NCBI RefSeq assembly: GCF_009914755.1
Contig: NC_060933.1
Length of the DNA: 64,000 nucleotides
Reading direction: 5' to 3' (one strand)
From: the human T2T-CHM13v2.0 reference genome, Homo sapiens
Shown: positions 1 to 64,000 of the stretch, in pieces
Layout: the number at the start of each line of letters is the position of its first letter
How positions within the stretch are numbered: the stretch's first letter is position 1
Notes under the pieces: model-generated
The model's database searches: none
Told to the model about the DNA's origin: nothing
Seen by the model: only the letters and a program-made list of their open reading frames with translations
Translations under genes and position numbers: made by a program

Positions 1-690
1 GAACTATTTATATCAGTGTGGGTTCATGAATATTTATTTTATTATTTGGGTTATAATTCAATACTATTGTTATTTATTTTCTGGCTTAAATTTCAAACTT
101 TAGCCATTGGCAGCTCTTTCAGATTGACTCTTAGGTCCTTTTGACATGCCCATCTGTTTTTAGGACTTCTTTACTGGAATTACAAAATATTCCAGACTCT
201 TGTATTTTTTTCTGTCCAAGCCCTAGAATCAACTATCTCTCCAACGTTGCTTTGCTTTATTTTACTGAAGAATGGTATTTAGAAACCAGCATCTGAGCAT
301 CAGGTATACTTTATATGAATAGGGTATCACTGCTTCCAGTGATACCCTATCCATTACAGTAGACAGAACTAGAAAATAATGTATGCATACTAATCCATTT
401 GTACACACATAACTACATTTATTTCTGTACCTATCTGTGTGTATGTATATGTATGTAAACATGAGTTCATACTGATATCTCAGCTTCTAATCTAGCATCA
501 TAGGATTCATCCTAGCATTTCCAACTTGATTATTTGTAACTTCTTTTTCTGACAGTGAAAGTGACTGGGATCTCATGATCCACTATATATTTACTTATTT
601 GTTCAACCTAGTATACAAATACAGTAGTTTTAGGATGCTAATTCATATCTAGGCTTAATGTTTTAAAAAATTATTTAGTTTCTCTCCTCC
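1..690 (-). mobile_element. Old LINE-1 3' region fragment (L1MC/L1ME-like)
   Basis: Degenerate antisense L1 3'-region phrases (e.g. ccctagaatcaactatctctcc, gaatggtatttagaaacca); boundaries approximate. Confidence 0.55.
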
Positions 691-829
691 CCAACCCCTT
701 CATTGAGCTTATGGCATACATTTGTAACACAGTCAGTGCAGAGCACTATAGGTTTTGGTGAAGCCGTATATACACCACCACTGTCCCCTACAGAAGAGTT
801 ATATTGCTACATTGCCCTGCAAATTGCCT

Positions 830-1860
830 TGTCTGACCCATTTGTTGTTCATCCCTCCCCCATTCCCAACTCCCAGAAACTACTTATCTGTTTTCTATTC
901 CTACAGTTTTGCCTTTTCCACAATGTTTTATAAATTGAATTATACATTACATAAGCCTATGGGTCTGGGTAGTAAAATGCACTTTTAATTCATCCATATT
1001 GTTTAGAGAATCAGTAGTTTGTTTCTTTTTATTGCTGAGTAATACTCCATGGTAGGGATGTACCACAGTCTGATTACTCATTCACCCACTGAAGGACATA
1101 TGAGTTGTTTCTAGGTTTTGCCAATTATAAATAAATCTACTATAAACATTCACATATAGGTTTCTGTGTGAACATAAAATTATAATTCAATTGGGTAATA
1201 TTTGGGAATGGAACTGCTGGATCATATAGTAAGTTTGTGTTTATAATAAATTGCCAAACTTTCCCAAAATGGCTATACCATTTTGCATTTCCATCAACAT
1301 TGAATGAGAGTTTCTGTTGTTCCTTATTGTCTCTAGCACTTGATACTGTCAGGTTTTTGTTTGTTTTAATTTTAGCTATTATAAGAGTGTATAGTTGTAT
1401 TTTATTATAATTTTAATTTGTATTTTCCTAAGTATTAATGGTGTGAGTATTTTTTCATATGTTTACTTGCCATTTACATATTTGTTCTGGTAGACTGTTT
1501 AATTCTTTTGTCGGTTGGTCTCTTGGGTTGTTTGTTGCATTTTAAGTGTTCTTTACATATTCTGGGTATAATTTCCTTATGGAATATGTTATTTGCAAAT
1601 ATTTTATCCTATTCTGTAGCTTATCTGTCATTTTTAACTGAGTCTTTTGCAGAACAAAAATGTTGTTTTAGTGAAGCCCAATTTATCACTTTTTTAACAA
1701 AAATGTATAATGTTTTTGGTGTTGTATCAAAAAAATCATCAGCATACCCAAGGTCACACAGATTTTTACCTATGTTTTCTTTTCAGAGTTTTATACCTTT
1801 ACATTTCACAATTAAGTCTGTGATTAGGTTAATTTTTCTAAAATATGTAAGATGTATGTT
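830..1860 (-). mobile_element. Old LINE-1 (L1MB/L1ME-like) 3'UTR and ORF2-end fragment
   Basis: Typical antisense L1 3' text: ttttattgctgagtaatactccat, aaattgccaaact, ccattttgcatttccatcaac, tttgcaaatatttt. Confidence 0.65.
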
Positions 1861-1879
1861 GCTGCCACATTTACATTTT

Positions 1880-3820
1880 TATATAGTATGTTTTTTAAAT
1901 TATTGTAGCTATTATTATTTTCAATAGTTTTGTCTTTTAACCTCACATTAAAGACATAAGTAATTTACATGTCATCATTATAACATTAGAATATTCTGAT
2001 TTTGACTATGTACTTACATTTCTCAGTGAGTTTTATACTTACAGATGTTTTTATATTAATCATTAGCATTTTTTTCTTTCAGTTTAAAAAACTCGCTTTA
2101 GCATATTTTGTAAGACCGGTCTGATGGTGATGAAATCTCCCAGATTTTGTTTGTAAAAGAAAGTATTCTCCTTCGTTTCTGAAGAATAGCTTTGTTGGGT
2201 ACAATATTCTTGGTTGGCATTTTTTTTTCCTTTGGCACTTTGAATATATCATTCCATTGTCTCCCAGTCTGTAAGCTTTATCCTGAGTAGTTTTCTGCTA
2301 GCTCTGTTGGAACTCCCTTATATATTTTTTGCTTCCTCTCTCTTTCTGCTTTCAGAACCTTCTCTTTGTGTATGATATTTGAAAGTTCAATTATAATATG
2401 TTGTGGGGTAGTCTTATTTAGATGAAATCTGATTGGAATCCTTTTGCCTTCTTATACCTACATATTTACATCTCACTCCAGGTTTGGAGAGTTTTCTGTT
2501 ACTATTTTTTAAAATAAGGTTTCTACCCATTTATCTTTCTCTTCCCCTTCATGAGCTCTATGACATAAATTTGTTCTTTTGAAACTGCTCCATAAATCAT
2601 GTATGTGTTCTTCATTCCTTTTCATTCTTTTTTCTTCTCTGACTGTGTATTTTCGAATAACTTGTCCTCAAGTTCACAGATTCTTTTTCTGCTTAATTGC
2701 ACTGTTGATTCTTCTATTGTATTTTTCATTTTGTTTTTGTTTGGCCTCCAAGATTTCTATTTGTTTTTTTAAAATTATTTCAATCACTGTATTAAATTTT
2801 TCATTCTGATCACTTAATGTTTACCTCATTCTATTGAATCGTTTCTCTGCATTTTCATGAAGTTCACTGAGCTTCCTTAAAACAGTTATTTTGAATTATT
2901 TGTCAGGCATTTTATATATCTCCACTTCTTTACAATCAGTTACTGGTATTTTATTTTGTTCATTGGGTGAGGTTGTAGTCTACTAATGGTTCTTGATGCA
3001 TATGGTCCTGCATCACTGTCTGCACATCTGAAGAAGTAGGTACTTTTTCCAGTATTCACAGGCTGCTTTGTTTGGGAAAGTCCTGCAACAAGTGCCATGC
3101 TGGTATGGGTCAGGATCCTGGGGCAGCTGCATCCGCTGTGGCACTGCCAAAAGCCTGAGGTCCCCTATGGCATCAGCAGTATTCAGGTAGGCCAGAAGCC
3201 TGGGACAGCCACAGTTGGCATAACACTGGTTTGGGCCAGAAACCAGGGGCTGCTAAGGCCAGCCTGCTGTGGAGGGCTGTCTGGATCTTGGGGCTGCTGA
3301 TGTCAGCCCAGCATTGATGTGGAGATCAACTTTGCTACACCTGGGGCTATGTGATTCTCTTTGTCACTGAAGTAGGTCTAGCCTGACACCTGGGGCTATG
3401 TGATTCTATTTGACACTGAAGTAGGTCTAGAGACTCAGTTCATGGGTACCAACCTGAAATATGGGGCCACAGGAACCTACCTGATGCTGGATTTTACTGT
3501 CGTGGGCCCAGCATTGAGGTTCAAGACAAACTCCTGTGCTCACTTTCCTCTCTATCTGTCAAGCAGACAGTGTCTTTCCCCAAGCTGGGCTGCCTGAGGT
3601 TGAGGGATGGGTGATGCAAATAATGTAAAACTATCCTGCATACCTTCTTCAATGCATCTTTTCTTATTTTTGTGCTACAATCAGATATTCTGATCTCTTA
3701 TCTGGTTTCCTAAGTTATTGTGAAGATATTTTCATGTCTAGATAGTTATTCAAATTGATGTTTATGCAGGGGGACAATAGCTAGAGAGTTTTACTCTGCC
3801 GTCTTACGCTGTTACTCTCA
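1880..3820 (-). mobile_element. Old LINE-1 (L1M) 5'UTR/ORF1 region
   Basis: Antisense ORF1-type text (ctgaagaatagctttgttgggtacaatattcttggttggc), then GC-richer 5'UTR-like sequence ending in an AAGAYGGC-like 5' terminus near 3800-3810. Confidence 0.65.
3337..3430. repeat. 49-bp-period tandem duplication inside the L1 5'UTR
   Basis: acacctggggctatgtgattct(c/a)tttg(t/a)cactgaagtaggtctag starts at 3337 and again at 3386, with 2 mismatches. Confidence 0.95.
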
Positions 3821-4699
3821 AGGAATTGTTATTTAAATACTAGTAAAGATATTTCATTTGATAAGCTCATGTGGTAGGGCAGAAGGAGCTGCTTGTCAAG
3901 TATAATTACCACCATTCTCATAAGATGAAGCAGAGGCTTCTTTAAAAAGGAACAAAATATTCTTTGAATATAGAATTTAGGGAACTTACTAAACTGGGTG
4001 GAGTGTCTTTAAGGCTAAATGTGTAGGGCAAAAACTTGAAGCTGATGTAAGATGAAGTATAAATTTGTTTGAAATGGAAGGAGAAAAACAACAGTAACAA
4101 TTTTTGAAAATACATTGGCAAATGAACACAATGAGTAATGCTGAACTTTGATGTTTTATATTTTACATGTAAAGAAAATGTTTAAAAGAACATGACACAT
4201 TTCCAAATACAGCAAAATATGTTTAAGTGGGGGTGTATATAGTCCTAAACTGGTTTTTAAATGTAGTGATAGAGCTTTAACAGAGTTCTCAAGATGGGAC
4301 TATATCACTCATTGCTTTTGATCATCTTAATATACCCCTATCTGTAACATATCCACAATTCTATTAACTTTTATTATAAAACTCAATATATTTAAAGAGG
4401 TATGACTTGATTTATGGAACATTGCTCTGAAGAAAACTGTAATAAAGAAAAACAAGTAAAGCTGGAAATATAAAATAATACTTTCCAAAGCTCCATTTTT
4501 TATTTACTTATGTATCTAGGTTCTTATTTTTTAATACTTCAGAGAAATTTTAAGGCATATAAAAGTAAAAAATATAATTTTAAAATTACCCCTATCATTA
4601 CTACTTTAATTTTATATATATTGACATCATGTCTTATTTTCTTAGATATTTTTAAATAAATAAATAAATTATTATGGGAAAAATAAAATTCATTTGTAC

Positions 4700-6090
4700 T
4701 TCGCTCCCGATTCCATTCAGTTTCTTCCCTCCACAAGGGCTTTAGCCATCCTAAATTTAATGTCTACCTTTCCTCTTCATTTTTTGCTTGCTATTTTATC
4801 ATTATTTTTTAGCTTTTCTGTATTCATATGTGAAAGTAAATAATAAATACAAATATGTTTTTTAAAAGACATCCATACTGCATATATTTCTGCATATTTT
4901 TCATGCATCATTTTGAGAACTATTGATGTCTACACATATAAACTTATTCAGTTAGTTTAATTGCTGTATAATTGTCAACATCCAACTGTATCATATTTAT
5001 CCTATTTGATTCGCTCATTCTTTTTTTTTTATTTGCTCATTCTTTTACCATTGCTATGTGCAACTTTGTGGATCCAGCATTGTCCATAGGTGAATGAATG
5101 TCTCTTCCATATTCACTTAGATAGAAATTTACCAGGCCACATTATGCACATTTTCAATTTTTCTAGAAACTGCCAAAGTTTTCTCTAAAGTGGTTTAATT
5201 AATGCACATATCCTCAATCAAAATATGAGAATTTCAAATTGAACATGTTCTCTACAATCCTCGATATTGTGAAGCTCTTTAAATTTTTGCCAAGCTAACT
5301 AGTGTGAAATATAATCCTATGGTTGTTTTAACTCATTATTCCTTGCTTTTTACTGGAATTAAATATACTTTCCCCTTTTATTTACCGTGTATTTCTTCTG
5401 TGATTACCATTTCATGCTTATCCTTTTCTGATTGATTTGTAAACCTTAAAAATTATTTTCTGGATACTAATCTATTCGCCCATTATCTATACTAGACTGT
5501 AATTCTTTTGCTTTGAGTCTGGTTTTTATTCCTGTGTAAGTTTTTAATTTTCACACAATCATATCTGTCAATTTTGTCTTTAAGTTAATAGCTTATATTT
5601 GTTGCTTAAGAAATTATTTCTTATCTTTTTGTCATAAGATAGTCTTCCAAATTTTACTACCAATAATTTAATTTTTCCAATTTAGAGCTCTATTTCACCA
5701 AAATTAATTTTTATGTGTTATGTGATATAGGTGTCTGGCTTTTTCTCTATATAGAAAACAACGTGTCCTAATTCCATCTATGCAACAATGCTTCCTTTCT
5801 CATTGATTTGAAACGTCACTTTTAAAATCTAAGAATTTCCAAATATCCATGCGTCTTCATGGGCTCTTGGGATCTATTTGTTCAGTTCTTTGCCATCTTC
5901 ACACTATCTTAAAACTATTACTGTATTATAACTCTTGAAATTGAATAGGACAATTCCTTTTATTCTTTTTTATTTTTTAAATCTTAGCTATTCTTGGGCT
6001 TAGACATTTCTACGTAAACTTTGGCTTGTTTTTTTTAACTTTGACAAAACAATCCTGTTGGGATTTAAATGTGATTAAAATTTATAGATT
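4700..6090 (-). mobile_element. Highly diverged LINE-1 (L1ME-like) fragment
   Basis: Degenerate antisense L1 3'/ORF2 phrases (ctagaaactgccaaag, ctggatactaatc, cttagctattcttgg). Confidence 0.5.
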
Positions 6091-6416
6091 ATTTTGGGTT
6101 CTTCTCATATTTTAAATCTGCCTTAAATATTTCCACATTAAATAGCATAGACATTCAGAAGAGTACTAGAGGTTAACCAACCCATTTATATATTGTAATT
6201 AAATTATAAAAGTAAACTTATTTTAGCTGTGATATGTTGAAAAGGAAGAGAGAATTGGAAACTTTCTGTATATAGAGACTTGTTTTTGCATTTATTTTAA
6301 AAATCTGGCTAAATTAAACATCAGATCTCAAATGTTCCCATCATCTTAGATCTGTCACTGAACAGTAAACAAAGTTAGAATAAGTTTATAATAATTTAGA
6401 AGAAAATAATGTTTAA

Positions 6417-6735
<319 letters not shown>

Positions 6736-6914
6736 ATATATGCTTATTATAAAACTACTTTATTCTCAGTCCTGAGCCCAATTCTGCAATACACAAAAAG
6801 TAATTTCAGAATTGCTAGCCTATACCACTGTGAAAAACCAAATCTACTGGAGTGAAATACATTTTTACAGTTCTTTTTTCCCTGTGGGCTAGAGATATAA
6901 AGTCAAAGCATTTT

Positions 6915-8080
6915 GTTCTGTGTCTTGCTTATTTCACCTATCATAAAGACTTCTAGTTCCATCCATGTTGCTGCAAATTACAGGATTTTATTCCCTTTTA
7001 TGGATGAATAATATTCCATTGTGTGTGCGTGTATGTGTGTGTGTAGTGTGTGTGTGTGTATATATATATATACACACATTATATATATATATACACACAC
7101 ACACACTACACACACACACACACACACCACACACATTTTCTTTATCTAGTCATCTACTGATGGACACTTAGGTTGATTCCATGCCTTCGCTATTGGAAAT
7201 AGTGCTGCAAGAAACATGGGAGCGTATGTGTATCGTACATACTATTTTTATCTTCAATATACTGAGTTCCTTTCTTTTGGATATGTATCCAGTAGGGAGT
7301 AGTTCTATTTTTAGTTTTTTGAAGCATCTCTATACTGTTTTCTATAATGGCTGTACTATTTTACATTCTGACCAACAGTAAACAAGCATTCCCCTTTCTC
7401 CACATCCTCACCAGTATTTGTTATTTTTTTTGGTCTTTTTTTATGATAGCCATTCCAACTGGAGTGAGATAATATCCCATTTGGTTTCGATTTGCATTTC
7501 CCTGATGATTAATAATTTTGAACATTTTTTATATACCTGTTGGCTATTTGTCTCCTTTTGAGAAATGTCCATTCTGATCTTTTGCCCATTTTTAATTGAA
7601 TTATTTGGGGTATTTTGCTATTGAGTTGTTTGAGATTTTTATATATTTTGGTTATTAATCTCTTGTCAGATGATCGTTTGAAAATATTTTCTCCCATGCT
7701 CTCAGTCATATGTGGGAGCTAAAAATGTACCTCTCATGGAGGTAGAAAGTAGAATAGTGATTGTCAGAGGCTGGGAAGGGAAGAAGGAAGGGGAAGGATA
7801 AAGAGTAAAATGGTTAATGTGTAAAAAAATCCCTTTAGATAGCAGAAATAAGTTCAAGTATTTGATTGTACAGTATGGAAATTACAGTTAACAAAAATGT
7901 ATTGTATATTTCAAAATAACTGGAAGAGAATGTTCCCAACATAAAGAAAAGACAAATGTTGGAGGTGATGGATATCCCAGTTACCCCAATCTGATCACTA
8001 TACATTGTGTATATGTATCAAATTATCACATGTCCCTTCAAAATATAAACAACTATGATACATCAGTTAAAAAATACAAA
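6915..8080. mobile_element. L1MA 3' end with 5' inversion (6915-7697 minus; about 7695-8080 plus)
   Basis: Antisense L1 3'UTR text switches at ctcccatg to sense text (catgctctcagtcatatgtgggagctaaaa) that runs to the L1 3' end and A-rich tail. Confidence 0.8.
7020..7135. repeat. Compound (TG)n(TA)n(CA)n microsatellite
   Basis: Directly visible inside the L1MA. Confidence 0.95.
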
Positions 8081-8454
8081 AAGTCATCTTTCCAGACAAT
8101 AGGCATTTTGGACTTCTCTATTTCTTGAGCTATATTTTATTTTCTGTAATTTTAGCTGTCGATCTTACTCAAATGCCTATTTCTAGTGAGGAAACTTCAT
8201 CATAAATTATTATTGTCAACCTCACTCCCCGAAAAGTACTAACCAATTCTGATTATCCCCAGAAATCATTTAGTATCATGTAATAAAATTATGTATCTGA
8301 AAACAAGCCAAAGCGTTGCACTTAACAATTCTTTGAGTTCAATGTTAACAACTGCATGTTGCAAGGAGGTGGTGACAGATTGTCTGGAGAGGGAAACAGC
8401 AGCAGGTCACCATTGCCTTCTGGGCTTTGCCAAGAAGTTTGTATTCTGTTATTC

Positions 8455-8955
8455 TTTTTTTATGACACAATTATAATTATACATATCTATGGGGCATAAT
8501 TTGATGTTTCAATGCATCTACACATTGTATAATGATCAAATAAGGGCATTTAGTGAACCCATCACCTCTTACATTCATCATTTCTCTTTTTGCAGAAAGC
8601 CTCTCTTCTGGCTATTTTGTAATATATTATACCTTACTGTTAACTACTGTTACCTTATCATGCAATAGAACACCAGCACTTATTCTATCTAATTCTGACT
8701 TTGTACCCATTGACCAACCTCTCTTTATCCTTCTCTCTCACTCCCCTCCCCAGTCTCATAACCACTGTCCTACTCTCTACTTTTATATCAATGTGTTTTT
8801 TTAAATCCATGTATGAATGAGATCACATGGTGTTTATCCTTCTATGCCTGACTTAGAAGGTTCATCTCTGTTGTTGCAAATGATGGGATTTCATTATCTT
8901 TATGGCTGAATAGTATTTCATCATGTGTATACCACATTTTCTTTATAATTCTATC
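8455..8955 (-). mobile_element. L1MA 3' end fragment
   Basis: Antisense L1MA 3'UTR (gtacccattgaccaacctctc, catctctgttgttgcaaatg, ggctgaatagtatttc). Confidence 0.75.
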
Positions 8956-9538
8956 TAAGGACAATGAGGGCCCATTAAAGAGGTGTAAAAATGAGAGAGA
9001 CAAGCTAGACTGATGATTTAGAAAGATGACAGTGTATAGAGGATGCATTGCAGAGGGGCAAGATTGGGACTAGGAATACCAGAAAGACAGAGAAGGGGAG
9101 AGCAATCAGTTTACAAAAGCATAATTTCTAACACTCTTACCAATGACTACCAAAAATTCTTAGGTTAATTATGAGTAAATTGGTTGAAATCAGAAGTCTT
9201 TCTAAACCAGGATAAGGGACACCATGTGGAGGAGGAGGGATCAGAGTGGTTTACTGGTGCTTCCTTCACAGACATGCAAAATTCTATGTTAATGCCCTAT
9301 TTCTATGAAGGGTATTCTAGCAAAATGGAAGAAGAGAATATGTTTTGATTCAAATATAGGGTTATTTAAAAATATTATTTCTATCACCAAAGAATTGGGA
9401 ATTATAGAATCTAATGGAAAAAAGAAAAATCAAAAAAGAAAAATCTCAGAATCAAATGTAAGTTCATTAAAAAAACTTCCAAAAGACAACCACTTTATAG
9501 CAATGTGTATTTAAACCTGTCATATAGCATGAATTTTT

Positions 9539-9830
9539 TTTTTAATTGAGTTGGAGTCTTACTCTGTTGCCCAGGCTGGAGTGCAGTGGCGTGATCTTGG
9601 CTCACTGCAACCTCCACTGCCTGCGTTCAAGCAATTCTCTTGCCTCAGCCTCCTGAGTACCTGGGACTACAGCTCTGTGCCACTACACGCGGCTAATTTT
9701 TTTGTATTTTAGTAGAGATGGGGTTTCACCATGTTGGCCAAGCTGGTCTTGAACTCCTGACCTCAGGTGATCTGCCTGCCTTGGCCTCCCAAAGTGCTAG
9801 GATTACAGGTGTGAGTCACTGCACCCAGCC
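9539..9830 (-). mobile_element. AluS (Sx/Sz-like)
   Basis: Full dimer with gacctcaggtgatc; TSD-like TGAATTTTT at 9530 and 9831. Confidence 0.93.
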
Positions 9831-10409
9831 TGAATTTTTAATTAAGGCCAAATCTATATCCTCAAGAAAAGCGGAGAACATTAGAAATCTTCTGTTTATT
9901 TGAGGCAAACTATCTTCTTTTCTTGAAAACATCAAGTTAATCATGGCAAAAAAAAAATTGGGTTTATTACTTGCATTACCTGATAATTGCCTCACTTTCC
10001 TCTTTCACTTAGTATCTGAAGATATGGCTTCAGAGCCCTTCATAAAGCTCAGAAGTTAATAACATCAAATAATTTTCTTGGAATCCCATGACTGCTGCTT
10101 TATAAGCATAGCCAACTCACCAGTTCTGAGAGAAAAGAAGGAAGGTGGGGGGAAAGCCTACTGTCCTCAGAAGCTTACTGATACTTTTAGTGTCTCCAGG
10201 GGCAGTCTGATGGAAAAACAAAAACAAAACAAAACAAAAACACCTTTCAAATCCTCTTCATTCTAAGTAATGTAGATAATTAATAGTTTCTATTTTCCAA
10301 ATAGTCAACCATCGATAGCCCTTTTACATTTTAATTTGCTGCCGTGTAACGTAAATGGCCAGTATATGCCAAGCCCATAACATTTAGCAGAATTGCTTCT
10401 CAAACACAT

Positions 10410-10692
10410 TTTTATTGATTGATTGGGACAGGGTCTGGCTCTGTCACTCAGGCTGGAGGGCACGATCCTGGCTCACTGCAGCTTCCGCCTCCCAGGCCCA
10501 AGAGATCCTCCCACCTCCCACCTCCCACCTCCCATGGTGTGCGCCACTATGCCCGGCTAATACTTGTATTTTTTGTAAAGACGGGGTTTCACCATTTTGC
10601 CCAGGCTGGTCTCAAACTCCTGATCTCAAGTAATCCACCCACCTTGGGTTCCCAGTGTGTTGGGATTACAGTGGTAGCCACCGTGCCCAGCC
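10410..10692 (-). mobile_element. AluJ, diverged, with an internal (CTCCCA)n expansion
   Basis: Alu dimer with J-type features (ctcaagtaatcc, acagggtct) and heavy CpG decay. Confidence 0.88.
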
Positions 10693-11368
10693 TCAGTCAC
10701 ATTTACAAAGGGAGAATCATGACTATTAATGGTTTGGGGAAGCTGGCTATCCCCTTCCTTATATAAAGTCTAATCTTTCTAAAATCCAATAAAGAATTGT
10801 TTTTTAAAAAATATAAATGAGTCTGCACTTATTACAGTAATGAGGTAACAAAGACTAAATCTGTAATATGCTAAGAAAGTTGGAGGCCAGGAATTCTTGT
10901 CTAGTATTTTCTAAAGTAAAAGCAATACGTTAATATGCTTAACATCTAGTCTTATGGATTACATATTAGTTGGACTGAAATGTTAAAATTGCATCTCTAA
11001 CTCTAAAAGCTATCAGTGCACGGAGCATTTTGACTGTTTCAGGTATCTTTCTTCTCCAGGAGTTTCTGGGAATTTAGAGGTGTGTTGGAGTAGGGTACAG
11101 GGAAGTTGGAATAAGTTCCTTGTATTTTAAAGCCCTGTATAGGTGATACCTCTGAATTTATCGTATTGGCAGAGTCAGTGGTTTGAATACTGCCTACAAA
11201 CAATGATTTTTCAGTCATTTGTGCAATTGACAAGCATGTGCTCATTTTTTCCTAATTTTTTTTAATTGGTCAATTGACTGATACTAAGGTGGTTTGAATC
11301 AGTGGCAACTGATGGTCTGGCTGTCATTAGTACTTGGGTTGCAACAAGAAAAGAATATATACATTCAT

Positions 11369-11693
<325 letters not shown>

Positions 11694-11794
11694 TCACATG
11701 TAACTGAATCCTGTTTGAAGGTTGCAATTAAATTGGTCAATATCCACTAAACCTTTAACAACAAATGTAATATCAAATATCCATGTGATTCTCT

Positions 11795-12770
11795 ACATTT
11801 CCCAGCTTCCCATGCAGTTGGATTGGGTCAGGGTGATTGAGCTGAAGCCAATGGGTATGAGTAGAAGTGATGAAAGCTACTTCCAGGCCTGGAATTTTAA
11901 AAACATTCCACTCATTTCTCCTCTCCTTTTGCCTTGGTGTATTAGTTATCATTGTGGTGCAAAAAATTACTACAGAATTTAGTGGCTTAAACAATCTCGC
12001 AATTTCCATGGATCAGGAATTTGAGTATAATTTAGCTGAGTGCCTCTGGCTCAAAGCCTCCCAGAAGATTATCTTCAAGGTCTAAGCACGGGTCTCAAGG
12101 CTCCACTGGGGGAGGGTCCACATTCAAGTTCATGCGTATGGCTATTGGTAGGACTCAGAGCATCACTGAACCTTAGCTGAATACATCAATTCATTGTTAC
12201 ATAGGTCTCTCCATGGTGCTGCCCACATCATGTCAGCTTTCTTCTCCCACAGCAAAAACAGGTGAGGGAGGTAGAGAGAGAGAGAGAGAAGGGAAGGGGG
12301 AGGGAAGGGGGAGAGGAAGAGGAAGAGGGAGAGAGAAGGAGGAGGAGGAGGAGGAAGGAGGGGGGAGAAGACAGGATGAGTAAAACAGAAGTTAGTCTTT
12401 TTGTAACCTGATCTCAAAATTGGCATCCTATCACTTTTGCCACCTTCTATTCATTAGAAATGAGTATTTAGATCCAGCCCACATTCAAAGAAAGTGGCTA
12501 TCACAAGGGCATGAATATCACAAGAAAGGGATCGTTGGGATCAATTCTAGGAGCTGTCGACCACACATGGTAATCTTTAAGGTCACGTTTTCCAGATGGT
12601 GCAACTACAAGATGGAAGCAGCCTGGATTCTTGATACTCTGCTAATTGGAAAAATGTGAAGGACATTTCCCCAGTACACATGAGATTGTGATATGAGCAA
12701 GAAATAAACCCCTATTGCATTAAGCCCCTGAAATTTTAGAATTATTTATCACAGCAGCATTATATAAGGT
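11795..12770 (+). mobile_element. MLT1-type MaLR LTR interrupted by a second MLT1 LTR
   Basis: MLT1 5' text before 11937 (ttcccagcttcccatgcag, gccaatgggtatgagtagaagtgatg); 3' text after 12570 (aagatggaagcagcctgg, aataaacccctattg). Confidence 0.7.
11938..12565 (-). mobile_element. Nested MLT1 LTR containing a GA-rich simple repeat (about 12265-12370)
   Basis: TG...CA termini (tgtattagtt ... ccaca); 5-bp TSD CTTGG/CATGG; tttagtggcttaaacaa motif. Confidence 0.78.
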
Positions 12771-13844
12771 TAGCCTAATGCCAGTTGGTTTTTATTCCCT
12801 GGCTCCCTAAATATATACATTTCTTCATGGTTTTACACAACTTTTTTTCAAGTACCAGTGTCCATTTTGATCATTGTCATAATGATTAACAAACTTGTGT
12901 TATAATCATGGTCTATGTACATGTTAAGGGTTAAAAGGAGTAACAGGCTCTATTTCTTCTACTAGATTGGAAAACTCTTCATGACATGGGCTGAGATGTA
13001 TTTATGCACTTATTCATTCAAAAATATTAACTTCAATTGCATTTTCATGTACTCTACATTTATCTTTATAAACCTTACAGCAGTAGTTATAACAGCTACA
13101 AACACTATGAGTGTTTACTCATAGTAGGTGGGAAAATTAACTTTATAGAATGAATGAACTTAGAATCCAAGTGCATATTTGTTATCTTTGTCTGTATTTT
13201 CTCCCCTTTATCTGTTTTATATAATTATCTTCTTCTCACCCTTAAGGCCTTAGCTTAGATAGCGTTTTTTCAAGAAAGCCTTCTGAAAACCTCAAAAACT
13301 GAGCTGGGTGCCCTTTAAATTCTCCCAAGGCACACTGAGCTGTGTCCCATTGTAGGCCATATCACACTCTATGGGCATGGCTGGTCTGCTGGCATGACTT
13401 CTTTTCTAAAGCACAAATTGGTGACTTGAAAGCATTCTTGTTTTCCCAGCACTTAGTACGTACTACATAGTAGAGATGCAGTCATTTTTAGAAGAAGGAT
13501 AAATGAATGAATATCACGAATAGTACAGGCACTGTAGCTTTCCAAGAATGTCTTTGTAAGTATCTCAAAGATGAGGACATTGAAGCACCTTTAATCTGAC
13601 CAATTGATAACTTATTTGACCAGGCTACTGAGACATAATTTTTCTGATCACTGAAGGTGACTAAAGGTGGTTCATGTTTCTATAATTTAAGCAATGGAAG
13701 AGGCAGGTAGAATGAGAGAAGAGAGGCAGATATGAGCTATTAGGTGGTATTGATTCAAAGGATGAAAGCCAAACCAATACAACATGGACCACTGTGCTCT
13801 GAAAGACAGAGTAGATATGCATACAGAGATCTCAACTTATAATG

Positions 13845-14180
13845 AAAAAAAGCTGTGTATGTACAGGTCACAGGTGTGGGCATTTACATGAAATGTCCAC
13901 AATAGGCAAATACATAGAGACAGAAAATTTTAGTGGTTGAAAGGGGATGAGGAAAATGAATGGGAAGTGACTGCTAACAAGTATGAGGTTTTTTTGTTTT
14001 TTGTTTGTGTGTGTGTGTGTGTTTTGTTTTTGTTTTTGTTTTTTTGCAGAGGAAGTGTGATGAATATTCTGGAAGAAGATAGTCATGATGGTTACACAAC
14101 TTGTGAATATAAGCATAAATACCACTGAATTGTATATTTACAAGTTGAATTTTGCATGAATTATATCTCAATTAAAAAAA
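13845..14180 (+). mobile_element. L1MB-like 3' end
   Basis: gaaatgtccacaataggcaaatacatagagacagaaa ... tgaattatatctcaattaaaaaa. Confidence 0.75.
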
Positions 14181-15399
14181 GAATTGAAGTAGAGAGTGAT
14201 AGGTGGTAAATAAACAATCCAAGTTTTTAATAGCACTCCAAAGTATTTTATAGTTTTTACATTGAAAGAAGAAAAATATTTATGTTAATAGCAGAAACTA
14301 AAATATTCTCTGGCAACCACTCTAATAGTTAAACAAGGTTTAGCAGGCTCTGGTTTATTTGCTATAATATTATAATCTATTTTCAGGCCTGGACTTTTGA
14401 ATTATATCTGGTCTACAGAAATGGATACTTGAAGGAAATGTGCACGTAATAGCTTATTGTAATTGGTTCTTTTTCACAGATAGAAGTTAGTTGGTTCTCC
14501 TTCTTTCTAAGCTTTTTCTCTCATCCTGCCTTTCAAGCATTGAGAATTGCCTTTTTGAAAAGAAAAGTATTTTGTGGCATCTTCCTTCATTTTCTCTTCT
14601 CTTTGGAATATTAAGTTTTAAAAAATGGGTTTTTGCTACACAATATTGAGCAAAATCATTTCTGCTATGTTTCAAGGCTGTATGAAATCTCCAATCGCTC
14701 ACCAAAATGAGAGGCCCCTGTCTGTGACCCTCTGATTAAGCATCCTTTCTATCATTTGGGAAAACTTCGTTCTTCTTGTCCTTTAAAGTAACGCCTTTGG
14801 AACTTGAAGTCACAAATAGGAATTCTATTAAAAATACATTGTACAAATAATTTATCTATCATAAAATAGCATCAAATTTAAAATATACTTTAAAAGGAAG
14901 ATGATAGTGTAGTTTGTGAAATTCACCAAATGTTCCCATTAAGAGAGACAGAGGAACTAGGATGGTAAAACAAAAACTCACTGACTCCATCTAAACAAAA
15001 CTAGGTGATAAAGTATCCCCATGAGCCCCTAAATATGAGCATGTAGGGGAAAAAAGCATCCAAAGACCTTTATAGTGTTAGCATTTGTGTGGGAGGAAGC
15101 CCATAAAGTCATATGAAATGCTAACAAACCCCAGCGTAGAAGAGCCCCAATATCTCTGGCCAGTATACCTAGCCATTTAAGACCAGCAGTTGAAAATTAG
15201 AGGTCTTTTTTGGTACATTTCACAGTATATGTAAGATCAAAACAACAACAACAACAACAAAAACCCTGTAAGTATTGAACTGGAATTGGAAAAATAAGCA
15301 TATATTAATGATGCATTTTATCTTAGAATAACCTATAGCCAAGATCTGCTTCCTGCAAAGGCCTAAAAATACTGAACAACTCAGTAGCAATAAACAGCC

Positions 15400-16840
15400 T
15401 CAAATTTTTTACTTCAAAAAACATTTTTCACTAAAAGGAAGTAATTTACATAAGACAAATGTCTGATTCCAGGTTCTGGAGCAGAAAATGTACAAAATAA
15501 ACCCAGAGCATGTTGTCATAATGATAACAAGGAAGTGATCAAAGACTACTGTGTCAAAAGGACTTGGCAACCAATCAGAGGAAGCTTCCACTGAAAAAAA
15601 TGGGGCAATTTGAGCATCAATAAAGACAATAACTGCAATTAAATGAAACAAATATGTTTCAATCAGTGAATTCATAGTGAGATACTACTAAAAAGAAAGA
15701 AGGAAGGTGGGAAGGATGGTAGGAAGAAAAGGAGGAAGGAGAGAGAGAAAGAAAAAAGAAATGAAAAGAGAAAGAAAGTAAGAAAAAAAAGAAAGAAAAG
15801 AAAGAAAGGGAGGGAGGGAGAAACGAAGGAAGGAAGGAAGAGAAAGAAAGGAAGAAAGAAAGAAAATATAACCTGCTACATACAACTGCTGTATACAACT
15901 GAAAATACAACTGCTAGTGAATCTACTTATTATTTGACAACTGGTAAATAAAGGGGAAAAAATTCAAGCATATTTTCTGTCTTTCCTAAATGAACTGTTC
16001 CACTGGGTAAACAAATAGATAAGAGCAAACTTCTTTTTATAGAAGTATTCCAGCTAACAGATGAAGAAGTTATAAAAAATTAGAGTATCTTCATTTCAAA
16101 AACCCAGATTAATTAATGGATCTAGGTATTAATCATCTCCAGCTGCTAAAATCATGCAATAATATCCAACAACTTTCTTGAGGAAGTACTCAACACTACC
16201 TGTGAAGTAGTCTTGCCAGAAAAATCAAACCTCACCCTGATTAAGCCTCTAGATCTAGTGACCAGTTCACAGGAAACTCAGAGGACAGAAGAACATGCTA
16301 AATGATGCCACGAACATGCAATCAGCAAAATATAGAATATAAGAAACTACAGAACAGGCAAACAAATTTACTTAATAGATTCATTACAAGAGGGCAGAAA
16401 AGAGACAGAGGGGTTATCAAGTTATTGAAAGAGACTTAGGAAGAAATATAACACCATAGAAATAAGTGGATGTTAATTCAAATTAACTTAAAATTATATT
16501 TTTGAAGGGAGTGGAAATTGGAACACTGTATATTTAATGGAACTACAATTTTTAAAAAAATTTACTGTGATCATAATGGTATTGTGATCATGTGTGTATG
16601 TGCATATCTAACAAAGTCATTATGTTTTGAAGATACATATGGAACTATGAGAGATGAAATAGCAACTGAGATTTGCTTTAAATAATATGGAAGAGAAAAC
16701 TGAAGGGTGGTAGAAAGATGAAAAAAGATTGGTTGTAATTTGAAAGAATTATTAATTCAGGGTAGTGATACATGGGAGTTTATTATTGTATTTGTCTATT
16801 TATGTTTATGTTTGAAGTTTCCCATAATAAAAGAGTTAAA
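15400..16840 (+). mobile_element. Old LINE-1 (L1MC/L1ME-like) 3' region
   Basis: Recalled L1MC-like 3'UTR phrases ending tttgaagttttcccataataaaa; boundaries approximate. Confidence 0.55.
15690..15867. repeat. Purine-rich (GAAA/GGAA)n low-complexity tract
   Basis: Directly visible; nearly all purines on the plus strand. Confidence 0.95.
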
Positions 16841-17246
16841 ATACAATATAATAGAAAATATACTAAAGATGGAATATGAATGATAAGTTCATAAATATCA
16901 GGGTATTTATCAATGCTGTGATGAAACTGTTTATGTACATTGCTATTGAAAATACTCAGTAGCTAAAGTCATTAAAGTGAGCAGTTGAAACATTCAACCA
17001 CGAATCAAATACCCATTTCCTTCTTCAAACACTGCTGGAAATGGTTTCGTGTCTGGAAAACTGAGTCTGTTATCTCCGCCAGAATATTTGTATAAACACA
17101 AACAAACTACCTACTGCTCTTTGCTGTGCAAACAATTGGAGGGCTTACTAATGCAATAAACCAAGCTCTAGTTAAATAAACAGTCATATTTTCACTCCAT
17201 CCCACTAGAAAACTGGAGGAAAAATAAAAATAGAGTTAACAATCAG

Positions 17247-17612
17247 TGATATGGTTTGGCTGTATCCCCACCCAAATCTCATCTTGAATTGTAGCTCCCC
17301 AAATTCCCTCATGTTGTGGGAGGGACCCAGTGGGAGATAATTGAATCATGGGGGCAGTTTTTCCCATACTGTTCTCTTGGTAGTGAATAAGTCTCAGTAG
17401 ATTACATGGTTTTATAAGGGGAAACCTCTTTTGCTTGGCTGTCATTCTCTTCTCTTGTGGGCCGCCATGTGAGACATGCCTTTTACCTTTCACCATGATT
17501 TCGAAGCCTCCCCAGCCACGTGAAACTGTGAGTCCATTAAACCTTTTTTGTTTTGTTAGTTTGTTGAGTCTCAGATATGTCTTTATCCGTGGTGTGAAAA
17601 CACACTAATAAA
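17247..17612 (+). mobile_element. THE1 (THE1B/C-like) solo LTR
   Basis: Starts tgatatggtttggctgt...cccacccaaatctcatcttgaattgtagctccc, ends cactaata(a)a; TSD ATCAG/ATCAA. Confidence 0.92.
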
Positions 17613-17898
17613 ATCAATAAACTGCACATTTCATAAAAGTAAGGATTGTAACAATTTTATTCATTGCCATATTCACAATTCTTATAACAATGCCTGGTAC
17701 ATAATAGATACCCTAAAAGCTGTGAATGAGTGAAAGGATGGACAGGTGGATACATAGATGGATGGATGGATGAATGAATTTCATATAAGTGAATTTCATG
17801 TAAATGTAAGTAAATCCCAATACAGTCAGACTATGAATATTTATATCTAAGTTTCAATTATTTTTAGGCTACAGTTGCATTTCTGTACTGGATAAAAT

Positions 17899-18440
17899 AG
17901 TGCTTCTCAAAGTTTAGCATACATAAGAATCACCTGGAAGCCCGTTAATAGATTTCCAAACCCCACTGCAAATTCTTGAATTTGCCTTTCAAACAAGCTC
18001 CCAGGTGATGCTAATGCTGCTGATTTGTGGAACATACTTTGAGTAGCATTAATTAAGCCAGATTTTCTCACCATCTTCATCAGAATTATTGGGAAACTTT
18101 TAAAATATTCAAATTCCTAGGACTCCCCTGACACCTACTGAATCATAATTTCTGAGAGTGAGTCTGAGAAAAGTGAATTTTAAGGAGTCATTCCTACATA
18201 CACTCAAGTTTCACAGTGGCCTAGATGATGCTGCCCACTAGAACTCTCTGCAGTGATGAATGTGTTCTACATGTGCACTGTCTAGCACAGTAGCAATTAG
18301 CCACATGTGGCTATGGAGAATTGAAATGTGGCCACCGTGACTGAGGAACTGAATTTTTAATTTTAGTTTAATTTAATTAATTTAAACCTGCACTTAAATT
18401 GACACTTGGAACTAGTGGCTGCCTTATGAGATAGACAAGG
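17899..18440. mobile_element. Cluster of hAT-Charlie MITEs: MER5A-like, MER5-like, MER3-like
   Basis: tagtgcttctcaaa...gaatcacctgg...ctcccaggtgat (MER5); tagccacatgtggcta...tgactgaggaactgaatttttaa (MER3). Confidence 0.7.
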
Positions 18441-19125
18441 TCTAGATTTCAAACTTTCCTTCTTGAATCTAGAGGTAACTTTAGTGGTGACAGAAGGGGG
18501 GACCCACAGTATAGGGTTCCTAGGATCCTACTGTTTCAACCAGAGCAACTCCTCCTTAGTCACCTTGGGATGTCATTTGATATTCTGGCTTCTTTACCAA
18601 TTGGAGTCCATGCCCATACTGGACATCCCTAAAGCGCCTATGAAAGAGGAATCAAAGTGTTCTGACACATTTTCAAATGAATTGCACATAGTTAACTTGA
18701 TGAAGTCATTATTTATCTGCCAAACAATTAGGTTTTGAGTCAATTTTAATGCTGGCTTCTCAAGAGATTCCCAATGCAGTCACCAACTTACTATTTCATT
18801 ATCCTCATAATGACTTTGTGAGTAGAAAAAAGGAATCAAGCTATTATCCCCATTTCACATGCAGAAAAACTGACTCTTAAAGAAAATGATGGGCTTGCTG
18901 AAGCCTCCCTCAGCAACTCTCTGACGAGTTGTTATTTTTCCAAGTACTTCTCATTCTCTTTGAATAAGTAATTAAGGTCTTTACATTCAAGGACACTTCA
19001 GCAGTACTTTAGAAAGCAATTTGCTTTCTGGGGCAACTACCTATCCATGAGGATGGAACTTAGGCCTTTGATGAAGTGGAACAAACCCAAATTGGACTCA
19101 GACATCTTAGAATTAAAGGGCAGGT

Positions 19126-19606
19126 TATATTATACTATAGTATAAGTATATTATACTACAACTATAGTATAAGTATATTATACTACAACTATAGTATATT
19201 ATACTACAACTATAGTATATTATACTATACTTATAGTGTAAGTATATTATACTATAACTATAGTGCAAGTATATTATACTATACTTATAATGTAAGTATA
19301 TTATACTATAACTATAGTGTAAGTATATTATACTATAACTATAGTGTAAGTATATTATACTATAACTATAGTGTAAGTATATTATACTATAACTATACTG
19401 TAAGTATATTATACCGTAAGTATAGTGTAAGTATATTATACTATAACTATAGTGTAAGTATATTATAACATAAGTATAGTGTAAGTATATTATACCGTAA
19501 GTATAGTGTAAGTATATTATACTATATTTATAGTATGGTATATTATACTATAATATATTTATAGTTTAGTATATTGTACTATATTATACTATGTATTATA
19601 CTATAG
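19126..19606. repeat. AT-rich 27-bp minisatellite (unit about AGTATATTATACTATAACTATAGTGTA) built from palindromes
   Basis: Directly visible tandem units with degenerate ends; gives the spurious YYNYSVSIL-repeat ORF. Confidence 0.97.
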
Positions 19607-21439
19607 GCTGCAAAATAAATTAAAAAGGAAAGATGTCCACATAGGCGTAGCAACACACATTAATTACATTTTTCTTTCTAAAAGTCACAATAGGGATAGA
19701 AGGAATATTTCGGGTGGAGTAAGAGACAGGAGATTGCTGATGGAATAATAAGAATCCTTCTCCAAATGACAAATTTCAGGTCATCCCCAGGTGATTTAGT
19801 TTTATAGCAGGATTCACTCCTGAGGCACATCCTCAACTAGATAGATTGAGACAAGACCATAGGCCATCATGAAGTCAAAGGCATAAAACTGTAATTAGCT
19901 ACAAGTAGCCCAAGGAGACTTGAGAATGCTGTCAAAGTCCAAAATTTGCAAAGCCAGCTGTAGCTTCACTTTGCTTTACACAATGTAATTTGAGTTACCT
20001 ACAAAGCCTAAAGGAAAGGAAAGCAAACATCTCAGAGATGAGTTCGCCCCGCTTGGAGGAAAGAAAACCCACTCTGGCCCCTTGCTTTCTTTAAACCAGA
20101 GTTTCCTCTCAATAAGAAGTAGGTGGGGAGATTCTGGTGGTTGTTAGTGGGTGGAGAAGGGAGAAGTTAAAGGGAAATTGGGATAGCATCCCCTGTGTTT
20201 AAAATAGAGAACACCTCCAAGAAGAGAGGACCTGGGTAGACTTTATTCACTTAATAGACTTTAAGTGCCTGAGGACACAGTACAAACTTGTATCACATTA
20301 TCAGACAGGCCCCCTCACGGCATCAGTGTCGGCAGAGACTCATGAATATGTAAATACTATATGTATCTTGGAAACATGCTTGACAAGAGAATAGCTAAAA
20401 TGAACTGATTCTAGTTATAAGCCCATCAGCCTGCCATTCTTTATGTTTGAACAGGCAGGCTATTGCTAGGTGACAGATCATTAAGGCTATCTACTCAGTC
20501 AGTGGAAATGAAGAAATAATTTGTTCCTAATAACCTTCAGATGACCTCCCAGGCAAAAGGGAGTCTTTAAAGTGCTGTCTCTGCTGATACATCTCAGGCG
20601 GGAGGGTGGGGTTCTTCTGGCCCTGCAGTCAGAGCAGGGTGGCTGGTGAAACAGATTAATAAACACCTACTGACAGGGACATAGCAGGAAAAGATCTCAT
20701 CACCTGCCATTATCAGGCTGATGAATAATTCAGAGCTCTCCATCAGAGCCGAGAATTTCAGGCTACGCTGTGCTCTACACTTGCAGGGAGGGGGAAGCAT
20801 GAAGGTGCTCATTGCTGGGATTAAATGGGGGCCCAGGAAATTCACTTCTGCTCCAGACTGTGTGGGCATCACAACGGGTGGGGGAAGCAGGCATGAAAGA
20901 AGATTTGCCTCTTTGGAAGGTGGCCAGGCAGGTTCAGGGGCCAAGAGCCAGCAGGAACCTCCTCAAAGATTCCTGACTGTTATGAAATTTTGGTGGCCAG
21001 TGCAGACCCCCTGGCACTTATGTGTCCACCACTGTAGTCAGAAAAAGAGGCCGCAGCTCTTGTTTCCTTGCCTGCTGGTGGGTTCCAGAAGAGCAAGTAG
21101 GTCAGTCTCCTGGATATGCTCCTCACTCGTTGAGCACTTCATCATACCCCCATTTCTGCTCTCTCCCTGTGTATGAGAAAATATTTGCACTGTGATCCTC
21201 GTGTAACAGATTTAGGGTCAGCTGGCTTCTATGGGGAATCTCAAGACAGTGTCTAACTACCAGCTGTGTGATTCTGACCACATTCTAGTCTTTCTGGGAC
21301 TCAGTTGCCTGGTCTATAAAATGGGCTGAATCATATCTGACTCAGACAATTATTGTAAGGATTAAAAAGAAGTACACATAGAAAGGCCTAGCAGAGTACC
21401 TGGAACCAAGCACATCCCACTTCATGCCGGAGACAAATG

Positions 21440-21910
21440 TCTCCCCCTAATAATTGTTTTTTTACTTGGAACAAGGCAGGAACCAGACTAGACATGCAAA
21501 TTTGGTAATTCAAGGACTTAAATAAAAGAGGAGTTTCTATAGGTGATAGCATGACTTAGCAAACCAGCAAGGGATAGGAACATGCCCTAGGACTAATAAC
21601 CGCAGGGATCACTTAGCCCTGTTAGGCCTCAAGGGGCAGAAGGACAAGGAAAATTTGCTGCTTGACAGAAGCCTTTCATAAAAGGTCACAGCCAACCATG
21701 GTGACCTGGCAGGGAGGGAGCACAGGACAAATACCCCACTGTACTTTCCTCCTGCCCCAATCTTCTGCCTGGGCTTCCTTTTGGCTGAACTCAACTGGTC
21801 CCCAGGCAAGAGGCCTGTTGATGGGTTGATAAGCCTCCTGGGCACAGAGCAAGGTAACAAAGGGTGGGAATTGAATCTGGAGGGATAAGAGGAAGAGCTG
21901 CAATTTACTA
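21440..21910. mobile_element. Probable old ERVL/MaLR-class LTR remnant
   Basis: LTR-like phrasing (gggcacagagcaagg...gaatctggaggg); family and orientation not resolved. Confidence 0.35.
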
Positions 21911-23299
21911 TCTGAGCGATGCGACTATTGGCACTTCTCCATCTGTTGTAACTTTTAATGTGTGTTGGATGAATTAAAAACATAGCAAGAGAAAGGACAG
22001 GGTCCATGCACTTTAGTAGCCTTTAAACTAGTTGAGGGTAGAGGGGGAAGGAGAATAGGAGAGAGAAAGAGACAGAGGAAGGGAAGAAAGAATGGAAGAA
22101 TTTGAATAGTTGTAATAAAAAAGTACTGATTTTAGAGACAAAAAATTTTAGATCATCACTTAAATCATTGCTTATCTTTTATTTACTAAGACACTTCTCC
22201 ACCTTTCTGGTTCCATCGTGTATAAAATGGAAACTTTGGAGGACCTGATATCACAGGTCTTTCCTAGCTTGGAATTCATGACTTCAAGTGTGGTCATAGG
22301 GTAGTTCCACCAATACTTTTCCTTCCTCAGCACCTGAGGCAAGCATGGCCTGAAAGACAAAGATTGTCATTCCTCAGAACTCAGAGTTACACTTCTCTTC
22401 CTAAATTTGAAATTGATTGAGAGCTCAGCATGCCTTTGGTGAACTGTGTACGTCATGCAAAGACTAACAATCTCATGTATTCAAGCAAGGTTGAGCTTTG
22501 CTGGGCTGGAGCTTATTTGTATTGGTCAAGTGTGGGAGAAAAAAATGTGATACCCCATTCCTAAGAGATAAGCTGAGAAAAGCCTCTGGCCAAAAGCTAG
22601 AAAAACTGTGGATCTAGTTGAGAGTCAATCATCTCTTATGAAGCACCATTTTAAAGAGTATTGTTAAGTGGCTTAGAGATAAAGTGCCTTTTCAGAAACA
22701 TTTGGTTTCAAGAGAGAAAGTGAAAATTGGGAGGCATTAGGTAATTGGAGGGCTGAAAGGAGGCAAAAAATGAAAGCAGAGCAGGTAGAGAAATGAGCAG
22801 AACTGGAAAGGAGGAGGCAGAGCTGTGTTAGAGATAGACCACGCACAGCAGGAGAGGACCCTAAATAGGATGCAACAGAAAGTCTGAGTCATCCACATTT
22901 TCATCCATTTGGATCATTCTCATTCCTAATTTTGAGTACAATCAGTCCTACTTTTGTATTGCACCCTAACCTATGAGGAATATAGCATGCTAGAGAAAGA
23001 CTAGCAACAGCTTTCAGCTAGCCTTAAAGAATGGGCTATTTAGTTATTTGATTCAGGAACAGCATGCAATTCATTCACTCATTACTTTATATTTTCAAGA
23101 TATATTTATTGAGTCCCTATTAGGATCCTTAAAATCTTCTGGAAATATATTCGTGACCTACATAGATACCATGGTCAAGGGAAGTCTCTGAGTATTAAAT
23201 GATAAAGAAGAGCCAGCCATAAGAGGATCAGCAGAAGGAGCATCCCAGGCAAAAGGAGAAACACATGCAAAGCCCTGGAAGCCTGGCCAAGCTTTGCCT

Positions 23300-23894
23300 G
23301 TCATGGTCACTAATTATACTGATGAGCGTGTATTTGAAAAAAGTTACTGCCACAGGGTAGAGCCCAGAGGCAAGATTTACTAAAAACAAACAAACAAACA
23401 AACAACAACAACAACAAAAAACAGTTACCTTCAGATAATAAGCAACATGGAGAAGGTTGCATAGCCCAAACAGAAATAGCACCTCACCTGCACACATAGC
23501 CCTTCTTTTCTTTTCTACATGGATTATTTCTGTATGTGGATTGGAACTTGGAGAGAACACCAGAATGTTTTCTGGGCCTTTGACATTTTTTCTCAAGAGT
23601 TTGTTTCCAATACTTTCAAAAACATTGTCTCTCTTCTGAATACAGAAAAGAGGAAGGCATGCTTCTTTAGGGACGTTTCTGGGTACGGATGAGTGTGTGT
23701 ATTTCTGGAGAAGTTCCACTGATCATTTCCATTTCTGTTTGGGCTATCCAACCTTCTCCATGTTGCTTATTATCTAAAGGTACCTTACCTGTTTGTTTGT
23801 TTGTTTGTTTATAGTAAATCTTGCCTCTGGGCTCTATCACGTAGCAGTAACTTTTTACAAATATAGTGTCATCAGTATAATCAGGAGCCATGAC
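23300..23894. repeat. Long inverted repeat: arms 23300-23479 and 23729-23894, spacer about 250 bp
   Basis: The reverse complement of the right arm aligns to the left arm end to end, including agataataagcaacatggagaaggttg, tagagcccagaggcaagatttacta and a shared (CAAA)n tract. Confidence 0.97.
23488..23635 (-). other. Candidate 148-nt exon in the loop of the inverted repeat
   Basis: Minus-strand acceptor ccttcctcttttctgtattcag|AAG and donor GCAG|gtgagg; no transcript evidence available. Confidence 0.4.
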
Positions 23895-24179
23895 TCCTTT
23901 AAACAAGACAGTTATTTGAGGTAAATAATTATACTTGAATGTGATGAAGAAGTTTAGCCAAAGAAAGCAAGGAGGGAAAAGAATAAAGGTGAAGATGAAT
24001 TTATAAAGAACGTCACAAGGGAAAGCAGTGTTTTGTTTTGTTTTTCCTTCTTTCCTTCCCTAGTGACAAAGCTATGTCATTTGAGAGAAAGATGAAGAGC
24101 CTATTACACCAATGGCGTTCAGATGTCTGTTATGAAGGAAAGTGATCCCAGGCAGAGTCAGGGAAAGTAGATCCCAAAT

Positions 24180-24310
24180 GGGGTGACCATTTGTTCTGGT
24201 TTGCTGGGAAAGTCCTAGTTTCCACCTGTTGTCCTGGTGTACTTGCTAACAATGTTCTCCCTTTGCTTTCAAAAGTGTGCTTTTTGGATGATAAATAATA
24301 TGGTCTCTCT
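24180..24310. mobile_element. MER94-like hAT-Blackjack MITE
   Basis: gggtgaccat ... atggtctctc terminal inverted repeats; internal cctgttgtcctggtgta and tttcaaaagtgt. Confidence 0.65.
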
Positions 24311-24569
24311 CACTTAAACCTGCCTCTTCCACTAGGCAGGTACCTGTCTCTGGGTAAATCTGTAAGTCTCTGAAGTCTCTGGACCTCAGTTTCTCAAGAG
24401 TTTGTATGACATTGTGACTAACATGTTCTTTAGCCTAATATTCTATGGTTCCACTAAGGCCAAGAGAAGAAAAGTTAGAGTTTGTGGAAGGGGATGTGGA
24501 ATGTATTTGATTTGAATTAAAGAATATCAGTGATTTCTGAGGGATATATTTGCCTCCTTATTTAGTACA

Positions 24570-25344
24570 ACTGCCTCTGGCTTACCCTGTGATCTTGACC
24601 CCATGTAGGCCTAGACTCATGTGTGTGTTTTTGTCTAAGTTTTTAACAAAATAGTTTAAGAAGTTAAAAAAAACAGTAATAACAAATTTTAAAAATAGAA
24701 AGAAGCTTATACAGTAAGGACATAAAGAAAAACTATATTTTGGTAAAGCTATGCATTTTATTTATGTTTTAAGCTAAGTGTTATTACAAGAGTCAAAAAG
24801 TTAAAATTGAAAAGATTATAAATTTAAAAATTACAGTAAGCTAAGGTAAATTTATTATTGAAGAAGGAAAATATTTTTAATACATTCAGTGTAATCTAAA
24901 TGTACAGTGTATATGAAGTCTACAGTAGTGTACAGTAATGTCCTAAGCCTTCACATTCACTCACCACTCACTCATTGACTCACCCAGAGCAATTTCTAGC
25001 TTGCAAGCTCCATTCATGGCAAGTGCTCTAACAGGTATACCATTTTTTATCTATTACACCATACTTTTACTGTACCTTTTCTATGTTTAGATATGTTTGG
25101 ATACACAAATGCCATTGTGTTACAAGTGTCTACAGTGTTCAGCGCAGTCACATGCTATACAGGTTTATGATCTAGGAGCACCTAGTTAGATTATAGACCT
25201 AGGCCCATAATCTGGGCCATACCATCGAGCCTAGGTGTGTAGTAGGCTATACCACCTAGGCTTATGTAAATACACTCTATGACAGAATCATCTACGGATG
25301 CATTTCCCAGAACATAATGAACATATCATTAAACAACACGACTG
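24570..25344 (-). mobile_element. Tigger3/MER7-like Tc1-mariner DNA transposon fossil
   Basis: cattcactcaccactcactca, tactgtaccttttctatgtttagata, ctaggtgtgtagtaggctatacca; ends acgactg followed by TA. Confidence 0.85.
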
Positions 25345-26489
25345 TACTTCTAAGCGAAATTTCATAGAATTAAGTGTACATGTTGATACATTTCTTCAGT
25401 GCTTCATTAGGCGCTTTGTTAGCCATAGACTTACTAGCTTATCCCTGCCGAAAATGATTTCTTTCTTTCCAAATAAGCAGGTAGAATGACATGGGTGTAA
25501 AATACTCCTAATCCAGTCGTGTCCCTCCTCTTTCTCAGAAAGTTCTTGCTGTATGTACTGTACAACCAGAAGATGACAGTTCAGTAAAGGAAAAGGTGTG
25601 TTTACCTCAGGAGAGAGTGTCTTTATGACACTGATCTGCTCTGATGAATCCACTAATGTGAAATTTCTGACCCAATAGGCAGTGATTGCACAGCTCTGAG
25701 ACTCTTCTCATTATTCATGAAATATGTGCTGCATGGCGTCAGTGCTCTCCCTGCAGACTTGCTGCCAAGCAATTACTCATTTCCATCACTTAGCTTTTTT
25801 ATTATTATTATTTTTCAGTGGGTGTCTATATATTCAGCACACTTCAAGAAGCAAAGCACAGTCCCAGAATGAAAATGATGCTTGTCTTGTTTGATTTTAA
25901 ATAGAAAAGCACTTTCAAGTCCTTAAAAATTGATGTTGTTTTAAACTTACAACAAGCAGTAAGGGAAACCAGTAGCTGCAGAAATAAATGGAAAGCAATC
26001 CGGAGTATTTCCACTGTTATACATATTGGCTACCAAGAGATGCTGGGAGGACTACCTTATAGTTCTTAATATATTTCCCTGACTTCCCCTAGGAACCCTG
26101 AAGAGGAACAATGAACCAGGAATGGCGACAGAGCTCTTATTGTGCTCCTTTGCCAAAGGCAGAGTATCCCTGTGCAGTGCAATGGTCCATGCTTGAAAAA
26201 GGGACAGGCTCCAGGAACTGTGTCCGTTTCATATCAAAATGTTTGCATGTTAAGTTCTTGCAGAGACAAAATCTAATGTGAAAGAGTGGCCGTCTTTTGC
26301 TGCTATGTGATATAATCTGTGCAGAGCACTTGCCTCCCTGTCGTCATCACCATGGAGGAATATTCCAACCCTAGAAGTTGTCCCAGAAGATTTTTTTTTT
26401 TGGAACCGACAAAACTTTATTAAACATGAGATCCTCAGTTGTAGACTCCAGTCCAGTCCTCCTGGGTGTGGTAAAATCTTCTCATATTC

Positions 26490-26980
26490 AATGGTTAATT
26501 ACAGTGATGGCCCCAGCTCTTCACAGTCCCTGTATCCAGCCTTTCCCACGTGAATGTGTAGTTACTCACTGAAAAGGCAGAGTCTTTCTCTCCATCTCTC
26601 CAATGTGAACTGGTCTTATGACTTGCTTGGCCAATAGAATGTGCAAAGGAGATGGTGGGCAATTTTTAAGCCTACACCTCCAAAGGTCTTGCATGTTGCC
26701 ACTTGACCTATCTTGGACCCTTGCTGTTGCCATGGGAGCATGCCCAGGCCAGCTTGCTAGAAGACAAGAAACATGGATCAGCTCATCTGCCCTAGTTGCC
26801 CCAACCAAGGCCAGAGAGAACAGCTGACCACCAGCTGACCCCCTAAATACACGAGTTAGTCCAGTCTAGGTTAGCAGCGCCACCTAGCCTGCTAGTCACC
26901 CCAGCTGACCCCAGATATGTAAAGCATTTCTATTATAAATAGCAATTATAAGGTTTTATAACTAGAAGCTGTCACATAAA
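26490..26980 (+). mobile_element. MLT1-type MaLR LTR
   Basis: tgacttgcttggccaatagaatgtg, ccatgggagcatgcccagg, ccagctgacc motifs. Confidence 0.7.
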
Positions 26981-28884
26981 TAACAGACTCATATCCCACC
27001 AACAAATTATTACTTTCCTTTTTTCACCTCTCCCACCACGCCTCACCGTGGTAGATTTTGTTTGCTTTGGTTTTTCATTTTTCTTCAGTTTCTTTTATTT
27101 AGTCCACTTACTATTAAGTACATATCACTGTACTAGACAACATGGTTAATACAGAGACTGGTGAATCAAAGAACTTTCTCTCAAAGAGTTCTCATTCTAA
27201 CACAGTAATTCTCAATATTTTTTATCTTGACACTTAATGGATGGCATTAATATGTGCAACACATTCTCAAGAGCAAACGCAGAGTTATGAACAATTTCTG
27301 ATGCATTTGCTTTTTCTATATCCATGTCTCCTGTGCCTAAGAAATTGCACTTGAGTGCTAGTGAATGAAAGCAGCATTAAGGAGTTTGAAACATATCATA
27401 GCTGTCACCCTGAATCATTTGTATGTTGTTATTTTACCTACTATTAGTTATAAATTACTTACAACCCACTTCACTGCTGATTACTACATCCTGGGTTTTG
27501 ATGTCTCAGATGAGAACAACTGGCCTAGTGAAAGGAGAATGCTGACATCCGAGGCATTACCTGCAATCCAAAGCAGAGTGATAGAAGGGTTTAGCAGAAA
27601 TACTCAGAGGGGACACAAAAAGGAATAATAACACATGCTGACTTGGGCATATAAGGTGGCTTCCCAGAAGACTTGACATCCATCCGACCTAAACCCAGGG
27701 TTTCAACAGAGACTAAATCACTTCATTAGTAAAAGAGCACTCTTTATCCCATCTCCTCCAAACCCAGATGTTCCCCAGTTCTTTGACTGAACTCAGTGGA
27801 GGCTGACATTTCAATTAGAGCAAAGAAATTCCATGTGATTGCTACACCTTCCTGAGATAGGTGACAGGAAGGTAACTCTTCAGAATTCAGCTTCCATGAC
27901 TCTGTCACTGTGTCTCCCCAAAAAGGATATTCAAAGAGTCAGCCTCCCTCTCTTGCATTTCTGGACAAAAGACTAAGTCAGGCCAGATTCACCAGTTCTC
28001 TATCATCTGTCAAATGGCAGACCTGGGACAAACATGGTTTTCTAGTCCCTGGCCTAATGTTCTTTCAACTTTATTGAATGTGTGATGATCTTTAGAGGTC
28101 CCTTTTAACCCTGGCTTCTGAATCATGTTTTCTTTTGAGGTCTTGCCTGCCAGTCTAAAGGAAGGATTTATAGACACCATCCCTCCCATCTCTGCTTCTG
28201 AGTCAAAGCTGTTCATTTCAGAGGACTTACAGATTCCAGAAGACTCTATTTTAAGAAAAGCTCTTTCCCTGTTTCCTCCTCTCCTGTCTATTCTAGCAAA
28301 GTGTGATCACTGGGTTTCATTCTACTGCACAGTTTTCCCAAGTGGCTTTTCCATTCTGTGATAGCAGAGGAGTAGGAAACAGCTCCCCACTGGAAGTAGG
28401 TGCCACAGTGAGAGCAATAAAGTTCTACAGAACAGTATTGCATAAAGAAGATGGCTTGGAAAGGTGTGTTCTTTCATGTAGGTTGAAAAAAGGGAGCTTC
28501 ACTGCCAGATAGGGAAGTTGTGTGGAGCCTTTGCTCCTGTCTACGAAAATCACAGTGAAGACTTTTAAGGTTTAGAAGTAAAGCTAGGCCATCCTCTGCA
28601 GTTAACTATTCTTTTGAGAAAGAGCTGCTGGCTTGCTACTCAGCCCTAATAGGGACTAAATGCTTGATTACAGGCTGTAATCTGCAGATTTACAGAATAC
28701 TTTGTTACCATTATGGCATTGCACACAGCAGTGCTTTTGACCAGGGAACTCATGAGCAGAGTGCAGTCTGACACTCCAGTATATAGTTGGAGAGGCATCC
28801 TATCATCAAGTGGGAATGATGTATGTGAAACTCTTCATCAGCACATGACTCAGATTATTACAGTTCCTACTCTTGCTACATTCC

Positions 28885-29520
28885 CTCTTTTCTCTTAACC
28901 CACCCCTATGGCTTTATTACAAGTTCACTATGACCAGCTGATAACGAAAGAAGGAAAAAATCCCAGGCCTGGTTTACAGATGGTTCTGCAGGATAAGCTG
29001 GAAGAATGTAAAATTAGATGGCTGTTACACTACAGTCTCACTTAGGGGGGTCCTGAAGGCAGTGGTAAGGGGATGTTCTGCCAACAGGCAGAACTTCCAA
29101 ACAATGCACTGATTATTCATTTTTGCCTGGAATAAGATAGAACAAGGTATAGAACCAAACTGATGAAAGGTAAGTGACTAATGGTCTGGTTGGAATGCCA
29201 GGGACTTGAAGGAATACCACTTAAAAATTGGTAACAAGAAGGTCTGAAGAGATGTATGTGATAGATCTCTCATATTAGGCACGATGTGAAAACATGTTTG
29301 TATCTCACAAAAGAGGAACCTCAGCAGAAAGGAAATTTAATAATCAGATGGGCCAGATGACCTATTCTTGCAGGTCTTAGATGACCCATGTGTTGGTAGA
29401 TATCTGTCAGCCTCTTTTCTGAGCCACCCTGTCCTTGTCCAGTGGGCCAAAAAACATAGCGGTCATATCAGCAGACATAGAGGTTATGCATGGACTCAAC
29501 AATGGACTTCCACCGACCAA
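28885..29520 (+). pseudogene. Degenerate ERVL-class pol remnant (RNase H and start of integrase)
   Basis: gcc tgg ttt aca gat ggt tct = AWFTDGS (RNase H first Asp motif) at 28967-28987; QWAKKHSGH integrase-start motif in ORF 29368-29649; frames broken. Confidence 0.8.
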
Positions 29521-29866
29521 GGCTACAGCCCTCGCTCCAGGCCCTCTCCCCATTGCTGGCTGTGCACCACGGAGGCAGTCACCATGCAGGGACAACAGCT
29601 CTCCATACAAGTTTCTGGAGCTCCCTTCAGTGTCCCACTGGGATGGTAGGATGTGTGGGCTTCTTGTATTTCTCTCTAAGCTCTGACTTCAGGAGCTTGC
29701 CAGTGTGCATCACATATATTAGCAATCTGATCCTTCAACTTTCATTTCCAGATCTTCGCTTCCCCAGCAGGGGCCACGTTTGTATAATGTCTAATTCCTA
29801 AAATGAATCTCCTATTCCCCTAATACTAATGGGGGCTTTGTTTCCCTGACTGAATCCTGGCTGACA
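29521..29866 (+). mobile_element. LTR16-like ERVL LTR, 3' portion
   Basis: Ends gctttgtttccctgactgaatcctggctgaca and directly follows the ERVL pol remnant. Confidence 0.55.
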
Positions 29867-30624
29867 AAAGAGAAGTAGGAAGTGAAAGTAACATGCATTT
29901 CATCCAACTGAGGTCAGTTACAATTGCTAGCTTTTCAATTTGCAACCTGTTTGTGTAGTTTGTCCACAGTCTTGAAAGCGAGGAGTAGGATGGAATGGGA
30001 TTCCTATGCATAGAATGAAAAATAAACACTGGAAGGAAATGCCTCAAATCCAAAATAATGATAATAATGACTTTCTTTTGGTGGTGAGATTGTGCATAAT
30101 TTATGTTTTCCTTTTACTCTTCTGCTACAGAATTTCCAAACTTTTATAATAAATGTACTTTATTAGTGGAAAAAATAAACTTCATTTTGAAAAAAAATTT
30201 TAAATGTACAGGTTACTTGATGACATATACATACACTAGATCATAACACAACATCTATTTGTTGAATAGGGTTTAATTAATAGCTTTGCATCTAGTGTAT
30301 ACTTATAACAAGGGTACCAGTTCAAAAAAAATTTAGTTTTCAGTATCTTAAGCAATAAATAAAACTAAATGGCTAATGAGGCTCCTTCAGCTACAAGAAG
30401 AGGCTTTCTAAGTCTCAAAGTATGGTGATTTATTGTAAGGACACATATTACATTAAGATTGCCGGAATTTTTAATTGCCCCAAGTTTAATGGAGGTGCAG
30501 AGTACACAGGGGCCTCTTAGAGCCTGGGTCTGACAACATCTCTTGGGAACTTGAGAGAAAGTTATGGGTCTTCACTCAAATAGTGTACTAATTAATAGAT
30601 GATTTGGCTTTTCTCATGTATTTC

Positions 30625-30650
30625 TGTGTGTGTGTGTGTGTGTGTGTGTG
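30625..30650. repeat. (TG)13 microsatellite
   Basis: Directly visible. Confidence 0.97.
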
Positions 30651-31159
30651 GTTGCTTATAAGGAAAATTAGATCATTTCTTAAAATACCTTAATCCTTTG
30701 CATATTGCCAGTACTTTATCTCATAGACAATGGGAAGCTATGGTGGAGTTTGAAGCAGAAAAGTTAACTATTCAAGTCTGAGATCGGGATTAATTATTAA
30801 AAACTCGGGTAGCAGTGTAAGAAGAGAAAAACTCCATAGGCATAAAGGCCAACTAAGATGTTATTGTGACAATCTAGGCAAGGGAATAATAGCTAACTGA
30901 CTCAAGGAACCTGCAAGAAAAACTAAGAATTATGTTGAAGAAACTAATGAAAGTGTCATGTTAGCATAGTTAAAATCTATTTGTTTGACTTTAATAAAAG
31001 GCTACATTGTTCTAGAGAAGAGCAAAGAAAGATTTGCCTTGCTTTTAGCCAGGCTAAGAACAGATTTCTTCTTACCTATCTGACAAAGCAACCTGATGAT
31101 ACATGATAATATGATTATTACCCCTGCATGAGGGGAAAACATTGATTGGCTGAATGCAT

Positions 31160-31545
31160 TAATCATCCTGGACTGGGTTGTGCTGCAGTAGCAAATAACC
31201 ACCACATCAAGGCTGAAAACCACAAGGCTAATTTCTCTCTCAGATTATAGTCCATCATGGGTCAGCTGGGGGCACTGCTCTTCGGCAGCCTTGTGCTCCA
31301 GGATCAGAGCAGCTACCATCTGCCATCATTTGCTTTTCACTATGCTAGTTGGAAAGAGAGAGCGACCAGTCACATACCAGTTTTTAAAGCATCTGCCTGG
31401 AGTGGAATACACCACTTCCACTCACATTCCATTGGCCAAAGTAAATTATATGGCCATACCCCACTTCAAGGAGCAGAGCAGTGCAGTACTGTATGCCCAG
31501 TTAGAACCAGAAATCTTTCTGTGAATGGATACTAATGTCTATTCC
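31160..31545 (-). mobile_element. MLT1 (J/K-like) LTR
   Basis: cacttccactcacattccattggccaaagtaaattatatggcc motif. Confidence 0.7.
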
Positions 31546-34500
31546 CATTGCATATGGCTTCATCATTAGTGGTATTATATTGGCTGCCTTGAATCTCTTC
31601 AACTACCCAGAGATAAGGAAAAATATTTTAAAGTAAGACCCTACCCACAGCAGCAGGCAGACTTAGTGAGGCAGTCTCACTAAGCACAAACTTAGTGAGG
31701 AAGCCCCAAGGTCTCAACTATTTATAGTTGCAAACCCCCAAGACATTTCCTGATAGATTATGGATATACCGTACACTAATAGCCTTAGTAGAATTTCCGT
31801 TCTGGCTTCTGTCTTGTCAGAAATCTTCCCTGCGGTCTACCTAGGGCCTCCCAAGCCATACCGAGGGCTTGTTCTTTACCTTCTGCCCTGCTGTGCACAA
31901 CGAGTGTTAAACAGCTGTCCTCTCCCACCTCAGGGAGGGCTGTGCATCCACAAGGCACTGTTAGTGCGGCAGCATATGCTAGTGGAGCACTTGGGATGCA
32001 GGCTGGATGGAAAACAGGGGCTTAATTGAATTAGACGCACAAACTCTGGATATTTTTGTCTGCAATCTTTATAGCCCCCTGTCTGTTTGCCAGGGAAAAT
32101 CTGTCTACTTTCACGTGATCTGCTAGCATTTGGGATTTGTTCCCCGCACCTTCTACTAAATCCAATAGCCATGTCTCATTCCCTTGCATTCTCACATTCT
32201 ATAAACCCAAGCAAAGAAAGCCTTTAAAAATAGTTCTGCACTCCTCATCAGAAATAGACATAAGTAGCAGTGCTGAGTATGAAAAAGGGCCTGAGCGCAT
32301 CCTGCTTGCTGCGTTCCACCTTGCTTTGCACCTGCCAGCCTGGTAAGCAAACAGTCTCACTTTCCTGGTGATAGGAGCAGTCACGGTGTCATTTAAAATA
32401 CAGATCACCCAGGCTATCCTGGGGAAAATATAAATCAGAAGGTCTCGATAGGGTCCAGAAGTTTATAAACACTTGAAATGAGTCTTACTGTTGAGTGAAG
32501 TTAAGGAACAATGGCCAGTGTTTCTGCCTTCCTCTTAAAACACTTGGAAGTCTTTCAACTTCAAAGCTTCAAAACTGGAGAATGATACCACAAAACTACT
32601 TAAATAACCTCAACCCAATATACTTTCTCCTGTTATAAAACTTCTTCAGCCTCTATGCATATCTGGTGTACTTTCATATAATTTTATATTGTACAATATG
32701 GAGCTATTGTCTCCAGCTGTTTCACTGTGTATGTTTAGTTTCTCCCTAAAAGGGCAAATTCCCTAAGGTCACGCCTGGGGCCTCTTCTTGATTTGTCTTC
32801 CTTTTCCCTCCTCCCACATCTACTTGCATATCTATCTTATCCATCTATCTATATCTACATGTATATTTGTATCTACATCTAGAACTACGGCTATATCCAT
32901 CTTCCTTTTAGAATGTAAATTCCATGAAATCACAAGTCTTGCCTTGTAGGTCCAATTAGAAATAAAGTTTTGAACACGTCTGAGACATATCAATGTCTGT
33001 TGAATTACCTTAAAAGATGTAATTGTTGCTGCCTTCTTTCATTGTGCTTTACCAACATGATTATTCCCTGTTTCCTTCTTTTCATCCTCTTTCCAATCCC
33101 TGCTCTCTGGCCCTTGTCTAGACTCCCCTAAAGAGCATTTATCTAGTCCAATGGGTAGAAAACAGAAGCTAAGAGCTTATGACAAATAGTGTGCAGTTTT
33201 TATTTTTGGCTGTCCACATCTATTCCTCCAAATTTTGTTAACAGCAACAAAGAACCATCTTAGCATCTGTATGGAGGTGAGACTCACCCAGACTTGACCG
33301 ATGAGCATATTCCTTTGCCTCAAGGATCTTTTTCAGGACTGAGGATACAACCCTGATTAGAATCAGGGTTTGGGATTTTTGCCGGGACTTTGGGAAAAAC
33401 TGGCTTTTGTATTGCTGAGGTTGCTAGCTGGAGAATATGAGAGTAGGCTAGAGTTTCTGGGAGCTCTCATGTGGAGACAGCCTGCCTGATAATAACAGAA
33501 ACACAGAGAAGAACAGGGCAATGTGCTGGCCAGAGATGCAGGCAGGTATGGAGAGTCAGGGCAACATTGCTGAACAGGGCCATGTGATGCATGTTCTTTT
33601 TTATCCAAATATTGACTGTGGACAAGGCTCAACTGTGGCAGTCATAGCAGACTGAGTTTAAAAATCAAAGTGGCAGGGGTAGTTTTCTCTGCAGGAAATA
33701 TGCTGCCCTGGTGTTCCCCACACACATGGCCAGGTAACCTCTTGCTTCCCTTTATTGATATCACTCAGAGACTTTCCTAAATGCCATCCCATTCTCTTTT
33801 TATACACTGCACTCATGTTACTATGCTGTCTGCAATAGACTTGTGTTCCCCTATAGTCTGTGAGCTCCTTGAGAGCCAAGGTCAGATTTTCCGTGTCTTG
33901 TACCCCCTATAACTAACACCATACCCGGAGGTGTTCAATGCTCAATACACAAGGGCTGCATGAGGAAGTGAATGCATATAGTAGATTAGAGAGTTCAACT
34001 CAAGGTTTCTTGACCTGCAAATCCAAGGCACATGTCTCCAATAAAACTTAGAGCTACTAAGACAAAAATGCTTCTTGCTTTCTTGACATTGCTCATGCAG
34101 GGGAGAGCCTAATATGAACTGAAGTTGTTGGCCCTACTCCCTCTCCACTCAGATGGCAGCCTCTGGCCAATTTGTGAGAAGACTTGCCGCTGCGAGGTAG
34201 ACAGCAGCTTTCAAGCTGCTGCCAGCTGGGCCATTTCTCCCCAGGTGTCTAAGAGGCTGGGAGAGATGGGGCATGATATTGAGCCAGGCCCACTGCTCTG
34301 CTTATTGGAGGATACTGAAGGCAGCTCCAATGCCCCACTGCACCCTGTGGGAGGCAGAAGGAGAGCATTTTTGTCCCCAAAGGGAGAGGACAAAGGGATG
34401 AGGGAAACAGAAAGCAAAGAAGTCTTTTGTTTTTATTTTATTTTTAGCATCTACCCCCAAGGAAACTGGCAGCAGCCATCCATCTGCAAGTATATGGAAC

Positions 34501-36268
34501 CACTGGTTGGAAATGCAGGCTGCGGCACCAGTACCTGGCTTCTTTCTTTTTGTTTTCTTCTTTTTTTCCTCATGTAATAATGTTTCCCTCCAATTCCTAG
34601 AAAAAGAAGTTGATAAAATAACTGTTTTCATTTGAGAAATATTTTGACAAAAACCATCAAAAGGCCAGTTTCCCCCAGTAACCAATTTCTATTACAAAGT
34701 AAGATTTCCACAAGGTTTTTCTTCCCAAGGGGTGAGGCTGACCTTACATTACTTCACAGAAACCCAATTGACTCCTGTGAAGTCACCATATTATCTCGTA
34801 TCTTCTTTTTACCTAGGCTACCTTTCATCTTTCAACTTATGTTGAAATTGCATCCAAAGTATATATAACCTGTTGCAAACAGGATTGTGGTCATGAAACA
34901 AATGTTGTACCTAAAAGTAAATGCCAGTGAACACAATTCAGACAAGTGGATGCAAGTTTCTTTCCTTTCAGCAAAGATTTTGATGAATAAGACCTCTTCT
35001 TAGGTAAATATCACTCACTTTCCCCGTGTCAACTTCTCAGCTGTACTAGGCTTACTCCCTTTTACTGCCTGCCTTGAGGGAAAAGTCTAATAAAAGTTTA
35101 TATGTAGCAAATCAAAATGGAAAAAGTTCATAGGATATGGAGAAAGCCCAACTCCACAGCACTAAAGAAAGAGGTAACACTTGTGCAAATACAGTGCGTG
35201 ATTGGCTCCTCTGATCCAGCTCTTGAGGAAGAGAAGATAAATAGGATTCCTATCAGGTGTGCCCAATTGTTAAAGATCTAGCATCTCATTCTATTCTCTG
35301 GAAAGTATGCTTACAAAATACAAGCTAATCTCCAAGGGGTACTTGCACGCACTTCATGAATATTAACAATTTTCTAATCACTACTATGATGTTCATATAA
35401 TGGCTTCCATTAACAAAACAACGAATTTTGCAACAGTGCCCTACAATTGTTTGATGCCTCTTGGTATTTCCATCTCATGACAGTAATGAAAAAGGATTGC
35501 ATATATTACTTGATATTTTGAGGTAATTATATTCAGTTGCTATAATACACAGAGTTGGCTTTAATGGAAATTCCATTAATAGTGATAACAATTTGTATCA
35601 TTTGATCTCAGAAAAAAGAATGCTGCTTTATATGTCTATGTTAATGCAAAATTTGCAAAGTGGCATTGACATTTGCTAAGATGTGCATTTCAGAGACATG
35701 TGGAATTAAGCTAGGTGAGACCCTGAAACAAATGGCCAGTTTAGATAATACACTCAAGTCTCACAACTTGAGTGGAAAACAAATGGAAGGTGTTGCTATT
35801 GCTGATCATGTGTATCTTCCTTTCCTTCCCCTACAGAAAATATTCCTCAAATGGGTAAGTCGTAGCATTGGCTAAAATTTATACTTCACAATCCAACCAA
35901 TACAAATATCAATGGTAAACTGTACATTTATCTCATTTTTGCCATTTTTTAATTTTTAACTTTCCATGTTATTGATGATAATAATAACAAGTTTTAGGCA
36001 CTTATGTAGCAAAATATTAATACTCATGACACATGATTAAGTAGGTATCATCATATCAATATAATGAATGAGGGTATAGAAAAAAAAGGATTAGAAAGAA
36101 GGCACAGACAGAGATATATTGTCTGATTCACACCAGCCTGCAAGAGTGAATTTTGTATATCCCTCTCAACTTTGCGTTCAGTGAAATCACATTGGTAGTT
36201 TGAAACAGGCCACTGTGAAAGTATTTACAGCATAAAAATTGTCAAGTCCTTTAAATCAGCACATCCCC

Positions 36269-38626
36269 TGTATTATTCCACTCTCGTACTGCTATGAAGA
36301 ACTGCCTGAGACTGGGTAATTTATAGAGCAAAGAGGTTTAATTGACTCACAGTTCTGCATGGCTGGGGAGGCCTCAGGAAACTTACAATCATGGCAGACG
36401 GGGAAGAAAACATGTCCTTCATCCCATGGTGGCGGGAGAGAGAAGTTCAGAGCAAAGTGGGGAAAAGCCCCTTATAAACCCATCAGAACTCATGAGGACT
36501 CACTATCACAAAAACAGCATGGGGGAACCACCCCCCATAATCTATTCACCTCCCACGAGGTCCCTCCCATGACACGTGGGGATTACGGGAACTAGAATTC
36601 AAGATGAGATTTGGGTGGGGGCAGAGCAATACCATATCATTCTATCCCTGGCTCCTCCCAAATCTCATGGCCTCACATTTCTAGAATCTTCTGATCCGTA
36701 GTCAGATGCGTTATCCATTGCGCCACTGGCCCCGAGTTGGCCTCACATTTCTAAACACAATCATGCCTTCCCAACAGTCCCCCAGAGTCTTAACTCATTC
36801 CAACATTAACTTAAAAGTCCATGTCCAAAGTCACATCTGAGACAAGGCAAGTCCCTTCTGCCTATGAACCTGTAAAATCAAAAGCATATTAGTTACTTCC
36901 TAGATAAAATGGGGGTGCAGGCATTGGGTAAATACACCTGTTCCAAATGGGAGAAACTGGCCAAAACAAAGGGGCTACAGGCTCCATGCGTGTCGAAATC
37001 CAATAGGCCAGTCATTAAACCTTAAAGTTCCAAAATGATCTTTGACTCCATGTCTCATAGCCAGGTCATGCTGAAGCAAGAGGTGGGCCCCCATGGCCTT
37101 GAGCAAGTCTGCCCCTCTGGTTTTGCAGGGTGTAGTGCCCCTCCCAGCTGCTTTCACAGGTTGGCATTGTCTGTGGCTTTTCCAGGCATATGGTGCAAGC
37201 TGTCAGTGGATCTACCATTCTGGGGTCTAGAGGAGGAGGACAGTGACCCTCTTCTCACAGCTCCACTAGGCAGTGCCCCAGTGGGGACTTTGTCAGGGCT
37301 TCAATCCCACATTTCCATTCCACACTGCGCTAGCAGAGGCACTCCGTGAGGGTTCCACCCGTGAAGCAAACTTCCACCTGGATATCCATGTGTTTCCATA
37401 CAGCCTCTGAAATCTAGGCAGAGGTTTACCAACCTCAGTTCTTGACTTCTGTGCACCCACAGGCCCAACACCATGTGGAAGCTGCCACAGCTTGGGGCTT
37501 GCACCCTTTGAAGCAATGGCTCAAGCTATATCTTGGCCCCTTTTAGCCATAGCCAGACTTGAAGCAGCTGAGATGCAGGGCACCATGTCTCAAGGCTGCA
37601 TAGAGCAGAGGGACCCTGGGCCTGGCCCACAAAGTCATTTTTCCCTCCTGGGCTTCTGGGCCTGTGACGGGAGGGTCTGCTCTGAAGTTCTCTGGCATGC
37701 CCTGGAGACATTTTCACCATTGTCTTGGTGATTAACATTTGACTCTTTGTTACTTAAGCAAATTTCTGTAGCCAACCGAAATTTCTCCCCAGAAAATGGG
37801 TTTCTCTTTTCTACCACATCATCAAGCTGTAAATTTTCCAAACTTCTGTGCTCTGCTTCCTCTTGAAAGCTTTGCTGCTTAGAAATTTCTTCTGCCAAGT
37901 ACCCTCAATCATCTGTCTCAAGTTCAAAGTTCCACAGATCCCTAGAGCAGGGGCACAATGCCACCAGTCTGTTTGCTAAAGCAAAGTGAGAGTGACCTTT
38001 GCTCCAGTTCCTAAGAAGTTCCTCATCTCCATCTGAGACCACCTCAGCCTGGACTTCATAGTCCATATCACTATCAGCATTTGGTCAAAGCCATTCAACA
38101 AGTCTCTAGGAAGTTCCAAACTTTCCCATTTTCCTGTCTTCTTCTGAAACCTCCAAACTGTTCCAACATCTGCCTGTTATCCAGTTCCAAAGTTGCTTCC
38201 ACATTTTCAGGTATCTTTACAGCAGCACCCACTACTCCCAGTACCAATTTACTGTATTAGTCCATTCTCATGTTACTATGAAGAAATACCCAAGACTGTG
38301 AAATTTATAGAGAAAAGAGGTTTAATTGACTCACAGTGCTGCATGGCTGGGGAGGCCTCAGGAAACGTATAATTATGGTGGAAAGGGAAGCAAGCATATC
38401 CTTTTGCACATGGTGGCAGGAGAGAGAAGTGCAGAGCGAAGTGGGGAAAAGCCCCTTATAAACCTATCAGGTCCCATGAGAACTCACTCACTATCCCAAG
38501 AACAGCATGGGGGAACCACCTCCACAATCTATTCACCTCCCAAGAGGTCCCTTCCACAACATTTGGATATTACGAGAACTAGAATTCAAGATGAGATTTG
38601 GGTGGGGGCACAGCCAAACCATATCA
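36269..38626 (-). mobile_element. Full THE1D-like MaLR: LTR 36269-36639, internal 36640-38252, LTR 38253-38626
   Basis: Two homologous LTRs of about 370 bp (tgtatta...accatatca) around a typical internal region of about 1.6 kb (ctgagacaaggcaagtcccttc, ccattcaacaagtctctagg). Confidence 0.95.
36681..36732 (-). pseudogene. Tail-less, 3'-truncated tRNA-Arg(ACG) retropseudogene (nt 1-52)
   Basis: Minus strand reads GGGCCAGTGGCGCAATGGATAACGCATCTGACTACGGATCAGAAGATTCTAG, matching recalled human tRNA-Arg-ACG with one CpG transition; 16-bp TSD TGGCCTCACATTTCTA at 36668-36683 and 36738-36753. Confidence 0.93.
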
Positions 38627-40481
38627 TACTCCCTACCCCCAAAAGCTGATTGTTAAACATTTATCAGTGTACCACTGCTGACAAAACTAGTGAGTGGCTG
38701 AATTGAGATTTAAACTCCATTCTGTCTGACCCCAAGATGGGTGAAAACCACTGGCCAAAAAGCCAGTTGGTTTTTTTCTACTTCTGGCTTTATTATGGAG
38801 TTTTATGTCCTTAGGCATATCCCTCCATGTATCTGCCGTGCATTTCATCATCTACATCATGAAGCTCTTAAATCTCTAAATAATGAATAAAAGCTCAAAA
38901 ATTTAAAGGTGCATTATCAATGTATTATTATTATTTGGTAAGAGCAAGAGTTTTGAGCTTTGATGATTACCCCTTTCCCCATGTTCATTTAGAATTGAAA
39001 AGAGAGCATCTCTCTTTCCCATCTTTCCTTCTCTAATCCTCCTTCTCATGGTCCCTTTGGTAAGATTCTCCCAGAGACAGACTGAGACAAGGATTGACAT
39101 GCAATTGATTTATTAGGAAAGTACTACCCAGAAATCATGGGAAGCAGGATAAGAATGAGGAAGAAGCCAAGAAAGGATGTGATTTCAGGAGAATCCCAAA
39201 GGAGCTCAGGAGCATACATAACATCACAGAGTTTGTCTTGTCTAGCCTCAAATCGAGGAAGTTGGACTTTTGTGCTCCCCACTACACAGCCATCAGCTAT
39301 AGGGGAAGAGGGTTAACAAACTCCCAGGCACTACTTTGCTTTCTCTGCTGATAAAGGTGGGCTCCAGTGCCCACCTCTGAAAGTCACAGGTGTCAGCCAT
39401 TGGCAGCAAAGCCTTGAGAAGAGGAGATATGGGTGCACAGAGCTAGAAAAAAACAATGGGCCAATAGAGCCCACTGTACTTCCACAAATTATGTTTAACT
39501 GAAGACCCTGCTTCATCCAGGCTGGCCAACAGTATATGTCTCTTCTCAGAAAACCTGATTTGCCTATTCTCCTCTGGTCTAATGAGAATATATTAGGAAA
39601 CTAGACTTCTCTGGAAATGTAGAAAGGAAGAAAATAGTTTTTCAGGATAGAGGCACCCAATTCTATTTCGGGGAGAGAGAGAGGAGGCAAGTGGGGGATA
39701 CCATAGCCTGTGCTCTGTATAGCCTGTGCTCTGTGCTGAACTGGCCCCAAAGGAAGAGGAAGATTATCTTGCTGGGGAGACACCAGACGTTACCCCTCCT
39801 CAGTGAGCCTATAAATATGGACCTTTCTCTGTTATGGCATGTCACATTAGGTGGTAATTTCCTTTACCCACTCTTTCCACAGCCCAAGTGTGAAAGAAAA
39901 GTACATGGCCAGTATAAGATAGGCCATGTACATGAATATGAGATGTTTATACCACTCTTGGTTTCTTCAGTAGATTGTGCCAGGTTTCCGGATGAGTATT
40001 GAGGCCAAGTATAATGCAACACTATCTATATAATCACATAAATCACTGGTGCCATGGGAAACCATGACACATTGAGAAATTTCTTTATAATTCAGCATTA
40101 TTTCCATGAAATCTTAATGTGCTGCAGAACTCTAAATGTTTCCCCTTCTGCAAAATGTCCACATATAATGTAGGAATTATTACCTCATTATGTCTACTGG
40201 GAAATGGAGGCATCAATTAAGTGACAGGTCCATTAGTAGTCACTATATCACCTCTTGCTTTAAAATAATACCTCGTTGCATGGAGACAAGGGTTGGTTAC
40301 AAGCAGCTTGAAATGTTACTTTGTGTCGTATCCAAAGAACCACACCCCACACACCACTCACCAGGTTTTGAGTTTTGCGGTTTTTATCTCCTATATCATG
40401 CAGGCCTATATTTTTTAAAAATCATTTTTCTATTTGCTCCTTATATTTTAAAATGTATCCTAGTTATCTTAAGGAACAGGT

Positions 40482-40826
<345 letters not shown>

Positions 40827-43199
40827 TTAATAACCATTACTCATAAAATCCCAACTGGCTTTGATGGGTAACTGGTCATCATTAGAGAGTTGCATTTATC
40901 AGACAAATAATTTTGCTTAATTAGGTGACTAACTGGCAGGGCCTTTCTTACTGGAAAACCATTAAAATCGTCAAGAAAATTCTCAGGAAGATCTTGATTG
41001 GACCATTTTGTCATTGTTTTACCGGGTATCATTAAATTCCCACTTGCAAACCCTAGAAGTTAATTCAAGTTCCAAGACCTTATACAAAGGTATAACCAGC
41101 TAGCCAATGTAAACTGAGGGAGACTTGACTAAAAGGAATAGAGCAAATCTATATCCCAGGCATTGTTTTACATAGGGGAATTCCATGTTTTTAGTGTAAT
41201 GCTTCTTTAAATATGGTCAGCTCCTCATTTCCGTAAGTCTCAATCTTACGACAAGTATGGTCTAATAACATAAGAATTCCCATCTAATAAATGTACTCCA
41301 AGTCATCCCTAGATAGAGAAGAGGCCTCAGAGATTATAACTGAATTTTTAATTGAAAGAATACCCACTGTTCTTTCATGCAGAAACTAATAAGCTACAAT
41401 TCAGTAGTATGTTCATGTTTTCATGTTATATTAAAAGCAAAAAGAATGTAGCATCCTTAGTCTCAAAGTTTTAAAAAATGAATGAGTCATCCAAAATATT
41501 TACAAGGGGATTAGCCCTAGAGTAAATGAGCAAGGTAAATGATTGGTTTAGTGAAAAATGCTAGGGCAGAAATCTGGAATGCAATATCTTACTCCACAAA
41601 TACTAGGGGTCCTGACATTTTAACAGGCAGTTCAAGCCTTTCTCTTCTGGTAATGTCCTTTTACCTTATGCCTGGATAGGAAGCTGAATTCCAGTCTCTG
41701 AATTCAAATATTACCCAAGAATTCTGTGGAGGCTGCCCATAGTTCATAGGTCTAACAACTCTATCAGGGAGGAAGAAACAGTAATAATTGGCTCCCATGA
41801 GCCTCTACTTGCAAGAGTCAAGGAATGGGAGATAAACTGATCGAGCTGCGTGGCCAGGCAACCAGATTTGGGAACACAATTTGGCAGAAAACAACCAAAG
41901 AAAAAAGAAAGAGAGTCAGCCTCAGAGACTTCCTAACACATGGCTATGAGTATGTGTGCACACACACAATACGGCATGGAAAAATTTCAGGTAGAGAACT
42001 TTCAACACACTAATGCTTGCTTACAATGAAGAAAGATGTTATAACTCACACTTTAGACAGAGTTTTTCTTAAGGCCTGCAGCCTGCTGAAGTCACAAACC
42101 CTGCTGGCCTGTCCTCATATCACACTATTTTACACAAGCTACCTTGTCTTCTACATAGATGAATTTTTCTAATGTTGTTATTTCCCTCACCAGCCCCTCC
42201 TCTAATAAATAAATGAAGTTGACTAGAATCTTGCAGTGTCAAATTCTAAAGCTTATCTTTATGTGCAAAAGCAACATGATCCTGGAAGAATGGGAGATTT
42301 TCAAGGATTTTACCAAATCATAATAACCTGATTTATTTTTCAATGGCAGGTAGATTAACAAGATACGCTTTGGCACATCATAATCTTATTTAAAAAAAGA
42401 AATCGTGAAACTTATGGATCTCGATCCAAAATACTCTCTGTGTCTTATTAGTTATATGTTGACAGATCCAAAGAGAATGGGCTAAGAGTCCTAGTCTCTC
42501 ATTCAAACTTCCACCAACTTATTGTGTATTTGGGCACATTGGAAGTATTCTGATCTTCAGGTTTCTTAATTTATAAAATGTGGGGATTGGAATACAAAGG
42601 AGTTCATTCTGCTGCAACTTCTATTTTTTATTGGCCATAGTTTGTAATAGATTGAAAAGTCCCCTATAGTTGGAGGTGATTTTGTTTAAGTATAAACTTA
42701 AAAAGATAAATTTGGTAGGCATGTTAAATACCAACCACAGAAGAATGGGGTTACGAAGTGTGATTCAGATAAATAATCATCATAAGGGCCAACTACTGAG
42801 CACTTCCCATCATGGGCTTCCATGAGCTTTATTGTATAATAGAGCAATGGACTATCATTTAAAAAGCATACTGACTTCACCACTGTGCTTTCTCAGATGG
42901 GTGGCTTCATTCATATCATGAGGTGGTTAATCTATCTATTGTGGCTCTCCTCTTTGAGACACTGGTAAAGGAAAGGACACGAGAAGGTTGACATTTCAGT
43001 CTCTTCCAGGGCCACAAAAGTGAGACTAGTTTAGAAGTATTAGTGGACTGTTAGGTAAGTATTTTTTATATTTGCCTTTTTCTTAACTGATACATAATAT
43101 GTGTACGTATTTATGGAGTACATTTGAAATTTTGTTACATGCATAGAATATACAATGATAAAGTCGGAGTATTTGAGGTATATGTCACTGAGTGTGTAT

Positions 43200-43563
<364 letters not shown>

Positions 43564-44434
43564 TAGCTATTTTGAAAATATAATACATTGTTACCCTACA
43601 TTGCTATGAAATGTTAGATAATATTCCTTCTATTTAGCTATATGTTTGTATCCATTAACCAACCTCATTTCATCCTCCTCATTCCCACATCCTTCCCAGC
43701 CTCTGGTATCTGCCATTCTACTCTCTTACCTCTATGAGATCAACTTTCTTAGCTCCCATATATGAGTGAAAATGTGATATTTGTCTTTCTGTGCCTGGCT
43801 TATTTCATTTAATATAATGACCACTAGGTCTATCCATGTTGCTGAAAATGACATGATTTCATTCTATTTTTAATGGCTGAATAGTACTCTTTTGTATATA
43901 TATATACCACATTTTCTTTATCCATTTGTTCATCAGTGAACACTTAGGTTGATTCTGTATCTTGGCTATTGTGAATAGTGCTGCAATGAACATGGGGATT
44001 TGGGTATCTTTTTAAATGCTAATTTATTTTCCTGTGGATAAATGCCCCATAGTGGGATTGCTGGGTCATATGATAATTCTATTTTTAGGCTTCTGAGAAA
44101 TCTCCATACTGTTTTCCACAGTGGCTAGTTAACATTCCCATCAACAGTGTATAAGAGTTCCCTTTTCTCTGCATACTCTCCAGCATCTGTTATTTTTTGT
44201 CTTTTTAATAATAGCCCTCTAGGCTATTATTTTTGATGACAGACTGATTTTGTCTGTCATCAAAAATATAACTTTTTGTTTCTTTTATCCTTTGTAATTT
44301 TTTTTAGTTTCTATTTAGTTCTATTGTACCCTTCATTATTTTTTTCTACTAATTTGGGGTTTTGTTTGTTCTTGCTTTTCTAGTTCTTTGAGGCCTATTA
44401 TTATATTGTTTATTTGAAATCTTTCTACTTTTTT

Positions 44435-44725
44435 CATAATCTGTGATTTTGTTTTTAATTATCTTGTCTCATGATCACACATAATTTTTAAATTTGTGTA
44501 TATCTCTTCTACGTTAATCCTTTCAAGTTGGCTAAAGCACCATTCCCAGTCGCAAATACACAGCACTTCTACAGTTTTGTTTCTGAATGGCTGTTTAAAG
44601 ACAATCCTAAATTATATCTCAGTCTGACTTAGAGAGTAAATAATTCAAGAATGAAGTTTAACTTGCTACTGTTTAAAAGCGTCTGACCTCATCTATAAAA
44701 TGTGAGAAGTGCTAAATAATCTTTA
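44435..44725 (-). pseudogene. 5'-truncated processed retrocopy of an mRNA 3'UTR (tentatively HNRNPA3-like)
   Basis: Non-L1 291-bp insert flanked by a perfect 20-bp TSD TGAAATCTTTCTACTTTTTT (44415-44434, 44726-44745); minus-strand ATTAAA about 20 nt before the A-tract; source gene is from memory only. Confidence 0.7.
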
Positions 44726-46123
44726 TGAAATCTTTCTACTTTTTTGATGTGGGTGTTAATTACTATACAATTCCCTCTTAGCACTGCTTTTGAATCATCT
44801 CATAGGTTTTGGTATGTTTTATTTGATTTTTTTGGGTCATTTCAACAATGTTAATTCTTCTAATCGATAAGTATGCCATGTCTTTCCATTTGTTTGTATC
44901 CTCTCCAGTTTCTTTTATTAGCTTTGTAGCTTTCCTTTCAATGGTCTTTCACCCCCTTGATTGAATTTTTCCTAGGTCTTTTATTTTGATAGCTATTATA
45001 ATTGAGATTTTTTTAAAATTACTTTCTCAACTAGTTTGTTATTGGGGTATGAAAACACTATTGATTTTTATATTTTGCATTCTGCAACTTTACTAAGTTT
45101 ATTTATTAGTTCTAAGAGTTTTTTGTCAGAGTATAGGTTTCTCTAGAGGTAAAATCATGTGATCTGCAAAGAGGAACAATTTTACTTCTTCTTTTCCAAA
45201 TTGGATGCCTTTTATGTCTTTCTCTTGCCTGATTGCTCTAGCTAGGACTTCCACTACTATATTGAATAGGAATGGTGAAAGTGCACATCCTTGTCTTGTT
45301 CCATCTCTTAGAGGTAATTATTTTAGATCTACTCCATTCAGTCTGAAGTTAGCTGTGGGTTTGTCATATATGGCTTATATTATGTTGAGGCATGTTCCTT
45401 CTATGACTATTTTGTTGTGTTTTCCTCATGAAGAGGTGTTGAATTTTATCAAATGCTTTTTCTGCATATATTGAGATGGCCTTTCCCCTTTATTCTGTTG
45501 AACTGATATATCACATTCATTGATTTGGATATGTTGAACTATCCTAGCATCCCTGAAATAAACCCCACTTGATTATGGTGTAGGAACCCTCTTAGTGTTT
45601 CTTGTATGGTTGGTCTAGTAGTGATTAATACCCTCAGCTTTTACTTGTCTGGGAAAAACTTTATTTCTCTTTTATTTATAAGGGATAACTCTGCTAGGTA
45701 TGGTATCCTTACCTGGCACGTTTTTTCTTGTAGCTCTTTGAATGTGTCATTTCATGCTCCCTGGCCTGTAAGGTTTCTGCTGAGAAATCCTTTTCGTTTA
45801 ATGAGAGTTCCTTTATAAGTAACTAGGCACTTTTCTCTTGCTTTTTGAAGAATGTGTTGTTTGTCTTTGACTTTTGATAGTTTAGAGAAGACCTTTTGGA
45901 ATTGTATCATTTGGGGATCCCTGAGCCTCTTGTATCTGGAAGTCTACATTCTTTATTAGAGTTCTAATATTTTCTTTTATTATTTTGTTAAATAGGTTTT
46001 CTATTCCTTTGTTTTATTTTTCTCTTTGCCTTCTGGATCAGCAAAAATTTTAATATTTGATTCTGAAATTCTATTTTCTGCTAGATCTAGTTTACTGCTG
46101 AAGCTTTTGAATGATTTTGTATT

Positions 46124-46519
46124 TCATTCAATTAACTCTTCAGTTCTGAAATTTCTGTTTGGTTCCTCTTTTAAAATAAGATCTATTATCTCTTTGGTAA
46201 ATTTCTCATTCTTATTCTGAATTGTTTTTATAATTTCTTTGTATTGTTTATCTGAATTCTCTTGTATCTCACTAAGCTTCAGTATTATTAGTTTGAATTC
46301 TTTTTCCAAGATTTCATAAATTTCCTTTTCACTGGAGTCTGCTGCTGGAGAATTACTGTGTTCCTTTGGATGTGTCATATTTCCTTGTTGTTTTTTTTTT
46401 ATGTTTTCCATGCCTTTACATTGGTATCTGCCCATGTGGTGTAACAGCTTTTTAGAATTTGCTTTCATAGGAGAGAACTTCTTCTTGAAGATGTGTCTAT
46501 GGTGTGGATTGGGTAGCAC
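46124..46519 (-). pseudogene. L1 ORF1p N-terminal coiled-coil remnant
   Basis: EIYEILEKEFKLIILKLSEIQENSDKQYKEIIKTIQNKNEKFTKEI resembles L1M ORF1p; frameshifted downstream. Confidence 0.85.
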
Positions 46520-46945
46520 ACTTTGGCTTTGCTTCTGGGTGTGTTTCTGAATTATTTATTTGACAATAAACAGCACCAATAGTTTTTGTGATATCCTCAG
46601 TGGCTCAGAGTGTGGTGGAGGCTGTGGTGAAGTTTTGTGGGGACAAAGACATCAGGTGGGCCAGTCCTCAATATCCAGTGGTGGCAGTGGTGAGTCAAGC
46701 ATTCCTGTCTTTGGACCTTAGGGTGGTATACACTGGTCTTAGTGTTAATGAGTCCAGGCAGGTCAATTTTTGGGCCTCCAGGCAGCTTGTTTCAGTGCTG
46801 GCTGTGGCAGCAATGGGCCAGTTAGGTGGGCAGATTCTCAGGCCCAGGGCAGTGAATGCCATGTGGATGATGGCAGTAGCATTGGTGTGACAATTTTCTG
46901 GCTCCCAAGTGGTTTGCACTGATGGTGACTATGACAAGTTAAGCA

Positions 46946-47017
46946 GGCCAGACCCCAGGCCTGCAGGCAGTGCATGTAGGTGGCCAGACCCCAGGCCTGC
47001 AGGTAGTGCATGTAGGT
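46946..47017. repeat. 36-bp tandem duplication in the L1 5'UTR
   Basis: ggccagaccccaggcctgcagg(c/t)agtgcatgtaggt twice. Confidence 0.95.
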
Positions 47018-48884
47018 GAATGCCAGCTGTGGTGGTAGTGATAGCTTGTGTGGGCCTGACCTCATGCTTCCCAAGAGGAGTGTTCAGATGCCAATGGTGG
47101 TGGATGGGACAGGGCAACTACCAGGTCCCTGGATGGTGTACTTGGGCACCTGGGGGTGGGTGAAGCCAGGCCAGGTGGGCATGTCCTCAGGCCCCCCCAG
47201 TGGTGCGTGAGGGCATTGGCTGTGGTAGGTAGAGGCAAGGTGAGCCTCAAGCCCCTAGCAGAATGCTCAGGTAGGGGTGTCAGCAGCTACACTAACTACA
47301 TAGCCCTGCTGCTAGGTAGGGTGGAGTTGCTTTCAGTAGCAGCAGCTATAAACAAGAAGCTGGGGAGTCCACCCTTTAGCCTCAAGTGACAGCTGCAATC
47401 ACAGTTGTCTTTTTTCAGTGTGCTTGTAAACGCATGGTTGCCTTGCCACTAGGGGTAGTGAGGCCACTGCCAACGGTTCATACTTCGACCCTGGTGGCAG
47501 CATCCAGCAGTGGCACCTGACTGCAGGTAGGGATGTCAATGGGGTACCAGGAATGTGGAAATGAATAAGCTGTTGGACCACATGGCAGGATGCAGTCTAG
47601 TGGGGACTGGGCTCTCAAAATGGCACCTTGCTGCAGCTGCTTAGGATTCAGGGAGGGTATAGAGCCTAGGGCAAATTCTCTCTCAGGAGTAGTGCTGTCA
47701 TGCAGTCTCCAGGAAGCTCTATACAAGTCTCAGGGCCCACATAGGTTGAGGAGCTCTTCCATGGTAGGATTACAGGAGTCCTCACTGGGAATATGGACCA
47801 CTGGAAGTCCTTCACGTACCCTTTCCCCACACTGGGAAGACTCTCCAGGATTCCAGCTGATCCCAGCTGAATAGGCTGTCTTGTTTCTTTCTCCTTCATT
47901 GCCCTAGGTGTATTTCCTGTCACTTTTCTATTGAATTCCAGCATTCTCTTTTACGGGATCTATTAAAAGTATGATTATCTACTCATTATTTTGGTTCATC
48001 GTTGTGGAGGAGGTGAGTACCAGATGCCTCTAGTCAGCCATTCTGAAGCCTTTCAAACCTGTTAGGTAAATTTTTGATAGGCCTTTAGTCTAATGGAGAG
48101 AAACAGAATAAGCTAAGCTAAGGTGTTTTCCCAGAGGAATCAAGCTTGAGGGCTCAGATAACTTAAGTGAGAGGGTGACGTAAGGGATCATATAAAGCTC
48201 GAGTTTACAAAGCTACCCAGATATGTAAAACCCCCTCATCTTCTCAACTGTTTAATGGAGTTTGCTACATATAAATGTCTTGTGCGAGCACAAGGGCTCA
48301 CATTCTGCAAGTCAGAATGGAGTCAGTATAGAGGGCAGACACCAGACATGAGAAATAACTAGAATTCAACAGACAGTGAATTCCAGACACAGAATTGATG
48401 TATATCATAGCACCCCATGGAATTCACAAGATTCCTGAGGAAGCCTTTGACTTTCACATACAACAAGGAATTGAAAAATAGCCATTGTGTAAATCTAAAA
48501 GTACAAGAAGTCTTCAAACAACCTCAAGATATTTTATTCCCAAATCCTACAGCAATCCTGTAAAGTCCATATCATAATTCCCATTTTATATCTTTCTATT
48601 ACACAATGGTTCAAATAAGAGGCTAACACTGTGGTTTAGGAAGGAAAGCAAAGAGCATTTGGAACTTTTAATTCTTTTTCATGATATCAACCAAAAATCC
48701 ACAGTCTTGGCATCTAGGATTATCATTTTGGGAGATAGGTGACATGATCATGGTGCCCACCATTGATTTCTCAAGTTGAAGGACATTAATAGAAGCAGAT
48801 AAGATGCTCTGTCTTTACCTAAGTGGGAGCTAGGGAGCTGGATTTCAAATTACCATTTTTTATGCTGTTTTTCACTCCTATGAC

Positions 48885-48942
48885 CTTTTTTTTTTCTGAC
48901 TTCTTTTTTTTTAAATTATACTTTAAGTTCTAAAAAAAAAAA
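48885..48942 (-). mobile_element. Micro L1PA insertion (about 20 nt of the L1 3' end plus tail, with 5' poly-T)
   Basis: attatactttaagttcta is the reverse complement of the L1PA terminus TAGAACTTAAAGTATAAT; TSD TCACTCCTATGAC at 48872-48884 and 48943-48955. Confidence 0.85.
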
Positions 48943-49111
48943 TCACTCCTATGACTTTGTGACCTGAGAAGCACAATTCTACTTGTGGTTGCAGTGTGCA
49001 GAGTATTGGTGGTATATCTTTTGATCATACCAGGGCTCCCACAAACATCTGGAGAGCGGAGTTTTGTGGTTGATTATAAAACAAAAACAATATTCCAAAA
49101 AATAACTTTCA

Positions 49112-49419
49112 GGCCAGGAGCAGTGGCTCACGTCTGTAATCCTATCACTTTAGGAAGCTGAGGTGGGAGCTCTGCTTGAGGCCAGGAGTTTGAGACCAGC
49201 CTGGGCAACATAGCAAGACCTCTGTCCCCACAAAAAAATGTTAAAATTTAGCCAGGCTTGGTGGCTGACACCTGTAGTCCCATCTACTCAGGAGGTTGAG
49301 TTGAGAGTATTGCTTGTGTATTGAAGTTGAGGCTGCAATGAACTACGATCGCACTGCTGTACTCCAGCCTGGGCAACAGAGTGAGACCCTGTCTCTTGAA
49401 AAAAAAAATTAAAAAAAAA
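49112..49419 (+). mobile_element. AluJ
   Basis: ggccaggagcagtggctcac...gcttgaggccaggagtttgagaccagcctgggcaacatagcaagacc...gagaccctgtctc. Confidence 0.92.
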
Positions 49420-50194
49420 TCACAAAAAGTTCTTCTCCAAATTTTTTAGGATTTTGTTTACTTACTCTGCTCTTACACCAAATAAAAAATAAGCGATTTT
49501 GTCCTTTCATAGGATTCATGAAATTCTCCCTCCAACAGTGTCAGTACTAAATGTCACCCTGATAACTTTAAATTTATTGTATTTCATATGGAGAATGAAA
49601 GCAAACCTTCAAATTAGTTCCTTACAGTGGTTCTGCATAGTGTCAATTCTAACATTGAGGTGTGTGTTTATTAAACTCCTTACCATATACAAGGATAAAA
49701 CTGCTCAGAAAAGGAAAAAATTTGTGTCGATCCACCCACATTTTTGCTTTTTCCCCTTCTGACTACTTGGTCAGAATTCAGGATGAATTCTGTGTCCTTG
49801 GGATGAAATAAAACTAAACAACACATTATGAACTCAAAGCTGCCATTTAGCATTAATGATTTTTACCCACTCAGTTATCTGCTTTCTAAGACCTAAGAAC
49901 ATCTGATGAAGCAGAGTTGATGAATAAAAACTACATACTCTCGTGAAAAGAAATATGCGAAATGAAGCCAGTTTCATTTATCTTAGACTCCTAGGGTGAT
50001 AGATGAAATTAAGAGGTTTTTCTAACCATAAAAATATTAGAAGCTCACCACAGAAAATTTGAGAAGTTTTTAATAATTTAAAACCACCTATTATACAATA
50101 ACATTTGACATGTTTTTCTATGTGTTAAATCGTATCTGAGGTCACGATTTATGAGCAGTTGAATATACTGTTTTTTAACATATAATTTAAGAGT

Positions 50195-50530
50195 CGCATT
50201 ATGGTGGTTGCCAGGGGCTACAGGCTTGGGGAAATGGGGAGAGGTTGATCAAATGCTACAAAGTTTTAGATATGTAGGATGAATAAGTTCTGGAGATCTA
50301 ATTATAGCAAGCAAACTATAGTTAATAATACTGTATTGCATACTTAGATTTACTAAGAGAGTAGATCTTAAAAGTTCTCATCACAAAAAACTGAAAATGA
50401 TAACTATGTGAGGTGAAGGATATGTTAATTAGCTTGATTGTGGTAATCATTTCACCTTGTATACATATGCCAAAACATCATGCTGTATGTCATAAACACA
50501 TAAAATTTTTATTTGTCAATTAGTAAATCC
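50195..50530 (+). mobile_element. L1MA/L1MB 3' end
   Basis: gtggttgccagggg...gaataagttctggagatcta...taactatgtgaggtga...tttgtcaatt. Confidence 0.85.
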
Positions 50531-52539
50531 AGAAAGAATAATTTTTAAAAATGGAGTCATGTTAGAAGCTCTCCATAAAGATAATTTTAAGTGACAAAAT
50601 CAATTCTTTATTGTGAAGGTAAACCATGATTTATGAATGGCCTACATAGAATATTTAAGCAATTTTAATTATTTTTTGCTAAGTAATACTGTGATAATGT
50701 GGGTGATATTTAATAGTGTCAATTGTGAAATCTGGTGTTTCTTTTAACGTAATGATAAAAATTACTTAATGTAGTTATATTGCACTTTTCACAGAAATAT
50801 TGGGGGAGAAAAGCAGACAGAAATGGCACTGCTTTCGAGGCGTGGCAATCAAATCTTTTGAATATGTATGTCTGCACTTTGCATTTGACCCTCGTTGGAG
50901 CAAATAAAACAAAAACCGTGTCTCTTGTGCTATAAACAATAAAGGTGACCCAGAGGTGAGAAGAAGATCCAGTTCTGAAAACACACTGCTACTACTGGCC
51001 TCTGAGCTCATAAATAGTCTCTTTTTCTGCTGTGTTCTTCTAACTTTTACTGTTTCCAACTGTATTCTAGTATAGTTATTACAGCTATTGCCCAGATTTT
51101 TGTATTTCTTTTGGCCTGCCCAGTTCTTGTTGAAAGATCATCCATCGCACTTTGATTTTTTTGAGAAGACACTTCAAGCAACTTCCTACTTTGGCAGCTA
51201 TGGAAGTTGGTAGTTGATTTTATTTTTCTTATACGCTACAAAATCGTTTCTTATGTTTCATTTTTCCTTTGTCTCTTTGTTTTTTTTCCATGCAACTCTC
51301 CGGTTGAGGGTTCATTTCCCATCCAAACCTCCCGTGTTGTTTCAATGCTCCATTTTCTTCTTTTCAGATCCTTTTATCAATATTTTAATGGATTCACTAT
51401 GAAAGAAGGCCTTTGCATTGCTGCTGACTCCATCAGAATCTCAGAAGTCTTCCTGGATCAGAAGGGGACCCAATTAGAACCTGGAAGGCCCGCTACTCAT
51501 AGGCAGGAGGCCAGAAGACTTGCCCTAGTGCCGAAATGTTGTTCTGTTAATGTGTATCTCATGCCCAGTATTTCTTATTAATAAGGCACTAAATAAGGGA
51601 CAATCCAGCGTTTCCATTGCCAAAAGAACACATCTCCCTTTTAATTAATCAATGTAAATGGCCTTTTACTGGAAAATAGAAGTAAAGTATTCCTAGAACA
51701 TAGGATATAATGTTACATTGGGGAATATCATGCCCTCTTTTTATTTTAAAGTGGAGATTTTTTTTTTTAATGTAGAGACACTAGGTCTGGACCACCTGAG
51801 AGAGAGTTCATTCACAAATTATTGCTGAACATTTGCTACTTGGGTAAACTCAGGACTTTTGTTTCCCAGTTCATTTTTGCTACAACTCATTTGCATTCAA
51901 TCCAGTGGGAGTTCAGATCAGGAAAATTATCTGGATGGAGCAATTTATAAAATAAAAAATAACTTATATTCAAAATCCACTTCTTCCCATTTCTATGTAT
52001 CTTTCCCTCAAGGACCAGTGCAATTAATGTTCAGCCAGGGACTGACATAAATATTGATCAGAACAGAAGCACCACAAGATTACTGCTTGACTTGGCTTCA
52101 CTTCAACTTACTTCTCCTTAGTGTCTTTGCTGATGCAAAGGTTAACTCTTCTTTCATTTGTCAGTTTCTTTTTGCTTCAGTTTTTCTCTGAAGACAACCT
52201 AGCTTAAAATTCATCCAATTGGATTGATCCAAAGCCACCTAATTTTCCCTCCAATGTCACATAATCTATTATTTAATGTAGACATTTATATACTATTATA
52301 CACTATGTAAACCAAAGGACACGACTTAATTAAGGAAAATCAGGAGAAGCTGGTATTTCAAAATGTCAGCATTTGTCTCCTTTTTCCCCCTAAACTCATA
52401 GTAGCAACCCTAAGAGTGAAAGGAGCCAGAATAAAGAAGTCAGCAGATATGAAAGCAAAGGAATTCTTCAAGAATGGGATCTCCAGAAATGTAAATCAGA
52501 TTGCCATCAGATTTTTTTTAAAATCAGAATCAGTATACA

Positions 52540-53140
52540 CTAAAAAGTGATTCTATGCCTCAAATTTTGGAGGTAAAAATAATTTAGAACCTAAAATTCT
52601 AAACCTGGCCAATTTTTAAATTGATTGTGAGGGCAAAATGAAGTTCTTTTCAGAAAGACAACATCTTAAAATGTTGCTGCTCTGGAACCCTTTTTGAAGA
52701 AGATACTTAGAGTTGTTGAACTCCAGGAAAATAAATATGAGCACCAAAAATAAGAAATGAGACCAAGAAGCAAATGAGATAACCCACAAGCCCCATGAAG
52801 AGAAATCCCAAGAAAGTGGGCTGAAAGTTGAAACAGACAAAATCACCAGAGGGATAATTTGCTGAACAACTGAGAATTTCTTTGAAGCTTTTAATGTGCT
52901 CCATCCACTGACTCTTTACTTGACTGGGTGTGATTTCCCTTAAATACAATTCACTGGGGTGTTTTTGCTGACTTACATTCTTCCCCTCTGATGCCTTGGT
53001 CTGAAATGGGCAGGACATAAGTTCACACAAATAGAAAGGCCAGTAAATAGTGTTAATGAAAAAGCCCATTTATTTATTCATTTATAAAATGTTAAGAGTG
53101 AAAGCAAGGGCAAGATGGGCAAGACAAGAACAAATATTAA
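52540..53140 (+). mobile_element. HAL1 or old L1 ORF1 C-terminal remnant (target of the HERV-H insertion)
   Basis: cctaaaattctaaacctggccaa...gtgagggcaaaatgaag resembles the ILYPAKL region of ORF1; heavily degenerate. Confidence 0.45.
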
Positions 53141-53581
53141 TTTCATGTGTGTCCGTGTGAAGAGACCACCAAACAGGCTTTGTGTGAGCAATAAAGCTGT
53201 TTATTTCACCTGGGTGCAGGTGGGCTGAGTCCGAAAAGAGAGTCAGCATAGGGAGATAAGGGTGGGGCCGTTTTATAGGATTTGGGAAGGTAATGGAAAA
53301 TTACAGTCAAAGGGGGTTGTTCTCTGGTGGGCAGGGGTGGATCTCACAAAGTACATTCTCAAGGATGGGGAGAATTACAAAGAAACTTCTTAAGGGTGGG
53401 GGAGATTACAAAGTACATTGATCAGTTAGGGTAGGGCAGGAACAAATCACAATGGTGGAATGTCATCAGTTAAGGCTGTTTTTACTTCTTTTGCGGATCT
53501 TCAGTTACTTTAGGCCATCTGGATGTATACGTGCAAGTCACAGGGGATGCGAAGGCCTGGCCTGGGCTCAGAGGCCTGACA
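53141..53581 (-). repeat. HERV-H 3' LTR (LTR7) with AATAAA at 53200-53205 (minus); PPT TAAGAAGGCAGGAA adjacent at 53582-53595
   Basis: Minus strand TGTCAGGCCTCTGAGCCCA...ATGAAA; near-identical to the 5' LTR. Confidence 0.97.
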
Positions 53582-54746
53582 TTCCTGCCTTCTTATATTA
53601 GTAAGACAAATAAAACAAAATAGTGTTGAAGTGTTGGGGTGGCGAAAATTTTTTGGGGGTGGTATGGAGAGAGAGTGGGCGATGTTTCTCAGGGCTGCTT
53701 CAAGCGGGAACCTAGAGGGGGACAGATTAAGCTGAAGGGAGGTCTTGTGGTGAGGGGTGATATTGTGGGGATGTTAGAAGAAACATTTGTAGTATAGAAT
53801 AATTGGTGATGGCCTGGATACGGTTTTGGATGAATTGAGCGAGCTTGATGTGTAGGGAAGGGAGGGGGCCTGAATAATCCCTGAGGAGTAGTAGAATAGC
53901 AGATGGAACACTGAGAAGTTATTTCCTTGAGGATAGATTTCCATGATGGAAAGGAAATGAGAGGTTCTAAGAGGCGGGCTAGTGGCTTGTGCTATAGCAT
54001 AGGCTGCCTTTGCTGGTGTGTGGCGATTAGGCCTGGTGGGCCTGCCATCAATAAATCAAGCGTGATCAGGGTGAGGAACAGGAAAGAAGGAAATATGGGG
54101 AAATGGGGTGAATGTCAGATGGATCAGAGAGATACAGTCATGGGGGTCAGGTGTGGTATCAGGAATAATGTGGGAGGCCAGATTGAAGTCCAGGCCAGGA
54201 ACAATGGTAATTGTGGGACTTAACAAAGAGTGAGTACAGCTGAAGGAGCCGGGGAGCAGAAAGTGTATGCATCAGGTATAAGGGAGAAAATAGATTTCGG
54301 AAGTTATAAGAAATGTAGAGAGTGAGTTGAGCATAGTTTGTGATTTTTAGGGCCTCTAAAAGTATTAAAGCAGCGGCAGCCGCTGCACGCAGACATGAGG
54401 GCTAGGCTAAAACAGTAAGGTCAAATTGTTTGGACAGAAAGGCTACAGGGTGTGGTCCTGGCTGTTGTGTAAGAATTCTGACCATGCTAACCATGCCTAG
54501 GAAGGAAAGGAGTTGTTGTTTTGTAAGGGATTGAGGTTTGAGAGATTAATCGGACACGATCAGCAGGGAGAGCACGTGTGTTTTTATGAGAATTATGCCA
54601 AGATAGGTAACAGATGAGGATGAAATTTGGGCTTGACTGAAGTAATGGGGGCTGTCTGTGAAGCCTTGCGGCAGTACAGCCCAGGTAATTTGCTGAGCCT
54701 AATGGGTGTCAGGGTCAGTCTAAGTGAAGGCAAAGAGAGGCTGGGA

Positions 54747-55391
54747 TCAAGGTTGCAAAGGAATAGTAAAGAAAGCATGTTTGAGATCCAGAACAGAATA
54801 ATGGGTAGTAGAGGGAGGTACTGAAGATAGGAGAGTATATGGGTTTGGCACCACGGGGTGGATAGGCAAAACAATTTGGTAGATAAGGCGCAGATTCTGA
54901 ACTAACTTGTAAGCCTTGTCTGGTTTTAGGACAGGTAAAATGGGGGAATGGTAAGGAGAGTTTATAGGTTTTAGAAGCCCATGCTGTAGCAGGCGAGTGA
55001 TAACAGGCTTTAATCCTTTTAAAGCATGCTGTGGGATGGGATATTGGCATTGAGCGGGGTAAGGGTGATTAGATTTTAACGGGATGGTAATGGGCATGTG
55101 ATCGGTTGCCAGGGAAGGAGTAGAGATGTCCCATACTTGTGGGTTAAGGTGGGGAGATATGAGAGGAAGACACGAAGGAGGCTTTGGGCTGGGGAGAAGG
55201 GTGGCAATGAGATGCAGCTGTAGTCCAGGAATAGTCAGGGAAGCAGATAATTTGGTTAAAACATCTCGGCCTAATAAGGGAACTGGGCAGGTGGGGATAA
55301 CTACAAAAGAGTGCATAAAAGAGTGTTCTCCAAGTTGGCACCAGAGTTGGGGAGTTTTCAGGGGTTTTGAAGCCTGGCCGTCAATACCCAC
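54747..55391 (-). pseudogene. HERV-H pro/pol remnant (protease C-terminus and RT N-terminus)
   Basis: LLGRD, QYPI, SPYHSPILPVLKPDKAYKLVQNLR, VLDLKHAFFTIPL; stops before the YxDD motif. Confidence 0.92.
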
Positions 55392-55585
55392 AACAGTTAT
55401 GGAGGCAAGGGAAACAGGCCCCTGAAAAGAAGGTAATGTGGAGTCGTAGCTTCCATATTGATTAAGAAGGGGACGGACTTACCTTCCACTGTGAGAGTTA
55501 CCCAAAGCTCGGCGTCCGTGATGGTCTACTGGGCTTCCGAGGCGATTGGGCAGCATCAGTCTTCAGCCGCTAAGCCGAGAAGGAG

Positions 55586-55897
55586 TCAGTCAGAGGAGCC
55601 TTGGGCCAGAGTTCCAGGGGCTCCGGGAGTGGCTGCCAGGTGAGTTGAACAGTCCGATTTCCAGTGGGGTCCCGCACAAATGGGACATGGCTTAGGAGGA
55701 ATCCTGGGCTGCAGGCATTCCTTGGCCTGGTGGTCAGATTTCTGGCACTTGTAGCAAGCTCCTAGGGGAGGAGGTTCTGGAGGAACGCCTGGCCGCTGCG
55801 GTTCAGGCGTTTGGAAGTTCTTGTGTGCTGGAGATGTAGCTGGGGTTTGTCTCACAGTGGAGGCAAGGAATTGCAACTTTTTTCTATTATTGTACAC
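55586..55897 (-). pseudogene. HERV-H gag nucleocapsid remnant
   Basis: Zinc knuckles CYKCQKSDHQAKEC and CPICAGPHWKSDC. Confidence 0.92.
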
Positions 55898-56836
55898 CTT
55901 GAAGGCGAGGTTAATTAAATCCTGTTGTGGGGTTTGAGGGCCGGAATTTAATTTTTGGAGTTTTATTTAATGTCGGGAGCAGATTGGGTAATAAAATGTA
56001 TATTGAGAATAAGACGGCCTTTTGACCTTTTAGGGTCTAGGGCTGTAAAGCGTCTCAGGGTTGCTGCCGAACGAGCCATGAACTGGGCTGGGTTTTTATA
56101 TTTGATGAAAAAGAGCCTAAAGTCTTCTGATTTGGGATAAAGAAAAAGGAGCATTAAACTTGACTATGCCTTTGGCTCCAGCCACCTTTTTAAGAGTAAA
56201 TTGCTGGGCGGGTTGGGGAGGGCTAGTCACAGAACGAAACTGTAAGCCGGACCAGGTGTGAGGAGGGGAGGCGATAAAAAGATTACAGGGTGGAGGAGCA
56301 GAGGCTGAGGAAGAATTGGGACCTAGCTCGGCCTGGCGAGGAGGGGAGAGGTCAGATGGGTCTGTAGAAAAGGAAGATTAGAAAGACTCAGCGACGCTTG
56401 GGGTTGGGACTAAGGGGACAGGCGGGAGGGAAAGAAGGAAGATTTGGGACGAGTTGCACTGGGCACAGAGACTAGGAAGGGACTGATGTGTAAAAGAATG
56501 CCTGGACGTCAGGCACCTCAGACCATTTGCCCCTTTTACGACAAGAATTATTTAGATCTTGTAGGATGGAAAAATTCAAAGTGCCATTTTCTGGCTATTT
56601 GGAACTACTGTCGAGTTTGTACTGGGGCCAAGCGGTGTTGCAGAAGAAAATAAGGCGTTTAGGTTTTAGATCAGGTGTAAGTTGAAGAGGTTTTAAGTTC
56701 TTGAGCCCACAGGCTAAGGGAGAAGAAGGAGGAATGGAGGGTGGAAGGTTGCCCATAGTGAAGGAAGCAAACCCAGAGAAGAGAGCGTAGAGACACGGAG
56801 GGAAGGGGTTTGGGGGTTCTTGCCCCCTAGAAAACC

Positions 56837-56988
56837 GGGACTTGCCGCTAAGGGTGAAGGAGAAGGGGTTGAGGGGTACTTGCCCCTGCCCCAGGAAAGT
56901 GGGACTTCCCGCTAAGGGTGAAGGGGAAGGGGCTGAGGGGTACTTGCCCCTGCCCCAGGAAAGTGGGACTTGCCGCTAAGGGTGAAGG
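56837..56988. repeat. 64-bp-period G-rich tandem repeat in the HERV-H leader
   Basis: gggactt(g/c)ccgctaagggtgaagg starts at 56837, 56901 and 56965. Confidence 0.93.
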
Positions 56989-57273
56989 ACCAAGGCAGGC
57001 GTCCCTGCGTGGTCTGACACCCTTGAAACATGGCTGTATAATCAGAGAGGTGTCCCTGCAATGATTAAACACCAAGGGAAAGCTGCCTTCCCAGTCCATG
57101 ACCAGCGCCGGAGTTTTGGGTCCACGGATAAAACGTGTCTCTTTTGTCTCTACCAGAAAATGAAAGGAATTGAAATTAAAAGAAGGGAGAGATTGAAGTG
57201 CATCGCCAAGATTGAAAGGAGAAAGAGGTTGAGGGATAGTGAGGGAAGTTGGAGAAGGGAGTAAAAAGAGGCC

Positions 57274-57282
57274 GCTTACCGG
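57274..57282 (-). promoter_or_regulatory. HERV-H major splice donor CCG|GTAAGC
   Basis: Plus strand gcttaccgg, about 130 nt downstream of the PBS on the minus strand. Confidence 0.75.
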
Positions 57283-57405
57283 ATTTGAAATCGGTGAGAT
57301 GTTTCTTGGGCTGGTCGGTCTGAGGACCTGAGGTCGTAGGTGGATCTTTCTCACGGAGCAAAGAGCAGGAGGACAGGGGATTGATCTCCCAAGGGAGGTC
57401 CCCTG

Positions 57406-57423
57406 ATCCGAGTCACGGCACCA
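57406..57423 (-). other. Primer binding site for tRNA-His
   Basis: Minus strand TGGTGCCGTGACTCGGAT, 2 nt after the 5' LTR. Confidence 0.95.
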
Positions 57424-57425
57424 AA

Positions 57426-57865
57426 TTTCATGTGCATCCATGTGAAGAGACCACCAAACAGGCTTTGTGTGAGCAATAAAGCTGTTTATTTCACCTGGGT
57501 GCAGGTGGGCTGAGTCCGAAAAGAGAGTCAGCATAGGGAGATAAGGGTGGGGCGGTTTTATAGGATTTGGGAAGGTAATGGAAAATTACAGTCAAAGGGG
57601 GTTGTTCTCTGGTGGGCAGGGGTGGATCTCACAAAGTACATTCTCAAGGGTGGGGAGAATTACAAAGAAACTTCTTAAGGGTGGGGGAGATTACAAAGTA
57701 CATTGATCAGTTAGGGTGGGGCAGGAACAAATCACAATGGTGGAATGTCATCAGTTAAGGCTGTTTTTACTTCTTTTGTGGATCTTCAGTTACTTTAGGC
57801 CATCTGGATGTATACATGCAAGTCACAGAGATGCGAAGGCCTGGCCTGGGCTCAGAGGCCTGACA
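57426..57865 (-). promoter_or_regulatory. HERV-H 5' LTR (LTR7) promoter
   Basis: TATAAAA at 57556-57562 (minus), CCCCACCC boxes, SOX-like ACAAAAG (57773-57779) and CATTGTG; activity not provable from sequence. Confidence 0.85.
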
Positions 57866-58214
57866 ATTAAGCCTTCAGAAAAGGAACAAAATTCCCTGAA
57901 TATTGGCTATTCAATAATTTGAATATTTGGCAAGTTGACCAGGGCATTAGATCAGTAAGTCAGTAGGCTGCAACTAAAATATCTTCAGGAAGAAGAAAAG
58001 GATTTTACAAAAATACAAAATAAACCAGAAATTGCATTATTAGGAATAAGATGGGAAAAGTCTATGTTTTATCTCATGAGTGGAAAGGCAAAGCAATCAG
58101 AAACTCCAGGGGAGGAAAATTCTGTAGAAGTAAACTATGAATCTGATGATTATGAAGCTAAAATTCAGCATGGTTTTAACCATCTGAACGGTTTTTCTTT
58201 AAAAACGAAAATCC

Positions 58215-58720
58215 ATTTGATCTTCACATAAGGAATAGTCTTGATTGAGTGGCATAAAGTGAGGAATGGGGCAGCACTGGGACCATCAGGGAAGGAAATT
58301 ATATCATAGCACACAGTTGAAAATGCAGAAAGCGGGGGAGTGAGCTTCAAGTATGATCAGGACATGACTCCACGTTTCTGTAATTCCTGCTGCTTTTCCT
58401 TCTTCTGCCAGCTGAGCTTTAAGGCTGGCTTCCTTCTCAACTCAAAGATGGCTGCCTGTAGCAATGTAGCCTCATGTTCCTTGTTCCTAATTGGGAGAGA
58501 GAGCGAGTTGCTTCCCACAAGCAGTGAGCTTAATGTACATTGAATCATTCCTGAATCAGTCCTCATGACCAGGGTGCTATGTCCTGATTGGCTTACGGAT
58601 GGATGATGTGAGAAAAAGAATGTTACTTGGGTGAGGGCAATTCTACCCAAGCCACGGGCTGCTATGCAACGAGGGAGGTTTATGGAGAGGCAAACACAAC
58701 ATGCAACATGTCCTACTAAT
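58215..58720 (-). mobile_element. Old MLT1 (K/L-like) LTR
   Basis: caaagatggctgcctgtagc, ctgaatcagtcctcatgaccaggg, ctgattggctta motifs. Confidence 0.55.
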
Positions 58721-58784
58721 TTCATGGCTTTTTAAAACTTTGTGAAGAAATTTGCCCTCCTTTCAATTTACCTTCAGGGTTTAG

Positions 58785-58990
58785 AACTGCACTATGCAAT
58801 ACAATAGCCACTAACCATGCATGTCTATTCATATGTAAATTTTAATTAATTACAATAAAACTTTGGTTTCCCAGTTGCATTAGCCACATTTCAAGTGCTC
58901 AATAGCAATGCATGGTTAGTGGCTACCATATAGGACAACACAGATTATATAAATGTTCATCATCACAGAAAGTTCTATTGGACAGAGCGC
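58785..58990. mobile_element. MER3
   Basis: tagccacatttcaagtgctcaatagc...catcacagaaagttctattggacag. Confidence 0.85.
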
Positions 58991-59739
58991 TAGGCTAGAG
59001 CATAAAATGCTTTGATTTGAGGATACCTATGTTAGATGAAGCATCCTTCTTCTTGGATGTACTTTAACCATGGCAACAATGCCTGTCTTCTCCTGAAAGC
59101 TTGCAGTATAAATAACAGAAACAGAGGATTTTTATCTTATGTTAATATTTCTTCTTTTCATACTTACTTCAAGGGAAAGCTTCCATGGATGACTAAACAA
59201 AGATTATGACACAAACTAACTTTTTAGCCCCTTAGCATCCTTTCTGCTTTTCCCTTTATCCAGATCTTTCCTTGCATGCTCCTCATCCTAGGTTGTGCTT
59301 TATTTCATATTTCCCCCACTCAAGCAGTAGCTGAAGCTTCGTGTGGCAGTTATCATATCACTTGGTTTTTAGGGTGCCTATTCTCATTATATTGACATTG
59401 GTCTTAATGTGCTGGGGTGTGTAGTAAGGGAGGGCTAGCATAAGCAGGGATGCAAAACTCAGCTGTTAGCAAAGAAATAATTGAACAGTAATTGAGTTGG
59501 CTAAATATAGTAACTGATTGCTAACATAATGTTTTTTCCTGATTAGGCACAAATTATCTTGGGGTGTTAGAAAAATCTCATCCTTACGGAATACACAAGA
59601 GGGAGTTAAAGATGGTGTGGAGTAAACTGAGTTCTTCATTGTTTCTGTTTCTACAGGCATAAAGAAAAAGCTTTAAAATAGTGAGTAGTGGGGGTGGAAT
59701 ATTAAAGGTTTACCAGCATTAACAAATCAGCTAAGAGTT

Positions 59740-60000
59740 AATAAGATAACATGACTAGCATTTACTGAGCACTTAATATACGCCAGACACTGTTTTAACT
59801 GTAATGTTCCATTTATTATTCCCAACAGCTCTGTGAGATAACTACTACTGTTACCCCCCATTTCACTGATAAGGAAATTGAAGGGCCGAGAGGTCAATAA
59901 CTTACTCTAGGTTCACAAGGCCATTAAGTGATCCTATATCAGAGAGCCAGAGTTGTGATTCAAACCAAGGCAGACAATCTCTATGGTTTAATCATGACGC
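59740..60000 (-). mobile_element. MIR
   Basis: catttactgagcactta...cccatttcactgataaggaaattgaagg...gagaggtcaataactt. Confidence 0.8.
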
Positions 60001-60400
60001 ACTGGCTTGAGGAAGACACCAACAATTTGCAGCACCGGCAGTGGGATTGCATCCTACTATAGGCTTTGAATCTTTGCCATACCTGTTCATCAGGAAGCAA
60101 ACACAGACAGGAGCTCTATGGTTTGTTGGTTAGTTTTATGACTTCCCCAAAGCTGAAAAGATTCTAAATAGTAGGGAGTAGGAAATCGAAGTCAAGTTAA
60201 GCAGCAATACAGTGAAATTTAGTGGTAAAATGTATTCAGCATTTATTTAGATGCCTTCATTCTTTTAAATCTTGCCCTATATTGACTTAAATTTATTTTA
60301 TGTCAATAATTAGAGATTGTTAATTATTTTCAAATAGTCCTAACTTTCTAAGAGCAAAAAAATTGACTGGATCATATGCTTGTCTTGGTGCCTGCTAACA

Positions 60401-60461
60401 CAGTGATTCTCAATCTTGGCTGCCTGGCAGAATCACCTGAAAGAGCTTTAAAACATCCACT

Positions 60462-60501
<40 letters not shown>

Positions 60502-60556
60502 GGACTTGGGAATCAGTATTGCTAAAGTTCCTCAGGTGATTCCAATATATAGCTGC
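60401..60556. mobile_element. MER5A with internal (CT)n
   Basis: cagtgattctcaa...gaatcacctg...ctcaggtgattccaat; (CT)n at about 60464-60498. Confidence 0.75.
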
Positions 60557-61734
60557 ATAACTAAGTTAACTATGGTTCTAACAAAAGCCACTCTTCACCT
60601 AGAATAGTTAAGAGAATGGCAGGTACAGGTTCCAGAAACAAGTAACAAGAATTCATAGAGTTTTAAATCTTTTAAAATTGTGGTACATATTTGGATACTA
60701 AATATTTAGGCAGCACACTTGAAGTAAAGTGGAATAGTTACAGTGCTGTTCATTTGCTTTTTCCTTTGATGTTGTCTCACAGTTTGAGTCAGTTTACTTC
60801 TATAATCTCATATACATAGAAGACAAAATATGTATTTCATTAGGCATGTCATTTTGAACATACCATTTAAACAAGTTGTATTCTGCACTGTAACTTTTCT
60901 CATGACTAACTCAGCTTAACATCTACCTAAGAGAGAATGCCATTCATGTCTTTCTTGGAGTGTGATGTGAACTGACTTCAGCCCATTTAGTCATTCACAA
61001 TTATCAGGTGCTTTTGGTAAACTCTGGTTGTATTTACTCATTAGAGGTAGATGGAGACTATCTGCAGACTATCCATTTCTTTCCCAAACCTTGTTACCAG
61101 AATTCTTACTCCAAATTCTGCCAAACATACTGATTTTGTTAGCAAATATATGAATATAGTTATACAATCTATGTTTTAAGCTAAGAAAAGTCTCCCTCTC
61201 AGTTTCGGCAAGATTCTTTACAGACGGTTCCACTCCTATGCAGACTCAGAATCAGAGTCAACACTCTACAGTTTATAGAAAGTCATAGAATCTCCACACA
61301 TGAACCTATAATCATAAATGGCTCTAAACCTAGAAGGCTGAAGATTGAACTGGCAAGCTTCTTGGACTGTGCATCACAACCATTATGTGGATTTCTTGTA
61401 TGCTGATATGCACACCTCAGGGTGCAGATTTTGATAAAAAAAAATTTGAAATGCTTAATTAGATAGTTCTGGGGTGGCTTCCTGAATGGAGAACTTCAAT
61501 CTCTGTCACTAAGACATAGATTAAAATTAATTCACATGTACAAACAGAAGACAAGTGATAATATGTGTATTTGTATCATCATGAGTAGCAACATTAAATT
61601 TTACAAATTGACACAATTTTGGAAATGCAGGTTAGAAGAGATTCTTTGTATCCCAGTTTGGCATGGCACACTCATTAAGAGCCATACTGCTGAAAATGAA
61701 AATTAATCTTAAGTCTCTTCACTCACAGCAAAAT

Positions 61735-61790
61735 TGTGTGTGTGTGTGTGTGTGTGTGTGTCTGTGTGTCTGTGTGTGCATGTATGTATT
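61735..61790. repeat. (TG)n/(TCTG) microsatellite
   Basis: Directly visible. Confidence 0.95.
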
Positions 61791-62089
61791 CCCCCCAAAC
61801 CCAACTTGGTGAACATTATGGATTTTATTCTCTCTGACCCAATAGACATTAACTGATTATATTAACTACTCAAATTCAGCTGTAGTCCCACTGAATATTC
61901 CTCATCTAAAGACTGAACTTTAAATTTAACCTCCAGCAGCTTGTATATAAAACTGTAAGAGAGAAAATTGTTACTATATGCAATGAAGACATACATATAA
62001 CCAGCAAAAATAAAATACGCAAGTCTATTATAGTACTCATTTCTATAATTGACCACAAGATCATAAATGATATCAATTGCTTCCTACTT

Positions 62090-64000
62090 CCACTAATTAC
62101 TCTCCAATTCTTTACCCTCAGCCAGAGCCTCAGCTTGTCAGAGTTCTTTACTGATGTGGAATTTCATTTATAGAGAGTTTGAGTCCTCAACCACCCTTTT
62201 TTTTGCATTGTATTTTTTGCATTAACATTCACTATTGAGCATCAAATACAGAGGCACATCAGAAAATTCACTGGGTTAGAGATATAGTCCAGGGGCAAAC
62301 CAGTTTCTTTTTATCAATCAATATCAAATCAAGATCAATCTCTCTAGCTAATAGAGTAATTGTCTTATTTTGTGGGAGGGCAGGGGCTGTTGGTTAGGCA
62401 GCATCAAGAGCCCAAGGTAACCAGGTGACTGTCTTGTCTTCCCATGCGGTAGAAACATTTTTATATCTTTGGGTGGAAGCATTTCCCCCGTGGGAACTAA
62501 GACTTCTAAACCAGCAGAGTTCAAAGTTGCCAGGACAAAAAGCAAAAATTTTGTGAGTAGGTTATGCGGTGTAACAGTGGGATTTGTCCCTCTCCCTCCA
62601 TATCTCAATTCCTGGAGCCATACAAAGTGGCCTCTGATTTAAACCATGTACTATATCCTGTAAATCCCATTCTTTTAGGGCATTTTTACTCAAGTGGCAC
62701 CATAACTGAGTCTTCAGTAAGTCTTATATTTTGGCAAGCCCTTCACCTTTTAATTAGGTGAGCTGCTTCCAGGTGATGGGATAAGTTAATTTCATAGATG
62801 TAAGTATATGGCTTCTCTTACTTTGCAAATAAATTATTTTATCATATGCTATGCTGTACAGAATGCCATGATGGTAGAGAAGGCATTGTTTGAATCAATA
62901 GGTAGTAGTTCTGAAAAAAGCATTATGGCAAGGGAAGGCATTCCACTGAGGACCAATCTCTTTTCCCCTCACAATGAAATAGATCTACTATACTCATCAT
63001 TGTGCCACAGGGGCTGACTGGGGCCTCTGGGGTTTGTGCTATGTCTGTGGATTAATGTTGGTCACTGCTTTTGGCTGAGTTCCAATTAATCAGGTCAGCC
63101 TTGGTGAAGGTAAGTCCATGCATGGCTTCCATCCCTGTCATGATGGCCACTTTGTTCATGGACCCTTGTGGAAGCACTGGGTGGCTATTACAAGAGGCTG
63201 ACTGATATTTACCAGCATGTCATTTTATCCACTCGGTTATTAAAAGCTTCCTCTGCATTGACTGTCATTTGGTAGACATTCTTATGGAGTACAAATACAG
63301 ACCACAGTCTGTAAAAACTGTATTTTGTAATCCATTTTGTAAAATCATAACTGTTTATTGGAGCAACTCAAGTCAGGTTTTTGACAACCAGAGCTAGAAT
63401 TTGTCCTGCTAAATGGATTCAGCAATACTCTAGTAGGCTGCCCATCTAGTTTCTCAATTATCCACTGCCAAATATGGCTAAGAAAGCCTGATTGCTGATG
63501 TGTTCCTGCTGTCCCTATGATAGATGTGCCACCTTGTCTTTGGTGATTAAGTACTGCTGCTTGGCCTCTGCTACTGTGGGTTCCCCTCAGCCCCACTGAA
63601 ATCAAGGAGCCCATAGTGACAGTCATACTTACCCTACAAAAGATAGCAGCGAGAGAACTTTTCAAGGATACAATTGCTCCCCCTACTAAGACATTTTTAA
63701 ATTCTGAAGGGAAGGGCATACTTTCTGGGCTCTCTCATGAAACACAGTTGGGGAGTAAATGTGCAGGCCACACATAACAAATCCAGTCCATCAATTCAAT
63801 TATCTCCGCAGTCTTTTGAGTTCTCTTCTCCACAACATTTCAGGGAAGCTCTGGAATCTCAATCTTATTAAATGTAGCCTACCATTGCATTGGAGTTTCG
63901 GTTAATCTGTTAAAGCTACCCACAACCGCAGAAGCTAAAACATAAATCTAAAGTCTCTAGTAAGCGCATCATATCAAAGAAATTCAGCCAAATTTAGTGT
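62090..64000 (-). mobile_element. Degenerate ERVL-class internal region (gag, pol and dUTPase remnants), running off the window
   Basis: SAGLEVLVPTGEMLPP...PGYLGLLML (ERVL dUTPase-like, ORF 62348-62608); PFPSEFKNVLVGGAIVSLKSSL (ERVL gag-like, ORF 63345-63719). Confidence 0.75.

What the first reader, a model, noticed from the sequence alone, without database searches (positions are those of the whole stretch)
23300..23894. Long inverted repeat of unknown origin that loops out a candidate exon
Seen: two arms of about 170-180 bp in inverted orientation, separated by about 250 bp. Inner blocks are almost identical (about 50 nt with 2 mismatches next to the loop; about 47 nt with 1 mismatch around the CAAA tract), and mismatches cluster in the outer third. 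I do not recognise the arms as Alu, L1, MIR or a MER TIR, and there is no flanking TSD. The loop holds a minus-strand acceptor (ccttcctcttttctgtattcag|, exon start 23635) and donor (CAG|GTGAGG, exon end 23488), the donor under 10 nt from the stem. Established: complementary intronic arms closely flanking an exon promote back-splicing (circRNA) or exon skipping and are ADAR substrates; these arms are usually inverted Alus. Inference: a locus-specific, non-Alu stem may control circularisation or skipping of a 148-nt lncRNA exon.
Basis: partly seen in the sequence, partly recalled or inferred. Interest (0 to 1): 0.8.

Follow-up and report, generated by a model that had tools for sequence, protein, structure and literature searches.

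The report
Single-copy inverted duplication, probably neutral
A real 600-base hairpin-forming inverted repeat sits in unique human DNA on chromosome 9; it is not a transposon, looks like an old local inverted duplication, and nothing available shows that it controls an exon.

Summary
Arms 23300-23477 and 23731-23894 are reverse complements: 146 Watson-Crick pairs in 163 aligned columns, 17 mismatches, 3 indels, and a 253-nt spacer. As RNA, either strand folds at about -280 to -289 kcal/mol, z about -20 to -22.

Searches of the T2T assembly with four arm pieces found only self and the partner arm. The spacer and the left 1 kb found only themselves. Controls of equal length from repeats gave 57 and 304 candidates. 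There is no target-site duplication, Rfam family or CpG island.

My reading is a locus-specific inverted duplication of unique DNA. Arm divergence of 9.5% suggests an age of tens of millions of years. It most likely arose by a replication template switch or fold-back and is now neutral.

The minus-strand splice motifs exist. However, six pairs of equal generic quality lie in this exon-free window, no annotated minus-strand gene covers the site, and use cannot be tested here. Complementary non-Alu stems around exons and non-repetitive hairpins are already known classes. Interest is low.

The parts
23300..23477 (.). Left arm of the inverted repeat (178 nt)
   Evidence: reverse complement of 23731-23894; its two non-simple parts find only self and the other arm in the whole assembly.
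23731..23894 (.). Right arm of the inverted repeat (164 nt)
   Evidence: searched from this side too, only self and partner found.
23478..23730 (.). Spacer or loop (253 nt), unique sequence with no internal symmetry
   Evidence: only self in the assembly; no further inverted matches around or inside it.
23382..23422 (+). A-rich microsatellite (CAAA)n followed by (CAA)n inside the left arm; 14 nt longer than its partner
   Evidence: It is the only part of the arm that matches elsewhere in the genome (query positions about 69-136).
23790..23811 (+). Partner microsatellite (TGTT)n inside the right arm
   Evidence: (I3, I4, I8). Its presence in both arms shows that the tract predates the duplication.
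23488..23635 (-). Candidate 148-nt exon (motifs only) inside the loop; acceptor tract at 23636-23659, donor GTGAGG at 23487-23482
   Evidence: motifs confirmed; 6 pairs of equal generic quality in the window. There is no annotation and no expression evidence.

Best explanation
This is a locus-specific inverted duplication of unique, non-coding DNA. One segment of about 165-180 bp already carried a (CAAA)n microsatellite. It was copied once in reverse complement about 250 bp away, most likely by a replication template switch or fold-back priming onto the nascent or complementary strand (inferred). A break-repair event is a less likely route (also inferred). The two arms have since drifted apart by about 10%, so the event is old, roughly tens of millions of years and within primate history (inferred from recalled neutral rates). 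The 253-nt spacer and imperfect arms make it a poor cruciform or hairpin former in DNA, which explains why it has persisted. It lies in an intron of the predicted plus-strand lncRNA LOC107987087. Any transcript through it on either strand would fold into a roughly 146-bp imperfect double-stranded stem, as a by-product and without a selected role.
For: Shown:
- Arms, spacer and indels are as described.
- The four non-simple arm pieces have exactly two places in the 3.1-Gb assembly, self and partner. The spacer and the left 1 kb are unique. The right flank is unique up to a repeat about 700 nt away.
- The search method finds repeats of 76-90% identity with queries of the same 83-nt length, giving 304 and 57 first-look candidates. 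With 300 nt at 77-80% identity it gives 2277 candidates.
- No TSD, no Rfam family at gathering score, and no CpG island within +/-3 kb.
- The microsatellite is present in both arms, so it was copied with the arm.
- Divergence of the non-simple parts is 13/137 = 9.5%, K2P 0.10, 95% CI 5.1-15.7%. This also rules out a sequencing or assembly palindrome artefact, which would be perfect.
- In 200 kb of random genome plus the window, 62 of 63 close inverted pairs had multi-copy arms, and only this one is single-copy.

From papers:
- Template switching copies nearby sequence in reverse complement and creates hairpins in one step (PMC5453318, passages).
- Inverted repeats are reported unstable only with spacers under 20 bp and identity above 85% (PMC5414712, passages and section 5).
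Against: - No outgroup genome could be consulted, so neither the age, nor which arm is the copy, nor neutrality is shown.
- Described short-range template switches are much shorter: median 12 nt, maximum 128 nt in the great-ape gold-standard set (PMC7954356, passage). A 165-180-nt copy lies outside that documented range.
- I saw no clear microhomology at the junctions when reading by eye. After about 10% divergence this says little.
- The strongest splice-motif pair of the window by a tailored motif lies exactly in the loop. The expected number there is 0.0015 post hoc, a coincidence this explanation has to accept.
- Dfam/RepeatMasker could not be run.
Confidence: 0.75

Rival explanations
1. 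An unannotated minus-strand lncRNA has a 148-nt exon (23635..23488) in the loop. The stem brings its flanks together to promote exon skipping or back-splicing into a circRNA.
For: - The motifs are real and good: donor 8 of 9 to MAG|GTRAGT, and 18 of 20 pyrimidines before the AG.
- With the tailored motif it is the only such pair in the window. About 0.0015 would be expected inside a 253-nt stretch.
- The stem is far longer than the 30-40 nt reported to suffice for back-splicing (PMC7371899, passage citing Liang and Wilusz).
- Minus-strand lncRNA genes lie on both sides of the window (hub table), so read-through or unannotated isoforms are conceivable.
Against: - No minus-strand gene and no exon of any gene is annotated here (hub table).
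- The thresholds were fitted to the candidate. With a generic donor score, 6 equal pairs lie in this exon-free window, and 23 to 348 with looser cut-offs. About 1.16 tailored pairs per window are expected by chance against 1 seen.
- The donor sits only about 4 nt of intron from a long stem beyond the U1 footprint, which could hinder rather than help its use (inference).
- There is no CpG island or other promoter hint nearby.
- No paper mentions the locus.
Confidence: 0.04
2. A functional hairpin RNA. Transcribed within the plus-strand lncRNA intron, or on the minus strand, the stem is a selected substrate of ADAR or Dicer: an editing sponge, an endo-siRNA or miRNA-like source, or an innate-immune ligand.
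For: - The stem has 146 Watson-Crick pairs in 163 columns (89.6%). The longest perfect run is 27 bp, or 34 bp with G:U on the minus strand. The loop is 253 nt.
- Fold energy is -280 to -289 kcal/mol for the 615 nt folded, spacer included.
- These values are at or beyond the medians reported for edited non-repetitive human dsRNAs: 144 bp, 30 contiguous bp, 87.5% paired, loop 509 nt, -184.8 kcal/mol (preprint PMC11838218, Table 1 as shown).
- The hub table places it inside the span of a predicted plus-strand lncRNA.
Against: - Being editable is not being functional. The same preprint counts 492,832 unedited against 4,597 edited non-repetitive predictions.
- No Rfam miRNA or other family matches at gathering score.
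- The arms have accumulated mismatches and indels at a level consistent with neutral drift. Only 2 (plus strand) or 5 (minus strand) of the 17 mismatches are G:U.
- The host lncRNA is only a predicted model.
Confidence: 0.08
3. A solitary or very low-copy foldback-type transposon (MITE), or a remnant of a family too diverged for these searches.
For: The architecture of long terminal inverted arms around a short unique core resembles foldback or palindromic non-autonomous DNA elements. Dfam could not be consulted. The genome tool warns that only the best candidates are scored and that very common words are skipped.
Against: - If the family were as young as the arm-to-arm divergence implies (about 10%), sister copies would be 80-90% identical and easy to find. 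None was found with four arm pieces and the spacer, while controls at 76-90% identity were found.
- No TSD.
- The termini (GTCATGG...) do not match the hAT, Tc1/mariner or piggyBac ends I recall. That is recall, not a test.
- If the family were old enough to escape the search, its two arms should not still be about 90% alike.
Confidence: 0.08
4. An assembly or sequencing artefact (chimeric fold-back read).
For: Palindromic artefacts are known from amplification and long-read library preparation (recalled).
Against: Artefactual fold-backs are perfect copies. These arms differ by 17 substitutions and 3 indels, including a microsatellite length change. They sit in a finished telomere-to-telomere assembly with unique flanks.
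Confidence: 0.01

Closest known systems
Inverted repeats created by replication template switching (four-point model; Loytynoja and Goldman 2017, PMC5453318; Walker et al. 2021, PMC7954356)
   Same: In both, a nearby segment is copied once in reverse complement. The result is a locus-specific hairpin-capable repeat with no transposon hallmarks and a spacer between the arms (passages).
   Different: The documented events are short: median 12 nt, maximum 128 nt. Here the copy is 164-178 nt and lies about 250 nt from its source. The event itself was not observed because no outgroup was available.
Complementary intronic sequences that promote back-splicing: inverted Alus, inverted MIRs at ciRS-7, and non-repetitive complementary sequences (PMC7371899 and works it cites)
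   Same: In both, a long complementary pair closely brackets an exon-like unit. The stem is much longer than the 30-40 nt said to suffice (passages).
   Different: Those cases have a transcribed gene, used splice sites and a detected circle. Here none of the three is shown and no gene is annotated on that strand.
Non-repetitive intramolecular dsRNAs of the human genome (dsRNAscan preprint, PMC11838218)
   Same: Length, percentage paired, contiguous run, loop length and energy all fall in or beyond the range reported for the edited non-repetitive class.
   Different: Editing is unknown here. Because the arms contain a simple repeat, that study's rule would file this hairpin as 'repetitive'. I could not check its supplementary tables for this locus.
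Long inverted repeats (LIRs) of primate introns (Wang and Leung 2009, seen only as cited in PMC5414712)
   Same: Both are intronic, non-transposon inverted repeats with spacers under 2 kb, said to include primate-specific cases (passage).
   Different: By the criteria quoted there (spacer under 20 bp, identity above 85%, arm/spacer ratio above 16) this one is not recombinogenic. Its ratio is about 0.7.
Palindromic non-autonomous DNA transposons (MITEs, e.g. MADE1 or MER-type elements; recalled)
   Same: Both have terminal inverted arms around a short core and are of hairpin-forming size.
   Different: This one is single-copy in the genome and has no TSD. Both are defining features of the family and both were tested and not met.

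Membership tests
Non-autonomous DNA transposon (MITE) with terminal inverted repeats | Many dispersed copies in the genome | tested here: not met
   The arm pieces 23300-23382, 23418-23500, 23812-23894 and 23700-23789 find self and partner only. The spacer 23478-23730 finds self only. Controls of 83 nt from repeats gave 304 and 57 candidates.
Non-autonomous DNA transposon (MITE) with terminal inverted repeats | Target-site duplication directly flanking the termini | tested here: not met
   Boundaries were shifted over 22 x 22 positions with k from 2 to 12. The best matches are 4 nt, none at the alignment ends.
Non-autonomous DNA transposon (MITE) with terminal inverted repeats | Match to a curated consensus (Dfam or Repbase) | not testable with these tools
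   No repeat library is on hand.
Inverted Alu pair | Arms are Alu elements | tested here: not met
   The arms have 2 hits in a 264-kb sample, whereas 60 of the other 62 pairs have 31-177 hits. The whole-genome hits of the arm are only to the (CAAA)n tract.
Template-switch or fold-back inverted duplication | Reverse-complement copy of adjacent unique sequence, present at one locus only | tested here: met
Template-switch or fold-back inverted duplication | Ancestral state with one arm only in an outgroup, with microhomology at the switch points | not testable with these tools
   No other primate genome is held. The junctions were read by eye only.
Short-range template switch events as catalogued in great apes | Copied fragment of tens of nucleotides (median 12, maximum 128) | tested here: not met
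   The arms are 164-178 nt against the range in PMC7954356. The element may work like these events but lies outside the described class.
circRNA- or skipping-promoting flanking complementary sequences | Complementarity of at least 30-40 nt on both sides of the exon | tested here: met
   There are 146 Watson-Crick pairs. The arms end about 10 nt from the donor and 95 nt from the acceptor.
circRNA- or skipping-promoting flanking complementary sequences | Transcription of that strand, used splice sites, and a detected back-splice or skipped isoform | not testable with these tools
   No expression data are available. The hub table lists no minus-strand gene here and no exon in the window.
Known RNA families (Rfam 15, including miRNA precursors) | Score at or above the family's gathering threshold | tested here: not met
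   Only two sub-threshold chance hits: 22 bits against 40, and 19.8 against 95.
ADAR-edited non-repetitive dsRNA | Long, mostly paired intramolecular stem | tested here: met
   set against Table 1 of PMC11838218.
ADAR-edited non-repetitive dsRNA | A-to-G editing sites on both arms | not testable with these tools
   No RNA-seq or editing catalogue is available.

The most novel reading that the evidence does not exclude
A primate-born, single-copy stem of about 146 bp, made in one step by an unusually long template switch, has been co-opted. On the minus strand it would loop out and circularise or skip an unannotated 148-nt lncRNA exon. Alternatively, as part of the plus-strand lncRNA intron, it would serve as a dedicated ADAR or Dicer substrate. 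Either would be a clean natural example of de novo birth of an RNA-structure-based regulatory element from non-repetitive DNA.
Probability: 0.06. Interest if true: 0.45.

Novelty: new member of a known kind. Interest (0 to 1): 0.15.

Why it matters
As it stands, little. It is one more non-repetitive inverted duplicate in a gene-poor region, of a class already counted in the hundreds of thousands as predicted hairpins.

Its modest value is as a clean specimen. The arms are single-copy, the flanks are unique, and it carries a datable divergence. Comparison with other primates could therefore show exactly how a template switch or fold-back of more than 150 nt happens in the germ line. That is longer than the events catalogued so far.

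If RNA data showed the loop exon or editing to be real, it would be a convenient non-Alu model for structure-driven splicing. The principle itself is already established.

Tried and rejected
- Transposon TIRs: rejected on copy number and TSD (controls 12, 39, 40).
- Known RNA family or miRNA precursor: nothing at gathering score.
- A larger, more degenerate palindrome around the arms, or symmetry inside the spacer: none. Word-7 BLAST of 21000-26000 against itself on the minus strand returned only the arm pair. The 701-nt element against the whole window returned only the arms and microsatellite matches.
- The weak internal match I5 (23456-23478 against 23525-23547, 74%) and the 16-nt direct match D2 (23305-23320 against 23920-23935, 88%): I treat both as chance.
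- An identity gradient as a sign of gene conversion or selection near the loop: not significant (p = 0.24 and 0.057).
- Nearby promoter: no CpG island; CpG observed/expected is 0.00-0.39 over 20001-27000.
- Base rate: I planned 600-800 kb of random genome but obtained only 200 kb. The base rate is therefore only '0 single-copy pairs in 200 kb'.
- Proper splice-site models (MaxEntScan, SpliceAI) are not on hand. I used consensus counts instead, and their thresholds are partly fitted to the candidate.
- Literature on the locus: a search for the three neighbouring LOC names gave 2 papers. In the search listing both are SNP association studies, and I did not read them.

Full report
**What is there.** Reading 23100-24100 and running the repeat finder confirm two collinear inverted blocks. 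These are 23300-23404 / 23790-23894 (105 nt, 87%) and 23423-23477 / 23731-23785 (55 nt, 95%). A gapped alignment joins them into one pair of arms, 23300-23477 (178 nt) and 23731-23894 (164 nt), around a 253-nt spacer.

The arms differ by 17 substitutions (7 transitions, 10 transversions) and three indels of 1, 1 and 14 nt. The 14-nt indel is extra (CAA)n/A-run in the left arm's microsatellite. Both arms carry the (CAAA)n tract at the same internal position, so the tract was part of the unit that was duplicated.

In pairing terms there are 146 Watson-Crick pairs in 163 aligned columns. The longest perfect run is 27 bp, or 34 bp on the minus strand if G:U is allowed. The 615-nt region folds as RNA at -288.8 (minus strand) and -280.1 (plus strand) kcal/mol. 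Shuffles give about -143 +/- 7, so z is -22 and -20, and 0 of 20 shuffles fold as well.

The block counts are correct. The claimed clustering of mismatches in the outer third is visible but not secure. Eight of the ten outer mismatches fall in two tight clusters (23326-23330 and 23351-23357), which may be only a few multi-base events. I therefore draw nothing from the gradient.

**Is it a transposon?** The window's own assembly (3.1 Gb, 24 contigs) could be searched.
- The whole left arm hits elsewhere only through the (CAAA)n tract, at query positions about 69-136.
- The non-simple pieces of both arms find exactly two places each, self and partner. These pieces are 23300-23382, 23418-23500, 23812-23894 and 23700-23789.
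- The spacer finds only itself. So does the left 1 kb.
- The right 1 kb is unique until a high-copy repeat that starts about 700 nt away. It gives 2277 first-look candidates at 77-80% identity.
- As controls for short queries, two 83-nt pieces from repeat stretches of the window gave 304 and 57 candidates at 76-90% identity.

A family young enough for its two arms to be about 90% alike would have sister copies well inside that range, and none exists.

No target-site duplication appears even when both boundaries are allowed to slide. No Rfam family reaches its threshold. The arms are also not Alu. In a sample of 200 kb of random genome plus the window, 63 inverted pairs (at least 60 nt, spacer at most 2 kb) were found. 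Of the other 62, 60 have arms with 31-177 hits in the sample and two have 5-7. Only this pair has just its own two hits. Dfam or RepeatMasker could not be run, which leaves a small residue of doubt.

**Most likely origin and mode of action.** The simplest account is a single local inverted duplication of unique DNA. Template switching during replication is a documented one-step way to copy nearby sequence in reverse complement and create hairpins. The switch may be intra-strand (fold-back on the nascent strand) or inter-strand (PMC5453318, passages seen).

The catalogued short-range events are much smaller, with median 12 nt and maximum 128 nt (PMC7954356, passage). This would therefore be an unusually long example, or the product of a related break-repair fold-back. 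I claim that it works like these events, not that it is a member of that catalogue.

The non-simple parts of the arms differ at 13 of 137 sites (9.5%, K2P 0.10, CI 5.1-15.7%). Both arms evolve on the same lineage, so this is about 5% per arm. By the neutral primate divergences I recall, not computed here, the event falls roughly between the Old World monkey split and early primates. That is tens of millions of years, and older if arm-to-arm conversion occurred.

The divergence also excludes a fold-back sequencing artefact. Persistence is unsurprising. By the criteria quoted in the Lirex paper (spacer under 20 bp, identity above 85%, arm/spacer ratio above 16 for strong instability; PMC5414712), an arm/spacer ratio of about 0.7 is benign.

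**The exon idea.** The motifs are exactly as described on the minus strand. There is an acceptor with 18 of 20 pyrimidines before the AG, with the exon start at 23635. There is a donor CAG|GTGAGG (8 of 9 to consensus), with the exon end at 23488. This gives 148 nt.
- With a motif tailored to this candidate it is the only pair in the window, against 1.16 expected from the site densities. Only 0.0015 would be expected within a given 253-nt stretch.
- That coincidence is worth stating.
- With a generic donor score (at least 8 of 9) there are 6 such pairs in the window. With looser cut-offs there are 23, 153 and 348. By the hub's table the window contains no exon of any gene.
- No minus-strand gene is annotated over the site. 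The only gene spanning it is a predicted plus-strand lncRNA, for which the repeat is intronic.
- There is no CpG island within 3 kb.
- No paper in the library mentions the locus. A search for the three neighbouring LOC names found 2 papers. Judged by title and abstract in the search listing, both are SNP association studies, and I did not read them.

Splice-site use, back-splicing and editing cannot be tested with the tools here. The reading is unsupported rather than refuted, and I give it about 4%.

**What any transcript would experience.** Whichever strand is transcribed, the stem would form. Its metrics meet or exceed the medians reported for edited non-repetitive human dsRNAs: 144 bp, 30 contiguous bp, 87.5% paired, loop 509 nt, -184.8 kcal/mol. 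These come from preprint PMC11838218, Table 1 as shown. Editing as a by-product is therefore plausible if the region is expressed. The same source counts 492,832 unedited against 4,597 edited non-repetitive predictions, so structure alone is weak evidence for function. I could not see that preprint's supplementary tables, which may already list this hairpin.

**Comparison with what is known, and novelty.** Non-Alu stems that drive back-splicing are established. Examples are the inverted MIRs at ciRS-7 and non-repetitive complementary sequences in human and fly (PMC7371899, passages). Locus-specific intronic long inverted repeats in primates have been surveyed (Wang and Leung 2009, seen only as cited).

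The finding is thus a new member of a known kind: a single-copy inverted duplicate. Its one mildly unusual property is its size relative to catalogued template switches. The interest score is 0.15. The boldest reading not excluded is co-option as an exon-looping or ADAR/Dicer element, at about 6%, which would deserve about 0.45.

Noticed in passing
window 23724-23735: The hexamer CATTTC occurs twice in tandem exactly at the spacer/right-arm junction (the arm starts at 23731). This could be a slip or a trace of microhomology at a switch point. It was read by eye and not tested.
   Followed up: no
window 23326-23330 and 23351-23357: Eight of the 17 arm mismatches sit in two tight clusters (4 in 5 nt, 4 in 7 nt), and transversions (10) outnumber transitions (7). 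This suggests a few multi-nucleotide events after the duplication rather than independent point changes.
   Followed up: partly
window 23305-23320 and 23920-23935: A 16-nt direct match (14 of 16) links the outer end of the left arm to the unique DNA 26 nt beyond the right arm (D2). It is probably chance.
   Followed up: no
window about 24590-24894: A high-copy interspersed repeat of about 300 nt, with 2277 first-look candidates in the genome at 77-80% identity. I used it as a positive control and did not name the family.
   Followed up: partly
window 9534-9687 and 11480-11633 (also 10459-10517 / 11521-11579, 11430-11533): Inverted pairs whose arms are high-copy and, as I recall the consensus, Alu-like. 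They have 92 and 31 hits in the 264-kb sample. These are the ordinary kind of inverted repeat in this window.
   Followed up: partly
window 7023-7127: A compound microsatellite (GT)n(AT)n(AC)n that is self-complementary, with arms of 44-48 nt and a 7-11-nt spacer at 82-96%. As a near-palindrome with a short spacer it is a more plausible DNA hairpin or cruciform former than the finding itself.
   Followed up: no
window 19126-19224: An AT-rich repeat that scores as a 47-nt inverted pair with a 5-nt spacer at 81%.
   Followed up: no
window 15740-15822: A piece of a masked stretch that matches 57 first-look candidates, often as adjacent overlapping hits at one place, for example C11:70.02 Mb, C8:74.51 Mb and C21:22.55 Mb. 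This suggests a minisatellite-like or internally repetitive element.
   Followed up: no
L023 2488-2871 and 3972-4328 (G000:C10:29941245-29951244): In the random sample, this is one inverted pair of a low- to mid-copy sequence, with 5-7 hits in 264 kb. It appears as two collinear blocks of 83% and 71% identity with a spacer of about 1.1 kb. It was not identified.
   Followed up: no
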